Part shown: piece by piece, positions 1-62,369 of the stretch
Layout: each line of letters starts with the position of its first letter
Numbering within the stretch: the stretch's first letter is position 1
NCBI GenBank assembly: GCA_016207925.1
Contig: JACQZB010000130.1
Location: 1 to 62,369 of the forward strand
DNA length: 62,369 nucleotides
Direction of reading: 5' to 3'
Origin: Nitrospinota bacterium
GTDB lineage: Bacteria; Nitrospinota_A; UBA7883
Translations under genes and position numbers: made by a program
The notes under the pieces: model-generated
Database searches by the model: none
Told to the model about the DNA's origin: nothing
Seen by the model: only the letters and a program-made list of their open reading frames with translations

Positions 1-657
1 CTGGCGGGGGCGTTCTGGTCGGCGGTCAGCGGGGCCATGGGGGCGGCGGCGGCGTTGCTGAACCTGCTGCTCATCCCGGTCGCCGCCGCGTACCTGCTCA
101 ACGATTTCGACCGGCTCAACGCCGCGATCCTGCGCCGCGTGCCGCCCCGGCGGCGCGAGAGCGCGGCCGCTTTCGCCGGCAAGATTGACGCGGTGCTATG
201 GGGTTTCGTGCGGGGGCAGTTGACGGTGGCGGTTATCAATGCGCTGATTTTGTCGGTGGGCTTGACGCTTGTGGGCGCGCCGATGGGGTTGTTCATCGGG
301 CTGGCGGCGGGTCTGGCGGGCATTGTCCCCTACCTGATGGTGGTGGTGGGGCTGATCCCCGCGCTGGTGTTGAGCTACTTGAGCGATGGCGGATGGCTGA
401 CCATGGCGCTGGTGGTGGGGGTGTTCGCTTTGGCGCAGGCGCTGGAAGGGGTTGTCATCTCGCCGTGGGCGCTGGAGAAGGCGGTGGGGCTGCATCCGGT
501 GGCGGTAATGGCGGCGCTGCTGATTGGCGGGATGTTCTTCGGTTTTCTGGGCGTGCTGTTAGCCGTGCCCGCGGCGGCGGCGCTTAAGGTGGCGTTGGCG
601 GAACTGGACGCGGCGTGGCTGGAATCGGAGTTTTATAACCATCCCGGAGCGCGGTGA
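1..657 (+). CDS. AI-2E family transporter (PerM/UPF0118-like), 5'-truncated by the window edge
   Basis: The frame is open from base 1. The product is a multi-TM Gly/Ala/Leu/Val-rich C-terminal half typical of UPF0118 permeases. Confidence 0.7.
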   Translation: MAGAFWSAVSGAMGAAAALLNLLLIPVAAAYLLNDFDRLNAAILRRVPPRRRESAAAFAGKIDAVLWGFVRGQLTVAVINALILSVGLTLVGAPMGLFIGLAAGLAGIVPYLMVVVGLIPALVLSYLSDGGWLTMALVVGVFALAQALEGVVISPWALEKAVGLHPVAVMAALLIGGMFFGFLGVLLAVPAAAALKVALAELDAAWLESEFYNHPGAR

Positions 658-746
658 GGCGGCGCGAGCGCATAGGCGGGGGGGCGCCCGCGCTCCCAGC
701 AGGCGGTTCACGAGTCGTCCCTTTTCTGCAATGCCGCCGCCCGTAA

Positions 747-2989
<2,243 letters not shown>

Positions 2990-3039
2990 CGCATGGGCGG
3001 GCATGTTGACCTATAACGCTATAGGTGGTATCATTCATC

Positions 3040-3324
3040 ATGATACGAAGTTTCAAGGACAAGGAGACCGAGAGGCTTTTTAACCGGAATCAAGTTCGCA
3101 CGTTGCCCGCGGATATCATGCGAACCGCCAAGCGGAAGCTGAACCAGGTGGACGCAACTATTTCATTGCGGACGCTCAAGGTCCCTCCGGGAAACCGGCT
3201 GGAAGCGTTAACGGGTAACCGGCGAGGACAATACAGTATCCGCATAAACGATCAGTGGCGGGTGTGCTTTCGGTGGGAAGATGGTCATGCGCGCGATGTG
3301 GAGATTTGTGATTACCATGGATAA
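3040..3324 (+). CDS. higB: HigB-type toxin (RelE/ParE superfamily plasmid-maintenance killer protein)
   Basis: MIRSFKDKETERLF...PGNRLEALTGNRRGQYSIRINDQWRVCFRWE is the classic HigB/killer-protein pattern. It lies immediately upstream of a HigA-like gene. ATG at 3040 is preferred over GTG at 3025. Confidence 0.85.
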   Translation: MIRSFKDKETERLFNRNQVRTLPADIMRTAKRKLNQVDATISLRTLKVPPGNRLEALTGNRRGQYSIRINDQWRVCFRWEDGHARDVEICDYHG

Positions 3325-3342
3325 TGAAAAGGAGCCGCGGCG

Positions 3343-3663
3343 ATGGCGAAAATGAAGCCAATTCATCCCGGTGAAGTGTTGCTGGAAGATTTTCTGTCGC
3401 CGCTGGGGATCAGCCAGAACCTTTTGGCGCGTGAAACACGAATGTCCCCTCGCCGTATCAACGAGATTACGCTGGGCAAGAGGGCCATCACAGGCGACAC
3501 GGCGATACGGCTGGGGTTATTTTTCGGTGTCGAGCCGGAGTTTTGGATGAACCTCCAATCCCGCTACGATCTGGAATCCGCGCAGGGTGAATTTGAATCC
3601 CGCCGCCCGAAACTTTCCATCAGGGCGGGCCGTTATAAGGCAGTGGCGGCGGCGTCCCGCTAA
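3343..3663 (+). CDS. higA: HigA-type antitoxin (XRE-family HTH)
   Basis: IHPGEVLLEDFL...GISQNLLARETRMSPRRINEITLGKRAITGDTAIRLGLFFG..EFWMNLQ is the HigA/VapI signature. Confidence 0.9.
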   Translation: MAKMKPIHPGEVLLEDFLSPLGISQNLLARETRMSPRRINEITLGKRAITGDTAIRLGLFFGVEPEFWMNLQSRYDLESAQGEFESRRPKLSIRAGRYKAVAAASR

Positions 3664-3733
3664 CCGTTACCGCGCGGGGCGGATTGTGGTAAACTTTAGC
3701 GATAACCGGATTTTCACAGGAGACTAGGTGGCA

Positions 3734-4453
3734 ATGACGAACGAACGGACGACCGGCGCCTACGCCGGCTACCGAGACGCGGAAGCCGCCGCCGAGCAGC
3801 GGCGGTTCATGGTGCGGGTCTATAACTGGATGACCGCCGGACTGGCGTTGACCGCCGCGGTGGCGGGCATCGTGGCCTCCGACGAGGCGCTGCTCCAGCT
3901 TATTTTCGGCAACACCCTCATCGTCATCGGCTTGGTGATCGCCCAGTTGGGGCTGGTGTTCTGGCTGGCCGCGCGGGTCCACCAGATGAGCGCCATGACC
4001 GCCACCTCGGTGTTCATGGGCTATTCCGCCTTGACGGGGCTGACCTTCGCCTCAATCTTCGTGGTGTACCCCATCGCCACGGTGGGCAGCGCGTTTGTGG
4101 TGACCGCGGGCGCGTTCGGCGCCATGAGCGTGTACGGCTACACCACCCAGCGCGACCTTACCTCGTGGGGCAGCTTTCTGTTCATGGGGCTTATCGGCAT
4201 CGTGCTGGCCTCGCTGGTGAACCTGTGGATGGCCAGCCCCGCCGTGCAGTGGGTGGTGACCTATGCGGGCGTGCTGATCTTCACCGGCCTGACGGCGTAC
4301 GACACCCAAAAAATTAAACAGATGAACATCCTGGGCAACGAAGGCACCGAGGAAGACACCAAGGAAGCCATCAGCGGCGCCCTGGCGCTGTACCTGGACT
4401 TCATCAACCTGTTCCTGATGATCCTGCGGGTCATGGGGGGCAACCGCGACTAA
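3734..4453 (+). CDS. Bax inhibitor-1/YccA family membrane protein
   Basis: About 7 TM segments and a C-terminal ...TAYDTQKIK... motif. AGGAG lies about 11 nt upstream of the ATG at 3734. Confidence 0.88.
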   Translation: MTNERTTGAYAGYRDAEAAAEQRRFMVRVYNWMTAGLALTAAVAGIVASDEALLQLIFGNTLIVIGLVIAQLGLVFWLAARVHQMSAMTATSVFMGYSALTGLTFASIFVVYPIATVGSAFVVTAGAFGAMSVYGYTTQRDLTSWGSFLFMGLIGIVLASLVNLWMASPAVQWVVTYAGVLIFTGLTAYDTQKIKQMNILGNEGTEEDTKEAISGALALYLDFINLFLMILRVMGGNRD

Positions 4454-4474
4454 CCGCCGCGCGAACGCGACACC

Positions 4475-4508
4475 AACCGGGGGGCGGCGGCGCTCCCCGG
4501 TTTTTTTA
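4475..4508 (+). terminator. Rho-independent terminator after the BI-1 gene
   Basis: The stem is aaccgggg (4475-4482) pairing with ccccggtt (4495-4502), followed by a T-run through 4507. Confidence 0.6.
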
Positions 4509-4524
4509 TTTGGACGATGCGATC

Positions 4525-4839
4525 ATGAATCTGCCGCAAGACCCGTTTTCGTCATGGCGTTCCGAACGCCTGAAAAAGGAGTCGCTGGCCCGGCGCATCC
4601 TGGGTGTGGAAGAGGGGGCGGACTTTACGCAGGTCAAACGGGCGTGGCGCAGGCTGGCGCGTGAATATCATCCCGACGCCGGGGGCGCCTCCTGGCGGTT
4701 CATGAACATCCACAACGCCTGGCGTGTGCTGGCGCAGGGCGCCGACGAGCCGCTGATAGACGACGCCCGCCCGAAGCCGCGCGACCCGCGCCAGGATGAG
4801 CGCGACTACTTCAACTGGTGGCTGCGCCGCTGGCGGTGA
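4525..4839 (+). CDS. Small J-domain-only protein
   Basis: Contains ...VKRAWRRLAREYHPD.. (HPD tripeptide in a J-domain helix II/III context). No Gly/Phe or zinc-finger region. The start choice (ATG 4525 vs TTG 4510) is uncertain. Confidence 0.65.
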   Translation: MNLPQDPFSSWRSERLKKESLARRILGVEEGADFTQVKRAWRRLAREYHPDAGGASWRFMNIHNAWRVLAQGADEPLIDDARPKPRDPRQDERDYFNWWLRRWR

Positions 4840-4849
4840 ACGGCCTGGA

Positions 4850-5203
4850 TTATCCCCGGTTCAAGCCAAGAATCTGGCTGAGTATGTGTTCAGATGTTTG
4901 CATGGTCTTGTCCGAAACCTCGCCCCACAGGGAGATGAAACGCTCAACGGACACGGACTTGACCTGATCAAGCCGTATGACAGAGGGGTTTTTCACGCCT
5001 CCCTCCGGCGGATGTAAAAGGACATGCAGCCGGAACGGTTTTTTTCTCCTAAACGTGGTGAGGGGGCAAACTACCACAAGCCCCCACAGGCTGGCGTTAA
5101 GCTCGTTAACCGACACCACAAGGGCGGGGTGGGGTTCGCGGATCTCCGCGCCGATGGAAGGGGAGAAATTGACCAGCCAGATTTCACCCCGGCGCGGCGT
5201 CAT
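4850..5203 (-). CDS. MazF/PemK family toxin (mRNA interferase)
   Basis: RGEIWLVNFSPSIGAEIREPHPALVVS...CPLTT is the PemK fold signature. It is coupled to an upstream small RHH gene. Confidence 0.85.
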   Translation of the reverse strand: MTPRRGEIWLVNFSPSIGAEIREPHPALVVSVNELNASLWGLVVVCPLTTFRRKKPFRLHVLLHPPEGGVKNPSVIRLDQVKSVSVERFISLWGEVSDKTMQTSEHILSQILGLNRG

Positions 5204-5430
5204 TAATCCCGCTTATCCTTAAGAACGCCTTCAAAAGCGGCGCGGACGCGGCGTTCATCCTTGTCCAGAAAGGCCTTCGCCTCGCGGTCAAAGTCATCCC
5301 AGAAGGATGCTTCATGCCGGTCCAGCAGCGCATCTATGAGCGCCCCTACGTTCATCTGGCTGCGGGCGGAAAGTTTTTTTAACCGCGCGCGGGTTTTCTT
5401 GCGGACCCGGATGGTGGTGGTGCCGGTCAT
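5203..5430 (-). CDS. Ribbon-helix-helix (CopG/MazE-like) antitoxin
   Basis: 75 aa with an N-terminal TTIRVRKKTRARLKKLS beta-strand/helix RHH pattern. Its stop overlaps the toxin start. Confidence 0.7.
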   Translation of the reverse strand: MTGTTTIRVRKKTRARLKKLSARSQMNVGALIDALLDRHEASFWDDFDREAKAFLDKDERRVRAAFEGVLKDKRD

Positions 5431-5589
5431 GGGCTCTCCCGATAATCTACTTATCTACATATTCCGGCCCGCGCCATGATTTGTCAAGCGCGGGGGCGCC
5501 GTCCGCCCTGTCCGCCGCGCCGCCGGTAGATAGCCAACATGGTGGCGTATAACATGCGCCGTGTTACACTTACCACCCAAAGCTAGGAA

Positions 5590-6732
5590 TTGTACTCGCG
5601 CCCGCGGCATAAGCAAATGGATCTGGCCTCTTACCGTAAAGTTTCGTCCGACCCCACGCTGGAAAAGGACTACCTCCAGTTCAAGTACCGGGAGCTGCGT
5701 AGATTCGCCGCGATTGTCTGCCTGGCGGGGGCGGCGGTCAGCGGCAGTTTGTGGTGGCTGGCCCGGTCGGTGGATCCGTACAACGCGGGCTATGTGGCGC
5801 TTCACTATGTGGTCATGGCGTTGAGCCTGGCCACGCTGGGGGCGGCGTACTGGCGTTTGGGAGTTTCGCGCCTGACGCCGTGGGCCTTTTTTTTCGTGAT
5901 GCTGCTTACGCAGCACGAGCGGTTGGCCATTTTGTCGCTGCTGACCAACGGTTTCAAATTGGGGTTCAACGGCCAGCTTCATTTCTTTTTTCTGATTCCG
6001 CTGGCCGGCCTGCCCTTGGGCGCCCGGTGGACGGTGACGGCGCTGGCGGCCACGACCCTGTATCCTTTGCTGCTGCACGGCATGGGGCTGATACCCGATT
6101 TTCCCGCGGCGTTGCATGTGGGCCTGTTCGCGATGCTCTTTATCCCCGCACTGGCGATCCTGTTCATGTTCGAGGTGATCTTCCGCCGCCTGTTCCTGTA
6201 CCAGCGCGAGATCAAAAGCCTGGCGGACACCGACCCCTTGACTGGGCTGGATAACCGCCGCCGGTTTTTCTCCGAAGCCGGCAAACTTGTCAACCTTGCC
6301 CACCGCTATTACCATCCCTTCTGCCTGCTGGTGGCCGACTTGGACCACTTCAAGTCCATCAATGACCGTTTCGGCCACGCCGCGGGCGACCAGGCGCTGT
6401 GCCACGCCGCCACGGCCATGACCCGTCAACTGCGGGACACCGATGAAGTGGGCCGCATCGGCGGTGATGAGTTCGCGATTGTCCTGCCGGAGACCGGGCC
6501 AGAGGAAGGGATGCGCATCGCCGAGCGCGTCCGGGCCGCCGTGGCCGCATCGCCGCTCCCTCCCGATCCGTCCGGCGCGTCCCCGCCGGGGATCACCGTA
6601 AGCGTGGGTCTGGCCTGCGCCGGCGCGCGCGAAAACGTCTCCGTGACGGAAATATTCCGCCGCGCGGATGAAGCGCTCTACCAAGCCAAACTCGCCGGAC
6701 GCGACCGCGTGGCCCCGGCTGATCCCGCCTGA
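5590..6732 (+). CDS. Membrane-anchored diguanylate cyclase (GGDEF)
   Basis: N-terminal multi-TM region, then DPLTGLDNRR...RIGGDEFAIVL with an RxxD I-site (RDTD) five residues upstream. The start may instead be ATG 5617. Confidence 0.85.
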   Translation: MYSRPRHKQMDLASYRKVSSDPTLEKDYLQFKYRELRRFAAIVCLAGAAVSGSLWWLARSVDPYNAGYVALHYVVMALSLATLGAAYWRLGVSRLTPWAFFFVMLLTQHERLAILSLLTNGFKLGFNGQLHFFFLIPLAGLPLGARWTVTALAATTLYPLLLHGMGLIPDFPAALHVGLFAMLFIPALAILFMFEVIFRRLFLYQREIKSLADTDPLTGLDNRRRFFSEAGKLVNLAHRYYHPFCLLVADLDHFKSINDRFGHAAGDQALCHAATAMTRQLRDTDEVGRIGGDEFAIVLPETGPEEGMRIAERVRAAVAASPLPPDPSGASPPGITVSVGLACAGARENVSVTEIFRRADEALYQAKLAGRDRVAPADPA

Positions 6733-6798
6733 TTCCCCCCGCGCCTCAAATTGCCGTTGCAATTATGAAATTACTAATGGTTTAATTAAAGTTTCGCT

Positions 6799-6875
6799 GG
6801 TGGGTGTAGCTCAGCTGGTAGAGCTCTGGATTGTGGTTCCAGCCGTCGCGGGTTCGATCCCCGTCACTCACCCCA
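6799..6875 (+). tRNA. tRNA-His (anticodon GTG)
   Basis: Hand-folded cloverleaf. Acceptor GTGGGTG/CACTCAC; D arm GCTC-AGCTGGTA-GAGC; anticodon arm CTGGA-TTGTGGT-TCCAG; T arm GCGGG-TTCGATC-CCCGT. G-1 is encoded opposite C73, and the CCA end is encoded. Confidence 0.93.
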
Positions 6876-6988
6876 TTCCTCAAGCTCCTCCCCCCTCGCC
6901 GCCGCATACGTCAGCGCAGGGGGTGACCGTAAAACGTCTGTTATATCAGCGCGTTGCAATAATATTCAGCCCCCTGCGCGAAAGCCCG

Positions 6989-7017
6989 TTGAAAATCACC
7001 GGCGAAATCATTACACT
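6989..7017 (+). promoter_or_regulatory. Candidate sigma70-type promoter for the atp operon
   Basis: TTGAAA-17 nt-TACACT, about 100 nt upstream of the first atp gene. Pattern match only. Confidence 0.3.
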
Positions 7018-7119
7018 AACCGCTTTTGATACGCCATGTATTCGTATTTGCGATAAGCTCATAAGCCGTTAACGGGATCGCGGCCCGGCAAGAGGGGGCC
7101 GCGCGGAGCCTGATAGGGT

Positions 7120-7545
7120 ATGGTCGAAGTCAATTTCACGTTCTGGATACAGGCGGTGAATTTCATCATCATCCTCCTGTTCCTGAACCGTTTTATCTTC
7201 AAGCCCATTCTGGCGCGCCTGGACGAGCGCGAGCGGGTGTTCAAGGCCATGAAGGACGAGGCCGACCGCGTCTCCCGCGATGGGGCGGACAAGCTTGCCC
7301 GGTTCGAGCAGGAGATGGTCAGGATGCGCCATGACGCCTCCGTGATACTCGGCGACGCCCGGCGCGACGCGATGCAAAGCTTGAGCAAGACGGTCGAGGA
7401 GTCCAAGACCACGTTCCGCCAGCGTGTCGAAACCGCCCGTGAGCAGATCGCCCAGGAGTCCGCCGCCGCCAGCGCCTCGTTGCGCGGCGAGGTGGAAGGG
7501 TTGGCCCGCGCCATGGCGGAAAAAATTCTTGGGAGGAAGATGTGA
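7120..7545 (+). CDS. F0F1 ATP synthase subunit b' (b-type paralog)
   Basis: A single N-terminal TM (FWIQAVNFIIILLFLNRFIFKPI) followed by a long charged helix. First gene of the atp operon. Confidence 0.8.
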   Translation: MVEVNFTFWIQAVNFIIILLFLNRFIFKPILARLDERERVFKAMKDEADRVSRDGADKLARFEQEMVRMRHDASVILGDARRDAMQSLSKTVEESKTTFRQRVETAREQIAQESAAASASLRGEVEGLARAMAEKILGRKM

Positions 7546-8117
7546 CGGCGGCGCGCCCGGCGTTTCTTCTTGCGGCGGCGCTAATGGCGTTGCTTCCCGG
7601 CGCCGCCGCGGCGTCCGGCATCCCCATGGCAGAGGAGTGGGACTGGGCGCGCGACGGCGGACGCATCATAAACTCGCTGGTGGTGCTCGGCGCGGTGGCG
7701 TGGCTGGTGATCCGTTTCGGCGGGCCGGTGGTCAAGCGCCGGGCGCAATCCATCGCCGAACGGCTGCGCGAGCTTGAAGAGGCCCGCGCCAAGGCCCTGG
7801 GCGCGCTGGCCACGTATGAGGAAAAGCTCAAGAGCATCGAGGCCGAAAGCGAAAAGGTCCGCGAGGAAGCGCGCCGCGAGGGGGAGATGATCCGCCAGCG
7901 CATTCTGGAGCAGGCCCGGCGCGAGGCGGCCCTGATCCTGGAAAAAGCCGGCGAGCAAGTGGCGCTGGAAACCGAAAAGGCCCGCCAAAGCCTCAAGCGC
8001 GACGCGCTGACCGCCGCGCTGGACGCCGCGGAGGAAATCCTCAAGCGCCAGATCGGCCCCGCCGACCACAAGCGTTTGGTGGAGGATTACCTTTCCCGCG
8101 TGGAGAAGATGAATTGA
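7542..8117 (+). CDS. atpF: F0F1 ATP synthase subunit b
   Basis: TM plus a long Glu/Lys/Arg/Ala coiled helix (..AERLRELEEARAKA..). GTGA overlap with the upstream gene. Confidence 0.8.
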   Translation: MTAARPAFLLAAALMALLPGAAAASGIPMAEEWDWARDGGRIINSLVVLGAVAWLVIRFGGPVVKRRAQSIAERLRELEEARAKALGALATYEEKLKSIEAESEKVREEARREGEMIRQRILEQARREAALILEKAGEQVALETEKARQSLKRDALTAALDAAEEILKRQIGPADHKRLVEDYLSRVEKMN

Positions 8118-8650
8118 AAGACACCGCCGCCGCCCGCCGCTACGCCAAGGCGCTCGCCGCCACGGTGGGGGATGCCGCCGCGCTGGAGAAGGCCGCGGCG
8201 GAGCTTGCCCTTTTCGCCGGCGTGGTGGAGCAAAGCCGCGCGCTACGCTCGGTGATGCAAAATCCCGCGGTGCGCGAGGAGGCCAAAGCGGCCATCCTCG
8301 AAGAGGTGTTGACCCGCATGGGCGCCTCCGCCGTCACCGCGCGGATACTGTCGCTGATCCGCGCGCGCGGGCGCCTGGCGCTGGTCCGCCGCATCGCCGA
8401 GGAGGCGGAGCGCATCGCGTTCGAGCGCATGGGCAAGACCCGTGTCGAAGTGGTTTCCGCCACGGCCCTTTCGGACGCCGACAAGGCGGAGTTGGCAAAA
8501 CGGATGTCCGCCCTCTCCGGCAAGGAGGCGGTGGTAACCACGCGCGTGGACCCGTCGCTGATCGGCGGCGTGGTGGCGCGCATAGGCAGCGTCGTGTACG
8601 ACGGCAGCGTGAAAAACCAGCTTGTGGCGTTACGCCTGGGCATGGGATGA
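8114..8650 (+). CDS. atpH: F0F1 ATP synthase subunit delta (OSCP)
   Basis: 178 aa with RYAKALA at the N-terminus and ..[25 protein letters not shown] at the C-terminus, both OSCP hallmarks. Confidence 0.88.
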
Positions 8651-8663
8651 GGGAAGAAGGACG

Positions 8664-10172
<1,509 letters not shown>

Positions 10173-10187
10173 CCGGGGAAATCAGCC

Positions 10188-12178
<1,991 letters not shown>

Positions 12179-12181
12179 CCG

Positions 12182-12607
12182 ATGGCCAACGCGGACGAGG
12201 CGCCCGAAGGCGCGCTGGCGCTTTCCGTCATCACTCCCGTGCGGCGGGTGGCGGAGACCTCCGTCTCCATGGTCACCTTGCCGGGCGTGGACGGGGACTT
12301 TGGCGCCATGCCGGGCCACATGGCCTTTATCACTACACTGCGCCCCGGCGTGGTCACCTACGACGAGGGCGGCATGCCCCGGCGGGTGGCGGTCTCCGGC
12401 GGCATCGTGGATGTCACTGGCGGCAAGGTGGTGATCCTGGCGCGCACCGCGGAGCCTGCCCAGGAAGTGGACCTGGACCGCGCCCGCCGCGCGCGTGAAA
12501 GCGCCGAAAGCCAGCTTTCCGCCCTGACCTACGCCGACGAACATTGGGCGCGCTGGGAAGCCAAGCTGGCCCGCGCCATCGCCCGCATCACCACCGCCGA
12601 GGGCTGA
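12182..12607 (+). CDS. atpC: F0F1 ATP synthase subunit epsilon
   Basis: 141 aa. The beta-sandwich N-terminus (SVITPVRRV...VTLPGVDGDFGAMPGH) plus a helical C-terminus fits epsilon. Confidence 0.9.
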   Translation: MANADEAPEGALALSVITPVRRVAETSVSMVTLPGVDGDFGAMPGHMAFITTLRPGVVTYDEGGMPRRVAVSGGIVDVTGGKVVILARTAEPAQEVDLDRARRARESAESQLSALTYADEHWARWEAKLARAIARITTAEG

Positions 12608-12630
12608 TAGTTTTCCGGGTAGTGCGTCAG

Positions 12631-12773
12631 TTTGAATTATTTTTGGAAAAGCGTGCAGCAAGGTTTTTCGGCTTTGCCTCAGGACTTCAACAATAAGCGT
12701 GAGATGCCTTTACCGGCGCCCTGGGCGGAGCGAAGGGCCTTGCGGTTCAGATTTCAAATTGAGCCACTACTGT
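12631..12773 (+). repeat. 143-bp dispersed repeat, copy A (partner in inverted orientation at 50336-50478)
   Basis: Manual alignment with the reverse complement of 50336-50478 gives 136/143 identical positions and no gaps. Confidence 0.9.
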
Positions 12774-12841
12774 TTTCAGGGCCGCATTTTCACGCCGCGG
12801 GCCATGTGATACCATGGCGGTGGAGCAACTGCGCAGGGATC

Positions 12842-13534
12842 ATGGCCAAGATTCTGGTGGTGGACGACGACCCCAACGTCGCCTTGTTGGTCAAAATGAC
12901 CCTGTCCAAATCCCGCGACTACCAGATTGACATCGCCAGCAACGGCCACGAGGCGCTCGAAAAGATCGGCTCGGCGCCCCCCGACCTGGTGCTTCTGGAC
13001 CTGATGATGCCCGGCATTGACGGCATGGAAGTCTGCCGCCGCGTCAAGTCCGACGAAAAACTCAAGTTCATCCCCGTCATCATGCTCACCGCCAAGCGCG
13101 AGGCCGGCGACATGATCCGGGGCATGGACATGGGCGCCAACGACTACATCACCAAACCCTTCAACCCGGAGGAGCTGCTGGCCCGCGTCCGGGTGCATCT
13201 GCGGATCAAGTCGCTGGAGCGCGAAGCCGCGGCCAACCGGGAGCTTTCCGCCGTGCTCAAGATGTCGGTCACGCTGCAGCACGAAATCAACAATCCGCTC
13301 ACCGGCATCATCGGCAATGTGGACCTGCTCAAGGAGTGGGACCGGCTGACCGGCCACGAGCGGGAGGACATCGTGGCCACCATCCACGCCTCCGCGATGC
13401 GGATCAAGGAGATCATCCGGCAGATGGGCAAGATCACCCGCATCATTTCCACACCCTACGCCGGTACCAGCGAAATGATTGACATTGACAAGTCCTCCGA
13501 ATCGGCGGACAAAGGGCCAATCGCCTCGGCGTGA
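12842..13534 (+). CDS. Response-regulator receiver fused to a HisKA-like (DHp) domain, with no ATPase domain
   Basis: MAKILVVDDDPN...LVLLDLMMPGIDG...DYITKPF is the REC domain. LQHEINNPLTGIIGNVDLL is the H-box. The protein ends about 75 aa later without N/G1/G2 boxes. The start is set at ATG 12842, because the longer ORF runs through the repeat. Confidence 0.8.
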   Translation: MAKILVVDDDPNVALLVKMTLSKSRDYQIDIASNGHEALEKIGSAPPDLVLLDLMMPGIDGMEVCRRVKSDEKLKFIPVIMLTAKREAGDMIRGMDMGANDYITKPFNPEELLARVRVHLRIKSLEREAAANRELSAVLKMSVTLQHEINNPLTGIIGNVDLLKEWDRLTGHEREDIVATIHASAMRIKEIIRQMGKITRIISTPYAGTSEMIDIDKSSESADKGPIASA

Positions 13535-14661
13535 CTTACCTGCAAGGGGGAGACGGACTGAAGCGAAGGGAGTTTCTTGCCACCGCGGGGCTGGCCGCGG
13601 CGGGGCTGGCGGCGTGTTCAAAACCGGCGGCGGAACCCAAGCCGCAAGCGCCCGGCGCCGCGGCGAGAAAAACCTACGAGTGGAAAATGGCCACTTCGTG
13701 GCCGCCCGGTTTCCCTGTATTCCAGACCGGGATGGAGCAGTTCGCCGCGCGCGTCAAGGAGATGAGCGGCGGGCGGCTCTCCATCCGCGTCTATGCCGGG
13801 GGCGAATTGATACCGCCGCTGGAGGTGTTCGACGCGATCTCCGCGGGCACGGTGGAGATGGGGCACTCCGCCTCTTACTACTGGGCCGGCAAGGCGCCGG
13901 AGCTGCAACTGTTCACCACCTCGCCCTTCGGGCTTACCGCGCAGCAGTTCAACGCATGGTTCTACCACGGCGGCGGGCTGGAGCTGATGCACGAGATGTA
14001 CAAGCCGTACAACATCATCACGTTCCCCTCATGCAACACCGGCGTGCAGATGGGCGGCTGGTTCAACCGCAAGATCGAGCGCATCGAGGACTTCAACGGG
14101 CTTAAAATGCGCATCCCCGGCCTGGGCGGCAGGGTGGTGGCCAAGGCGGGCGTCAACGTGGTGCTGATGGCCGCGGGCGAGTTGTACACCGCGTTGGAGC
14201 GGGGAACCATTGACGCGCTGGAATGGGTGGGGCCGTACCACGACCTTAAGCTCGGTTTCTACCGCGCCGCCAAGTACTACTATTACCCCGGCTGGCACGA
14301 GCCGGGCACCATGCTGGAGCTGATGGTCAACCTCAAGGCGTGGGAGTCGCTGCCGAAGGATCTGCAAATGATCGTTGAGGCCGCCGCCGCGCAGAGCAAT
14401 CTGCTTGGGCTGGCGGAGTTCGACGCGAAAAACGGCGAAGCGCTCAACGAGTTGGTGAACACGTATAAAGCGCAGGTACTCAAGTTCCCCGATGAGGTGT
14501 TAAAGACGCTGCACGGCTACGCGCGGGAGGTGCTGGAGGAGGAGGCGGCCAAGTCGCCCGGCCAACGCAAGGTGTACGACGCCTTTCGCGCCTTCGCCGG
14601 ACGGGTGGAGCCGTGGACCCGCATGAGCGAACGCGCCTTCATGGAAGCCAAGGGGCTGTGA
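13531..14661 (+). CDS. TRAP transporter substrate-binding protein (DctP-type) with a Tat-like signal
   Basis: Contains RREFLATAGLAAAGLAAC, W-K-M-ATSWP, and AGGELIPPLEVFDAISAGTVEMGH. Confidence 0.85.
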   Translation: MTYLQGGDGLKRREFLATAGLAAAGLAACSKPAAEPKPQAPGAAARKTYEWKMATSWPPGFPVFQTGMEQFAARVKEMSGGRLSIRVYAGGELIPPLEVFDAISAGTVEMGHSASYYWAGKAPELQLFTTSPFGLTAQQFNAWFYHGGGLELMHEMYKPYNIITFPSCNTGVQMGGWFNRKIERIEDFNGLKMRIPGLGGRVVAKAGVNVVLMAAGELYTALERGTIDALEWVGPYHDLKLGFYRAAKYYYYPGWHEPGTMLELMVNLKAWESLPKDLQMIVEAAAAQSNLLGLAEFDAKNGEALNELVNTYKAQVLKFPDEVLKTLHGYAREVLEEEAAKSPGQRKVYDAFRAFAGRVEPWTRMSERAFMEAKGL

Positions 14662-14668
14662 CCGGCTT

Positions 14669-15748
14669 ATGATGAAGCGCCGTCAATTCTTTTTGGTTTC
14701 CGCTCTAACCGCGGCGGGTGTTATCGCCGGCGCGCCCGCGATTCACGCCAACACGAAATTCTCGTGGAAACTGGTCACCTCGTGGCCGCCCAACTACCCC
14801 ATCCTGCAAACCAGCATCGAGGCGATGGCCAAGCGCATCGAACAGATGAGCGAAGGGCGGCTTGCCATCCGGGTGTATGCGGGCGGCGAGTTGGTTCCGG
14901 CGCTGGAGGTGTTCGACGCGGTGAGCGCGGGCACGGTGGAAATGGGAAACGGCGCCTCCTACTACTGGGCGGGCAAGGTTCCCGAAGCGCAGTTTTTCAC
15001 CTCCATCCCCTTCGGCTTTAACGCGCAGCAGATGAGCGCGTGGCTCAATTTTGGCGGCGGGCTGGAGTTATGGAACAAGGCTTATGAGCCGTTCAACCTG
15101 ATCGTGATGCCCGCGTTGGAAACCGGCGCGCAGATGTCCGCCTGGTATAAAAAGGAGATCAAGTCGCTGGCGGATTTGAAGGGGCTTAAAATGCGCGCGC
15201 CGGGATTGGGCGCCAAGGCCATGGCCAAGGCGGGCGTCTCCATCGTGCTTCTGCCGGGCGGTGAGTTGTACACCGCGCTGGAACGCGGAGTGATTGACGC
15301 GGCGGACTGGATCGCTCCCTATCACGACATGGCGCTGGGGCTGCACCGCGCCGCCTCCTACTACTACCATCCCGGCTGGCGCGAGCCGTGCGGCGTGTGC
15401 GAATTGACCGTCAACCGCACAGCATGGGACAGCCTGCCCAAGGACCTGCAAGCCATCGTCCGCGCGGCGGCGGCGGAGAATTACGTGAAAACGCTGGCGG
15501 AATTCGACGTGAACAACGCTCAGGCGCTACGCGAGTTGCGCGAGACTTACAAGGTCAAGGTGACCCGCTATCCCGATGACGTGCTGCGCGCGTTCAAAAA
15601 ATACGCCAGTGAGACGATACAGGAACTGGCGGCGGTGAGCCAGAACGCCCGCGCCATTTACGATTCGTACCACGCGTTCGCGGGCAAGGTCGGGCCGTGG
15701 ACGGAAAAAAGCCAGCGCGCTTACATGGCGGCGAAGGATGTGATGTGA
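14669..15748 (+). CDS. TRAP transporter substrate-binding protein, tandem paralog
   Basis: Has an RRQFF signal, WKLVTSWPPNYP and AGGELVPALEVFDAVSAGTVEMGN. It is clearly a paralog of the upstream gene. Confidence 0.85.
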   Translation: MMKRRQFFLVSALTAAGVIAGAPAIHANTKFSWKLVTSWPPNYPILQTSIEAMAKRIEQMSEGRLAIRVYAGGELVPALEVFDAVSAGTVEMGNGASYYWAGKVPEAQFFTSIPFGFNAQQMSAWLNFGGGLELWNKAYEPFNLIVMPALETGAQMSAWYKKEIKSLADLKGLKMRAPGLGAKAMAKAGVSIVLLPGGELYTALERGVIDAADWIAPYHDMALGLHRAASYYYHPGWREPCGVCELTVNRTAWDSLPKDLQAIVRAAAAENYVKTLAEFDVNNAQALRELRETYKVKVTRYPDDVLRAFKKYASETIQELAAVSQNARAIYDSYHAFAGKVGPWTEKSQRAYMAAKDVM

Positions 15749-16101
15749 TGAAAGGAATGGCGGTAAGCGCTCTGCTGACGCTGGCGGTAATAGCGGCTAT
15801 CCCCGCCGCCGCGCAGGAGAAGGCCCGGTTTAGCGAAGCCGAGGTGGCCCAGGGCTTGACCGCGGAACGCAACCTGGTTCATTACATCCACCTAAGCGGG
15901 GTATTGACCGACTTGTTGCGGGAGCAAAAACGGGTGTATCACGCCAACCACCAGGGCGAACCGAACACCCTCGCGGCGGATGTGGAAGACCTGCTCAACG
16001 AGGCGGGCATGGCCGCCAGCCGAAGCGATTTCGACGCCGCATGGGCCAGCATGGAAAAATCATCCAAGCTGCTGTTCGCCTCGCTCAAGGAGAGCCGGTA
16101 G
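15748..16101 (+). CDS. Small secreted helical protein, function unknown
   Basis: Signal peptide MKGMAVSALLTLAVIAAIPAAAQE. ATGA-type overlap with the upstream stop. No recognisable motif. Confidence 0.5.
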   Translation: MKGMAVSALLTLAVIAAIPAAAQEKARFSEAEVAQGLTAERNLVHYIHLSGVLTDLLREQKRVYHANHQGEPNTLAADVEDLLNEAGMAASRSDFDAAWASMEKSSKLLFASLKESR

Positions 16102-16108
16102 CCGTCCG

Positions 16109-16654
16109 TCAATGCCCGCCGCTTTTGCCCCTGCCGCCGGCGTGGGTGAAGTACAACGCGAGCGCCACGAATAAAATCCCCGCCCCAAGGTACAGCAGCT
16201 TCACCGGATCGTCGAAGACGATCTTATTGGCGCTTTTGAAAAACGTGACGATCAGGATCATCAGGATCACCTTGCCCAGGCGATCCTTGAGGTCGTCCAG
16301 GCTTTTGATGATCAGGATATTGCTGTGGGTCTCGTCCTCGGCGGCGTCAATTTTGCTGATAAAAAGCTCGTACAAGCCCAAGGCGAACAGCAGCAGCACC
16401 GTGGCCAGCAGGTAGTCGTCCACGGCGGCGATGATGCGCTCGATAGCCTTGGCATGGAACGCGGTCCAGTCGGCGGAGGGATCAACGGTAAGGCTGACGG
16501 CCCTGAGGGTCAGCGAGGTCACGTCCACGGTGGCCATGGCGAACAGCAGAAAGGCGCCCAGCAGGCTGGTGATCACCGCCAGGATGACGGCGAACCGGCT
16601 GGCCAAAAGGCCCCGTTCAAACGCGCGCTCGATTTTTCCGCTCTTGTTATTCAT
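16109..16654 (-). CDS. YqhA/UPF0114 family membrane protein
   Basis: Contains ..IERAFERGLLASRFAVILAVITSLLGAFLLF.. and has the 4-TM layout typical of UPF0114. Confidence 0.75.
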   Translation of the reverse strand: MNNKSGKIERAFERGLLASRFAVILAVITSLLGAFLLFAMATVDVTSLTLRAVSLTVDPSADWTAFHAKAIERIIAAVDDYLLATVLLLFALGLYELFISKIDAAEDETHSNILIIKSLDDLKDRLGKVILMILIVTFFKSANKIVFDDPVKLLYLGAGILFVALALYFTHAGGRGKSGGH

Positions 16655-16660
16655 TCCTGG

Positions 16661-17992
16661 TCACCCAAACATCCATTGCCGCACCATATCCGGCAGCCAC
16701 AACGCCAATGGGGGATAGGCTACCACAACCGCCAGCGCGATCAACTGGATCACCACGAAAGGGATGATGCCCCGGTACAGGTGATGGGTGGTGATCTGGG
16801 GCGGCGACACCCCCTTGAGGTAGAACAGCGAAAACCCGAACGGCGGGGTGAGAAAGCTGGTTTGCAGGTTCATCGCCACCAGGATGGCGAACCATACAGG
16901 GTTGAACCCCAAGCCGGTCATGACCGGCGCGATGATGGGGATGACGATAAACACGATCTCGATGAAGTCGAGGAAAAAACCGAGGAGAAACAGCGCCGCC
17001 ATGACCATGAACAAGGCGCCGTAGGGGCCGCCCGGATGCGTTTCCATAAACCCGCGCACCAAAGTGTCCCCCTCCAGCCCGCGGAAAACCAGCCCGAACG
17101 CCGACGCGCCCACGAAGATAAGGAAAATCATGGAAGTCAGCCTCAGCGTCACTTGGGCCGAGTCACGCAGCATCGTCACGGTCAGCCGGCCGTTGAGCGC
17201 GGTGAGCAGCATGGCGCCCACGCCCCCCATGGCCGCCGATTCGGTGGGGCTGGCGATTCCGAAAAAGATCGAGCCAAGCACCGCCACCATCAGCGCCAGC
17301 GGCGGGATCAGCGCATGGGCCACCTTGCGCGCCAGCCGCCCGCCATTCATCGCCGCACGCTCCTCCATGGGAAGCGCCGGGGCCAAATCCGGCTTTACCA
17401 GCGCGATGAAAGCTATCCACGCGATATACAGCGCCACCAGCGAAAGGCCCGGAATTACCGCGGCGATGAACAACTCGCCCACGGAGACGCCCATGATGTC
17501 GCCAAGCAGCACCAGAATCACCGACGGCGGGATGATCTGCCCCAACGTGCCGGAGGCCGCGATTACCCCGGTGGCCAACTCTGGCTGGTAGTTGCGTTTG
17601 AGCATCGTCGGAAGCGCCAACAGGCCCATAGTCACCACCGTGGCGCCCACGATGCCCGTGGAGGCCGCCAAAAGCGCGCCCACCACCACCACGGAAATAG
17701 CCAGCCCGCCCCGGACGCGCCCGAATAAAAGCGCCATCGTCTCCAGCAGTTCCTCCGCCAGGCCGGAGCGCTCCAGCAACACGCCCATGAACACAAACAG
17801 GGGCACGGCCAAAAGCGTGAAGTTGGTCATCACTCCCCAGATGCGCAGGGGAAGCAGGTTGAAAAAGTCCAACCCGAAACCGCATAGGCCAAAGACCAGC
17901 GCCACGCCGCCCAGCGTGAACGCCACCGGGTAGCCGAGCATCAGGAAAAATAGAAGGGCGCCGAACATCCACAGCGCCAAATACCCGCTCAC
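16661..17992 (-). CDS. dctM: TRAP transporter large permease (DctM)
   Basis: About 443 aa and polytopic, with DctM-type motifs (..GTLGQIIPPS.., ..FGIASPTESAAMG..). The start is taken at GTG 17992, which overlaps the dctQ stop; the 510-aa extension is rejected. Confidence 0.9.
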   Translation of the reverse strand: MSGYLALWMFGALLFFLMLGYPVAFTLGGVALVFGLCGFGLDFFNLLPLRIWGVMTNFTLLAVPLFVFMGVLLERSGLAEELLETMALLFGRVRGGLAISVVVVGALLAASTGIVGATVVTMGLLALPTMLKRNYQPELATGVIAASGTLGQIIPPSVILVLLGDIMGVSVGELFIAAVIPGLSLVALYIAWIAFIALVKPDLAPALPMEERAAMNGGRLARKVAHALIPPLALMVAVLGSIFFGIASPTESAAMGGVGAMLLTALNGRLTVTMLRDSAQVTLRLTSMIFLIFVGASAFGLVFRGLEGDTLVRGFMETHPGGPYGALFMVMAALFLLGFFLDFIEIVFIVIPIIAPVMTGLGFNPVWFAILVAMNLQTSFLTPPFGFSLFYLKGVSPPQITTHHLYRGIIPFVVIQLIALAVVVAYPPLALWLPDMVRQWMFG

Positions 17993-18540
17993 GCCCGGCG
18001 CTCCCCGTCCAGCAGCCGTAAAGCGCTTTTTAGCGCCTGCGCCACGCCGGCGGCGGCCACCAGCGCAAAGCCCGCGATGATCATCGCCTTGAGCGCATAG
18101 CGCGCCGGCAACCCTCCCGGATCGCCGCTGGCTTCGCGGATGGAGAAAGAGTTGGCGACAAAACCCCAGGCTGTCCAGATTATCAGCGCGCAAAAAGGGA
18201 GCAGCAGGAACAGGGCGCCGAGCAGGTCAATGGCCGCGCGCGCGCGCGCGCTGGCCTTGGCGTAGAAAATGTCCACCCGCACGTGCGCGTCGTACTTTAA
18301 CGTGTAGCCCGCGCCCAGAAGAAAAATGATGGAAAACAGGTGCCACTCAAGCTCCTGCAGCGCCACCGAGCCGGACTTGAAGGCATAGCGCGCCAGCACG
18401 TCGTAGGCGGTTAACAGCGTCAGCGCCACGCACAGCCACGCCACCGCGCGGCCCACCCGCTCGTTGATTCCGTCCAGCAGGCGCGCAAGGCGCCCGGCCA
18501 GCAGTAGTGCCCCTGTTCGCATCGTGGCAATGTAAACCAA
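17989..18540 (-). CDS. dctQ: TRAP transporter small permease (DctQ)
   Basis: 4-TM protein of about 180 aa directly upstream of and coupled to dctM. The start could be M7 (18522). Confidence 0.8.
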   Translation of the reverse strand: MVYIATMRTGALLLAGRLARLLDGINERVGRAVAWLCVALTLLTAYDVLARYAFKSGSVALQELEWHLFSIIFLLGAGYTLKYDAHVRVDIFYAKASARARAAIDLLGALFLLLPFCALIIWTAWGFVANSFSIREASGDPGGLPARYALKAMIIAGFALVAAAGVAQALKSALRLLDGERRA

Positions 18541-18571
18541 GCGGGGCGCGGGCGCAATGGGAGGCGGGGCC

Positions 18572-18600
18572 TTGACAGCGCGGCCTTCACGGGATAAGGT
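18572..18600 (+). promoter_or_regulatory. Candidate sigma70-type promoter for the fab operon
   Basis: TTGACA-17 nt-TAAGGT, about 30 nt upstream of the fabD ATG. Pattern match only. Confidence 0.4.
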
Positions 18601-18629
18601 ACACTTCCCGTTTTATACGCGATCAAACT

Positions 18630-19565
18630 ATGGGAGACAACTACGCCCTGCTTTTCCCCGGCCAAGGCGCGCAGTTCGCCGGCATGGGGGCCTCGTTCGC
18701 CGAAGCTTCGCCTTCGGCGCGCCGCCGTTTGGAACAGGCCGGCGATACGCTCGGGTTCGGCATCGGCAAGCTGATCCTGGAAGGGCCGGAGAGCGACCTG
18801 GCGCTGACCAGCAACACCCAGCCGGCGATACTGCTGGTGTCGGTAATGGCGCTCGACGCCCTTGCCGAGCGGATGGAACTGGCGCCCGCCGCCGTGGCGG
18901 GGCACAGCTTGGGCGAGTTTAGCGCCTGTTACGCCGCCGGAGTGTTCGGCTTTGAGGACGCGCTGCGGATAACCCGTAAGCGCGGCGAGTTGATGCAATC
19001 GGCCACGCCGCCGGGCGTGGGGGGGATGGCCGCCATACTGGGCCTTCCGGCGGATGACGTAACCGCGGTTTGCCGGGAAGCCGGCGGCGAAGTATGGCCT
19101 GCCAATTTCAACAGCCCGGAGCAGACGGTGATCGCCGGCAAGAAAGCCGATGTGGAGCGGGCGGGGGAGTTCGCAGCGAAAAAAGGAGCGAAAAAGGTTG
19201 TGCCGTTGGCCGTAAGCGCCCCTTTTCATACCCCGTTGATGAAACCGGCCCAGGAAGGGCTGGCGGAATTCATGAAGACTATCGCGTTCACCGACCCGAA
19301 GTTTCCGGTGATCCGCAACGTGGACGCGGGCTTGTCGCGCACGGCGGCGGAAGTCCGCGACGGGCTGGTGCGTCAAGTGACCGGATGTGTGCGATGGGTT
19401 GACTCCATGCGCGCGCTGGCGGGGATGGGCGTGAGCCGGGTATATGAAGTTGGCCCCGGCAAGACCCTGTGCGGGCTGATGAAGCGGATAGAAAAAGGCA
19501 TAGCCGCGTTTCCCGTTGGCACGGCGGCGGAGGCGGTCCAAACAGTGGAGGCGGCGCGTGGGTAA
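18630..19565 (+). CDS. fabD: Malonyl-CoA:ACP transacylase
   Basis: Contains FPGQGAQ, GHSLGEFSA (active-site Ser), and ..APFHTPLM... Confidence 0.95.
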   Translation: MGDNYALLFPGQGAQFAGMGASFAEASPSARRRLEQAGDTLGFGIGKLILEGPESDLALTSNTQPAILLVSVMALDALAERMELAPAAVAGHSLGEFSACYAAGVFGFEDALRITRKRGELMQSATPPGVGGMAAILGLPADDVTAVCREAGGEVWPANFNSPEQTVIAGKKADVERAGEFAAKKGAKKVVPLAVSAPFHTPLMKPAQEGLAEFMKTIAFTDPKFPVIRNVDAGLSRTAAEVRDGLVRQVTGCVRWVDSMRALAGMGVSRVYEVGPGKTLCGLMKRIEKGIAAFPVGTAAEAVQTVEAARG

Positions 19566-20298
19566 ACTGGAAGGCAAGGTGGCCCTTATCACCGGGGCCG
19601 CGCGGGGTATCGGGCGGGCCATCGCCGAGGCGTTCGCGCGGGAGGGGGCGGACCTGTTTTTGGTGACGCGCTCTACGCCGCTGGACGAAGTAAAATCCGT
19701 GTGCGAGGCGCTGGGCCGCCGGGTGGTGGCGCGTCAGGCCAACGTGGCCGATCATACGGGCGCCACGGTATTGGTTGGCGACGCAGTGGCGCAGTTGGGC
19801 GGGTTGGACATTCTGGTCAACAACGCTGGGATCACCCGCGACGCCTTGCTGGTGCGGATGAAGGACGCCGATTTCGACGACGTGATCAACACCAACCTGC
19901 GCGGCGCGTTTTACCTGATGCGCGAGGCCGCCAAGGTGATGATGAAAAAGCGCTGGGGCCGCATCATCAACATATCCTCCGTGGTCGGCGAGGTGGGCAA
20001 TGCCGGACAGGTCAATTACGCCGCCAGCAAGGCGGGGCTTATCGGCATGACAAAATCGGCGGCGCGCGAACTGGCGCCCCGGCAGGTGACCGTGAACGCC
20101 ATCGCCCCCGGTTTTATCACCACGGACATGACGGAAGTTTTGAATGACGCCGCCAAGGCGCAATTGTTACAATCTATTCCTCTGGGCCGTTTTGGCGCCC
20201 CGGAGGTGGTGGCCGCCGGGGCGGTGTTCCTGGCGTCCGGCGACGCCGCGTACATCACCGGCCATACGCTGGCGGTCAACGGCGGCATGGCCATGTAA
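19558..20298 (+). CDS. fabG: 3-oxoacyl-ACP reductase
   Basis: Contains LEGKVALITGAARGIG, NNAGITRD, and YAASKAG (the YxxxK motif). The start is at GTG 19558. Confidence 0.95.
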   Translation: MGKLEGKVALITGAARGIGRAIAEAFAREGADLFLVTRSTPLDEVKSVCEALGRRVVARQANVADHTGATVLVGDAVAQLGGLDILVNNAGITRDALLVRMKDADFDDVINTNLRGAFYLMREAAKVMMKKRWGRIINISSVVGEVGNAGQVNYAASKAGLIGMTKSAARELAPRQVTVNAIAPGFITTDMTEVLNDAAKAQLLQSIPLGRFGAPEVVAAGAVFLASGDAAYITGHTLAVNGGMAM

Positions 20299-20370
20299 AT
20301 GGGGAATCGCCATCCGGTTTTTCGCCGGAGTGCGGTACAATAGCAGGGCATTCAACAGGAGAAAGGTTTT

Positions 20371-20610
20371 ATGTCGATTGAAGAGAAGGTCAAGGCCATC
20401 ATTGTCGAGCAGCTTGAGGTGGACCCCGGACAGGTTGCGCCCAGCGCGAAATTCGACAGCGATCTTGACGCCGATTCGCTGGACGTCGTGGAGTTGGTCA
20501 TGGCTTTCGAGGAAGCGTTTGACATCGAGATTCCCGACGAGGACGCGGAAAAGATTCAAACCGTCCAGCAGGCGGTTGACTATATCGCCGCCGCGGCCAA
20601 GCAGGGGTAA
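20371..20610 (+). CDS. acpP: Acyl carrier protein
   Basis: 79 aa with [18 protein letters not shown] (phosphopantetheine-attachment Ser). Confidence 0.96.
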
Positions 20611-20670
20611 TCCCCGCCCGTCTCCGGCCCCGGCCGGACGGAGGGGCGCTCCGCAAGCGCATTACGCAGG

Positions 20671-21609
20671 ATGAAGAACGTAGTAGTCACCGGTCTTGGC
20701 ATGGTCACGCCGCTGGGTATCGGCGTGCCGGCCACCTGGCAGGCCGCCCTTGAGGGCCGGTCGGGCGTAGGCCTCATCACCCGTTTCGACGCCGCCGACT
20801 ATCCTTGCCGCATCGCCGCCGAAGTGAAAGGCTTCGAGCCGCGCGATTACATAGACGGCAAGGAAGTCAAGAAAATGGATACCTTTATCCACTACGCCAT
20901 CGCCGCGGCCCGGTTCGCCCTGACGGACGCGGGCATCGAGCCGGAAAAGCCCCCCGAAGAGGAGCGGCGGCGCGTGGGCGCCGCGCGGGCGCTCTCACGC
21001 CGAAACGACGAGCCGCGGAAGGCCAGCCGCCCCTTCGACCGCGACCGGGACGGATTCGTCATGGGCGAGGGCAGCGGCGTGGTGTTGCTGGAGCGGCGCG
21101 ACCGCGCGCTGGCCCGCGGCGCCAAAATCTACGCCGAACTGGCCGGCTACGGCATGAGCGCCGACGCCTACCACATCACCGCCCCGCCGGAAGGGGGCGA
21201 AGGCGCCGTCCGCTGCATGACCAACGCCTTGGCCGACGCGGGCGTGGCGCCGGAGACGGTTGGCTATATCAACGCCCACGCTACCTCCACCATGGCCGAC
21301 GCCATCGAAACCCAGGCCATAAAAACCGTGTTCGGCGAGCAAGCCCGCAAGCTGGTGGTCAGTTCCACCAAATCCATGACGGGGCATTTGCTGGGCGCCG
21401 CCGGCGGCGTGGAGGCGATCTTCGCCCTTAAGGCGATGGAAACGGGCATGATCCCGCCCACCATCAATCTGGATAACCCCGACCCCGCGTGCGACCTGGA
21501 CTACGCCCCCCACAAACCCGTCGCGCGGACGCTGGACTGCGTCCTGTCGAATTCATTCGGTTTCGGAGGCGTCAACGGCACGCTGGTATTCAAAAAATTC
21601 ACCCCCTAG
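20671..21609 (+). CDS. fabF: FabF-like 3-oxoacyl-ACP synthase II with an in-frame internal deletion of about 100 aa that removes the active-site Cys region
   Basis: 312 aa versus about 410 in the family. The N-terminus ([13 protein letters not shown]) and C-terminal half ([32 protein letters not shown]) are intact. However, ..RRVGA|[11 protein letters not shown].. skips the segment that normally holds the ..ACATG.. nucleophile. Confidence 0.85.
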
Positions 21610-21615
21610 AAGTCC

Positions 21616-22341
21616 ATGATCGAACCGAAGCGGCTCGTGGAGCTTAAAGAGCTTTCCCGGCAGTTCGGCTATACCTTCAAGAACCTCGAATACCTCAATA
21701 AATCGCTCACCCACAAGTCCTACGCCAACGAAAACCAAAGCTACCCCGTCAAGGACAACGAACGGTTCGAGTTCCTGGGCGACTCCGTGATTGACCTGGT
21801 CGTCTCGCGCTATCTGTTGTTCCAGAACCGGCAGATGAGCGAGGGCGAGCTTTCCAAAATCCGCGCCCAGATCGTCAACGAGCAATCGCTGGCCGATCTG
21901 GCCCGCGCCATTCGCTTGGGCCATTACCTGCTGCTGGGCAAAGGCGAGGAGCAAAGCGGCGGGCGCGAGAAAAACTCGATCCTCGCCAACACCTTTGAAG
22001 CGGTGTTCGCGGCGCTGTTCCTGGACTCCTCCTACGCCGAGGTGTACGAGATTTTCCTGCGCCTGTTCAAGAACCACGTGGACACTATCGTGGCCCAGAA
22101 ACGGGTCACCGACTACAAAGGGCTGCTCCAGAAATATTGCCAGGCCCACATCCTTTCCAATCCGCAGTACAAACTGGTCAAGGAAAGCGGGCCGGATCAC
22201 GAGAAGGTGTTCGTCATCCAGGCGTACATCCTTGGCGAGCCGTTCGGCATGGGCATCGGCCGCACCAAGAAGGAGGCGGAACAGGCCGCCGCCCGCCACA
22301 GCTACGAATCGCTCACCGAACGCCACAAGCACGTGGTGTAG
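21616..22341 (+). CDS. rnc: Ribonuclease III
   Basis: Contains ERFEFLGDSVIDLVVS (RNase III signature) and a C-terminal dsRBD (..GPDHEKVF....GRTKKEAEQAAA). Confidence 0.95.
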   Translation: MIEPKRLVELKELSRQFGYTFKNLEYLNKSLTHKSYANENQSYPVKDNERFEFLGDSVIDLVVSRYLLFQNRQMSEGELSKIRAQIVNEQSLADLARAIRLGHYLLLGKGEEQSGGREKNSILANTFEAVFAALFLDSSYAEVYEIFLRLFKNHVDTIVAQKRVTDYKGLLQKYCQAHILSNPQYKLVKESGPDHEKVFVIQAYILGEPFGMGIGRTKKEAEQAAARHSYESLTERHKHVV

Positions 22342-22370
22342 CGGCCAGCCGCGGCCCGCGTGAATTGACC

Positions 22371-23018
22371 ATGACCGTCATCCGCGTTTCTGAACTGTTC
22401 GTCTCCCTGCAGGGTGAGGGGACGCGCGCGGGGATTCCCTGCGCTTTCATCCGGCTGGCGGGGTGCAACCTGGCCTGCGCGTACTGCGACAGCGCCTACG
22501 CCGCCAAGTCCGAAGGTGAGCCGCGGGAGGCGCGGGACGTAGCGCGCTGGGCGCGGGACGCGGCCACGCCAACGGTCATGCTCACCGGCGGCGAGCCGCT
22601 CCACCAGCCGGGCGCGGCGGAACTGTTGCGCCTGCTGTGCGGCGGCGGGGGCGACGTGGCGGTGGAAACCAACGGCTCCATCCCCTTGGCGCCGGTCGAC
22701 CGGCGCGCGCGCTACATTGTGGATGTAAAGACGCCCGGCTCCGGCGCGGGCGGCTCGTTCCACGAGTCCAACTGGGAATCGTTGCGTCCGCAGGATGAAA
22801 TTAAGTTCGTCATCACCTCACGGGCCGATTTTGATTGGACGGTTGAGATTGTCCGGTCGCGGGAGTTGGACCGGCGCCTGCCGGTGTTGATCTCCCCCGC
22901 CTGGGGCCTTGTCACGCTGACGGACGCGGCGGCGTGGATATTGGAGTCCCGCCTGTGGCTTCGCCTGTCGCCGCAATTGCACAAGCTCATTTGGGGACCG
23001 GACAGGCGGGGAGTATAG
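22371..23018 (+). CDS. queE: 7-carboxy-7-deazaguanine synthase (radical SAM)
   Basis: Contains ELFVSLQGEGTRAGIPCAFIRLAGCNLACAYCDS. The start is at ATG 22371, because the longer ORF overlaps rnc. Confidence 0.9.
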   Translation: MTVIRVSELFVSLQGEGTRAGIPCAFIRLAGCNLACAYCDSAYAAKSEGEPREARDVARWARDAATPTVMLTGGEPLHQPGAAELLRLLCGGGGDVAVETNGSIPLAPVDRRARYIVDVKTPGSGAGGSFHESNWESLRPQDEIKFVITSRADFDWTVEIVRSRELDRRLPVLISPAWGLVTLTDAAAWILESRLWLRLSPQLHKLIWGPDRRGV

Positions 23019-23074
23019 CCGTGTTTCTGTGTAAAGGGCGCAAAAAAGGGATTTGCGCACCATGCCTCTACCCA

Positions 23075-23102
23075 GACCGTGGTCAGGCGGCCACGGGGAA
23101 GC
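23075..23102 (+). repeat. 28-nt GC-rich hairpin unit (GACCGTGGTCAGGCGRCCACGGGGAAGC), copy 1
   Basis: Identical except for one base to 42761-42788. The core is the hairpin gtggtc-aggc-gaccac. Confidence 0.8.
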
Positions 23103-23171
23103 GTGAAAAGGGCGCCACGACCAGTAAGGGAGAGGAGCCGATTCGCCACCGCGGTCGTTTCTTAATTTGCG

Positions 23172-23232
23172 GGAGCGCGGGCATCTTGCCCGCATTGTAT
23201 TTTATCCATTGCGGGCGGGACGCCCGCGCTCC
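23172..23232. repeat. Imperfect 26-nt inverted repeat (ggagcgcgggcatcttgcccgcattg / cattgcgggcgggacgcccgcgctcc)
   Basis: The arms at 23172-23197 and 23207-23232 match at 22/26 positions after reverse complementing. Each arm also contains its own small hairpin. The repeat lies between the convergent queE and rseP genes. Confidence 0.75.
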
Positions 23233-23322
23233 TGTAATGGGGATACGGCTACCGTTGCCCCTACGGGAACAACTATGTACGAATCCCGAAACCCTGAACG
23301 CAGTGAAGGGCCTTGCAGCCTC

Positions 23323-24459
23323 TTACCCCCCCATGATCCGCATGATGTCGTTGTAGAAGGCGAAGACCATCAACGACAGCAGGAGGAAGATGCCTACCTG
23401 CTGGGCGATTTCCTGATGGCGCAGGTTGAGCGGTTTACCCAACACCGATTCGATGGTGTAAAAAAGAATGTGCCCGCCGTCCAGCACCGGGATGGGCAGC
23501 AGGTTCAAAATGCCCAGGTTCACCGAGATCAGCGCCACGAACAGCAATAACTGCGTCACGCCCTTTTGCGCCTGCTGGCCGGCGAGCTGCATGATGCCCA
23601 CCGGGCCGGCGATTTCGCTGGCCGGAATCTCGCGTGAGATCATTTTACCGATGGACCACACCGTCAGGCTGACCATGTTCCACGTCCACTCCGCGCCCTT
23701 GTACAGCGCCACGTGGGGCGGGTAGGCGGTGATCTCCGTGGTGGGCATCACGCCGATGCGCCCGACGGTGATCTCCTTGCCGTCAATCGTTTTTTCGGTG
23801 TCCGTACCCGGCGTGACGGTGATGGTCAAAGCCTCGCCGGAGCCGTCTCGCAGGATTCCGATGGAAAGTTCCTTGCCCGCCGACTGGCTGATGATGCGCT
23901 GGATCTGGCCCCAGCTTTCCATCGGTTCGCCGTTGACCGAATCAATCCGGTCCCCCGGCTTGAACCCCGCCAGCGCGGCGGGTTTGCCTTCCACCATTTC
24001 GCCGATCACCCGGCTGGCGGTGGGCAGACCCGCCATGGCCGCCACGGCGGCGATGAGCACAGCCAGGCCGATGTTGAACAGCGGCCCCGCCGCCACGATG
24101 GCAAGCCGCTTTTTCACCGGCTGGTTCAAAAACGATTCGGCGGCGGCCTTGGGGTCAATTTCCTCCTCGCTTTCGTCGCCGTAGAATTTGACGTAGCCGC
24201 CCAGCGGCACGGCGCAGAGCATGTATTCAGTGTCTCCGCTTTTGCGCCCGAACAGCTTGGGCCCGAAACCTATGGAGAAACGCTCCACCCGCACCCCGCA
24301 CAGGCGCGCCACGATGAAATGGCCGAACTCGTGCGCCACGATCAAAAGCCCCAGCACAACCGTGGCGATGAAGATAAATTCAGTCCACCCGGCGATTTTC
24401 TCGAACGGGGTGGCCGCCGCCGCTCCGGCGAGCGCGTACACGTACGTCATCAACCTCAC
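23323..24459 (-). CDS. rseP: RIP site-2 metalloprotease RseP (M50 family)
   Basis: Contains HEFGHFIVAR (HExxH) within a TM helix, a central PDZ domain, and a C-terminal ..NLLPIPVLDGGH.. motif. Confidence 0.9.
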   Translation of the reverse strand: MRLMTYVYALAGAAAATPFEKIAGWTEFIFIATVVLGLLIVAHEFGHFIVARLCGVRVERFSIGFGPKLFGRKSGDTEYMLCAVPLGGYVKFYGDESEEEIDPKAAAESFLNQPVKKRLAIVAAGPLFNIGLAVLIAAVAAMAGLPTASRVIGEMVEGKPAALAGFKPGDRIDSVNGEPMESWGQIQRIISQSAGKELSIGILRDGSGEALTITVTPGTDTEKTIDGKEITVGRIGVMPTTEITAYPPHVALYKGAEWTWNMVSLTVWSIGKMISREIPASEIAGPVGIMQLAGQQAQKGVTQLLLFVALISVNLGILNLLPIPVLDGGHILFYTIESVLGKPLNLRHQEIAQQVGIFLLLSLMVFAFYNDIMRIMGG

Positions 24460-25130
24460 TCCTTGTTCTTGTCCTTGGTCAGCGACACCACCCGCGCCCC
24501 GGAAGGCGGGGTGAAGGTGAACAACTCCGCGGGCGCCGCCTCGTTGGTTTGCATGTCCGTGAACGCCAACTTGCTGCGCGCTCCAAGATGGTCAACGATT
24601 AGTATCTCCCTGGGCAGATACGCCCCATCATCTACGGTCAACGCCATTCCCTTGACTCCTGACCGGAAGCTTTTGGGGAACAGGCGCAGGCGGATCTGAC
24701 CATCGTTTTTTAGTGTAGCGTTTTTTGGCGGCGGCGACAATTCAATATCGAACAGAGCGGTCAGCGGGGTTTCGCCCGCCAAGAACAGCCCTGGCGAGCC
24801 GGATTCCAGCAAGTCCGAAAGCTCCTCGCGATAGACGGTGTTCTCCTTTTGGTCGTGGCGCCACAGCGCCACCCCGTCGGCGACGATGAGCAGCCCCGGC
24901 GGATCGGTGTACTCCCAGCGCATTTTAAGCGGCTTTTGAATCCACAGCCTGCCCTTGAGCGTCTGGGCGCCGCCCCACGTTTTGCCCTTGGTTTCCTGGT
25001 TAAAAGCCGCGGAGAGCGAGCGCGTGGCATCCAGCGCGGCCTGGACGCGGCGGATGGTTTCTTCCAGCCCCGGCGCCGGATTGTCCGCCGCCAGCAGGGC
25101 GGACAGGGCCAGGGCGCACACAAGCTTCAT
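24456..25130 (-). CDS. lolA: Outer-membrane lipoprotein carrier protein LolA
   Basis: Signal peptide, then ..F.Q......LKGRLWIQKPLKMRWEYTDPPGLLIVADGVALWRHD.., which is the LolA pattern. Confidence 0.8.
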   Translation of the reverse strand: MKLVCALALSALLAADNPAPGLEETIRRVQAALDATRSLSAAFNQETKGKTWGGAQTLKGRLWIQKPLKMRWEYTDPPGLLIVADGVALWRHDQKENTVYREELSDLLESGSPGLFLAGETPLTALFDIELSPPPKNATLKNDGQIRLRLFPKSFRSGVKGMALTVDDGAYLPREILIVDHLGARSKLAFTDMQTNEAAPAELFTFTPPSGARVVSLTKDKNKE

Positions 25131-25137
25131 CGGGCGG

Positions 25138-25767
25138 TCAGAGGGCCGTAACCCGCGCCACGCGGCCCGCCGCGGGCGGGGCCACCTTCCCCGCGGCGAT
25201 AAGCGCCACGGCTTTGGGGTAGAGCCGGTGCTCCTGCTCCAGAATGCGCGCGGAGAGGGTTTCCACCGTGTCGTCCGGCTCCACCGGGACGCACGCTTGC
25301 AGGATGATGGGGCCGGTGTCCACGCCGGCGTCCACGAAATGCACCGTGCACCCGGCCACCTTCACGCCGTAGTCCAGCGCCTGCTTTTGCGCGTCCAGGC
25401 CGGGGAACGCGGGCAGAAGCGACGGATGGATGTTGATGACCATGCCGCCGAACCGTTCAAGGAAGACCGGGGAGAGCACCCGCATGAAACCCGCCAGGCA
25501 GACCAGCCGCGCGCCCGCCGCCAGCGCCGCATCCGCCAGCGCCGTGTCGAACGCCGCCCGCGAGGCGTAATCCTTTCGCTCCACCACCACGGCGGGCACG
25601 CCTTGCGCCCGCGCCCGCTCCAGCGCCGGGGCGCGGGGATTGTCGGAAACCACCGCCGCGACGCGCGCCGGAATGGCGCCGCGCGCGCAGGCGTCCTGCA
25701 ACGCCTGGAAATTCGATCCGCGCCCGGAGGCCAGCGCCGCCAGCGGCAACAGCTCACCCGGCGGCAT
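25138..25767 (-). CDS. purN: Phosphoribosylglycinamide formyltransferase
   Basis: Contains ASGRGSNFQAL, INIHPSLLPAFPG and ..GCTVHFVD... Confidence 0.93.
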   Translation of the reverse strand: MPPGELLPLAALASGRGSNFQALQDACARGAIPARVAAVVSDNPRAPALERARAQGVPAVVVERKDYASRAAFDTALADAALAAGARLVCLAGFMRVLSPVFLERFGGMVINIHPSLLPAFPGLDAQKQALDYGVKVAGCTVHFVDAGVDTGPIILQACVPVEPDDTVETLSARILEQEHRLYPKAVALIAAGKVAPPAAGRVARVTAL

Positions 25768-27787
25768 ATTCTTTCATCACCGGAGCGGCCCCGGCGATTT
25801 CCGCGGCGATTTTCTTGACCATTGCCAGGTTGTGCGTATGGCCGGAGCGCCTGGCGGTGAAGCGCCCAAGGATCGGGCGGCCCAGCAGGTACAGGTCGCC
25901 GATGAGGTCGAGTATCTTGTGGCGCGCCGGCTCGTTGGGGAAGCGCAGCGGCGTGTTGACGATCTTCTCGCTGTCAATGAGGATGAAGTTCGACAGCTTG
26001 CCGCCGGAGGCCAGCCCGGCCTCCTCGAGCATCTTGATGTCCTTCAAAAATCCGAAGGTGCGCGCGGGCGCGATGGATTCGCGGTAGCGCTCGCCGGACT
26101 GATACACGTAATGGTGCTCCTGCTTGCCGATGGGCGGAGGATAGTCCAGGTAGTAGTGGATGGAAAACTCCTCCGCCGGTTCCACTGAAAGCGACGGCCC
26201 ATGGTCAAAGTCGCCCACGGACAAGGGCCGGTCAATGACGATAGGCTCGATGACGGCGTCCTGATCCTCCACCTCGCCGTTTTCGATGATCTGGCAGAAG
26301 TCCAGCGCGGAGCCGTCCATGATGGGGGCCTCGTCCCCCACCTTCACCAGCAGGTTGGTGATGTGGTAGCTGTGCAGCGCGGACAAGATATGCTCGATGG
26401 TTTTGATGTTGACGTCGCCGCGGGCCAGGGTGGTGGCGTACTCGGTGGAGCGCACATTCTCGGGGCGGGCCTCCACGCGCACGCCCGAGCCGATGTCCCA
26501 GAACACGATCCCCGAACCGGGGGGCAGGGGGGTAAGGATCAGGCCCGTCTTGATGCCCGAATGAAGCCCCTGGCCGCACAGCACCACGGAATTGCGCAGC
26601 GTCCGCTGGGGCAGGGCGCGGCGCGACGAAGCGGCGCCCGCGGCGGCCGGCGCGGTCCGGCGCCCGCGCGCCTCGGACAGGCTGGTGACCAAGGCGCCGC
26701 GGCCCGCGATGGAGATATGCGCGCCGGTAAGCTGGCGATCTTCGCAGGCAAGCGTGGCCAGTTCCAGGAAATTGTAAAGCTCGCGCGTGTTGCCCGGCAG
26801 CGGCGAGTTCGCCAGCGCGTCAATAAGCGCGCCCTCCACGCGGTCTATCTGCTTGTGGTACTTGTGGGCCAGGTCGCGCACGAAACACTCCACGATCACC
26901 GGCACGTCCTCCGGACGGCAGGAAAGCGGCGTAAGCGTAATCAGCGACGGGCCAAAAAAATCCATCACGGCCCGTGGCGCCGCCGAGGCCCGCGTCCGCG
27001 CCCGGGGCGCGCCTCCGGCCAGCAGGCGCAGCAATACCCGCTGCAGCTTGGCGGGAAGAAAGTCCACCCGCTCCAGGTACAATGAGCCGCCATCCGCCTG
27101 CCCCACGGCGCCGCCCCCGGCGCCCAGCAGCGCGGCGAACCGCCGTTCGTCCATCCCCTCAAGCGATACCGTGACAAAAGGCTTGCCGGCCCTCCGGGAG
27201 CGCTGGTGGATCAGGTTGGCGGCGGCTTCCTTGCCCAGCCCGGCGGGGCCAAGGATCAGCGCGGGCTGGTCGTGGCGCGCCGCGTCCTCGATCTGCGCCC
27301 GCACGCGCTGGGCCTCCGGCGACACGCCGGCGAACCAGCTTTCCAGCGGCAGCCCTTCGGCGGCGGCCGCGGCGGCCGGCTGGGCCACGGCCATGCGTTC
27401 CTCCCGGTGGCGCAGGGCGTCGGCCACGGAGCGCAGGATTTTTTCGAGCGAGAACGGTTTTTCGATGAAGTCGTAGGCCCCCAGCTTGGTGGCGCGCACG
27501 GCGGTGTCTATGGCGCCGTGCCCGCTCATCATCACCACTTCGAGATTCTGGTCAATGTTCTTGAGAATCTTGAGCGTCTGGATGCCGTCTATGCCGGGGA
27601 CCCAGATGTCCAAAAGCGCCAGGTCGGGCGCCTCGGCGCGCGCCATGCGTAGCGCGGTTTCGCCATCCTCGGCCAGGGCCACCTCGTATCCCTCGTCGGT
27701 GAGGATGCCCTGCAGGGCCTTGCGGATGTTGGCCTCGTCGTCCACTACGAGGATTTTCGCTTTCGCCATTGGTTTGATGTTCAGCAT
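25754..27787 (-). CDS. lpxC: Fusion protein: response-regulator receiver, degenerate NtrC/NtrX-type AAA+ module, and a full UDP-3-O-acyl-GlcNAc deacetylase (LpxC)
   Basis: aa ~8-125 form the REC domain (ILVVDDE.., LALLDIWVPGIDG, DFIEKPF). aa ~150-375 form a sigma54-activator-like module with GPAGLGKE, LYLERV, no GAFTGA loop, and ..PGNTRELYN... aa 392-677 form LpxC (QRTLRNSV..GQGLHSG, TIEHILSAL, ARTFGF, RHKILDLIGDLYLLG, RSGH). No HTH domain is present. Confidence 0.85.
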   Translation of the reverse strand: MLNIKPMAKAKILVVDDEANIRKALQGILTDEGYEVALAEDGETALRMARAEAPDLALLDIWVPGIDGIQTLKILKNIDQNLEVVMMSGHGAIDTAVRATKLGAYDFIEKPFSLEKILRSVADALRHREERMAVAQPAAAAAAEGLPLESWFAGVSPEAQRVRAQIEDAARHDQPALILGPAGLGKEAAANLIHQRSRRAGKPFVTVSLEGMDERRFAALLGAGGGAVGQADGGSLYLERVDFLPAKLQRVLLRLLAGGAPRARTRASAAPRAVMDFFGPSLITLTPLSCRPEDVPVIVECFVRDLAHKYHKQIDRVEGALIDALANSPLPGNTRELYNFLELATLACEDRQLTGAHISIAGRGALVTSLSEARGRRTAPAAAGAASSRRALPQRTLRNSVVLCGQGLHSGIKTGLILTPLPPGSGIVFWDIGSGVRVEARPENVRSTEYATTLARGDVNIKTIEHILSALHSYHITNLLVKVGDEAPIMDGSALDFCQIIENGEVEDQDAVIEPIVIDRPLSVGDFDHGPSLSVEPAEEFSIHYYLDYPPPIGKQEHHYVYQSGERYRESIAPARTFGFLKDIKMLEEAGLASGGKLSNFILIDSEKIVNTPLRFPNEPARHKILDLIGDLYLLGRPILGRFTARRSGHTHNLAMVKKIAAEIAGAAPVMKEYAAG

Positions 27788-27815
27788 TACCGCCGGTTAA
27801 TCATCCATTTTAGCA

Positions 27816-30155
27816 TCAATCCGCCGCCAACTCGATGCGGAACACCGCGCCAGTGGGCGCGTTGGGCAGCAGGGAAATGCGCCCCCCGTGCTCCTCCACG
27901 ATTTCGCGCACGATGGCCAGCCCCAGCCCCGTGCCATCCTCCTTGGTGGAAAAGTAGGGCTGGAACACCTTGTCGGCGATGGCGGGGTCCACGCCCGCCC
28001 CGGTGTCCTGCACCTCCACCACCACCATGCGCTCCTCCGGCCACAGCCGTGTGCGGATAGTGACCACCCCTCCGCCGTTAAGCGCGGCGATGGCGTTCTC
28101 CACCAGGTTGATGATGACGCGCCGGAACCGCTCCGTATCCAGAGTGACCAGTTGCACCTTGGGGTCAAGCTCCGTGGCCAACTTCACGCCGGGCCGGGTG
28201 TCGCGGTAGAGCTTGACCACGTCGTAGATGAGGTCGTGGAGCATCACCGGCTCCGGGTTGGTTTTGAGCAGCCCCTGCATGTCGGGACGCGAGTCGGAAA
28301 GGCCCGGTTCGGCCAGCGCGGCGAACTGCTTGAACTTGTCCACCAGGGCCTTGAGCTGGTCCACCTCCTGGATGATCACCTGCGTGGCGTCGTCAAGAAC
28401 GCGGGGGAAGTCGCCGGCGCCCTGCGCGAACTTGCGGCGGATGCGCTGGGCGTTGAGTTGGATGGGGGTGAGCGGATTCTTGATCTCATGGGCGATCTGG
28501 CGCGCCATTTCGCGCCAGGCGATGGCGCGCTGGGCGGCGATCATGTCGGTGACGTCGTCGAACACGAACACCATGCCCATGTACTGCCCCTCATGGTCGT
28601 ACAACACGGAGACGTTGGTCTTGAGCGTGCGCTTCCTGCCGTGGAGCACAATGGGGATTTCGCGTTCGATGGCGCGGGCGCCTTTTTCGCTCATGTCGCG
28701 GATGGCTTGCCGGATCGGTTCAAGGCTGGAGGGGGAGAACAGCTTGCGGTAGCTGCGCCCGCGCGCTTTTTCCTGATCAATGCCGAACATGCGCGCGGCG
28801 GCGTCGTTGATGGTGGTCACGGCGCCGGTCTTGTCTATGGAGATGACGCCGCCCACGTTTTCGAGCACCGCTTCGATGTACTGGCCCCAGTGGTACAACT
28901 CCAGGTTGGATCCGGACAGTTCGCGGTTGGAGCGTTCCACCTGCTCCTTGAAGCTTTTCAGGTCCTCCGTCATCCGGTTGAAGGCGCGCACCAACTGGCC
29001 CACCTCGTCGTCCTTGATGGGGATGTCCACCCGCGTGTCCAGGTCGCCGCGGGAAACGGCCATGGCCGCCTCGGAAAGCTTTTGCAGCGGCACGGTGATG
29101 CCCTTGGCCACATAAAAACCGAACCACACCGCCGAAAAGACCACCACGAGGGTCACCACGCCAAGGGTCACCTTGTACGAGGCGCGGATGATCTCCTTGC
29201 GCAGCGAAAGCTGCTTGTAGTCCTGGAACGCCTCCACGATGCCGTGCACCTTGTCAATAAGCCGCTTGGAAAGCACCTTGATGACCACCACCGCGCCCTT
29301 GGACTGTTCGCCCAAGGGGCGGGGCGGGATGGGCGCGATGGCGATGACGTAGGTAGGCTCCCCTAGGTCGTCCACCACGGAGACCGACTCTCCCGCCGCC
29401 ACCTTGGCCAAAGAGTCGCCATGCGTGGCCAGATCGAACGGCGGCAGCTCCACTTCCTGGTTGGGCCGGGTGGCCTCCGCGGCCAGCGTAAAGCCGGGGC
29501 CGTACACCTGGATGATGTCCACCCCGTATTCGCGCACCTTCTGGCGCAGCAGCCAGCGCAAGCTGCCGCGCGCGCCGATATCCAAAAGCTGGCGCGTGTG
29601 CGTCAGGCTGGAAAGGGTGCTGGCGAACGAGCCGGTTTCATCCTGGCTGGCGCGGTACAGGCCCTCGGCCACGTTGAGCGACTCCTGCAGCGTGCGCTCG
29701 ATGCGGGAGTTGATCCACTTGTCAACGGTGTCGTTGATCAGCTCGGAGGCCACGGTGTACATCAGCGCCGAGGGGATGAGCGTCATCGCCAAAAACGCCA
29801 CCACCAGCTTGGTCTGGAACCGCGACCCGGCCACGCCGCCGCGGCGGTCGAAATACAGCTTGATGAGCCGGCGAAAGACCAGCACCGCCATCACCATCAG
29901 CAGAATCACGCTGACGTTAAGCGCCAGGGCCACGGCGATGTCGTTGGCGATGGGGGCGTCCACGCTGGTGTCGCGCCAATACAGCGCGGCCAGCGTCATC
30001 AGCACCAGCAGCGCCGCCGTCCCCAGGATCACAAAGCGGGTCTTGCGTTTGCGCGAGGCGGTGATGGAGTTGGGATCAAGGTCCTCGTAAGACCCCGGTA
30101 TGAAAATCCACTTCAGGAGGTTGAACGCCTTGCGGAACAGTTCACGCGGAGTCAT
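27816..30155 (-). CDS. NtrY-like sensor histidine kinase (multi-TM, HAMP, PAS, HisKA, HATPase)
   Basis: Contains an N-terminal TM bundle, a HAMP domain (..PLQKLSEAAMAVSRGDLD..), a PAS domain, the H-box IAHEIKNPLTPIQL, an N box (NLVENAI) and G boxes (DTGAG, GTGLGL). Confidence 0.88.
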   Translation of the reverse strand: MTPRELFRKAFNLLKWIFIPGSYEDLDPNSITASRKRKTRFVILGTAALLVLMTLAALYWRDTSVDAPIANDIAVALALNVSVILLMVMAVLVFRRLIKLYFDRRGGVAGSRFQTKLVVAFLAMTLIPSALMYTVASELINDTVDKWINSRIERTLQESLNVAEGLYRASQDETGSFASTLSSLTHTRQLLDIGARGSLRWLLRQKVREYGVDIIQVYGPGFTLAAEATRPNQEVELPPFDLATHGDSLAKVAAGESVSVVDDLGEPTYVIAIAPIPPRPLGEQSKGAVVVIKVLSKRLIDKVHGIVEAFQDYKQLSLRKEIIRASYKVTLGVVTLVVVFSAVWFGFYVAKGITVPLQKLSEAAMAVSRGDLDTRVDIPIKDDEVGQLVRAFNRMTEDLKSFKEQVERSNRELSGSNLELYHWGQYIEAVLENVGGVISIDKTGAVTTINDAAARMFGIDQEKARGRSYRKLFSPSSLEPIRQAIRDMSEKGARAIEREIPIVLHGRKRTLKTNVSVLYDHEGQYMGMVFVFDDVTDMIAAQRAIAWREMARQIAHEIKNPLTPIQLNAQRIRRKFAQGAGDFPRVLDDATQVIIQEVDQLKALVDKFKQFAALAEPGLSDSRPDMQGLLKTNPEPVMLHDLIYDVVKLYRDTRPGVKLATELDPKVQLVTLDTERFRRVIINLVENAIAALNGGGVVTIRTRLWPEERMVVVEVQDTGAGVDPAIADKVFQPYFSTKEDGTGLGLAIVREIVEEHGGRISLLPNAPTGAVFRIELAAD

Positions 30156-30916
30156 GGGCTTTCAGGAACAGCGCCCTTGACGGGTTCGGGCGCCGGGGCG
30201 GGCGCGGCTTCGGCGCCGGCGAGCGTAAACACCGTGGACTCGGTCCATGGCGTGTCGAAATCCAGGAACTTAAGGAAAAACAGGAGGATGTTGAACGGCG
30301 GGATCAACTTGATGGATTTCATTTCGCACCGTACCCGCAGGTAATATCGTCCGCCCGCGGGCAACCCGTCAACCGGCCCCAAGTCAAACTTTTCCAAGAC
30401 GGTCATCCAGCGGCGCATATCTTCCGGTTTTTTCAGAACCACCGGATCCAAAACCGGCGGCGGAGGGTTTTGTCCGGCGCCGCGCGGCGCGGCCTCGGCG
30501 GGTTTGGGAGAGCTTTTGTCTTCGGGCGTCACCTTGCGCAACTCGGCGTCGAAGGTAAGCTCGTCTTCATCCTCCCCGCGTTTTTCCCAGGTAAGGTATT
30601 CCTTTTTGAGCGTGTCGAACTTCACCATGCGGCGGATCGCCACCTCGCGTTCCGCCTTGTCCCACACCACCGCGCGGTGGCGCCGCAGCTCCACAAAATA
30701 GGTGAAGGCCAGGGGCGCGCCGCTGTCAATGGTGGCGCGGATTTCCTGGGTGAAAGCCCCGCGCAGTTCCGCCGAAACGCCAATCCGCTCCGGCGGGCCT
30801 TGGCGGGAGACTTCGAGGATGTAGGCGTCCTCCGCCGCGGCGGGGGCCGCGCCGGAAAGCCAGAGCAACGCCGCCAGCGCAGGCCAGAGCCGCATTGCGG
30901 GGGAGAACACCGCCAT
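30152..30916 (-). CDS. DUF4390-like periplasmic protein
   Basis: Has a signal peptide. The pattern is remembered from DUF4390 proteins that precede ntrY-type kinases (..FTYFVELRRHRAVVWDK.. and C-terminal ..FLDFDTPW..). ATGA overlap with the kinase gene. Confidence 0.65.
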   Translation of the reverse strand: MAVFSPAMRLWPALAALLWLSGAAPAAAEDAYILEVSRQGPPERIGVSAELRGAFTQEIRATIDSGAPLAFTYFVELRRHRAVVWDKAEREVAIRRMVKFDTLKKEYLTWEKRGEDEDELTFDAELRKVTPEDKSSPKPAEAAPRGAGQNPPPPVLDPVVLKKPEDMRRWMTVLEKFDLGPVDGLPAGGRYYLRVRCEMKSIKLIPPFNILLFFLKFLDFDTPWTESTVFTLAGAEAAPAPAPEPVKGAVPESP

Positions 30917-30917
30917 G

Positions 30918-33113
30918 TCAGCTCCGTCTTGGCCGGAAGGCCAGCATCCCCAAGGGGGGCAGGGTCACTGTCAATGAACAGGGCCAGCGGCCCCAGGGCC
31001 GGTGGTCGCTCCACAGTCCGCCGCCGTTGCCCACGTTGGAGCCGTAGTAGATTTCCGCGTCGGAATTCAACACCTCGTCGTACCGGCAGTGTTCCGGCGC
31101 GCCGATGGTGTAATTCTGGCGCGGCACGGGGGTGAAATTGAAAACAAACAGCAGGTAATCGGCCGGGTCCTTGGCTTTGCGCATGAAGGCGACCACCGAA
31201 CCTTCCGCGTCGTGAAAGTCCACCCACTCAAAACCATGATAGTTGAAGTCAACTTCCCACAGGCAGGCGTTTTGACGGTACAGCCGCCCCAGGTCGGCCA
31301 TGTAGCGCTGCAAGCGCGCATGGGGCCGCAGCTTGAGCAGCCGCCAGTCCACCGAGCGGTCGTGGTCCCACTCGTCCCATTGGCCTATGTCGCAGCCCTG
31401 GAAAATCATTTTCTTGCCGGGGTGGGCGTACATGTAGCCGAACAGCAGCCGCAGGTTGGCGAACTTCTGCCATGTGTCGCCCGGCATTTTGCCGATCAAC
31501 GATCCTTTGCCGTGCACCACCTCGTCGTGGGAGAGCACCAGCACGAAGTTTTCGTGGAACGCGTACAGCATGGCGAAGGTCAAGGCTCCGTGATGCCATT
31601 TGCGGTGGATGGGTTCCTTGCTGAAATAGTCCAGGATGTCGTGCATCCACCCCATGTTCCATTTCATGGTGAACCCCAGCCCGCCCGCGTACACGGGGCG
31701 TGATACGCCGGGCCAGGCGGTGCTCTCCTCGGCGATGGTTACCGCGCCGGGGAACTTCTCATGGATCAGCGAATTCATTTTTTTGAGGAACTCGATGGCT
31801 TCAAGGTTCTCCTTGCCGCCGTGGCGGTTGGGGAGCCATTCGCCCTCCTGCCGCGAATAGTCCAGGTACAGCATGGAGGCCACCGCGTCCACCCGCAGGC
31901 CGTCTATGTGGTAGTACTCGAACCAGAACAGCGCCGAGGAGAGCAGGAAGTTGGCCACCTCGTTGCGCCCGTAGTTGAAGATCAGCGTGCCCCAATCCTT
32001 GTGTTCGCCCAGGCGCCAGTCCTCGTGCTCGTACAGCCCCGTGCCGTCGAACCGGCGCAGGCCATGCTCGTCCTTGGGGAAGTGGGCGGGAACCCAGTCA
32101 ATGATCACCCCAATGCCGTGGTGATGCAAACAGTCCATGAACCATTTGAAATCGTCCGGGTCGCCAAAACGCGATGTGGGGCAGAAGTAGCCGGTCACCT
32201 GATAGCCCCAGGAAGGGTCGAAGGGGAATTCGCCCACCGGCATCAGTTCGACATGGGTGTAGCCCTGCTGCTCGCAGTACGCCGCCAGAAGCGGCCCCAA
32301 CTCGCGGTAGGTCAGCCATTCATTGCTTCCCTCGCGCCGCGCCCAGGAGCCAAGGTGGGCTTCGTAGATGTTCATGGGCCGGTTCAGCAGGTCGTCCTTT
32401 GCGCGCCGCGCCAGCCACTCGTGGTCTTCCCACTGGTAGGTGTTCACGTCCCACACCACGCTGGCGCTTTTGGGCCTAAGCTCGCTGGCGTAGGCGAAGG
32501 GGTCGGACTTGATGAACACGTCCCCCGCGCGCGCGCGCAATTCGAACTTGTAGAGCGTCCCCATGTCCAGGCCGGGAATGAAAATCTCCCATACCCCCGA
32601 CAGGCCCATCGAACGCATCGGGTAGCGCCGCCCGTCCCAGTCACAGAACGGGCCGACCACCGATACGCGGTCGGCGTTGGGCGCCCACACGGCGAATCGC
32701 ACGCCGCGCGCGCCATCCACCTCCATGACATGCGCGCCCAGCTTTTTATGGATTTCCAGGTGGTTCCCCTCGTTGAACAGGTACAGGTCCACCTCGCCGA
32801 GCGTGGGGAGGAAACTGTAAGGGTCGCGGCTGACCAGATGGCGGCCCTGCCACGTGACCAGGTGCAGGTCATAGGCGAACACGCGGCGCTTGGGGATGAA
32901 CGCCTCGAAAAAGCCGGCCTCGTCTATCCGTTCCAGCGGATACCGCCATTCGCGGTGATGAATATCCACGGCGGCTATCTCCGCCGCCTCCGGCGCGAAG
33001 ACCCGGAGGACCACGCCGCCCGCGGCTTCGTGGATACCTAACACGCTGTAAGGGTCGCTGTGCCGCGCTTGTATGATCTTCTCGATCTGCCAGCGCGGGG
33101 CGGTATGACTCAT
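30918..33113 (-). CDS. glgB: 1,4-alpha-glucan branching enzyme
   Basis: 731 aa with GH13 motifs (DWVPAHF, GLRVDAVASMLY, AEESTAWPG, LSHDEVVHGK). Confidence 0.95.
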   Translation of the reverse strand: MSHTAPRWQIEKIIQARHSDPYSVLGIHEAAGGVVLRVFAPEAAEIAAVDIHHREWRYPLERIDEAGFFEAFIPKRRVFAYDLHLVTWQGRHLVSRDPYSFLPTLGEVDLYLFNEGNHLEIHKKLGAHVMEVDGARGVRFAVWAPNADRVSVVGPFCDWDGRRYPMRSMGLSGVWEIFIPGLDMGTLYKFELRARAGDVFIKSDPFAYASELRPKSASVVWDVNTYQWEDHEWLARRAKDDLLNRPMNIYEAHLGSWARREGSNEWLTYRELGPLLAAYCEQQGYTHVELMPVGEFPFDPSWGYQVTGYFCPTSRFGDPDDFKWFMDCLHHHGIGVIIDWVPAHFPKDEHGLRRFDGTGLYEHEDWRLGEHKDWGTLIFNYGRNEVANFLLSSALFWFEYYHIDGLRVDAVASMLYLDYSRQEGEWLPNRHGGKENLEAIEFLKKMNSLIHEKFPGAVTIAEESTAWPGVSRPVYAGGLGFTMKWNMGWMHDILDYFSKEPIHRKWHHGALTFAMLYAFHENFVLVLSHDEVVHGKGSLIGKMPGDTWQKFANLRLLFGYMYAHPGKKMIFQGCDIGQWDEWDHDRSVDWRLLKLRPHARLQRYMADLGRLYRQNACLWEVDFNYHGFEWVDFHDAEGSVVAFMRKAKDPADYLLFVFNFTPVPRQNYTIGAPEHCRYDEVLNSDAEIYYGSNVGNGGGLWSDHRPWGRWPCSLTVTLPPLGMLAFRPRRS

Positions 33114-33341
33114 AACATCTCAAATTAATAGGTTGCTAACGTATAAATTCTTATTTTATCGCATCTTGCCACGGTTTCGGAGGTTTTTATGGCTGGAGGG
33201 CGCATAAATTTGCGGCGGCGCCTAGTAAATAGGCCGAGCAAACCCCGCAAGCTTGATTATCAGGCGCCGCGGCATTTTCCAAAAGCGTGATGGTTTTTAT
33301 TACTGTGTTTATTTTCAATTGATTGTGCGTGTGGCGAACCT

Positions 33342-33357
33342 TGGCGCCACCTTTGCT
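33342..33357 (+). promoter_or_regulatory. Sigma54 (RpoN) -24/-12 promoter for the porin-glnK-amt operon
   Basis: TGGCGC-cacct-TTGCT matches TGGCAC-N5-TTGCW. An AT-rich tract lies immediately upstream (..gatggtttttattactgtgtttattttcaattgattg..). It sits about 125 nt before the porin ATG. Confidence 0.55.
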
Positions 33358-33480
33358 CAATGGGGAAAACGTGCATGCACAAAGGACTGGGCGGCCTGGG
33401 AGGCGGCCCGATTGGTTTGACAGTGGCGCCACGGTTATCCGGCAAGCGGCGCGCGGGACTACAAAGAGGAGTCTGTTCGT

Positions 33481-34545
33481 ATGAAGAAAATCATTTTTGG
33501 CGCAATGGCTCTGCTGGCGATTATGGCGCCCGGCACGGCGCGCGCCTTCGACGTCACGGAAGGGTTCACCATCTCCGGTTTTGTGGATGTGTCGTATTAC
33601 AACAACATGCGGGACGAAACCAGCACCTTCTCCCTCGATGAAGGTGAAGTGGATATTATCAAGACGATCAAGGATGCGGGCGGTTTGCGCCTGGACATCA
33701 ACACCCGCACGGTGGACCGCATGGTTTCCGTGAGCGCCAGCGCCGGTGAAACCATCAGCGTCGAAGGCCTCTCCGACGTGGCGATGGAGCAAGGGTTCGT
33801 GTGGATTGATCTTCCCTCGGATTTCAAGTTCACCTTCGGCAAGTTCAACGCGCCGATCGGGTTTGAACTGGTGGATCCGAACCAGATGTACCAATACAGC
33901 CACGCTTTGGTGTTCACTTACGGCCTGCCGACCAACCTGACGGGGGCGATGCTTTCCGGCGCGTTTGGCATGGTGGATTTCAGCGTGTACGCCGTGAATG
34001 GCTGGGACAAGATTCAGGACGACAACAAGGACAAGACCGTGGGCGGCCGGCTGGGGGTCACCCCGGTGGAGGGCGTGAACGTGGGTTTCTCCTACATCAC
34101 GGGCAAGGAAGGCCCCGTCTCGGATGGCATTTCACCGAGCAACCTTGCCGTGTTCGACGTGGACGCCACGTTGACCATGATCGAGGGCCTGACGGTGGGC
34201 GCGGAGTACAACAGCGGCACGCATGAAGGGCAATCGCTGGTGACCGCCGGGGACGACGCGACCTGGAGCGGCTACCTGATCATGGCCAACTACGCCGTGA
34301 CCGACAAGGTGGGCCTGACCCTGCGCTACGACGCCTTCGACGACAAGGAAGGGGCGCGCCTGGGCGCGGGCAAGCAAAAGCTTGACTCGTTCACCGTCAG
34401 CCCCAGCTACGCCATTGGCGACGGATTCGGCGCCCTGGCGGAGTACCGCTACACCAAATCCGACCAAAAAGTGTTCGCGGACAAGGACGGCAAGCTGGAA
34501 GACAGCGTCTCCGAGTTCGCCGTGGAGTTCACCTACTCCTTTTAA
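33481..34545 (+). CDS. Putative outer-membrane beta-barrel porin
   Basis: Signal peptide (..APGTARA), alternating beta-strand pattern, Asp/Gly-rich loops, and a terminal aromatic (..EFTYSF). The family is not identified. Confidence 0.6.
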   Translation: MKKIIFGAMALLAIMAPGTARAFDVTEGFTISGFVDVSYYNNMRDETSTFSLDEGEVDIIKTIKDAGGLRLDINTRTVDRMVSVSASAGETISVEGLSDVAMEQGFVWIDLPSDFKFTFGKFNAPIGFELVDPNQMYQYSHALVFTYGLPTNLTGAMLSGAFGMVDFSVYAVNGWDKIQDDNKDKTVGGRLGVTPVEGVNVGFSYITGKEGPVSDGISPSNLAVFDVDATLTMIEGLTVGAEYNSGTHEGQSLVTAGDDATWSGYLIMANYAVTDKVGLTLRYDAFDDKEGARLGAGKQKLDSFTVSPSYAIGDGFGALAEYRYTKSDQKVFADKDGKLEDSVSEFAVEFTYSF

Positions 34546-36353
<1,808 letters not shown>

Positions 36354-36381
36354 TGGGCGCGGCCCATCGGGCAAGGTTAAA

Positions 36382-36420
36382 CCTCTCCGCCACGGCGCGG
36401 AACGCGCCGTGGCGGAGAGG
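36382..36420. other. Perfect 18-bp stem / 3-nt loop hairpin between the two amt genes
   Basis: cctctccgccacggcgcg-gaa-cgcgccgtggcggagagg. No U-tract follows on the + strand. Confidence 0.7.
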
Positions 36421-36441
36421 TGACTGTTATAACGAGGAAGC

Positions 36442-37803
36442 ATGGACATGCCGGCAGGCGAGATGATGGTTGACGCGAAGAAGACGCCGGTACGCGCCCT
36501 GGCCGCGGCGATAGCGGCGGCGGCATTGCTGTCCGCCGCCCCGGTATTCGCGCAGGAGGCGGCCGGCCCCACGGCGGCGGAACTCAAACTGATCGCCGAC
36601 ACGGTATGGCTGTTGGTCACGGGCGTTCTGGTGTTTTTCATGAACACGGGATTCGCCATGCTTGAGGCGGGTTTGTGCCGCGCCAAGAACGCGGTGAACA
36701 TCCTGTCGAAGAACGTGATCGTGTTCGCCATGGCCTCGGTGGCGTTCTGGTCGCTGGGGTGGGGTTTTATGTACGGCGCGGGCAACGGCTTCATCGGGTT
36801 GGAGGACTTTTTCCTCTCCCTCCCCGGCGAGGCGGGCAAGGTCCCCAAGGAAGCGATGTTCTTTTTCCAGCTTGTGTTCGCGGGCACGGCGGCCACCATC
36901 GTGTCCGGCGCCGTGGCGGAACGGATCAAGTACCGCGGTTTTTTCATTTTTTCGTTTTTGCTGGTGGCCTTCATCTATCCGGTGACGGGCCATTGGACCT
37001 GGGGCGGCGGGTGGCTGGCCGCGCTCGGCTTCAAGGACTTCGCCGGGTCCACGGTGGTGCATTCGGTGGGGGGCTGGGCCGCGCTCACCGGCGCCGTGAT
37101 ACTTGGGCCGCGCCTGGGCAAGTACACCAAGGGCGGGATGAAACCCATCCCCGGCCACAACCAGGCCATGGCCACGCTGGGCATGTTCATCCTGTGGTTC
37201 GGCTGGTTCGGGTTCAATCCCGGCTCGCAACTGGCGGCGGACGCGGGGCCGATCGCCCATATCACGGTGACCACCAATATGGCCGCCGCGGCGGGCGTCC
37301 TGGGCGCCACGCTGGCCACCTACGTGGCGCTGGGCAAGCCGGACCTGTCCATGACGCTAAACGGCGCCCTGGCCGGCCTTGTAGCCATCACCGCCGGGTG
37401 CGACGGGGTGAGCGTGGCCGGGGCCGTGGTCATCGGCCTGATGGCGGGGGCGCTGGTGGTGTTCTCGGTTATGTTTTTCGACAAGATCAAGGTGGATGAC
37501 CCCGTGGGGGCCATCTCCGTGCATCTGGTCAACGGCGCCTGGGGCACGCTGGCGGTGGGCCTGTTCAACACCGAGTTGGGCCTGCTGTACGGTGGCGGTT
37601 TCGCGCAGATTGGGAAACAATTGGCGGGAATCGCGGCGATAGGCCTGTACGCGGCGCTGGCCAGCGCCGTGTTCTGGCTTGCCATCAACGCCGTGGCGGG
37701 TTTGCGCGTCTCATCGGATGAGGAGTACGAGGGCTTGGACCTGGGCGAGCATGGCATGGAGGCGTACCCCGACTTCGGCCTGAACAAGACGGCGGCGTAT
37801 TGA
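36442..37803 (+). CDS. amt: Ammonium transporter (Amt family), second paralog
   Basis: Contains ..[13 protein letters not shown].., ..[11 protein letters not shown].. and a signal peptide. 453 aa. Confidence 0.93.
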
Positions 37804-37878
37804 TCCGCCACGCGGTTGCGCGCCCGGTTTTTGGCCGGGAACGGAAGACGGCGCGTGGAGGTTGTGTTCTTTATCGCC

Positions 37879-37894
37879 AGGCGCTACACTTGCA
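37879..37894 (+). promoter_or_regulatory. Candidate sigma54 -24/-12 promoter upstream of glnA
   Basis: AGGCGC-tacac-TTGCA has the GG and GC dinucleotides at the correct spacing. It lies about 120 nt before the glnA ATG. Confidence 0.4.
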
Positions 37895-38013
37895 GCTTCG
37901 TCAGGCAAGCGGTAGCGCCCGGCGTGGTTTATGGGAATGCGCGGAGCGACGTTGGCGACGGCGCGCCGGGCGCGATTAATAGCGGGCAACGCGAATTTTG
38001 AGGGAGGCTTAGA

Positions 38014-39289
38014 ATGACGCCAAAAGAGGTAATCGAGTTCGCCAAGAAGAACAATTGCGTGATGTTTGACCTGAAGTTCATGGATCTGCCGGGAATGTGG
38101 CAGCACTTCTCCTTCCCCATGCAGGAACTGAAGGAGGATGTGTTCGAAAACGGATTGGGCTTTGACGGCTCCTCCATCCGCGGCTGGAAGGCCATCAACG
38201 CGTCGGACATGCTGGTGATGCCCGACGCCTCCACCGCGATGATTGACCCCTTCCACAAGTACCCCACGCTGTCCATGATCGCCGATATCGTGGAACCCAT
38301 CACCAAGGAGCCATACGAGCGCGACCCGCGGTTTATCGCCAAGCGCGCCGAAAAGTACCTGCAATCCACCGGCATCGGCGACACGGCCTACTTCGGCCCC
38401 GAAGCCGAGTTCTTCATTTTCGATGACGTGCGCTACAACTCCGCCGAGGGCGGCTGTTTCTACGCGGTGGACTCCGTGGAGGCCGCGTGGAACACCGGGC
38501 GCGACGAGAAACCCAACCTGGGCCACAAGCCGCGCTACAAGGAAGGCTACTTCCCCGCGCCGCCGGTGGACTCGCTGACCGACATCCGCACGGAAATGGT
38601 GTTGGAGATGCAAAAGTGCGGTATCGAGATCGAGGCGCAGCACCACGAAGTGGCGACCGCCGGCCAGTGCGAAATTGACATGCGGTTCGACTCGCTTACG
38701 CGCATGGCGGACAAGCTGATGCTGTTCAAGTATGTCATCAAGAACGTCGCAAGGCGCAACAACAAGACCGTCACTTTCATGCCCAAGCCCATCTGGAACG
38801 ACAACGGTTCGGGCATGCACGTGCACCAGTCCATCTGGAAAGGCGGCAAGCCCCTGTTCCCCGGCGAAAAGTACGGCGGCCTTTCGGATCTGGCGCTGCA
38901 CTACATCGGCGGCATCCTCAAGCACGCCCGGGCGCTGGCGGCCATCGTGGCCCCCACCACCAGCTCCGACAAGCGCCTGGTACCGGGCTTCGAGGCGCCG
39001 GTGAACCGCCGGCCTGGACGGCATCCAGAACAAGATTGACCCCGGCAAACCGCTGGACAAGAACATCTACGGCCTGACCCCCGAGGAGTTGGCCGAGATA
39101 CCGTCCCTGCCCGGCAGCCTGGAGGAGGCGCTCGATGAGCTTGAGAAGGATCACGACTTCCTGCTCAAAGGCGACGTGTTCACCCAGGACATGATAGACA
39201 CCTGGATTTCCTACAAGCGTGAACGCGAAGTGGGCGAGATGCGCAAGCGCCCGCACCCCTTCGAGTTCACCCTGTACTACGACATCTAG
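38014..39289 (+). pseudogene. glnA: Glutamine synthetase type I, disrupted by an internal deletion of about 45 aa plus a frameshift
   Basis: Frame 1 reads ..[22 protein letters not shown] and then runs into nonsense and a stop at 39039. From about 39008, frame 2 continues [39 protein letters not shown]. The family segment LAYSARNRSASIRIP...FPDP... between these is absent. Confidence 0.85.
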
Positions 39290-39304
39290 GCGATCCGCGG
39301 TACG

Positions 39305-39339
39305 GCGCCCGTCAGCATTATGCTGGCGGGCGCTTTTTT
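39305..39339 (+). terminator. Rho-independent terminator after glnA
   Basis: gcgcccgtcagca-tta-tgctggcgggcgc (one mismatch) followed by TTTTTT. Confidence 0.65.
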
Positions 39340-39505
39340 AGCGTCCAAACCGGGCGCAGGTGTCCGTAAAAATACACTTGACCAGAACAGGGCGATTGAC
39401 GATGATTAGTACGTTTTCCTTGCGGCCTTCAGCGGGGGGAACAAGGGGATCCATATAGGTTATGAATGTCGGGTGACATTCTTTTTGGATTACACAGGAG
39501 GATAT

Positions 39506-39874
39506 ATGAAGAGGGTGTTGGGAATTATGTTGGTTGCCGCGTTTTTGGCGGCGGTCGCCATGACGGGCGCGGCGTCGGCGGCAACGGGGGAGGAGCTTTG
39601 GGCGTCCAAGCAGTGCAAGAACTGCCACAACATGACGGAGAAGAAAAAGGTCGGCCCCGGCCTGGCGGGCGTCACCAAGAAGCGCAGCGACGAGTGGATG
39701 GCCAAGTGGCTGCAAAGCCCGCAGGCGGTGTGGGAAGAAAACGGCCCGGAGGTGAAAGACCTGCGCGCCATGATGAAGAAGGAAAACGCCCCGAAGACCG
39801 CGATGAAGACCCCCGCGATCTCCGCGGACGAGGCGAAGACCATCATCGAGTATCTGAAGGCCAACGGCGGCTAA
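39506..39874 (+). CDS. Class I c-type cytochrome, secreted
   Basis: Signal peptide, a single CKNCH heme-binding motif and downstream Met residues. AGGAGG lies 5-10 nt upstream of ATG 39506. Confidence 0.8.
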   Translation: MKRVLGIMLVAAFLAAVAMTGAASAATGEELWASKQCKNCHNMTEKKKVGPGLAGVTKKRSDEWMAKWLQSPQAVWEENGPEVKDLRAMMKKENAPKTAMKTPAISADEAKTIIEYLKANGG

Positions 39875-39897
39875 TCCGCGTTTTACGGCTACATAAA

Positions 39898-39927
39898 GGC
39901 TCCCCGGTTCCGCCGGGGGGCCTTTTG
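39898..39927 (+). terminator. Rho-independent terminator after the cytochrome c gene
   Basis: ggctccccgg-ttccg-ccggggggcc (one G-U pair) followed by TTTT. Confidence 0.55.
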
Positions 39928-39943
39928 TTGTTGCGAGACTCGT

Positions 39944-40846
39944 ATGAGCTACCCTGCATATCTTGATCTTGCGCGAACCGGTGAGCTTGAGCGCCGGGCG
40001 GAGGCGCTGGCGGCATTGCAGTCCCCTTGCCGCTTGTGCGCGCGCCAGTGCGGGGCGCGCCGCCGCGAAGGCGAACTGGGCGAGTGCCGCGCGGCTACGG
40101 ATATGGTGTTGGCCAACGCGTTCCCCCACTTCGGCGAGGAGCCGCCGGTCACCGGTCAGCGCGGTTCAGGGACAATCTTTCTGGCCCACTGCAACCTGCA
40201 TTGTGTTTTCTGCCAGAACTTCGACATAAGCCACCGTGACCGGGGTGAGAAGACAAGCGTCCGGCAAGTAGCAGACCTTATGCTGGCGCTGAGGCGCGAA
40301 GGCTGCCACAACATCAATTTCGTCACCCCCACCCATTTTTCGCCCCAGATCGTGGCCGCCGTGGCGGACGCGGCGGCGCGCGGACTGGAACTGCCGCTGG
40401 TGTGGAATTGCGGCGGGTACGAGTCCGTGGAGGCGCTGCGCCTGCTGGACGGGATCGTGGACATCTACATGCCCGACATCAAGTTCATGACGACGGAATC
40501 AGCGCAACGCTACTCCCATGCGCCGGATTACCCGGAGGTGGTCCGCGCGGCGGTGTTGGAAATGAAGCGGCAGGTGGGGGATTTGGAAGAGGACGCGTGC
40601 GGGATCGCGCGGCGGGGTTTGCTGGTCCGCCATTTGGTGATGCCGGGGGGTGAGCGCGACACGGAAGGCGTCCTGCGGTTCGTGGCGGAGGAGCTTGGTC
40701 GCGACACGTATATCAACGTCATGGACCAGTACCGGCCCATGTGGCGGGCGATGGAGTATCCCGAAATCGCGCGTGCGCTTTCCGGCCCGCAATGGGAGCG
40801 GGCGGCGTCGCAGGCGCGGTCGTTGGGATTGCACAGGGGGTTTTGA
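39944..40846 (+). CDS. Radical SAM protein of the PflX (pyruvate formate-lyase activase-like) type
   Basis: Contains FLAHCNLHCVFCQNFDISH (CxxxCxxC followed by QN). About 300 aa. Confidence 0.8.
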   Translation: MSYPAYLDLARTGELERRAEALAALQSPCRLCARQCGARRREGELGECRAATDMVLANAFPHFGEEPPVTGQRGSGTIFLAHCNLHCVFCQNFDISHRDRGEKTSVRQVADLMLALRREGCHNINFVTPTHFSPQIVAAVADAAARGLELPLVWNCGGYESVEALRLLDGIVDIYMPDIKFMTTESAQRYSHAPDYPEVVRAAVLEMKRQVGDLEEDACGIARRGLLVRHLVMPGGERDTEGVLRFVAEELGRDTYINVMDQYRPMWRAMEYPEIARALSGPQWERAASQARSLGLHRGF

Positions 40847-40852
40847 TAATAA

Positions 40853-42463
40853 TTAAGTCCGGTTTCTTTTCCTAGCTGGGGGTTCGAATTTTATTTTATC
40901 GTTTGCCATTACCGCATTAGCCATGCGTTCAGCATACATGCTCGCCAAGGCTGACTGGTCAATCTGGCGCAATCCAGCGCTATCCGGCATTCCCGCCATC
41001 AGTTCAAGCAACCGTTCCTTTGGAGTCTGCCGGTAGGAGTTGTGAAAGAAGTCGTATAAATCCAGCGGGTTTTTTAATTTTGAGGTTCGCTGGCCTACCT
41101 CCCCAAAAAAAGTGTCAGGATGCCTACGCCATGCGGTTATTTCAAGGTCCGAAAGCGACATGGTGCAAATTGCAGATGTACCGCTATCAAGGGAAAGAAC
41201 ACAAATAGCCTTTCTCTTATCTTCATCTACAATCGCGCTTGTGAGCAGGCCGATTCTTTCGTTGCCCTCATTGTCTTTTACAAGATAACGATTACCGATC
41301 AACAGCCGGTATGATTCATTGCCAAACGCAAATTCCGGTATTTCGCCGTCAAAAGTGGAAGGGATATCGGCATGATCCTTCATGGAGCGCATCAATTCGT
41401 GCATCTCTATATGCCGTTCTCTTGCATTTATCGCGGCTCGCAAGCTTGGAAATGCCGCGTCTATCTTGAATTCAGGAATCTGAAACCCTTCTGCCATCGC
41501 TAAAGACCTGAATGTTTTAGTTTCCAGGTGATGTTGCCACGGTGTATTAGTGACTACCAGATATGCGGAAGGTAAAGGATTGCTTTTGACGATTCTGCCC
41601 TCAAAGGTTCTTAAATCATCAAGAGCCTTTTTTAGATACACAGGCATTTTGTCATCGGTTGTGGCGTCGGGGACATTAATATCAATAAACACAATCCGCT
41701 GGTGGTTTGCTTTCTTGGCCAAGGCATTGTTTAACCGACGGCCAAGCCGGAATCTGTTCTCGCCTGACCGATGCTTTGCTTCAACGGAAAACCGTTTGCC
41801 AGTTCCGGTAAACGTTGCGGAAAATTCGCAATGTGAAGTGCTAAAATCGTCCTCATTTTCAAATTCAATCGTAAATCCAGCGCGAATCAATGTCGCCGCG
41901 ACGAATACCTCATAGCGCGCTCCTTGAAAGTTATTCTTGTCTTGGAGGCGTTTAACAAGTTTTTTTTGTAGCTCCGCATTATGGTCAAGAACATAAAGGT
42001 CATAGGCCAAGTGCATATAAGCTGCGGCAGCGCCAGTCATTGGAGCGGAACGAATCTTCCCTTCCCCTTCGACGAACTGACGTTGATATTGGCATACATG
42101 ATGATACCAAACAAGAATGGGGTGACGTTGCTCAAGCGGCTTGGCAAGCTCGGCGTTACCCCACGCCTGCCCCATTGCCATTTTGATATGGTCGCCGAGA
42201 AAATCATGGAAAGTTCGCCACTTTTCAGAGTGCATGAGGCGGTTTTTTACAGCAATAAACCGTCTGCCAAAAGCCTCTGTTGAAACAATAGGACGCCCCA
42301 TTCCCTGTTGACGTTCTCGTTGCACACGTAATGCCTCGGCGCGGGCTACAAAATCATGTATCGGAATTGTTGGTCGGCTTTGTCGGTTCTGTGATCCATG
42401 ACAGCGCTTATACTTCTTTCCGCTCCCGCAGGGGCAAGGAGAGTTGCGACCGATTTTAGCCAT
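40853..42463 (-). CDS. SEC-C motif protein with a possible PD-(D/E)xK nuclease-like core, function unknown
   Basis: The N-terminal GRNSPCPCGSGKKYKRCHG is the SEC-C zinc motif. Further in, ..GARYEVFVAATLIRAGFTIEFENEDDFSTSHCEFSATFTGTGKRFSVEAKHR.. gives an E...D/E...ExK arrangement. The gene is visibly AT-richer than its neighbours. Confidence 0.75.
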   Translation of the reverse strand: MAKIGRNSPCPCGSGKKYKRCHGSQNRQSRPTIPIHDFVARAEALRVQRERQQGMGRPIVSTEAFGRRFIAVKNRLMHSEKWRTFHDFLGDHIKMAMGQAWGNAELAKPLEQRHPILVWYHHVCQYQRQFVEGEGKIRSAPMTGAAAAYMHLAYDLYVLDHNAELQKKLVKRLQDKNNFQGARYEVFVAATLIRAGFTIEFENEDDFSTSHCEFSATFTGTGKRFSVEAKHRSGENRFRLGRRLNNALAKKANHQRIVFIDINVPDATTDDKMPVYLKKALDDLRTFEGRIVKSNPLPSAYLVVTNTPWQHHLETKTFRSLAMAEGFQIPEFKIDAAFPSLRAAINARERHIEMHELMRSMKDHADIPSTFDGEIPEFAFGNESYRLLIGNRYLVKDNEGNERIGLLTSAIVDEDKRKAICVLSLDSGTSAICTMSLSDLEITAWRRHPDTFFGEVGQRTSKLKNPLDLYDFFHNSYRQTPKERLLELMAGMPDSAGLRQIDQSALASMYAERMANAVMANDKIKFEPPARKRNRT

Positions 42464-42539
42464 TTGCGGATAACTTATCTGATTCTTGTGAAGGTTGCTG
42501 TATATGGCGGGATTATACTATACGCGGTGGCGGCCACGG

Positions 42540-42830
42540 GGGGCGCCCCTGCCGAAGTGGGCGCATCACCATGCGCCGTTGCCAAGAGGGCGATTCACGA
42601 ATCGCCCCTACCATGCGCCGCGCGAAACAAAAAATCGCTGTAGATGAATTTTTATGTTTCCCCGTGGTCGCCTGACCACGGATTCCTAATTCTTGAATTT
42701 CCCTGTTTGGCTTGTCGAATTGTGATGAATTTCCGGCGTACAAGTCGCAATACACGGAAAGACCGTGGTCAGGCGACCACGGGGAAGCTTCGCTCGGCCT
42801 CGCCGCGTGGTCAGCGACCGGGGGAAGCGG
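42540..42830. repeat. Cluster of short GC-rich palindromic (REP-like) units
   Basis: The hairpins are ggcgcat-cacc-atgcgcc (42560-42577), gggcgattc-ac-gaatcgccc (42588-42607), ccccgtggtcgcctgaccacgg (42660-42681) and its inverse ccgtggtcaggcgaccacgggg (42763-42784). A degenerate third copy lies near 42805-42830. Confidence 0.7.
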
Positions 42831-42854
42831 TTATCGGGCGGTCACTAGGAAACG

Positions 42855-42888
42855 AAAAACCCCCGCCGCTCGACCAGAACGGCGGGGG
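42855..42888 (-). terminator. Rho-independent terminator of dnaK
   Basis: On the minus strand: cccccgccg-(11-nt loop)-cggcggggg followed by TTTTT. Confidence 0.7.
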
Positions 42889-42906
42889 TGGTTGACTCGC
42901 TGACTA

Positions 42907-44820
<1,914 letters not shown>

Positions 44821-45049
44821 GTCGCTCTCCTGCACCTTATGTTTACAATGCGTTACAGGCTAATCGCCCGCTTTGTTCCGTTGACGCCCATTAGATGAAC
44901 GTTATTAACTGTTTGGGTATAAGACCCTGGGACGGCGGCGTCAAGCCATGTTGGGCGCCTGACGGTGAATTTTAATCTTTTTTTCTGTTGGGGGATACCT
45001 TTTAACATGGAAGGCGGTATGGGTATGATAGGGGTCTGGAGGATCAGCC

Positions 45050-45565
45050 ATGGATCGGGAGCAAAGCTTACAGCCTAACCTGCTTTGGGCCTTGAGGATT
45101 GTATGGCTGGCCATGCTCGGTTCCGTGGCGGTGTATATCACCATCAGCCTTTGGTTCGCCGGTGATGGGGCGGTGGAACATCTGGCCGAGGGCCAGATCA
45201 GCATGATGGAACTGATGATGATGGCCTTTGGCGCGGGCAACGCCTTCGCCGTGTTCTGGGTGAACAACGCGGCCAAGGATCCCCAGCGCGCCCGTGACCT
45301 TGCCGAGCGGCTGGGCAAGGCGTCCGGCGTTAAGCCAGGCAATGAGATGACGCCCGAAAAAATGGCGGCGGCTTATTACTTCCAGGTATGCGTGATCCGG
45401 CTGGCGCTTTCCGAAGTGGCGGCGGTGTTTGGGCTGGTGCTGTCGTTCGTGGCGGGGCCGTCCATCGCCGTGGCGGCGTTGTATCTGCTGTCGGCGTGGC
45501 TGATGATCCGTTTCCAGCCGGGCCGGGAGGAGTTCGAAGATATCCGGCGGCTGTTCGCGGGTTGA
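45050..45565 (+). CDS. Hypothetical membrane protein (about 4 TM)
   Basis: Hydrophobic segments are present. No recognisable motif. Confidence 0.5.
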   Translation: MDREQSLQPNLLWALRIVWLAMLGSVAVYITISLWFAGDGAVEHLAEGQISMMELMMMAFGAGNAFAVFWVNNAAKDPQRARDLAERLGKASGVKPGNEMTPEKMAAAYYFQVCVIRLALSEVAAVFGLVLSFVAGPSIAVAALYLLSAWLMIRFQPGREEFEDIRRLFAG

Positions 45566-46039
45566 TCAGGGTTTTCCCAGAAAAACCTTCAGTTGATGCA
45601 GGGCGGTTTCCTTGCGCCCGATGTTGTCCTTGAGCAGGTAGTAGGCGACGCGCTGGGCGCGGTCGGAAGCGCGCTGATCCTCCACCACCTGTTTCTCGCC
45701 TTCCATGGTTTCCTCGATGACGCCAAGGGGCTGTTCAACGGCGGGGACGAGGAATTTGCGCAGACTTTCCGCCACGCGTTCCTTTTCCGCCATGCCGGAA
45801 GCCAGCGCGTCGCGGGTGGCCCGCAGGTGGGGGCGCGTCATGGCCACGCCGGTAAGGGCGCGGTCGCGCGCGATTTCCGCTTCAAGCAGCGTCATGGCCG
45901 CGTTGGCCGCCTCGGTCAAACTTGAATACAATTGTTCCTTGGCGATGGCGGGGGCGGCCAGCAAGATCAGGGACAATAACAGGGCGCCCCCTCGCGCCAC
46001 GGCGGGCCGGTGAGCTATAATGTATTTCGCGGAGGACAT
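45566..46039 (-). CDS. Hypothetical secreted/periplasmic helical protein
   Basis: Signal-like GGALLLSLILLAAPAIA. The start is taken at ATG 46039. No recognisable motif. Confidence 0.45.
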   Translation of the reverse strand: MSSAKYIIAHRPAVARGGALLLSLILLAAPAIAKEQLYSSLTEAANAAMTLLEAEIARDRALTGVAMTRPHLRATRDALASGMAEKERVAESLRKFLVPAVEQPLGVIEETMEGEKQVVEDQRASDRAQRVAYYLLKDNIGRKETALHQLKVFLGKP

Positions 46040-46056
46040 GGAGGTATTGTAACCCA

Positions 46057-46545
46057 ATGCGCTTTGACATCGTCAACAAGCTTGAAACCGAACTGGAAAA
46101 GCTAAGCTACGAGCTGCGGGTGGAGCTTCCCCGGGAGCTTAAAACCGCCGCGGCGCACGGCGACCTTTCGGAGAACGCCGAGTACGACGCCGCCAAGGAG
46201 CGCAAGCACTTTGTCGAATCGCGCATCGCCCAGCTCCAAAAACGGATCAGCGAAATCCTGTCCATCAACCTCAACGCCATCCCCAAGAACCGTGTGGGGC
46301 TGGGATCGCGGGTGTCGCTGGAGGATATGGATTCGGGTGAAGAGGTGGTGTTCACCTTCGTGTTCCCCGAAGAGGTGGATCCGGACTGCGGCAAGATTTC
46401 GCTGGCCTCGCCGGTGGGCAAGTCGCTGGTGGGCCGGGAAGTGGGGGACGAGGTGCTGGTGGTCACCCCCAAGGGCCGCAAGAAATTCGAGATCGTGGAG
46501 TTGATGACTATCCACGACCAGCGTGACGCCCGCCGCGATAATTAG
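46057..46545 (+). CDS. greA: Transcription elongation factor GreA
   Basis: Contains ..AAAHGDLSENAEYDAAKE.. and a C-terminal ..SLASPVGKSLVGREVGDEV.. motif. Confidence 0.93.
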   Translation: MRFDIVNKLETELEKLSYELRVELPRELKTAAAHGDLSENAEYDAAKERKHFVESRIAQLQKRISEILSINLNAIPKNRVGLGSRVSLEDMDSGEEVVFTFVFPEEVDPDCGKISLASPVGKSLVGREVGDEVLVVTPKGRKKFEIVELMTIHDQRDARRDN

Positions 46546-46546
46546 G

Positions 46547-47437
46547 TTATAGCATGTACGTCAGCAATAATCTGTCTGACACCATTTCAGTTTCAAGTGT
46601 TTTCCCGGCCATCTGGAAGCGACGCAACATCGATCGCCCAACATTGACGAAAATTTCTTCCTCGAAAATATCTTCCGGAGTCGGGAGTTCACAAACCGTT
46701 TCCCCCGACTTTTTTGTGCCATCAATGCTCAACGCAACATGCACTCCCCTGGATTTGCATTTGCGAATTTCCTCGAATAATTCTTCAAGCTGAAACTGTT
46801 GACCACCATAAAGGATGGATTGGCTATGCCGGTAGGGTGGATCACAATAAACCAGATCGCCCTTCCGGGCTTTTCTCATTGCCTCACGATAATCCATTGT
46901 TGAAAATTCGGTGAATTGGATTCGTTTCCTCCATGTATCCACCCGGGACGCGAAACTTTCGGGCGAGATTGGCTCATGGATGCCGCATGGCGTTGACATG
47001 TACCCGTCAGCTTGGCGGAAACGAACCACGCCGCCATAGCAGGCGCGGCATAGAAACAATAAATCGGCGCCATTAGGTGACAGATTGTAAGCGGTTTTGA
47101 TTTTTTGGTATCCCTCCTTTTTCTGCTGTCCGTGAGCGATTTGCCAACGCTCTCGATACCATCCCTTCACACGCTCCGGGTCAGATTTCAATGTGACCCA
47201 TATTTCCATAAGAGGCTTGAAGATATCAGAGGCAAAGGCTTTCCCATTTGGCGCAAGCGTACCCAAAACTGCGCCGCTTCCGAGAAAAGGTTCATGATAA
47301 GAGCCGAATTTTTCCGGAAACGCGCCAACAATTTCATGCGCAAACCTTTGCTTGTTTCCGATCCATTTAAGCATTTGCGCGGTAAACGGAGTGATGTATT
47401 TGTGGGGCGTATCTTGAAACAAAACTTGTTGTGTCAT
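46547..47437 (-). CDS. D12-class N6-adenine DNA methyltransferase (Dam-like, alpha group)
   Basis: Contains KWIGNKQRF, EPFLGSGAV (FxGxG) and VYCDPPY (DPPY). AT-richer than the flanking genes. Confidence 0.9.
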   Translation of the reverse strand: MTQQVLFQDTPHKYITPFTAQMLKWIGNKQRFAHEIVGAFPEKFGSYHEPFLGSGAVLGTLAPNGKAFASDIFKPLMEIWVTLKSDPERVKGWYRERWQIAHGQQKKEGYQKIKTAYNLSPNGADLLFLCRACYGGVVRFRQADGYMSTPCGIHEPISPESFASRVDTWRKRIQFTEFSTMDYREAMRKARKGDLVYCDPPYRHSQSILYGGQQFQLEELFEEIRKCKSRGVHVALSIDGTKKSGETVCELPTPEDIFEEEIFVNVGRSMLRRFQMAGKTLETEMVSDRLLLTYML

Positions 47438-47514
47438 CGAGCTGAAACCCGGCTTTTATTGGTCAAGTCAAAGCATATCCTAAAATGGGATATTAGTCAA
47501 TCAAAGGTATATTA

Positions 47515-47766
47515 ATGCCAATGCGCGTAACTCGTAAAGGCCAAGAAAAAAAAATTCGGGAGCTTCTTCGGAATATCCGTGAAACCGCTGGACTGCGGCA
47601 AGTTGATCTCGCCATGCGCCTGAAAAGGCCGCAATCCTACATTAGCAAGTACGAATCAGGGGAGAAAATTTTAGATCTTTTGGAAGCTAGGGAAGTTTGC
47701 CTTGCAATGGGCATATCCTTTGGTGATTTCGTGCGGCGCATGGAGGAATCGTTCAATGAAAGCTGA
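47515..47766 (+). CDS. XRE-family HTH controller (C) protein of the R-M system
   Basis: 83 aa with ..AGLRQVDLAMRLKRPQSYISKYESGEK... It is divergent from the methylase and overlaps the start of the downstream endonuclease candidate. Confidence 0.75.
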   Translation: MPMRVTRKGQEKKIRELLRNIRETAGLRQVDLAMRLKRPQSYISKYESGEKILDLLEAREVCLAMGISFGDFVRRMEESFNES

Positions 47767-48616
47767 TCCTCTTTTTGCGAATTTGCCAAAGCCGTTTTGG
47801 GCGGCCGTTAGAAGCGTGAGCCAGGAAACCGGATACACTATACGAAGAAAAAACCAGATCAAAATACCGTCCATAAAAGAGATCCGAAACGCTTTCGACC
47901 ATTTGCAATTGGACGGGGAGCGCATTGGCAACGAGAAAACTCCCACAGAGTTTGCAAATAATTTGCTACATTATTTTGAGCGGCGCGCCACGATTCTAAA
48001 TACATTTGTCGAACCCCGTCTTATGGATGTAAAAAGGGCGAAATCGGTCTTTAACTCCCTCAAGAAAGAGTATAAACCTACCTGCCCTTTGCCGATGAAT
48101 AAACAGAAAAAGGCGAAAAAAACTCCCGCGTATTTTACCGGGATTATCAACATGATCGTTGAAGCCAACGCCAAAGAATATGCTTGTGACTTCGCGCCCG
48201 CGAAGTTGACGACCTTCACAAAGGATGGAATTCCTCTGCGGACGCTGGCGCGGAGGATGGATGGCGCGTTTCCTGCCCACATTAATCCTGTAGCCATTTG
48301 GGAAGTCAAAGAATACTATTACACCACCACATTTGGCAGCCGTGTCGCCGATGGTGTGTACGAAACGTTACTTGACGGAATGGAATTGGCTGAGTTGCAG
48401 GAGCATGAGAAAATAAAGGCGCTCCATTACCTTATGCTTGACGCTCACTACACATGGTGGAAATGCGGTAAATCATACCTTTGCCGAATTTTCGATATGC
48501 TGCATATGGGATATACGGATGAAGTGTTATTCGGTTACGAAGTGGTTGAGCGATTACCTGGCATAGTGAAAACTTGGGTTGACATTGCGAATCAACAAGC
48601 GAGCCGTTCTTCTTAA
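47756..48616 (+). CDS. Candidate type II restriction endonuclease
   Basis: The call rests on position (M / C-R arrangement) and a possible D...ExK core (..DGAFPAHINPVAIWEVKEYY..). The family is not recognised. Confidence 0.55.
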   Translation: MKADPLFANLPKPFWAAVRSVSQETGYTIRRKNQIKIPSIKEIRNAFDHLQLDGERIGNEKTPTEFANNLLHYFERRATILNTFVEPRLMDVKRAKSVFNSLKKEYKPTCPLPMNKQKKAKKTPAYFTGIINMIVEANAKEYACDFAPAKLTTFTKDGIPLRTLARRMDGAFPAHINPVAIWEVKEYYYTTTFGSRVADGVYETLLDGMELAELQEHEKIKALHYLMLDAHYTWWKCGKSYLCRIFDMLHMGYTDEVLFGYEVVERLPGIVKTWVDIANQQASRSS

Positions 48617-48647
48617 ACGTGGCCCATTAACACTACAATTGTCCCCC

Positions 48648-49688
48648 ATGAACGAGAAAATCACCTACAAAACTTCCGGGGTGGATATTGACGCGGGGGC
48701 GGAAAGCCTGAACCGCATCAAGGCCGCCGCGCGCTCCACCCACAACCCTTCCGTACTCACGGGTCTGGGCACGTTCGGCAGCCTGTTCGATCTGGGGCCG
48801 GCGCTAAAAAACTACCGCGAGCCGGTAATGGTGCAAAGCGTGGATGGCGTGGGCACCAAGTTGATGGTGGCCGCCATGGCCGACAAGCACGACACGGTGG
48901 GCGCCGACCTGGTCAACCACAGCCTGAACGACATTCTGTGCCAAGGGGCCAAGGGGATAACCTTCCTGGACTACATCGCCGTCGAAAAACTGGCGCCGGA
49001 GCATATCGAGCAGCTTGTCACGGGCATGGCTTCCGCCTGCCGCGCCGCGGGCCTTGCGCTGGTCGGCGGGGAAACGGCGGAACTGCCCGGCGTGTATGTG
49101 AGGGGCGAGTACGACCTGGCCGGCCTCATCACCGGCGTGGTGGAAAAATCGAAAATCATCACCGGCGCCACTATCGCACCCGGCGACGTGATCCTGGGCC
49201 TGGCCTCCAGCGGGCTGCACACCAACGGCTACACCATGGCCCGCAAAGTGTTCTTCGACCGGCTTAAGATGAAAGTGGACACCCACGTTCCCGAACTTGG
49301 ACGCACGGTGGGCGAGGAACTGCTGGCGCCGCACCGCGACTACTCGCGCGTGTTATGGCCGCTTTTGCAAACGTATCCGGTAAAGGGACTGGCGCACATC
49401 ACCGGCGGCGGGCTGATAGACAACCTGCCGCGCATCCTGCCCTCGAAGGTGGACGCGAAGATCAATATAAGCGCGTGGGAAGTTCCGCCGGTGTTCCGCA
49501 TTATCGCGCAGACTTCCGGCGCGCCGGAGCGGGAGATGTTCCGCGCGTTCAACATGGGTATCGGCATGGTGATCGTCATCGAGGGCGCTCACGCAACCGC
49601 CTTGACCCATGACCTTTGCGCGGGGGGCGAAAAGGTGTTCGCCCTGGGCGAGATCGTTCCCGGAACGGGAGTTACGCGGCTGGTTTAA
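48648..49688 (+). CDS. purM: Phosphoribosylformylglycinamidine cyclo-ligase (AIR synthetase)
   Basis: Contains TYKTSGVDIDAG, VDGVGTK and GGETAE. The start is at ATG 48648. Confidence 0.95.
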   Translation: MNEKITYKTSGVDIDAGAESLNRIKAAARSTHNPSVLTGLGTFGSLFDLGPALKNYREPVMVQSVDGVGTKLMVAAMADKHDTVGADLVNHSLNDILCQGAKGITFLDYIAVEKLAPEHIEQLVTGMASACRAAGLALVGGETAELPGVYVRGEYDLAGLITGVVEKSKIITGATIAPGDVILGLASSGLHTNGYTMARKVFFDRLKMKVDTHVPELGRTVGEELLAPHRDYSRVLWPLLQTYPVKGLAHITGGGLIDNLPRILPSKVDAKINISAWEVPPVFRIIAQTSGAPEREMFRAFNMGIGMVIVIEGAHATALTHDLCAGGEKVFALGEIVPGTGVTRLV

Positions 49689-50287
49689 TCGGCGCGGACG
49701 GTTTTTTGGACGGTTCCCTTCATCAAGTCGCGGAAGAACTGGATCATTTCCGGGTCGTCCCATTCCCGCGCGCCGTCCGCCTTGGCTTCCACATACCCCT
49801 CCGGCGAGACGACCACGGTGAAGGGGATGCTCGTCACGCCGTAACTGGCGGCCACTTCGCCTTTGCCGTCGAGCAGGACGGGAAAATCCAGCCCCTTGCT
49901 CGCGGCGAACTCGCGCACGGCGTCCGGGCCGTTGGTGTCAATACTCACGGCGAGCACCTTGAGGTTTTCTTTTTTCATCAGGCGGTAGAAGTTGTTCAGG
50001 GAGGGCATCTCCACCACGCACGGCCCGCACCAAGTAGCCCAGAAGTTGACGAACACCCACGAGCCACGCAGTTTGGACAGCGTGATTTTTTTGCCGTCCG
50101 GCGTGGACAGGGTAAAATCGGGCGCCAGAACCTTCGCCTGGCCCGGCGTGGCCGAGGCCTCGCTTTCGGAGTCATGGCTTGTAATATCCGGTCCGGCGAC
50201 GATGGCGTACAACGCCAGCGCGATGGCCAGCGCGGCGGGCCAGTTGCGACGGACCATGCCGTGCGCGGATTGACGATTCGTATTCAT
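49685..50287 (-). CDS. TlpA/ResA-like periplasmic thiol:disulfide oxidoreductase
   Basis: Membrane anchor or signal peptide, then FWATWCGPC (the CxxC motif). Confidence 0.85.
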   Translation of the reverse strand: MNTNRQSAHGMVRRNWPAALAIALALYAIVAGPDITSHDSESEASATPGQAKVLAPDFTLSTPDGKKITLSKLRGSWVFVNFWATWCGPCVVEMPSLNNFYRLMKKENLKVLAVSIDTNGPDAVREFAASKGLDFPVLLDGKGEVAASYGVTSIPFTVVVSPEGYVEAKADGAREWDDPEMIQFFRDLMKGTVQKTVRAD

Positions 50288-50335
50288 TCTTCCATTTCAC
50301 CAGTGATTGGAGAAAAACGCAAGTTTTCCGTGCTT

Positions 50336-50478
50336 ACAGTAGTGTCTCAATTTGAAATTTGAACCGCAAGGCCCTTCGCTCCGCTCAGGGCGGCGGTAAA
50401 GGCATCTCACGCTTATTGTTGAAGTCCTGAGGCAAAGCCGAAGGACCTTGCCGCACGCTTTTCCAAAAATAATTCAAA
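50336..50478 (-). repeat. 143-bp dispersed repeat, copy B (inverted relative to copy A at 12631-12773)
   Basis: 136/143 identity to the reverse complement of copy A by manual alignment. Confidence 0.9.
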
Positions 50479-50521
50479 TCCGAAATATTATACCTAATTA
50501 ACATATAATTTAATCAAATTA

Positions 50522-51139
50522 ATGTCCAAACAGGTGGTAGGGTGGAAGGGCACTCCCGCGTATTGGGAGAAGCTTGTGGAAATCTACACCGCCCGTTGCG
50601 CGCTTGACCGCAATTCTTACTATTACATTCCATTAGCCGACGCCTTGGCGAGCCTTGGCAAAGTGGATGAAGCCATCGAGGCATTGGAACTGGGGGTGGC
50701 CTTGACCACGCCCCGGCGCGCGGCGATGGTGCTGTTGGCCCAGTTGTACTACGACAAGGGCGATAAAGATAAAGCGCGGCGTATTTTGATCCCGCTGGTG
50801 GAACGCTGGCCGGACGTGTGCGCCGGCGTGGTGTTGTTGTGCAAACTGTACGAGCAGGAAGGGAAGCACATCGAAGCTGACAACCTTGCCCGCCGGTTGG
50901 AACACCACTACCCCAATTCGCGCTATGTGCATTCGCTGGTGGAACGTTACGACCGGTTGGCGCGCGAAGCGTTGATCCGCCAGGCGGTCGAGCGCGATGA
51001 GCGGCAGCGGGCGCATCACACCCACGCGGCGGCGCGGCGCAACCCGGCGCGGCGCGCCCCCGACGGCAGGCAGGAGCAGCTTTTCGCGCTGGAGTCCATG
51101 CTTTCAAATATCGGCAAACTCCGGGACGGGGAGGATTGA
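50522..51139 (+). CDS. TPR-repeat protein
   Basis: Helical repeats with a TPR-like pattern (..LADALASLGKVDEAIEALELGV.., ..LAQLYYDKGDKDKARRIL..). Confidence 0.65.
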   Translation: MSKQVVGWKGTPAYWEKLVEIYTARCALDRNSYYYIPLADALASLGKVDEAIEALELGVALTTPRRAAMVLLAQLYYDKGDKDKARRILIPLVERWPDVCAGVVLLCKLYEQEGKHIEADNLARRLEHHYPNSRYVHSLVERYDRLAREALIRQAVERDERQRAHHTHAAARRNPARRAPDGRQEQLFALESMLSNIGKLRDGED

Positions 51140-51142
51140 CGG

Positions 51143-51589
51143 ATGGCGCGTCTTCTGGTGATACACGGGCCTAACATCAACCTGCTGGGCAAGCGGGAAC
51201 GGGAGGTGTATGGTGACACGGGGTTTGAGGCGCTCAATGACGCCATCGCCCGGCGGGCCGCCGACCGGGGGCTCGCGCTCACCATCCGGCAAAGCAACCA
51301 CGAGGGCGAACTGGTGGACATCATCCAGGGCGCGGCGGGCGCGGCGGACGTGATCGTGATCAACGCCGGGGCCTTCACCCATACCAGCGTGGCGATCCGG
51401 GACGCGCTGGCGGCGGTGGATATCCCCTTCGTGGAAATCCACATGTCCAACGTGTACAAGCGTGAAGAGTTCCGCCATCATTCCTACCTTTCCGCGCTGG
51501 CCTCCGGGATCGTGGTGGGCTTCGGGACGGATGGCTACCTGCTGGCCGTGGACGGGGCGGCGATGCTGGCCGCCCGGCGGGGCGAATGA
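51143..51589 (+). CDS. aroQ: Type II 3-dehydroquinate dehydratase
   Basis: Contains [40 protein letters not shown] and EIHMSN. Confidence 0.95.
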
Positions 51590-52695
51590 TTCTGGGCGAT
51601 CCCGCCGCCGCGGCGCCCTACCATGCCGCGCGGCGCGCGCGGGTAATGCGCGAGATCGCCTCGCGCCCGTTCGACGCGCTGCTGGTCACTTCCCTGGTCA
51701 ACACGCGCTACCTTTCCGGCTTTTCGGGCAGTTCCGCGGTGGCGCTGTTGACCGCCGGCGGCGCGTGGTTTCTCACCGATTTCCGTTACCTTGAGCAGGC
51801 GGCGCGCGAGGCGCCGGGCATGGCGCTGGAGCGTGTCAATGATCTGGCCGAAGGGCTGGGCGGACTGCTTGCGCGGCTGGAGGTCCGCACGCTGGGGTTC
51901 GAGGCGGAGCATGTGAGCGTGGCGAAGCTGGCCAAACTGCGCCAGGGCTGCCCCAATGTTGAATTTGTTCCTACCGAAAAAATAGTCGAAACCCAGCGCC
52001 TGATCAAGGACGAGGCGGAAATCGGGACGCTCCGGGCGCTGGTGGCCATGCTTGAAACGGCGATGCCCGCCGCGCGGGAGTTGATCCGGCCCGGCGCCGT
52101 GGAGCGCGACGTGGCGGTGGAACTGGAATACCGGCTGCGCGCCTTGGGGGGCGACGGGCCGGCGTTCGACTTCATCGTCGCGTCCGGCGCGCGCGCGGCT
52201 TTGCCGCATGGGGTGGCTTCCTCCAAGGCCATCGAACCGGGCGAGGTGGTGACGCTCGATTGGGGCGTCAAAGGCTGGGGCTATTACACTGACACTACCC
52301 GGACCTTCACCATCGGCGCGGTGGAACCCCGGATGCAGGAGGTTCTGCGGGTGGTTAACGAGGCCAACCTCGCCGCGCTGGACGCGGTCCGCCCCGGAGC
52401 GGAGCTTCGCGCCATTGACGCCGCCGCGCGGGACCTGATAAAGGCGGCGGGCTATGGGGATCAGTTCGGCCACGGCACGGGGCATGGCGTGGGGATGGTG
52501 ATTCACGAGGAACCCAGGGTGTCGTACATCTCCACGGGGGTGGCGGAGCCGGGCATGGTGTTCACCATCGAGCCAGGTATTTACCTTCCCGGAATTGGCG
52601 GGGCGCGGGTGGAGGACATGGCGCTGGTAACTGGCAATGGCCTGGAAATCCTGACCCGTGGCCTGTCCAAGGACCCTTTGTGGCTTGCGCGGTAG
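51586..52695 (+). CDS. pepP: Xaa-Pro aminopeptidase (M24B)
   Basis: Creatinase-like N-terminal domain, then ..DFIVASG.., [13 protein letters not shown] and VEDM. Confidence 0.9.
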
Positions 52696-52822
52696 GGCCG
52701 TCCCCCGCGCCCCGCATAACGCCTATTAATTGAGGGGAAAACGGGCGCCAATATGTTACAATCCGTTTGTTTAAACTGGATGTCAAAACCATAGCCCTCG
52801 CTCAACTCTGGGGGAGAACGGC

Positions 52823-55624
52823 GTGTCACCCAATGGCCGCAAGGAACTGATCGAGACGCTCGGCGAGATCGGGGGCATTCTTTCCGCGCTCTCGCCGGAC
52901 CTTACTGACAAGAAAGCCATCTCCGACATCATGCTGGCGTTGGAGAAGGTGCTCCCCGAAGTCCGCGCCGCGTTCAACGGCAAATTGGCCTGGATGTGCG
53001 AGACCCTGGCGCAGCTCTTCGAAAAGTTGCTGATGGAAATGGTGGAGGACGGCGCCGCGGGCATCGAAAGCGGACGCGAGGGGGTGAAGGTTTTCCAGGA
53101 GGCGTTTTCCGGAAAAGGGGACATGGCCGCGCTGGAGGCGCGCGCGGTGGAGGTCGTCCGCGTCATCAAGGACGCCTACCAAGTGTGCGCCGCCGGATTC
53201 GATCCGTGCTCGGTCCCCACGCCAGCCTCCGCGGCGGGTAGCGGCGAAGACGACTTTTTCGCCTCGCTGGACGCGCAGCCCCCCCACCAGCCGTACACTG
53301 ACGAGAATGGCGGCGGCGCCGCTCCGCCCAACCCGGTGGCGGAAAAGCTTTCCCGCATCGCCAACGATGTGACCATGCTCGACGCGGACATGACGGACAA
53401 AAAATCCGTCTCCGACATCATGATGGAGTTCGAGCAGGTGCACGGCGCCATGCTGGCGGAAAAAAAGGAGCGCTCCATCGCCGACGTGGCGGGCGCGTTG
53501 GGCAAGCTGTACGAAAAAAGCCTGATGGAAGGCCTCGCCGACGGCCAGAGGGCCATTGACCTGACCACCGACGGGATCATGATCCTGTCGGCCTGTTACG
53601 AGCCGGTCTATCCGGAAGACCTGGCCGATCAGGCGCGCGGCGTGCTCCGCAAGCTCGCGGAGTTGTTCGGCGCCGCCCCGCCGGAGGCTCCGCAGGTGAC
53701 CATCGGCGTTCCCGTGCCGGAGAAGGGCCAGGCCGCCGCGCCGCCTCCGGCGCCCCAACCGGCCGCCGCGTCCAAGGGGCCGCGCGCCGCGGTGACGCCA
53801 ATGGCGCCTGAAATCCTCAAGATCGCCAGCGACGAGGATCTGCTGATCTACACCGAATTTGTCACCGAAGTGGGCGACGCCACGCAGAACATCGAAGCCG
53901 ACCTTTTGGAGTTGGAAGGCGACCCCACCGACGCGGAGATCATCAACAACCTGTTCCGCGCCTACCATAGCATGAAGGGCGCCGCGGGGTTTTTGGGCGT
54001 CAACACCATCAATGTCATCTGCCACGAGGCGGAAACCCTGCTCGACCGGTTCCGCAAAAAGACGCTGGTATGCAACCAGGAGATGATTGACGCCTTGTTG
54101 CGCGCGGTGGACGTGGTCAAGGCGGTCAACGAAGGGCTGTCCGTCAACTGCCAGAAGGCCAAGGCGGGAATGCCCAACGCGAACCTGGAAATCCCCAAGT
54201 TCGCCATCGAGGGGCTGGTGGCCGTGCTCTCCGATCTGGCGGAACGGCCGCAGGCCGAACCGGGCGAAGAGGAAGAACGCGAACTGCCCGCGCTCGGCGA
54301 AATGCTGGTGCGCGAGGGCAAAGTGAGCGAAGAGGACCTGGCGATGGCCCTGCAGGCGCAGGAGAAGCGCAAGCTGGGCGAAATCCTTGTGGACATGGGC
54401 GCGGTGGACAAGGACACCGTGGAAGGCGCGCTGGCCCGGCAGGAAGACAAGAAAAAGAAGGTCAGCGCCACCTCGCTGAAGATAGACACGGAGAAGCTTG
54501 ACACGCTCCTGGAACTGGTAGGCGAACTGGTGATAAGCCAGTCCATCGTCACGCAGGAGTCGTACACGCTCGAAGAGGCCAACCGCGGCCTGTTCAAGAA
54601 CATCATCAACCTGAGCAAGATCACCAAGAACATCCAGGACCAGGTGCTGACGCTGCGGATGGTGCAGCTTAAGCAGACGTTCCAGAAAATGAGCCGGCTG
54701 GTGCGCGACCTGTCCAAGAAGGTGAAAAAGCCGGCCAACCTGCATCTGTCCGGCGAGGACACGGAAATAGACAAAACGCTCATCGAGGAGCTTAACGATC
54801 CGCTCGTCCACCTGCTGCGCAACTCCATGGACCATGGCATCGAGCCGCCGGAGGAGCGGGAGGCCAAGGGCAAATCGCGGACCGGCGACATCTGGCTGGT
54901 GGCGTACCACCGCGGCGGCAACGTGCATATCGAGGTGCGCGACGACGGCAAGGGGCTTGACCGGGAAAAAGTCCGCAAGAAGGCTCTTGAAAAAGGCCTG
55001 ATCACCGCCGAGCAGGAATTGACCGATGCGGAGATATACAACCTGATCCTGCTGCCGGGCTTCAGCACGCACGACGTGGCCACGGAAATTTCGGGCCGGG
55101 GCGTGGGGATGGATGTGGTCCGGTCCAACATAGACCGCCTGGGCGGAAGGCTGGAGATCAACTCGGTGGCCGGGCGCGGCTCAACGTTCACCATCCGCCT
55201 GCCGCTGACCATGGCGATCGTGGACGGCATGATCGTGCGTATCGGGCACGACCGGTTCGTGATCCCCACCATTTCCATCCGCGAATCCATCCGTCCGCGG
55301 CGGGAGGAGATTTCCACCTTCCGCAAGCAGGGGGAGATGCTCGACGTGCGCGGCAAGCTGTTGCCGCTGATCCGGCTGCATGAGTTTTTGGGCGTCGAGG
55401 ACGCCGAACACCACAACCCCTGGGAGGGGCTGGTGATCATCGTGGAGAGCGACGACAAAGAGTTCGGCTTCATGGTGGACGACCTATTGGGCCAGCAGCA
55501 AGTGGTGATCAAGAGCCTTGACCGGCGATTCAAGGGGCTGCCGGGCATCTCCGGCGGGACGATACTCGGCGACGGGCACGTGGGGCTGATACTTGACGTA
55601 AGCGGCGTGGTGGCCGCCATCTGA
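52823..55624 (+). CDS. cheA: CheA-type histidine kinase with a long duplicated N-terminal extension
   Basis: The Hpt domain has ..LFRAYHSMKGAAGFLG... A tandem LGE(M/I)LV motif follows. The dimerisation/HATPase part has HLLRNSMDHGIE, DDGKGLD and GRGVGMD. The C-terminus is CheW-like. The start is GTG. Confidence 0.9.
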   Translation: MSPNGRKELIETLGEIGGILSALSPDLTDKKAISDIMLALEKVLPEVRAAFNGKLAWMCETLAQLFEKLLMEMVEDGAAGIESGREGVKVFQEAFSGKGDMAALEARAVEVVRVIKDAYQVCAAGFDPCSVPTPASAAGSGEDDFFASLDAQPPHQPYTDENGGGAAPPNPVAEKLSRIANDVTMLDADMTDKKSVSDIMMEFEQVHGAMLAEKKERSIADVAGALGKLYEKSLMEGLADGQRAIDLTTDGIMILSACYEPVYPEDLADQARGVLRKLAELFGAAPPEAPQVTIGVPVPEKGQAAAPPPAPQPAAASKGPRAAVTPMAPEILKIASDEDLLIYTEFVTEVGDATQNIEADLLELEGDPTDAEIINNLFRAYHSMKGAAGFLGVNTINVICHEAETLLDRFRKKTLVCNQEMIDALLRAVDVVKAVNEGLSVNCQKAKAGMPNANLEIPKFAIEGLVAVLSDLAERPQAEPGEEEERELPALGEMLVREGKVSEEDLAMALQAQEKRKLGEILVDMGAVDKDTVEGALARQEDKKKKVSATSLKIDTEKLDTLLELVGELVISQSIVTQESYTLEEANRGLFKNIINLSKITKNIQDQVLTLRMVQLKQTFQKMSRLVRDLSKKVKKPANLHLSGEDTEIDKTLIEELNDPLVHLLRNSMDHGIEPPEEREAKGKSRTGDIWLVAYHRGGNVHIEVRDDGKGLDREKVRKKALEKGLITAEQELTDAEIYNLILLPGFSTHDVATEISGRGVGMDVVRSNIDRLGGRLEINSVAGRGSTFTIRLPLTMAIVDGMIVRIGHDRFVIPTISIRESIRPRREEISTFRKQGEMLDVRGKLLPLIRLHEFLGVEDAEHHNPWEGLVIIVESDDKEFGFMVDDLLGQQQVVIKSLDRRFKGLPGISGGTILGDGHVGLILDVSGVVAAI

Positions 55625-55685
55625 CGGCCCGGCGGGGAAAAATGATAAGATTGACCACGCCGCCTGAAGCATAAGGAGCGGGGCG

Positions 55686-56120
55686 ATGACCGTGAATATC
55701 CTGATCGTGGACGACGAGGAGGGCATCCGCACCTCGCTGGGCGCGTACCTGCGCCTTGAAGGCTACCAGGTGGGAAGCGCCGCCAGCGGCAAGGAGACCA
55801 TCGAGGCGTTGCGCGAAACGAAATACAACGTCGTGCTGCTCGACATTAATATGCCGGGCATGGACGGGCTTGAAACCTTGCGCGCCATCAAGGCCATAGA
55901 CTTTTCCATCCAGGTCATCATGATGACGGCCTACTCCACCTTCGACAAGACCATGAAGTCGCTGGAGTACGGCGCCACGGATTACATTCTCAAGCCGTTC
56001 GAGGATCTGGCGGAGATATTGCATTTGGTCCGGCTCTCGGAAGAGCGATTGGACCGCTGGAAACGCAACATGAGCGCCTCGATCATCAAGCAAAAGGAAG
56101 AAGGGAGCGCGCGTCCATAA
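55686..56120 (+). CDS. cheY: CheY-like single-domain response regulator with a short helical tail
   Basis: Contains ILIVDDEE, VVLLDINMPGMDG and DYILKPF. Confidence 0.85.
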   Translation: MTVNILIVDDEEGIRTSLGAYLRLEGYQVGSAASGKETIEALRETKYNVVLLDINMPGMDGLETLRAIKAIDFSIQVIMMTAYSTFDKTMKSLEYGATDYILKPFEDLAEILHLVRLSEERLDRWKRNMSASIIKQKEEGSARP

Positions 56121-56144
56121 CCACCTTGCGCGGGGAGAACAACT

Positions 56145-56663
56145 ATGGCGACGGATAACAAGGGCGGTGAAGCCGCCTCCGCCAAGGCCTCGGCCCAGGG
56201 CCAGGGGCTGGAGGGCAAATACCTGACCTTTGTACTCGGCGACGAGGAGTACGGGCTGGAAATACTCAAGGTGCGCGAGATCATCGGTTTGATGGACATC
56301 ACGCCGGTGCCGCAGACGCCCGTGTTCATCAAGGGGGTCATCAACCTGCGCGGCAAGGTGATCCCCGTGATTGACCTGCGGCTGAAGTTCGGCATGGAAG
56401 AGGCCGAGCCGACCGAGGAAACCTGCATCATCGTGGTGGATATTGACGACACGCTGATGGGCATCCTGGTGGACACGGTTTCCGAGGTGCTGGACATCTC
56501 CCATGAGCAAATCGAACCGGCCCCGGCCTTCGGCAGCCACATCTCCACGGAATTCATTCTGGGGATGGGCAAAATCCAGGGGAAAGTGAAAATGCTGCGC
56601 GATGTGGGCCGGGTGCTTTCCCCGGAGGAATTGGTCCACGCCGCGCGCGCGGCGGGCCAATGA
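56145..56663 (+). CDS. cheW: Chemotaxis coupling protein CheW
   Basis: Contains YLTFVLGDEEYGLEILKVREII....GVINLRGKVIPVIDLR. Confidence 0.92.
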   Translation: MATDNKGGEAASAKASAQGQGLEGKYLTFVLGDEEYGLEILKVREIIGLMDITPVPQTPVFIKGVINLRGKVIPVIDLRLKFGMEEAEPTEETCIIVVDIDDTLMGILVDTVSEVLDISHEQIEPAPAFGSHISTEFILGMGKIQGKVKMLRDVGRVLSPEELVHAARAAGQ

Positions 56664-56692
56664 CCGCGGCGCGAGACTAGGAGCCACGCAGG

Positions 56693-57559
56693 ATGAACGG
56701 CGCCGGAACACAAACCGCGTACACGGGGGGATTCACCCTGTCCGACCGCGAGTTCCAGATGTTCCGTGACCTCATATTCGAGAAAAGCGGCATCAATCTT
56801 CACGATGGCAAGAAGGAGCTGTTGCGCACGCGGCTGGGCAAACGGCTCCGCTCGCACGGCATCAACACGTTCCGCGAGTACTATGATCTGGTCCGCGACG
56901 ACCGTTCGGGCGACGAGCTGGTCAGCCTGCTGGACGCCATCTCCACCAACATCACCAGCTTTTTCCGGGAAATCAACCACTTCAATTTTCTGCGCGAAAC
57001 GGTGATTCCTGAAACGTTGGAGCGCAAGAAAGCCCCATCCGATCAGGAGCTTCGCGTATGGAGCGCGGGTTGCTCGTCGGGGGAGGAACCGTATTCGCTG
57101 GCGTTCACCTTGCTTGAAGACGCGCGCATCCCCTCGTCGAACCAGATCAAGATACTGGCGACGGACATTTCGTTGCGGATGCTGGAGCGCGCCGCCCAAG
57201 GCCTCTACCCGGAGGAGCGGGTCGGCACTGTGCCGGCGGCGGCGCGCAAACGTTTTTTTGAAAAGGCGCCGGGCGGCGCGCAAAACTACCGGGTGCGCGA
57301 GGAGGCGCGCCGCGTGGTGCACTTCAAGCGGTTCAACCTGATGACGGCGGCCTTTCCGTTCAAGCGGCGGTTCGACCTTATCTTCTGCCGCAATGTGATG
57401 ATCTACTTTGACAAACCGACGCAGGAGGCGCTGGTGAACAAATTCTACCAGGCGCTGGCCAACGGGGGGTACCTGATGATCGGGCACTCGGAAAGCCTGA
57501 CGGGCATCCAGCACAAGTTCCGGTATATCCGCCCCACCATCTACAAGCGCATGGATTGA
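56693..57559 (+). CDS. cheR: Chemotaxis protein methyltransferase CheR
   Basis: Contains TNITSFFRE, RVWSAGCSSGEEPYS, FCRNVMIYF and GGYLMIGHSE. Confidence 0.93.
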   Translation: MNGAGTQTAYTGGFTLSDREFQMFRDLIFEKSGINLHDGKKELLRTRLGKRLRSHGINTFREYYDLVRDDRSGDELVSLLDAISTNITSFFREINHFNFLRETVIPETLERKKAPSDQELRVWSAGCSSGEEPYSLAFTLLEDARIPSSNQIKILATDISLRMLERAAQGLYPEERVGTVPAAARKRFFEKAPGGAQNYRVREEARRVVHFKRFNLMTAAFPFKRRFDLIFCRNVMIYFDKPTQEALVNKFYQALANGGYLMIGHSESLTGIQHKFRYIRPTIYKRMD

Positions 57560-57566
57560 CGCCGTC

Positions 57567-57980
57567 ATGGAGGTGAAACTTCTGATCGTTGACGATGAGC
57601 AGTCCATCGCCGGCTCGCTGGCGAAGTATTTCCGGCTGCACGAATTCGAGGTGGGCGTGGCCCACAACGCGGAGGAGGCGCTCAAGAAGATTTTCGAGGA
57701 GAACTACATGGTGGTGATCTCCGACATCATGATGCCGGGCATGTCCGGCATCGAGCTGCTCAAACGGATCAAGAAGTACAACGGCATGATCCAGGTGCTG
57801 ATGATGACCGGCGTGGTGACCATCGAAAACGTGCTGGCCTGCCTGCGCAACGGCGCCAACGAGTGCTACCTCAAGCCCCTGGGCGACCTGGAGGTGATCC
57901 GGGCGGGGGTGGACGAGGCCGTGGGCAAGCTGACACGGTGGGAAAACCTGATACGAAACATGGTTAAGCGGAAGGACTGA
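57567..57980 (+). CDS. CheY-like single-domain response regulator, second paralog
   Basis: Contains LLIVDDEQ, VVISDIMMPGMSG and CYLKPL. Confidence 0.85.
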   Translation: MEVKLLIVDDEQSIAGSLAKYFRLHEFEVGVAHNAEEALKKIFEENYMVVISDIMMPGMSGIELLKRIKKYNGMIQVLMMTGVVTIENVLACLRNGANECYLKPLGDLEVIRAGVDEAVGKLTRWENLIRNMVKRKD

Positions 57981-59986
57981 TGGCCGAAGAATTCGAGCTG
58001 GACCAGGAGATCCTCGTCGAGTTCATCAAGGAGACCCTTGAGGAGCTTGACGGCCTGGATCCAAAGTTCATCGCGCTGGAGAAGAACCCCAAGGACATGG
58101 AGGTTCTCAACGCGATTTTCCGCACCATGCACTCCATCAAGGGGTCGTCGGCGTTTTTCAACCTCAACCACATCCGCAATTTCGCGCACAAGCTGGAATT
58201 CCTGCTCGACGACCTTCGCAAGGGCGCGCGCACGGCCACCAAGGACATCATCAATGTCCTGCTGCGCGGCAAGGACCGCCTCGACCACATGCTCAACCGG
58301 CTCGCCTCCGGCGACATGGAGGTTACCCATACGCCGGACGAAGCGGCGCTGCTCAAACAGGTGGAGAACATCCTCGCCTCCAAGGAGGAGGCGGCGAAGG
58401 AAATCAAGCCCCACCAGGTGTTTCTGGAAATTGACAAGCTGCGCCTGGACCTGGCCACCGACGGGCTGATTGACAAGGAGCCGGTTGAACGCCTGCTCGA
58501 ACAGATCGAGCGGCTGCGCGAGGCGGTGCTTGGCCCCGAAGCCCGGCCCAGCGGTGAGGCCGCGCCCCCGCTGGGGAAGATGCTTATCCAGCAGGGGCTG
58601 ATCTCCGAGGAAGACGTCGAGGAGGCGCTCACCAAGCAGAAAAAGCTTGGCGAAATCCTGGTGGAGGAGGGCAAAGTCACGCCCGAAGCGGTGGAAAGGG
58701 CCGCGTCGGACCAGCGGCAGCAAGCGCGGGAAATCGCGGAAGCCAAAAAGAAAAAGGAGCCAACCCCCATCGCCGGTCTCAAGAAGACCATGCGTATCGA
58801 GGAAGAGAAGATAGACAGCTTCATGGATGTCGTCGGCGAACTGATCATCAACGCGGAAGTCTTCAACTACCTCCAGAAAAAACTTGAGGGGGGCATGGAT
58901 ATCGAAAAGTCCGTCATGGAGTTCAAGAACGCCAACGTGGACTTTTCCGAGCTTATCTTCAACCTGCAAAAAGGGCTGGCGGAAGTCCGCAAGGTTTCCA
59001 TCAAGGGCATTTTCCAGAAGCTGCCGCGCATGGTGCGCGACCTGGCCGAGGCCATCGGCAAAAAGGCCGACATCGAAATCCGCGGCGAGGATCTGCTGCT
59101 GGACAAAAGCCTGTTCGAGCAGTTGGAAAGCCCGCTCAACCACATCATCCGCAACGCCGTGGACCACGGGCTGGAAGCGCCGGACGTCCGGCAGGCGGCG
59201 GGCAAGAATCCCATGGGCCGCGTGGAGGTCATCGCCGAGGAAACGAAAGGCGAATTTGTCATCCGCATCCGCGACGACGGCAAGGGAATGGACGCGGCCA
59301 AGCTGCGCGCCAAGGCCGTTGAAAAGGGCGTCATCACCGCCGCCCAGGCCGACACCATGCCCGACAAGGAGGCCTACAAGCTCATCTTCGCGCCGGGTTT
59401 CTCCACCGCCGAAAAGGTCACCGACGTTTCCGGGCGCGGCGTGGGGATGGACGTGGTGATGACCACGCTCAAGGAGAACAAGGGCAAGGTGGACATCAGC
59501 ACCACGCTGGGCAAGGGGACGGAGTTCACGCTGTCGCTGCCGCTCTCCAACACGCTTATCACCATCTCCGGCCTGGTGGTCGCCGTGGGCAAGGAAAAGT
59601 ACATTGTGCCTATGGAATGGATCCGCGAATCCATCCATCCCTCGCGCCAGCAGGTTTCCTCCGTGAAGACCAAGGGGGAGATCGTGCAGATTCGCGATCA
59701 CATCTATCCGCTGATCCGGCTGCACGAGGTGTTCGGCGTCACCCCGAAGCACAAGCACCCCTGGAATTCCGTGGTGATGGTGATAGACCGCGAGGGGCTG
59801 CAGTGCTGTCTGATGGTGGACGAGATCATCGAGGAGACGCAGGTGGTGCTCAAGGACCTGGGGAAGATGTTCCACCACATCCCCGGCATCCTGGGCGGGG
59901 CGATCCTCGGCGACGGCAACGTGGGCCTGGTGGTGAACATCGAAGGCCTGCTGCGGACCGACGCGCGCTCTTACGCGGACCATTAA
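57980..59986 (+). CDS. cheA: CheA histidine kinase, second paralog
   Basis: The Hpt domain has IFRTMHSIKGSSAFF. A tandem LG(K/E)(M/I)L(I/V) motif follows. The kinase part has HIIRNAVDHGLE, DDGKGMD and GRGVGMD. The C-terminus is CheW-like. Confidence 0.93.
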   Translation: MAEEFELDQEILVEFIKETLEELDGLDPKFIALEKNPKDMEVLNAIFRTMHSIKGSSAFFNLNHIRNFAHKLEFLLDDLRKGARTATKDIINVLLRGKDRLDHMLNRLASGDMEVTHTPDEAALLKQVENILASKEEAAKEIKPHQVFLEIDKLRLDLATDGLIDKEPVERLLEQIERLREAVLGPEARPSGEAAPPLGKMLIQQGLISEEDVEEALTKQKKLGEILVEEGKVTPEAVERAASDQRQQAREIAEAKKKKEPTPIAGLKKTMRIEEEKIDSFMDVVGELIINAEVFNYLQKKLEGGMDIEKSVMEFKNANVDFSELIFNLQKGLAEVRKVSIKGIFQKLPRMVRDLAEAIGKKADIEIRGEDLLLDKSLFEQLESPLNHIIRNAVDHGLEAPDVRQAAGKNPMGRVEVIAEETKGEFVIRIRDDGKGMDAAKLRAKAVEKGVITAAQADTMPDKEAYKLIFAPGFSTAEKVTDVSGRGVGMDVVMTTLKENKGKVDISTTLGKGTEFTLSLPLSNTLITISGLVVAVGKEKYIVPMEWIRESIHPSRQQVSSVKTKGEIVQIRDHIYPLIRLHEVFGVTPKHKHPWNSVVMVIDREGLQCCLMVDEIIEETQVVLKDLGKMFHHIPGILGGAILGDGNVGLVVNIEGLLRTDARSYADH

Positions 59987-60001
59987 GGGGAGACAGCCGC
60001 C

Positions 60002-60931
60002 ATGGCGGACGACGCTTTGATGAACGAATTTTTCGCCGACACCCAATCGCACATCGAAGGGGTCGAGGAAGATCTGCTGGCGCTTGAGAAAGCCCCCGGC
60101 GACAGCGAGTTGATCGCCGACATCTTCCGGCGGGTTCATAGCGTCAAGGGCAACGCCGGTATGCTGGGGCTAAGCGCCATCCATACCACCGGCCAGGAGT
60201 TTGAAACATTTCTGGACGGCGTGCGCGACCGCGGCGCCGCCACCGAGGCTGAGATCGAGCGCATGTTCCACTCGCTCGACCGCCTTAAGCAGGTGGTGGC
60301 GGAGCTTCGGGGCGACTCGTCCGTAAAAGGCCCCGCCGTGGAGGAAATCCCCGCGCCCGCGCCGCCCGTGGCGGCCATGCCCGCCGCCGCCAAGCCCGCG
60401 CCCCCCATCGCCGCTCCACGGGCCGCCGCGCCCGCCGCCAAACCCGCGGCCACCGCCCCCGCGGGCGCCGCATCCGCCGCCGCTCAGGAGGAAACCTTTA
60501 CCTTCCTCACCTTTGTCCTTGGCGAGGAGACGTATGGCATAGACATTCTGCGGGTCCGCGAGATCATCACCTCGGAGTCCATCACGCGCGTGCCGAACAC
60601 TAAAAAATTCCTCGAAGGCGTCATGAACCTTCGCGACCAGATCATCCCCGTTTTCAACCTCAAGGGGCGGCTGGACATTGACCGCGAAAAGATGGCCGTG
60701 GGCGGCGAGAAAAACATCATCATTGTGGAAATCTCCAGGGTGGCCACCGGGCTTAAAGTGGACGAGGTGACCGGCATCAAGGTGTTCCCCCGCTCCAAAA
60801 TATCGCCGCCGGAAACCTTTTACGGCAGTGTCCCCACCGAGTACCTGTACGGCGTTGGCCAGACCGACGCCGGCCCTGTGATCCTCCTCGCCGCCGGTGA
60901 CCTGTGCAATCCTGACGAACTGCTGTACTAA
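60002..60931 (+). CDS. Hpt (P1) - Ala/Pro linker - CheW-like (P5) protein lacking dimerisation and kinase domains
   Basis: N-terminal ..IFRRVHSVKGNAGMLGL.., a linker of about 60 aa rich in Ala/Pro, then FLTFVLGEETYGIDILRVREII...GVMNLRDQIIPVFNLK. Confidence 0.85.
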   Translation: MADDALMNEFFADTQSHIEGVEEDLLALEKAPGDSELIADIFRRVHSVKGNAGMLGLSAIHTTGQEFETFLDGVRDRGAATEAEIERMFHSLDRLKQVVAELRGDSSVKGPAVEEIPAPAPPVAAMPAAAKPAPPIAAPRAAAPAAKPAATAPAGAASAAAQEETFTFLTFVLGEETYGIDILRVREIITSESITRVPNTKKFLEGVMNLRDQIIPVFNLKGRLDIDREKMAVGGEKNIIIVEISRVATGLKVDEVTGIKVFPRSKISPPETFYGSVPTEYLYGVGQTDAGPVILLAAGDLCNPDELLY

Positions 60932-60940
60932 AGACGATAA

Positions 60941-61972
<1,032 letters not shown>

Positions 61973-61976
61973 CGCC

Positions 61977-62360
61977 ATGGGGCCGGAACAGGGAGACGCC
62001 GCTTCGCGCCGGTACCGCCTGCGCGTGCCCTTTGAAACCTCCATCACCCTTGAACACGGCGGCAAGTCGCTTACCTATAACCGTACGCACGATGTCAGCA
62101 TGAACGGGGTGTACGTGCGGACCGCGCAGCCGCTGCCGGCGGGGATCCGCGCCGCCTTCCGGATGATCCTGGCCGTGGGGATGCGGCACGAAACCATTGT
62201 GGGCGAATGCGAGGTGGCCCGCTCCGTCTCGCTGGACGATGGGCTTTCCGAGGAGGAGCCAGGGCCGGGCATGGGCCTGAAGTTCGTTTCGCTGGAGCCG
62301 GAGTCGTCCGAAACACTGTTCAGCATCATCCGCTACAACCAGCCGCCGGAACAGGCGTAG
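61977..62360 (+). CDS. PilZ domain protein
   Basis: Contains RRYRLR (RxxxR) and DVSMNG (DxSxxG) with the usual spacing. 127 aa. Confidence 0.8.
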   Translation: MGPEQGDAASRRYRLRVPFETSITLEHGGKSLTYNRTHDVSMNGVYVRTAQPLPAGIRAAFRMILAVGMRHETIVGECEVARSVSLDDGLSEEEPGPGMGLKFVSLEPESSETLFSIIRYNQPPEQA

Positions 62361-62369
62361 CGGCGGGTT

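Follow-up and report, generated by a model that had tools for sequence, protein, structure and literature searches.

LpxC, the UDP-3-O-acyl-GlcNAc deacetylase, carries out the committed step of lipid A synthesis, sets the flux through this pathway and is a major antibiotic target. In E. coli, the enzyme is controlled by FtsH/LapB proteolysis. This regulated degradation is the best-understood form of LpxC control, and how LPS and phospholipids are kept in balance in other phyla is largely open. Direct gating of an enzyme by a covalently attached receiver domain is known from response regulators such as the CheB methylesterase, the diguanylate cyclases PleD and WspR, and RpfG. LpxC is itself known as part of a natural fusion with a partner from a linked pathway, LpxC-FabZ (NCBIfam NF009667), in which a second enzyme is found at the C terminus. 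In the protein described here, the partner of LpxC is instead a signaling module located at the N terminus. The logic that we propose for it is that of CheB, PleD/WspR and RpfG, although the output would be a core envelope biosynthetic enzyme rather than a signaling enzyme, and in its long form a vestigial AAA+ module (sometimes also a helix-turn-helix domain [HTH]) separates the receiver from the enzyme.

The protein is encoded by one open reading frame in a stretch of 62,369 nucleotides (here called the window), where a receiver (REC) is followed by a degenerate AAA+ module of the sigma54 type (including the lid) and, last, by a complete LpxC (Table 1). The presence of all three in a single protein, first proposed in a sequence-only reading of this DNA, was borne out by the open reading frame call and by Pfam and NCBIfam matches, and every motif quoted in that reading was found in the protein. 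An identical database protein (P0267; NCBI, NCBI nr) starts at Met7, window position 27769, and has 671 amino acids.

Table 1. Positions of the fusion gene, its domains and the neighboring genes in the window.
Feature	Window position	Strand	Residues	Basis or remarks
rseP-type M50 site-2 protease with PDZ	23323..24459	minus		overlaps lolA stop by 4 nt
lolA (outer-membrane lipoprotein carrier)	24456..25130	minus		same co-directional gene string
purN (formyltransferase)	25138..25767	minus		start overlaps fusion end by 14 nt
Fusion gene ntrX::lpxC	25754..27787	minus		one ORF, 677 aa from first ATG
REC	27425..27754	minus	12-121	Pfam PF00072, E 5e-31
Degenerate sigma54-type AAA+ core	26933..27328	minus	154-285	Pfam and family alignment
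In-frame deletion in AAA+ core	26990..27016	minus		~36 nt, 12 codons net, versus closest relatives
AAA+ lid	26714..26917	minus	291-358	Pfam AAA_lid_14, E 1.6e-11
Ala/Ser/Arg-rich linker	26615..26713	minus	359-391	alignment; AlphaFold low confidence at 373-388
Complete LpxC	25805..26608	minus	394-661	Pfam PF03331, profile 1-267 of 268, E 1.6e-81
NtrY-type sensor histidine kinase	27816..30155	minus		NtrY_N, HAMP, PAS, HisKA, HATPase_c (Pfam)
DUF4390 protein	30152..30916	minus		overlaps ntrY start by 4 nt; N terminus resembles signal peptide

The receiver-AAA+-LpxC fusion is a genuine, widely conserved bacterial protein and not an assembly artifact. We observed the same architecture in at least 120 protein clusters with 38 to 92% identity; the named carriers are mostly Nitrospinota, together with Desulfomonile-like lineages. 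The junction recurs on contigs that come independently from other samples, where the DNA is collinear across it and the synteny is the same; it is also present in species-representative genomes and on long contigs, the largest of which, with P0118, measures 3.25 Mb. A deletion that merged separate ntrX and lpxC genes on the window contig, leaving an artifact or a pseudogene, could be suspected because this contig has in-frame deletions with respect to its closest relatives (in the AAA+ core of the fusion and in fabF). However, ~130 codons separate the 12-codon deletion from the LpxC junction downstream of it, and the recurrence of that junction in so many clusters and genomes leaves this explanation practically without support. 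It also excludes a missing segment with an ntrX stop and an lpxC start, which had been named as the result that would refute the fusion, since the junction is found on independent contigs and in clusters down to 38% identity.

The receiver of the window protein has the acidic pocket D16/D17, the phospho-acceptor D60 within LALLDIWVPGIDG, S88 and K110, in agreement with the NtrX/NtrC-like receiver and phospho-acceptor context recognized from the sequence alone. All these residues are kept in 119 to 120 of the 120 family members (with Ser or Thr at position 88). Among the solved structures, the best match to the N-terminal 344 residues was NtrX of Brucella abortus (5M7N, 5M7O and 5M7P; E value of 1.7e-45), the fold of which also matches, followed by NtrC1 (1NY5 and 4L4U). 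Like Brucella NtrX, the fusion consists of a receiver, an AAA+ domain without GAFTGA and a lid, although in the window clade the HTH is absent and LpxC is found at the C terminus; NtrX also retains the Walker B YLDEV and FREDLFHRL, unlike the fusion family. The NCBIfam NtrX model NF051870 was not satisfied by the window protein (215 bits versus a cutoff of 600) and matched only at model positions 2 to 254 of 452. The REC-AAA+ order and the helical linker between both domains are also those of NtrC1/DctD-type enhancer-binding proteins, from which the fusion differs by the lack of GAFTGA, Walker B DE and arginine fingers and, in the window clade, of the HTH.

The LpxC domain exceeded both model thresholds, with 274 bits in Pfam (cutoff of 27) and 253.8 bits for NCBIfam TIGR00325 lpxC (cutoff of 187.25). 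The zinc ligands H466, H623 and D627, the catalytic E465 and H650, and the conserved T577, K624 and D631 are present, as is F578, in the motifs TIEHILSAL (E465-H466), ARTFGF (T577), RHKILDLIGD (H623, K624, D627 and D631) and RSGH (H650). These key residues align with those of Pseudomonas aeruginosa LpxC (5u39), and the AlphaFold model of the domain superimposes on Aquifex aeolicus LpxC with a TM score of 0.89 to 0.90 and a root mean square deviation of 2.6 Å. The full-length profile match and the alignment to 5u39 thus uphold the early description of a complete LpxC with all its catalytic and zinc-binding residues. The possibility raised there, that this copy is degenerate, can be set aside, since none of the nine catalytic and zinc residues varies in any of the 120 members and the mean pairwise identity of the domain equals that of the receiver (0.66 for each). 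In full-length domain, catalytic and zinc residues and fold, the fused enzyme resembles the stand-alone LpxCs of E. coli, P. aeruginosa and A. aeolicus, from which it differs in the ~390 regulatory residues that precede it; the covalently attached receiver sets it apart from E. coli LpxC and its FtsH/LapB proteolysis. The LpxC-FabZ model NF009667 matched only the LpxC part of the window protein, at 205 bits, below its cutoff of 465. No second LpxC was found in the 62-kb window or within the flanks of up to 10 kb available for relatives, a search that did not cover whole genomes.

Between these two conserved domains, the AAA+ core diverges about twice as fast (mean pairwise identity of 0.32 among the 120 members). 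Pfam Sigma54_activat matched only at residues 154 to 257, covering profile positions 3 to 118 of 168. At the Walker B position, the window protein has LYLERV, with E239-R240 where D-E is expected, and among the 120 sequences, glutamate is not one of the six commonest residues at the Walker B Glu position. The arginine finger positions are not Arg in the 120-sequence alignment, and GAFTGA is absent from the window protein and from all the members displayed in the family alignment. Without these three elements, the module cannot serve as a sigma54 activator or as an ATPase, so its suspected noncatalytic nature holds for the whole family. One of the arguments originally given for it does not stand: GPAGLGKE (residues 180 to 187) had been taken as a sign of a dead ATPase, but it is an intact, normal Walker A (GxxGxGK), and this P-loop is kept in 116 of the 120 members. 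Its retention indicates that the AAA+ module may still bind nucleotide, judging from the motif and in the absence of binding data. The absence of GAFTGA, also pointed out at the outset, was confirmed, but it is not peculiar to the fusion, as Brucella NtrX lacks it as well.

The AAA+ core of the window protein also differs from those of its closest relatives by the in-frame deletion listed in Table 1, by which ILASCEEGARRGV became T and the beta4/sensor-I strand was removed. The site is flanked by short CGGGC repeats. The 12 deleted residues, ILASCEE[G/A]ARRG, are retained in relatives with 92% and 95% identity, and P0268 keeps the segment. The deletion is strain or assembly specific; it may reflect an error in the assembly or an allele that is partly damaged, and, since look-ups by exact sequence gave no further record, it has no independent confirmation. 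Another in-frame deletion with respect to the closest relatives, of roughly 94 codons, was noticed in fabF on the same contig, in the region of window positions 20900 to 21050.

LpxC had been thought to take the place of the DNA-binding HTH of an NtrX/NtrC regulator. This is correct for the window clade, in which no HTH was found, but not for the 48 of 120 relatives that keep a 53-residue Fis-type HTH before LpxC, at the position occupied by the linker in the window protein; the remaining 72 members have none. A profile of the 53-residue module matched the NtrC4 DNA-binding domain (2.5e-9) and NtrX (3.8e-6; NtrX residues 408 to 454) in the PDB, while Pfam HTH_8 gave no match to it in the long relatives. 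In the window clade, in the absence of a DNA-binding domain, the enzyme is the only possible output. A different role for LpxC, as the ligand sensor of a lipid A precursor in a mainly regulatory protein (transcriptional where the HTH is kept, i.e., a bifunctional or moonlighting transcription factor), would be in keeping with the HTH found between lid and LpxC in those 48 relatives and with unfused relatives that are intact sigma54 activators adjoining lpxC. We consider this role improbable. Most members, the window clade included, have no HTH, the lack of GAFTGA precludes sigma54 activation, and sensing would not need an invariant general base, zinc ligands, T577, K624 and H650.

The gene context indicates where a signal to the receiver might come from. 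The ntrY stop codon lies 28 nt upstream of the start of the fusion, and all five Pfam domains of the kinase are present (NtrY_N only marginally, at 24.5 bits against a cutoff of 23.2), so that the position of the fusion directly downstream of an NtrY-like kinase, as initially reported, is verified. As in the NtrY/NtrX system, the neighboring kinase has the NtrY_N-HAMP-PAS-HisKA architecture. The DUF4390 gene that precedes it is a conserved ntrY partner at related loci, purN follows the fusion in most of the Nitrospinota-type loci examined, and the genes around the fusion overlap or nearly abut. We observed the fusion directly downstream of ntrY in the window and in four further loci (L001, L005, L007 and L009). 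However, no ntrY was found beside the fusion in Nitrospinaceae (locus L004) or in Desulfomonile-type loci, which means that the pairing with this kinase is not universal.

We infer that, in this Nitrospinota-type bacterium, an NtrX-derived response regulator has LpxC as its C-terminal output domain and that the enzyme is under phospho-control by an NtrY-type kinase. This is the reading that we consider probable, although there is no biochemical evidence for it. The NtrY-type membrane kinase, adjacent and apparently co-transcribed, would act together with its DUF4390 partner and phosphorylate D60 of the receiver. Phosphorylation would shift the dimer or oligomer state, and the shift might be relayed through the nonhydrolyzing AAA+ scaffold and the flexible linker to LpxC, switching its activity or its access to substrate. 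Outer-membrane synthesis would thereby be set directly by a sensor kinase and not via gene expression or proteolysis. That phosphorylation alters LpxC activity, the direction of such a change and the identity of NtrY as the cognate kinase are all inferred, and phosphorylation-driven oligomerization as the mode of control, already suggested in the sequence-only reading, remains an inference too. If correct, NtrY-type kinases and their DUF4390 partner would gain a concrete envelope output.

The AlphaFold model of the fusion protein (pTM of 0.51) has confident domains separated by low-confidence linkers, which fits the proposed arrangement, but it shows no fixed contact of LpxC with the regulatory domains; hence, no allosteric route is visible in the model. 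The flexible linkers and the missing interface would suit an alternative in which the receiver and the AAA+ module set the amount of LpxC, with phosphorylation exposing or hiding a degron or recruiting a protease, as a two-component analogue of FtsH/LapB. Regulated proteolysis is the established control of E. coli LpxC, a LapB-LpxC complex (8v24) was among the structure matches, and a P-loop kept without hydrolysis would be appropriate for an adaptor or scaffold. Such control of amount still seems unlikely to us, since RseP, a membrane site-2 protease, is the only protease or adaptor gene conserved beside the fusion, and there are short forms that keep the pairing of receiver and LpxC entirely without AAA+.

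These short REC-LpxC fusions were found in at least 36 species genomes from many phyla; they have no AAA+ and only 20 to 111 residues between both domains, and 7 of the 36 are located directly downstream of ntrY. Fusion-bearing genomes include GCA_016208975.1, OZ252246.1 and Desulfopila sp. IMCC35006, and the short form is present in a Desulfopila isolate. Their existence indicates that the pairing of receiver and LpxC is the selected unit and that the AAA+ module is dispensable. Near invariance of the receiver set and the nine LpxC residues was also seen among additional fusions, 43 of them long and 59 short. This conservation bears on a simpler explanation, by which the fusion merely co-expresses or co-localizes LpxC with envelope-stress signaling and the receiver has no role in regulating the enzyme. 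Fusions of functionally linked neighboring genes are common, and lpxC and ntrYX adjoin in other lineages. However, an idle receiver should decay as the AAA+ module did, whereas the phospho-acceptor set is conserved and the receiver is as conserved as LpxC; furthermore, the pairing outlasts the loss of both AAA+ and HTH. We thus regard a receiver without a regulatory role as very improbable. A receiver-LpxC fusion conserved in many phyla points to a sensor kinase that sets lipid A flux post-translationally, and this can be tested directly.

The unfused arrangement lpxC-DUF4390-ntrY-ntrX was observed in 14 Desulfobacterota-type genomes among the matches listed. Of these 14 loci, 8 have a sigma54-like -24/-12 element in sense orientation in the 170 nt before lpxC. 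Random windows gave a mean of 0.74 of 14, and the antisense strand gave none. The regulators beside lpxC are of the NtrC1/DctD type, and the unfused, NtrY-partnered ones keep the GAFTGA, Walker B and arginine finger motifs. Because they retain GAFTGA, its loss in the fusion may be independent of the loss in alphaproteobacterial NtrX, and we no longer hold as settled that it was inherited from NtrX. Together with the NtrY-adjacent short fusions, these loci indicate that the link between an NtrY/NtrX-type system and LpxC is recurrent. The observed forms make up a natural series from transcription factor to enzyme regulator (unfused, full fusion, HTH lost and AAA+ lost), which also illustrates how a dead AAA+ module can persist as a scaffold.

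A broader reading, which we offer only tentatively and as a whole, is that direct control of LpxC by two-component phosphorylation, and with it of the entry into lipid A synthesis, is widespread, has not been characterized experimentally (publications were not checked on this point) and arose when an older transcriptional circuit was short-circuited. It would extend over Nitrospinota, several Desulfobacterota lineages and Acidobacteriota, as well as metagenome-assembled genomes labeled as Binatia, Nitrospirota/Thermodesulfovibrionia, Omnitrophota, Myxococcota and Leptospirales. The ancestral state might have been an NtrY-partnered sigma54 activator encoded beside lpxC, with lpxC itself behind a sigma54 promoter. 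Once both were fused, the protein would have lost, step by step, its contact with sigma54, its ATPase activity, the HTH and at last the AAA+ module as a whole, leading to REC-LpxC. In the long form, the P-loop could let the protein respond to a second input, namely nucleotide or energy state.

For the tree of LpxC domains, classes were set by the distance from REC to LpxC, which is cleanly bimodal, as N-terminal extensions without stops can distort such labels. Three candidates for an unfused close relative were rejected: P0143 begins with a non-Met residue, P0151 has a garbled, frameshift-like middle, and P0124 is a fragment that begins inside the HTH. Fused LpxC domains outranked almost all stand-alone LpxCs in the exhaustive search and grouped together in a neighbor-joining tree (without support values), in a distinct LpxC clade with 36 to 44% identity to ordinary LpxCs, nearly all members of which are fused.

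On all criteria open to testing, the window protein is a member of the LpxC family, with deacetylase activity being inferred. The Pfam match to LpxC is full length, the protein lies above the trusted cutoff of the NCBIfam equivalog TIGR00325 (lpxC), and the motifs of its LpxC part line up with those of Pseudomonas aeruginosa LpxC at each residue, bearing out the claim of the sequence-only reading that a complete enzyme with its catalytic and zinc residues is present; all the motifs quoted there were found in the open reading frame (ORF). Judged by its sequence, it is also a receiver-domain protein, and its descent from an NtrY-partnered regulator is clear. Among NCBIfam models, NtrX fits the N-terminal half best, with a score far under the cutoff, so that the protein fails the NtrX equivalog threshold. 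The closest solved relative, Brucella NtrX (E value of 1.7e-45), also lacks GAFTGA but, unlike the fusion, keeps YLDEV and FREDLFHRL. No fusion-specific model appeared among the 25 best NCBIfam matches listed, and database sources label the relatives plain LpxC or NtrX. Two in-frame ATGs are found at 27769 to 27787 on the minus strand (Met1 and Met7), of which Met7 matches the start of family members and of the identical database protein P0267 (NCBI, NCBI nr), the NCBI cluster mate having 671 aa. The NtrY-like kinase noticed directly upstream is indeed there, its gene ending 28 nt before the fusion.

Coordinates of the features (nucleotide positions of the window unless residues or distances are stated)
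Feature	Position	Strand	Remarks
Fusion ORF	25754-27787	minus	677 aa, uninterrupted
Receiver	residues 12-121	minus	Pfam
Sigma54_activat, partial	residues 154-257	minus	Pfam, profile positions 3-118 of 168
AAA+ lid	residues 291-358	minus	Pfam
LpxC, full length	residues 394-661	minus	Pfam, E value of 1.6e-81
purN	25138-25767	minus	14-nt overlap with the fusion
NtrY-type kinase gene	27816-30155	minus	NtrY_N-HAMP-PAS-HisKA-HATPase_c
DUF4390 gene	30152-30916	minus	N terminus resembles a signal peptide
12-residue deletion site	~26990-27016	minus	flanked by short CGGGC repeats
fabF ORF	20671-21609	plus	312 aa; breakpoint at ~20979/20980
Sigma54-like elements	55-150 nt upstream of stand-alone lpxC		loci L059, L060, L062, L066, L075, L081, L083, L086

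To evaluate whether a deletion had joined separate ntrX and lpxC genes, the main refuting case foreseen, we compared the protein to a collection of 5.8 billion proteins and obtained 1,615 matches. The best 120 of these all had the receiver, Sigma54_activat, lid, and LpxC domains, save one 402-aa fragment, at 38 to 92% identity; some were found on contigs of 1.2 to 3.25 Mb, and where sources supplied names they were Nitrospinota, Nitrospinae, or Nitromaritima. Five contigs encode the protein P0001 (92% identical); the three displayed, each from a different sample, have an identical gene order (glgB-DUF4390-ntrY-fusion-purN-lolA-rseP). Window DNA is collinear with a P0001 contig across the AAA+/LpxC junction. 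Because architecture and gene order are shared with other samples and the junction is collinear, a joining of two genes by deletion is excluded. The fusion is real and more general than had been supposed.

Two other anomalies of this contig do not touch the LpxC junction. Compared with P0001 and P0268 (a database protein with 95% identity), the window protein lacks 12 residues, ILASCEE(G/A)ARRG, in frame, which make up the AAA+ core's beta4/sensor-I strand; the loss is either a strain variant or an assembly collapse. Similarly, the window FabF aligns to residues 4 to 103 and 203 to 413 of P. aeruginosa FabF, with ca. 100 residues absent in frame, among them the stretch where the active-site cysteine is normally found. 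The contig L001, 90% identical to the window, has ca. 282 nt extra at the breakpoint, and the gap reflects an assembly collapse, a strain variant, or a defective allele. An AlphaFold2 model of the deletion-bearing protein (alignment of 102 sequences) had each domain confidently folded (mean pLDDT of 85.3), with low confidence at linkers 136 to 143 and 373 to 388; the pTM was only 0.51, so no fixed domain arrangement can be assigned with confidence. The modeled LpxC part matched Aquifex aeolicus LpxC (TM score of 0.89 to 0.90), and the N-terminal half matched the folds of NtrX and NtrC1.

Alignment of the window protein with 119 full-length relatives (n = 120) showed very different constraints along its length. 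The receiver acidic pair, phospho-acceptor Asp, Ser/Thr, and Lys are kept in 119 to 120 of the 120 sequences, and the nine catalytic and zinc residues of LpxC are invariant (120/120), so the enzyme is not a degenerate copy. Mean pairwise identity is 0.66 for both the receiver and LpxC, compared with much lower values for the AAA+ core (0.32), the lid (0.34), and the linker between receiver and AAA+ (0.15), indicating that the two ends are strongly constrained while the middle changes fast. Of the 120 sequences, 116 retain Walker A (GxxGxGK) and only 44 the Walker-B aspartate; N, K, R, D, Q, and G, with no E among them, are the commonest residues at the catalytic Glu position, neither arginine-finger position is an arginine across the family, and no GAFTGA was seen in the alignment. 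The description of a dead AAA+ module thus stands on the loss of the Walker-B Glu, the arginine fingers, and GAFTGA, but not on Walker A, which is normal in the window protein and no evidence of death. The middle is a fast-evolving pseudo-ATPase, predicted to be unable to hydrolyze ATP, that may still bind nucleotide. Since GAFTGA, the Walker-B DE, the arginine fingers, and a helix-turn-helix (HTH) were all looked for and are lacking, the window protein is not a functional sigma54 activator.

The HTH had been described as replaced by an Ala/Ser/Arg linker, which holds for the window clade but not for the whole family. A 53-residue module lies between lid and LpxC in 48 of the 120 members (~725 to 770 aa), one of them on the 3.25-Mb contig, and its profile matches the NtrC4 DNA-binding domain (2.5e-9) and the NtrX C-terminal HTH (3.8e-6), so a complete NtrX-like regulator fused to LpxC does exist. 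One rival explanation is that LpxC serves as the sensor for a regulator. In the window clade, there is no DNA-binding domain and the middle is decaying or, in other forms, lost, leaving the enzyme as the only remaining output of the receiver; the protein is therefore read as a response regulator with an LpxC output domain.

We scanned one genome per species and classed at least 80 loci by ORF and domain. The long fusion was found in at least 12 of those listed, including, besides Nitrospinota, metagenome-assembled genomes labeled Desulfomonile, Desulfomonilaceae, Syntrophaceae, and Thermodesulfobacteriota. At least 36 had a short receiver-LpxC fusion without AAA+ (~425 to 470 aa), at least 7 of them directly downstream of ntrY, under labels that include Thermoanaerobaculia, Holophagae, Aminicenantes, Syntrophobacter, Syntrophorhabdus, Binatia, Thermodesulfovibrionia, Nitrospirota, Omnitrophota, Leptospirales, and Myxococcota, as well as in the isolate Desulfopila sp. 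IMCC35006. The receiver-to-LpxC distance is cleanly bimodal (20 to 111 or 254 to 352 aa), and, with very few exceptions, the key residues of the receiver and the catalytic residues of LpxC are retained in the short forms. At one locus (L032), a second ORF (3639 to 4613, plus strand) ca. 1 kb downstream of a short fusion ends in 73 residues that share 49% identity with a portion of the LpxC domain, perhaps as the result of partial duplication or of an assembly artifact.

When the LpxC domain only was searched exhaustively against 1.84 billion representatives, fused proteins, long and short, took almost all of the top ~45 places, and ordinary LpxCs (270 to 310 aa) started at ca. 215 bits and 37 to 44% identity. 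In a neighbor-joining tree, 44 long fusions, 43 short fusions, and 8 members without a detectable receiver fell in the clade that the long fusions span; six of these 8 carry long extensions at the N terminus and probably represent truncated long fusions. Twelve more short fusions belonged to the sister clade, and 103 of the 110 stand-alone sequences were placed outside. The few stand-alone-length sequences inside the fused clade were rejected as unfused relatives, being fragments or frameshifted. The interspersion of long and short forms fits repeated loss of the AAA+ module, as far as a tree without support values can indicate. P0159 (290 aa), a relative of stand-alone length near the fused clade, has ARSFNT for ARTFGF and TSHG for SGH, suggestive of a divergent or noncatalytic paralogue.

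In most Nitrospinota-type loci examined (L004, L005, L007, L008, L017, and L050), purN directly follows the fusion, a conserved neighbor with no obvious functional explanation, and lolA and rseP usually come next. In the window, the co-directional, overlapping genes around the fusion (lolA and rseP, and a fab cluster close by) are consistent with an envelope theme. Just past rseP, L001 has a PIN/PhdYeFM toxin-antitoxin pair (14508 to 15181) that the window lacks (~23020 to 23320). The HTH-bearing fusion of L004 (Nitrospinaceae-type, 3.25-Mb contig, gene at 10001 to 12172) has no adjoining ntrY; RlpA-like, greA, and trmB-like genes lie upstream, and its kinase is either elsewhere in the genome or absent. 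Whether the locus is fused or unfused, the DUF4390 protein is encoded upstream of ntrY as its constant partner, making it a candidate periplasmic accessory of the kinase, with function unassigned.

The selected unit appears to be a phosphorylatable receiver joined to a putatively competent LpxC, and two-component control of LpxC, as originally proposed, is the best-supported interpretation, the effect on activity being inferred. The kinase and its DUF4390 partner, with its apparent signal peptide, would sense an unidentified signal and phosphorylate receiver residue D60, which would change receiver dimerization; this might be relayed via the AAA+ scaffold and flexible linker in the long form, or via the linker alone (20 to 60 residues) in short forms, altering the activity of LpxC or its access to substrate. 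In which direction LpxC is affected, which signal is sensed, and whether the retained P-loop contributes a nucleotide input are matters of inference, not shown. The fusion might instead provide coexpression without coupling. CheB and PleD are response regulators with enzymatic outputs, as proposed here, where the output would be the committed enzyme of lipid A synthesis. Escherichia coli LpxC is under proteolytic control, different from the proposed control by a receiver; a further rival is that the receiver and AAA+ control LpxC stability rather than catalysis.

At least 14 of the loci listed had lpxC-DUF4390-ntrY-regulator unfused but adjacent (labels Geobacter, Desulfuromonadales, Desulfobacteraceae, Syntrophaceae, and Deferrimicrobia), the regulator typically being an intact sigma54 activator with GAFTGA, LDE, FREDLYYRL, and HTH_8. 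The evidence for sigma54 elements there is suggestive, not proven, since the loci are related by descent and the search pattern is a permissive one. Eight of 14 unfused loci had a sense-strand sigma54-like -24/-12 element in the 170 nt preceding lpxC, and none had one on the antisense strand; for random windows drawn from these loci, the mean was 0.74 of 14, and none of 2,000 draws exceeded 4. This suggests sigma54-dependent transcription of lpxC in these Desulfobacterota-type genomes, with elements such as TGGCAGAAAACTTGCA in L060 and TGGCAACAAAATTGCA in L075.
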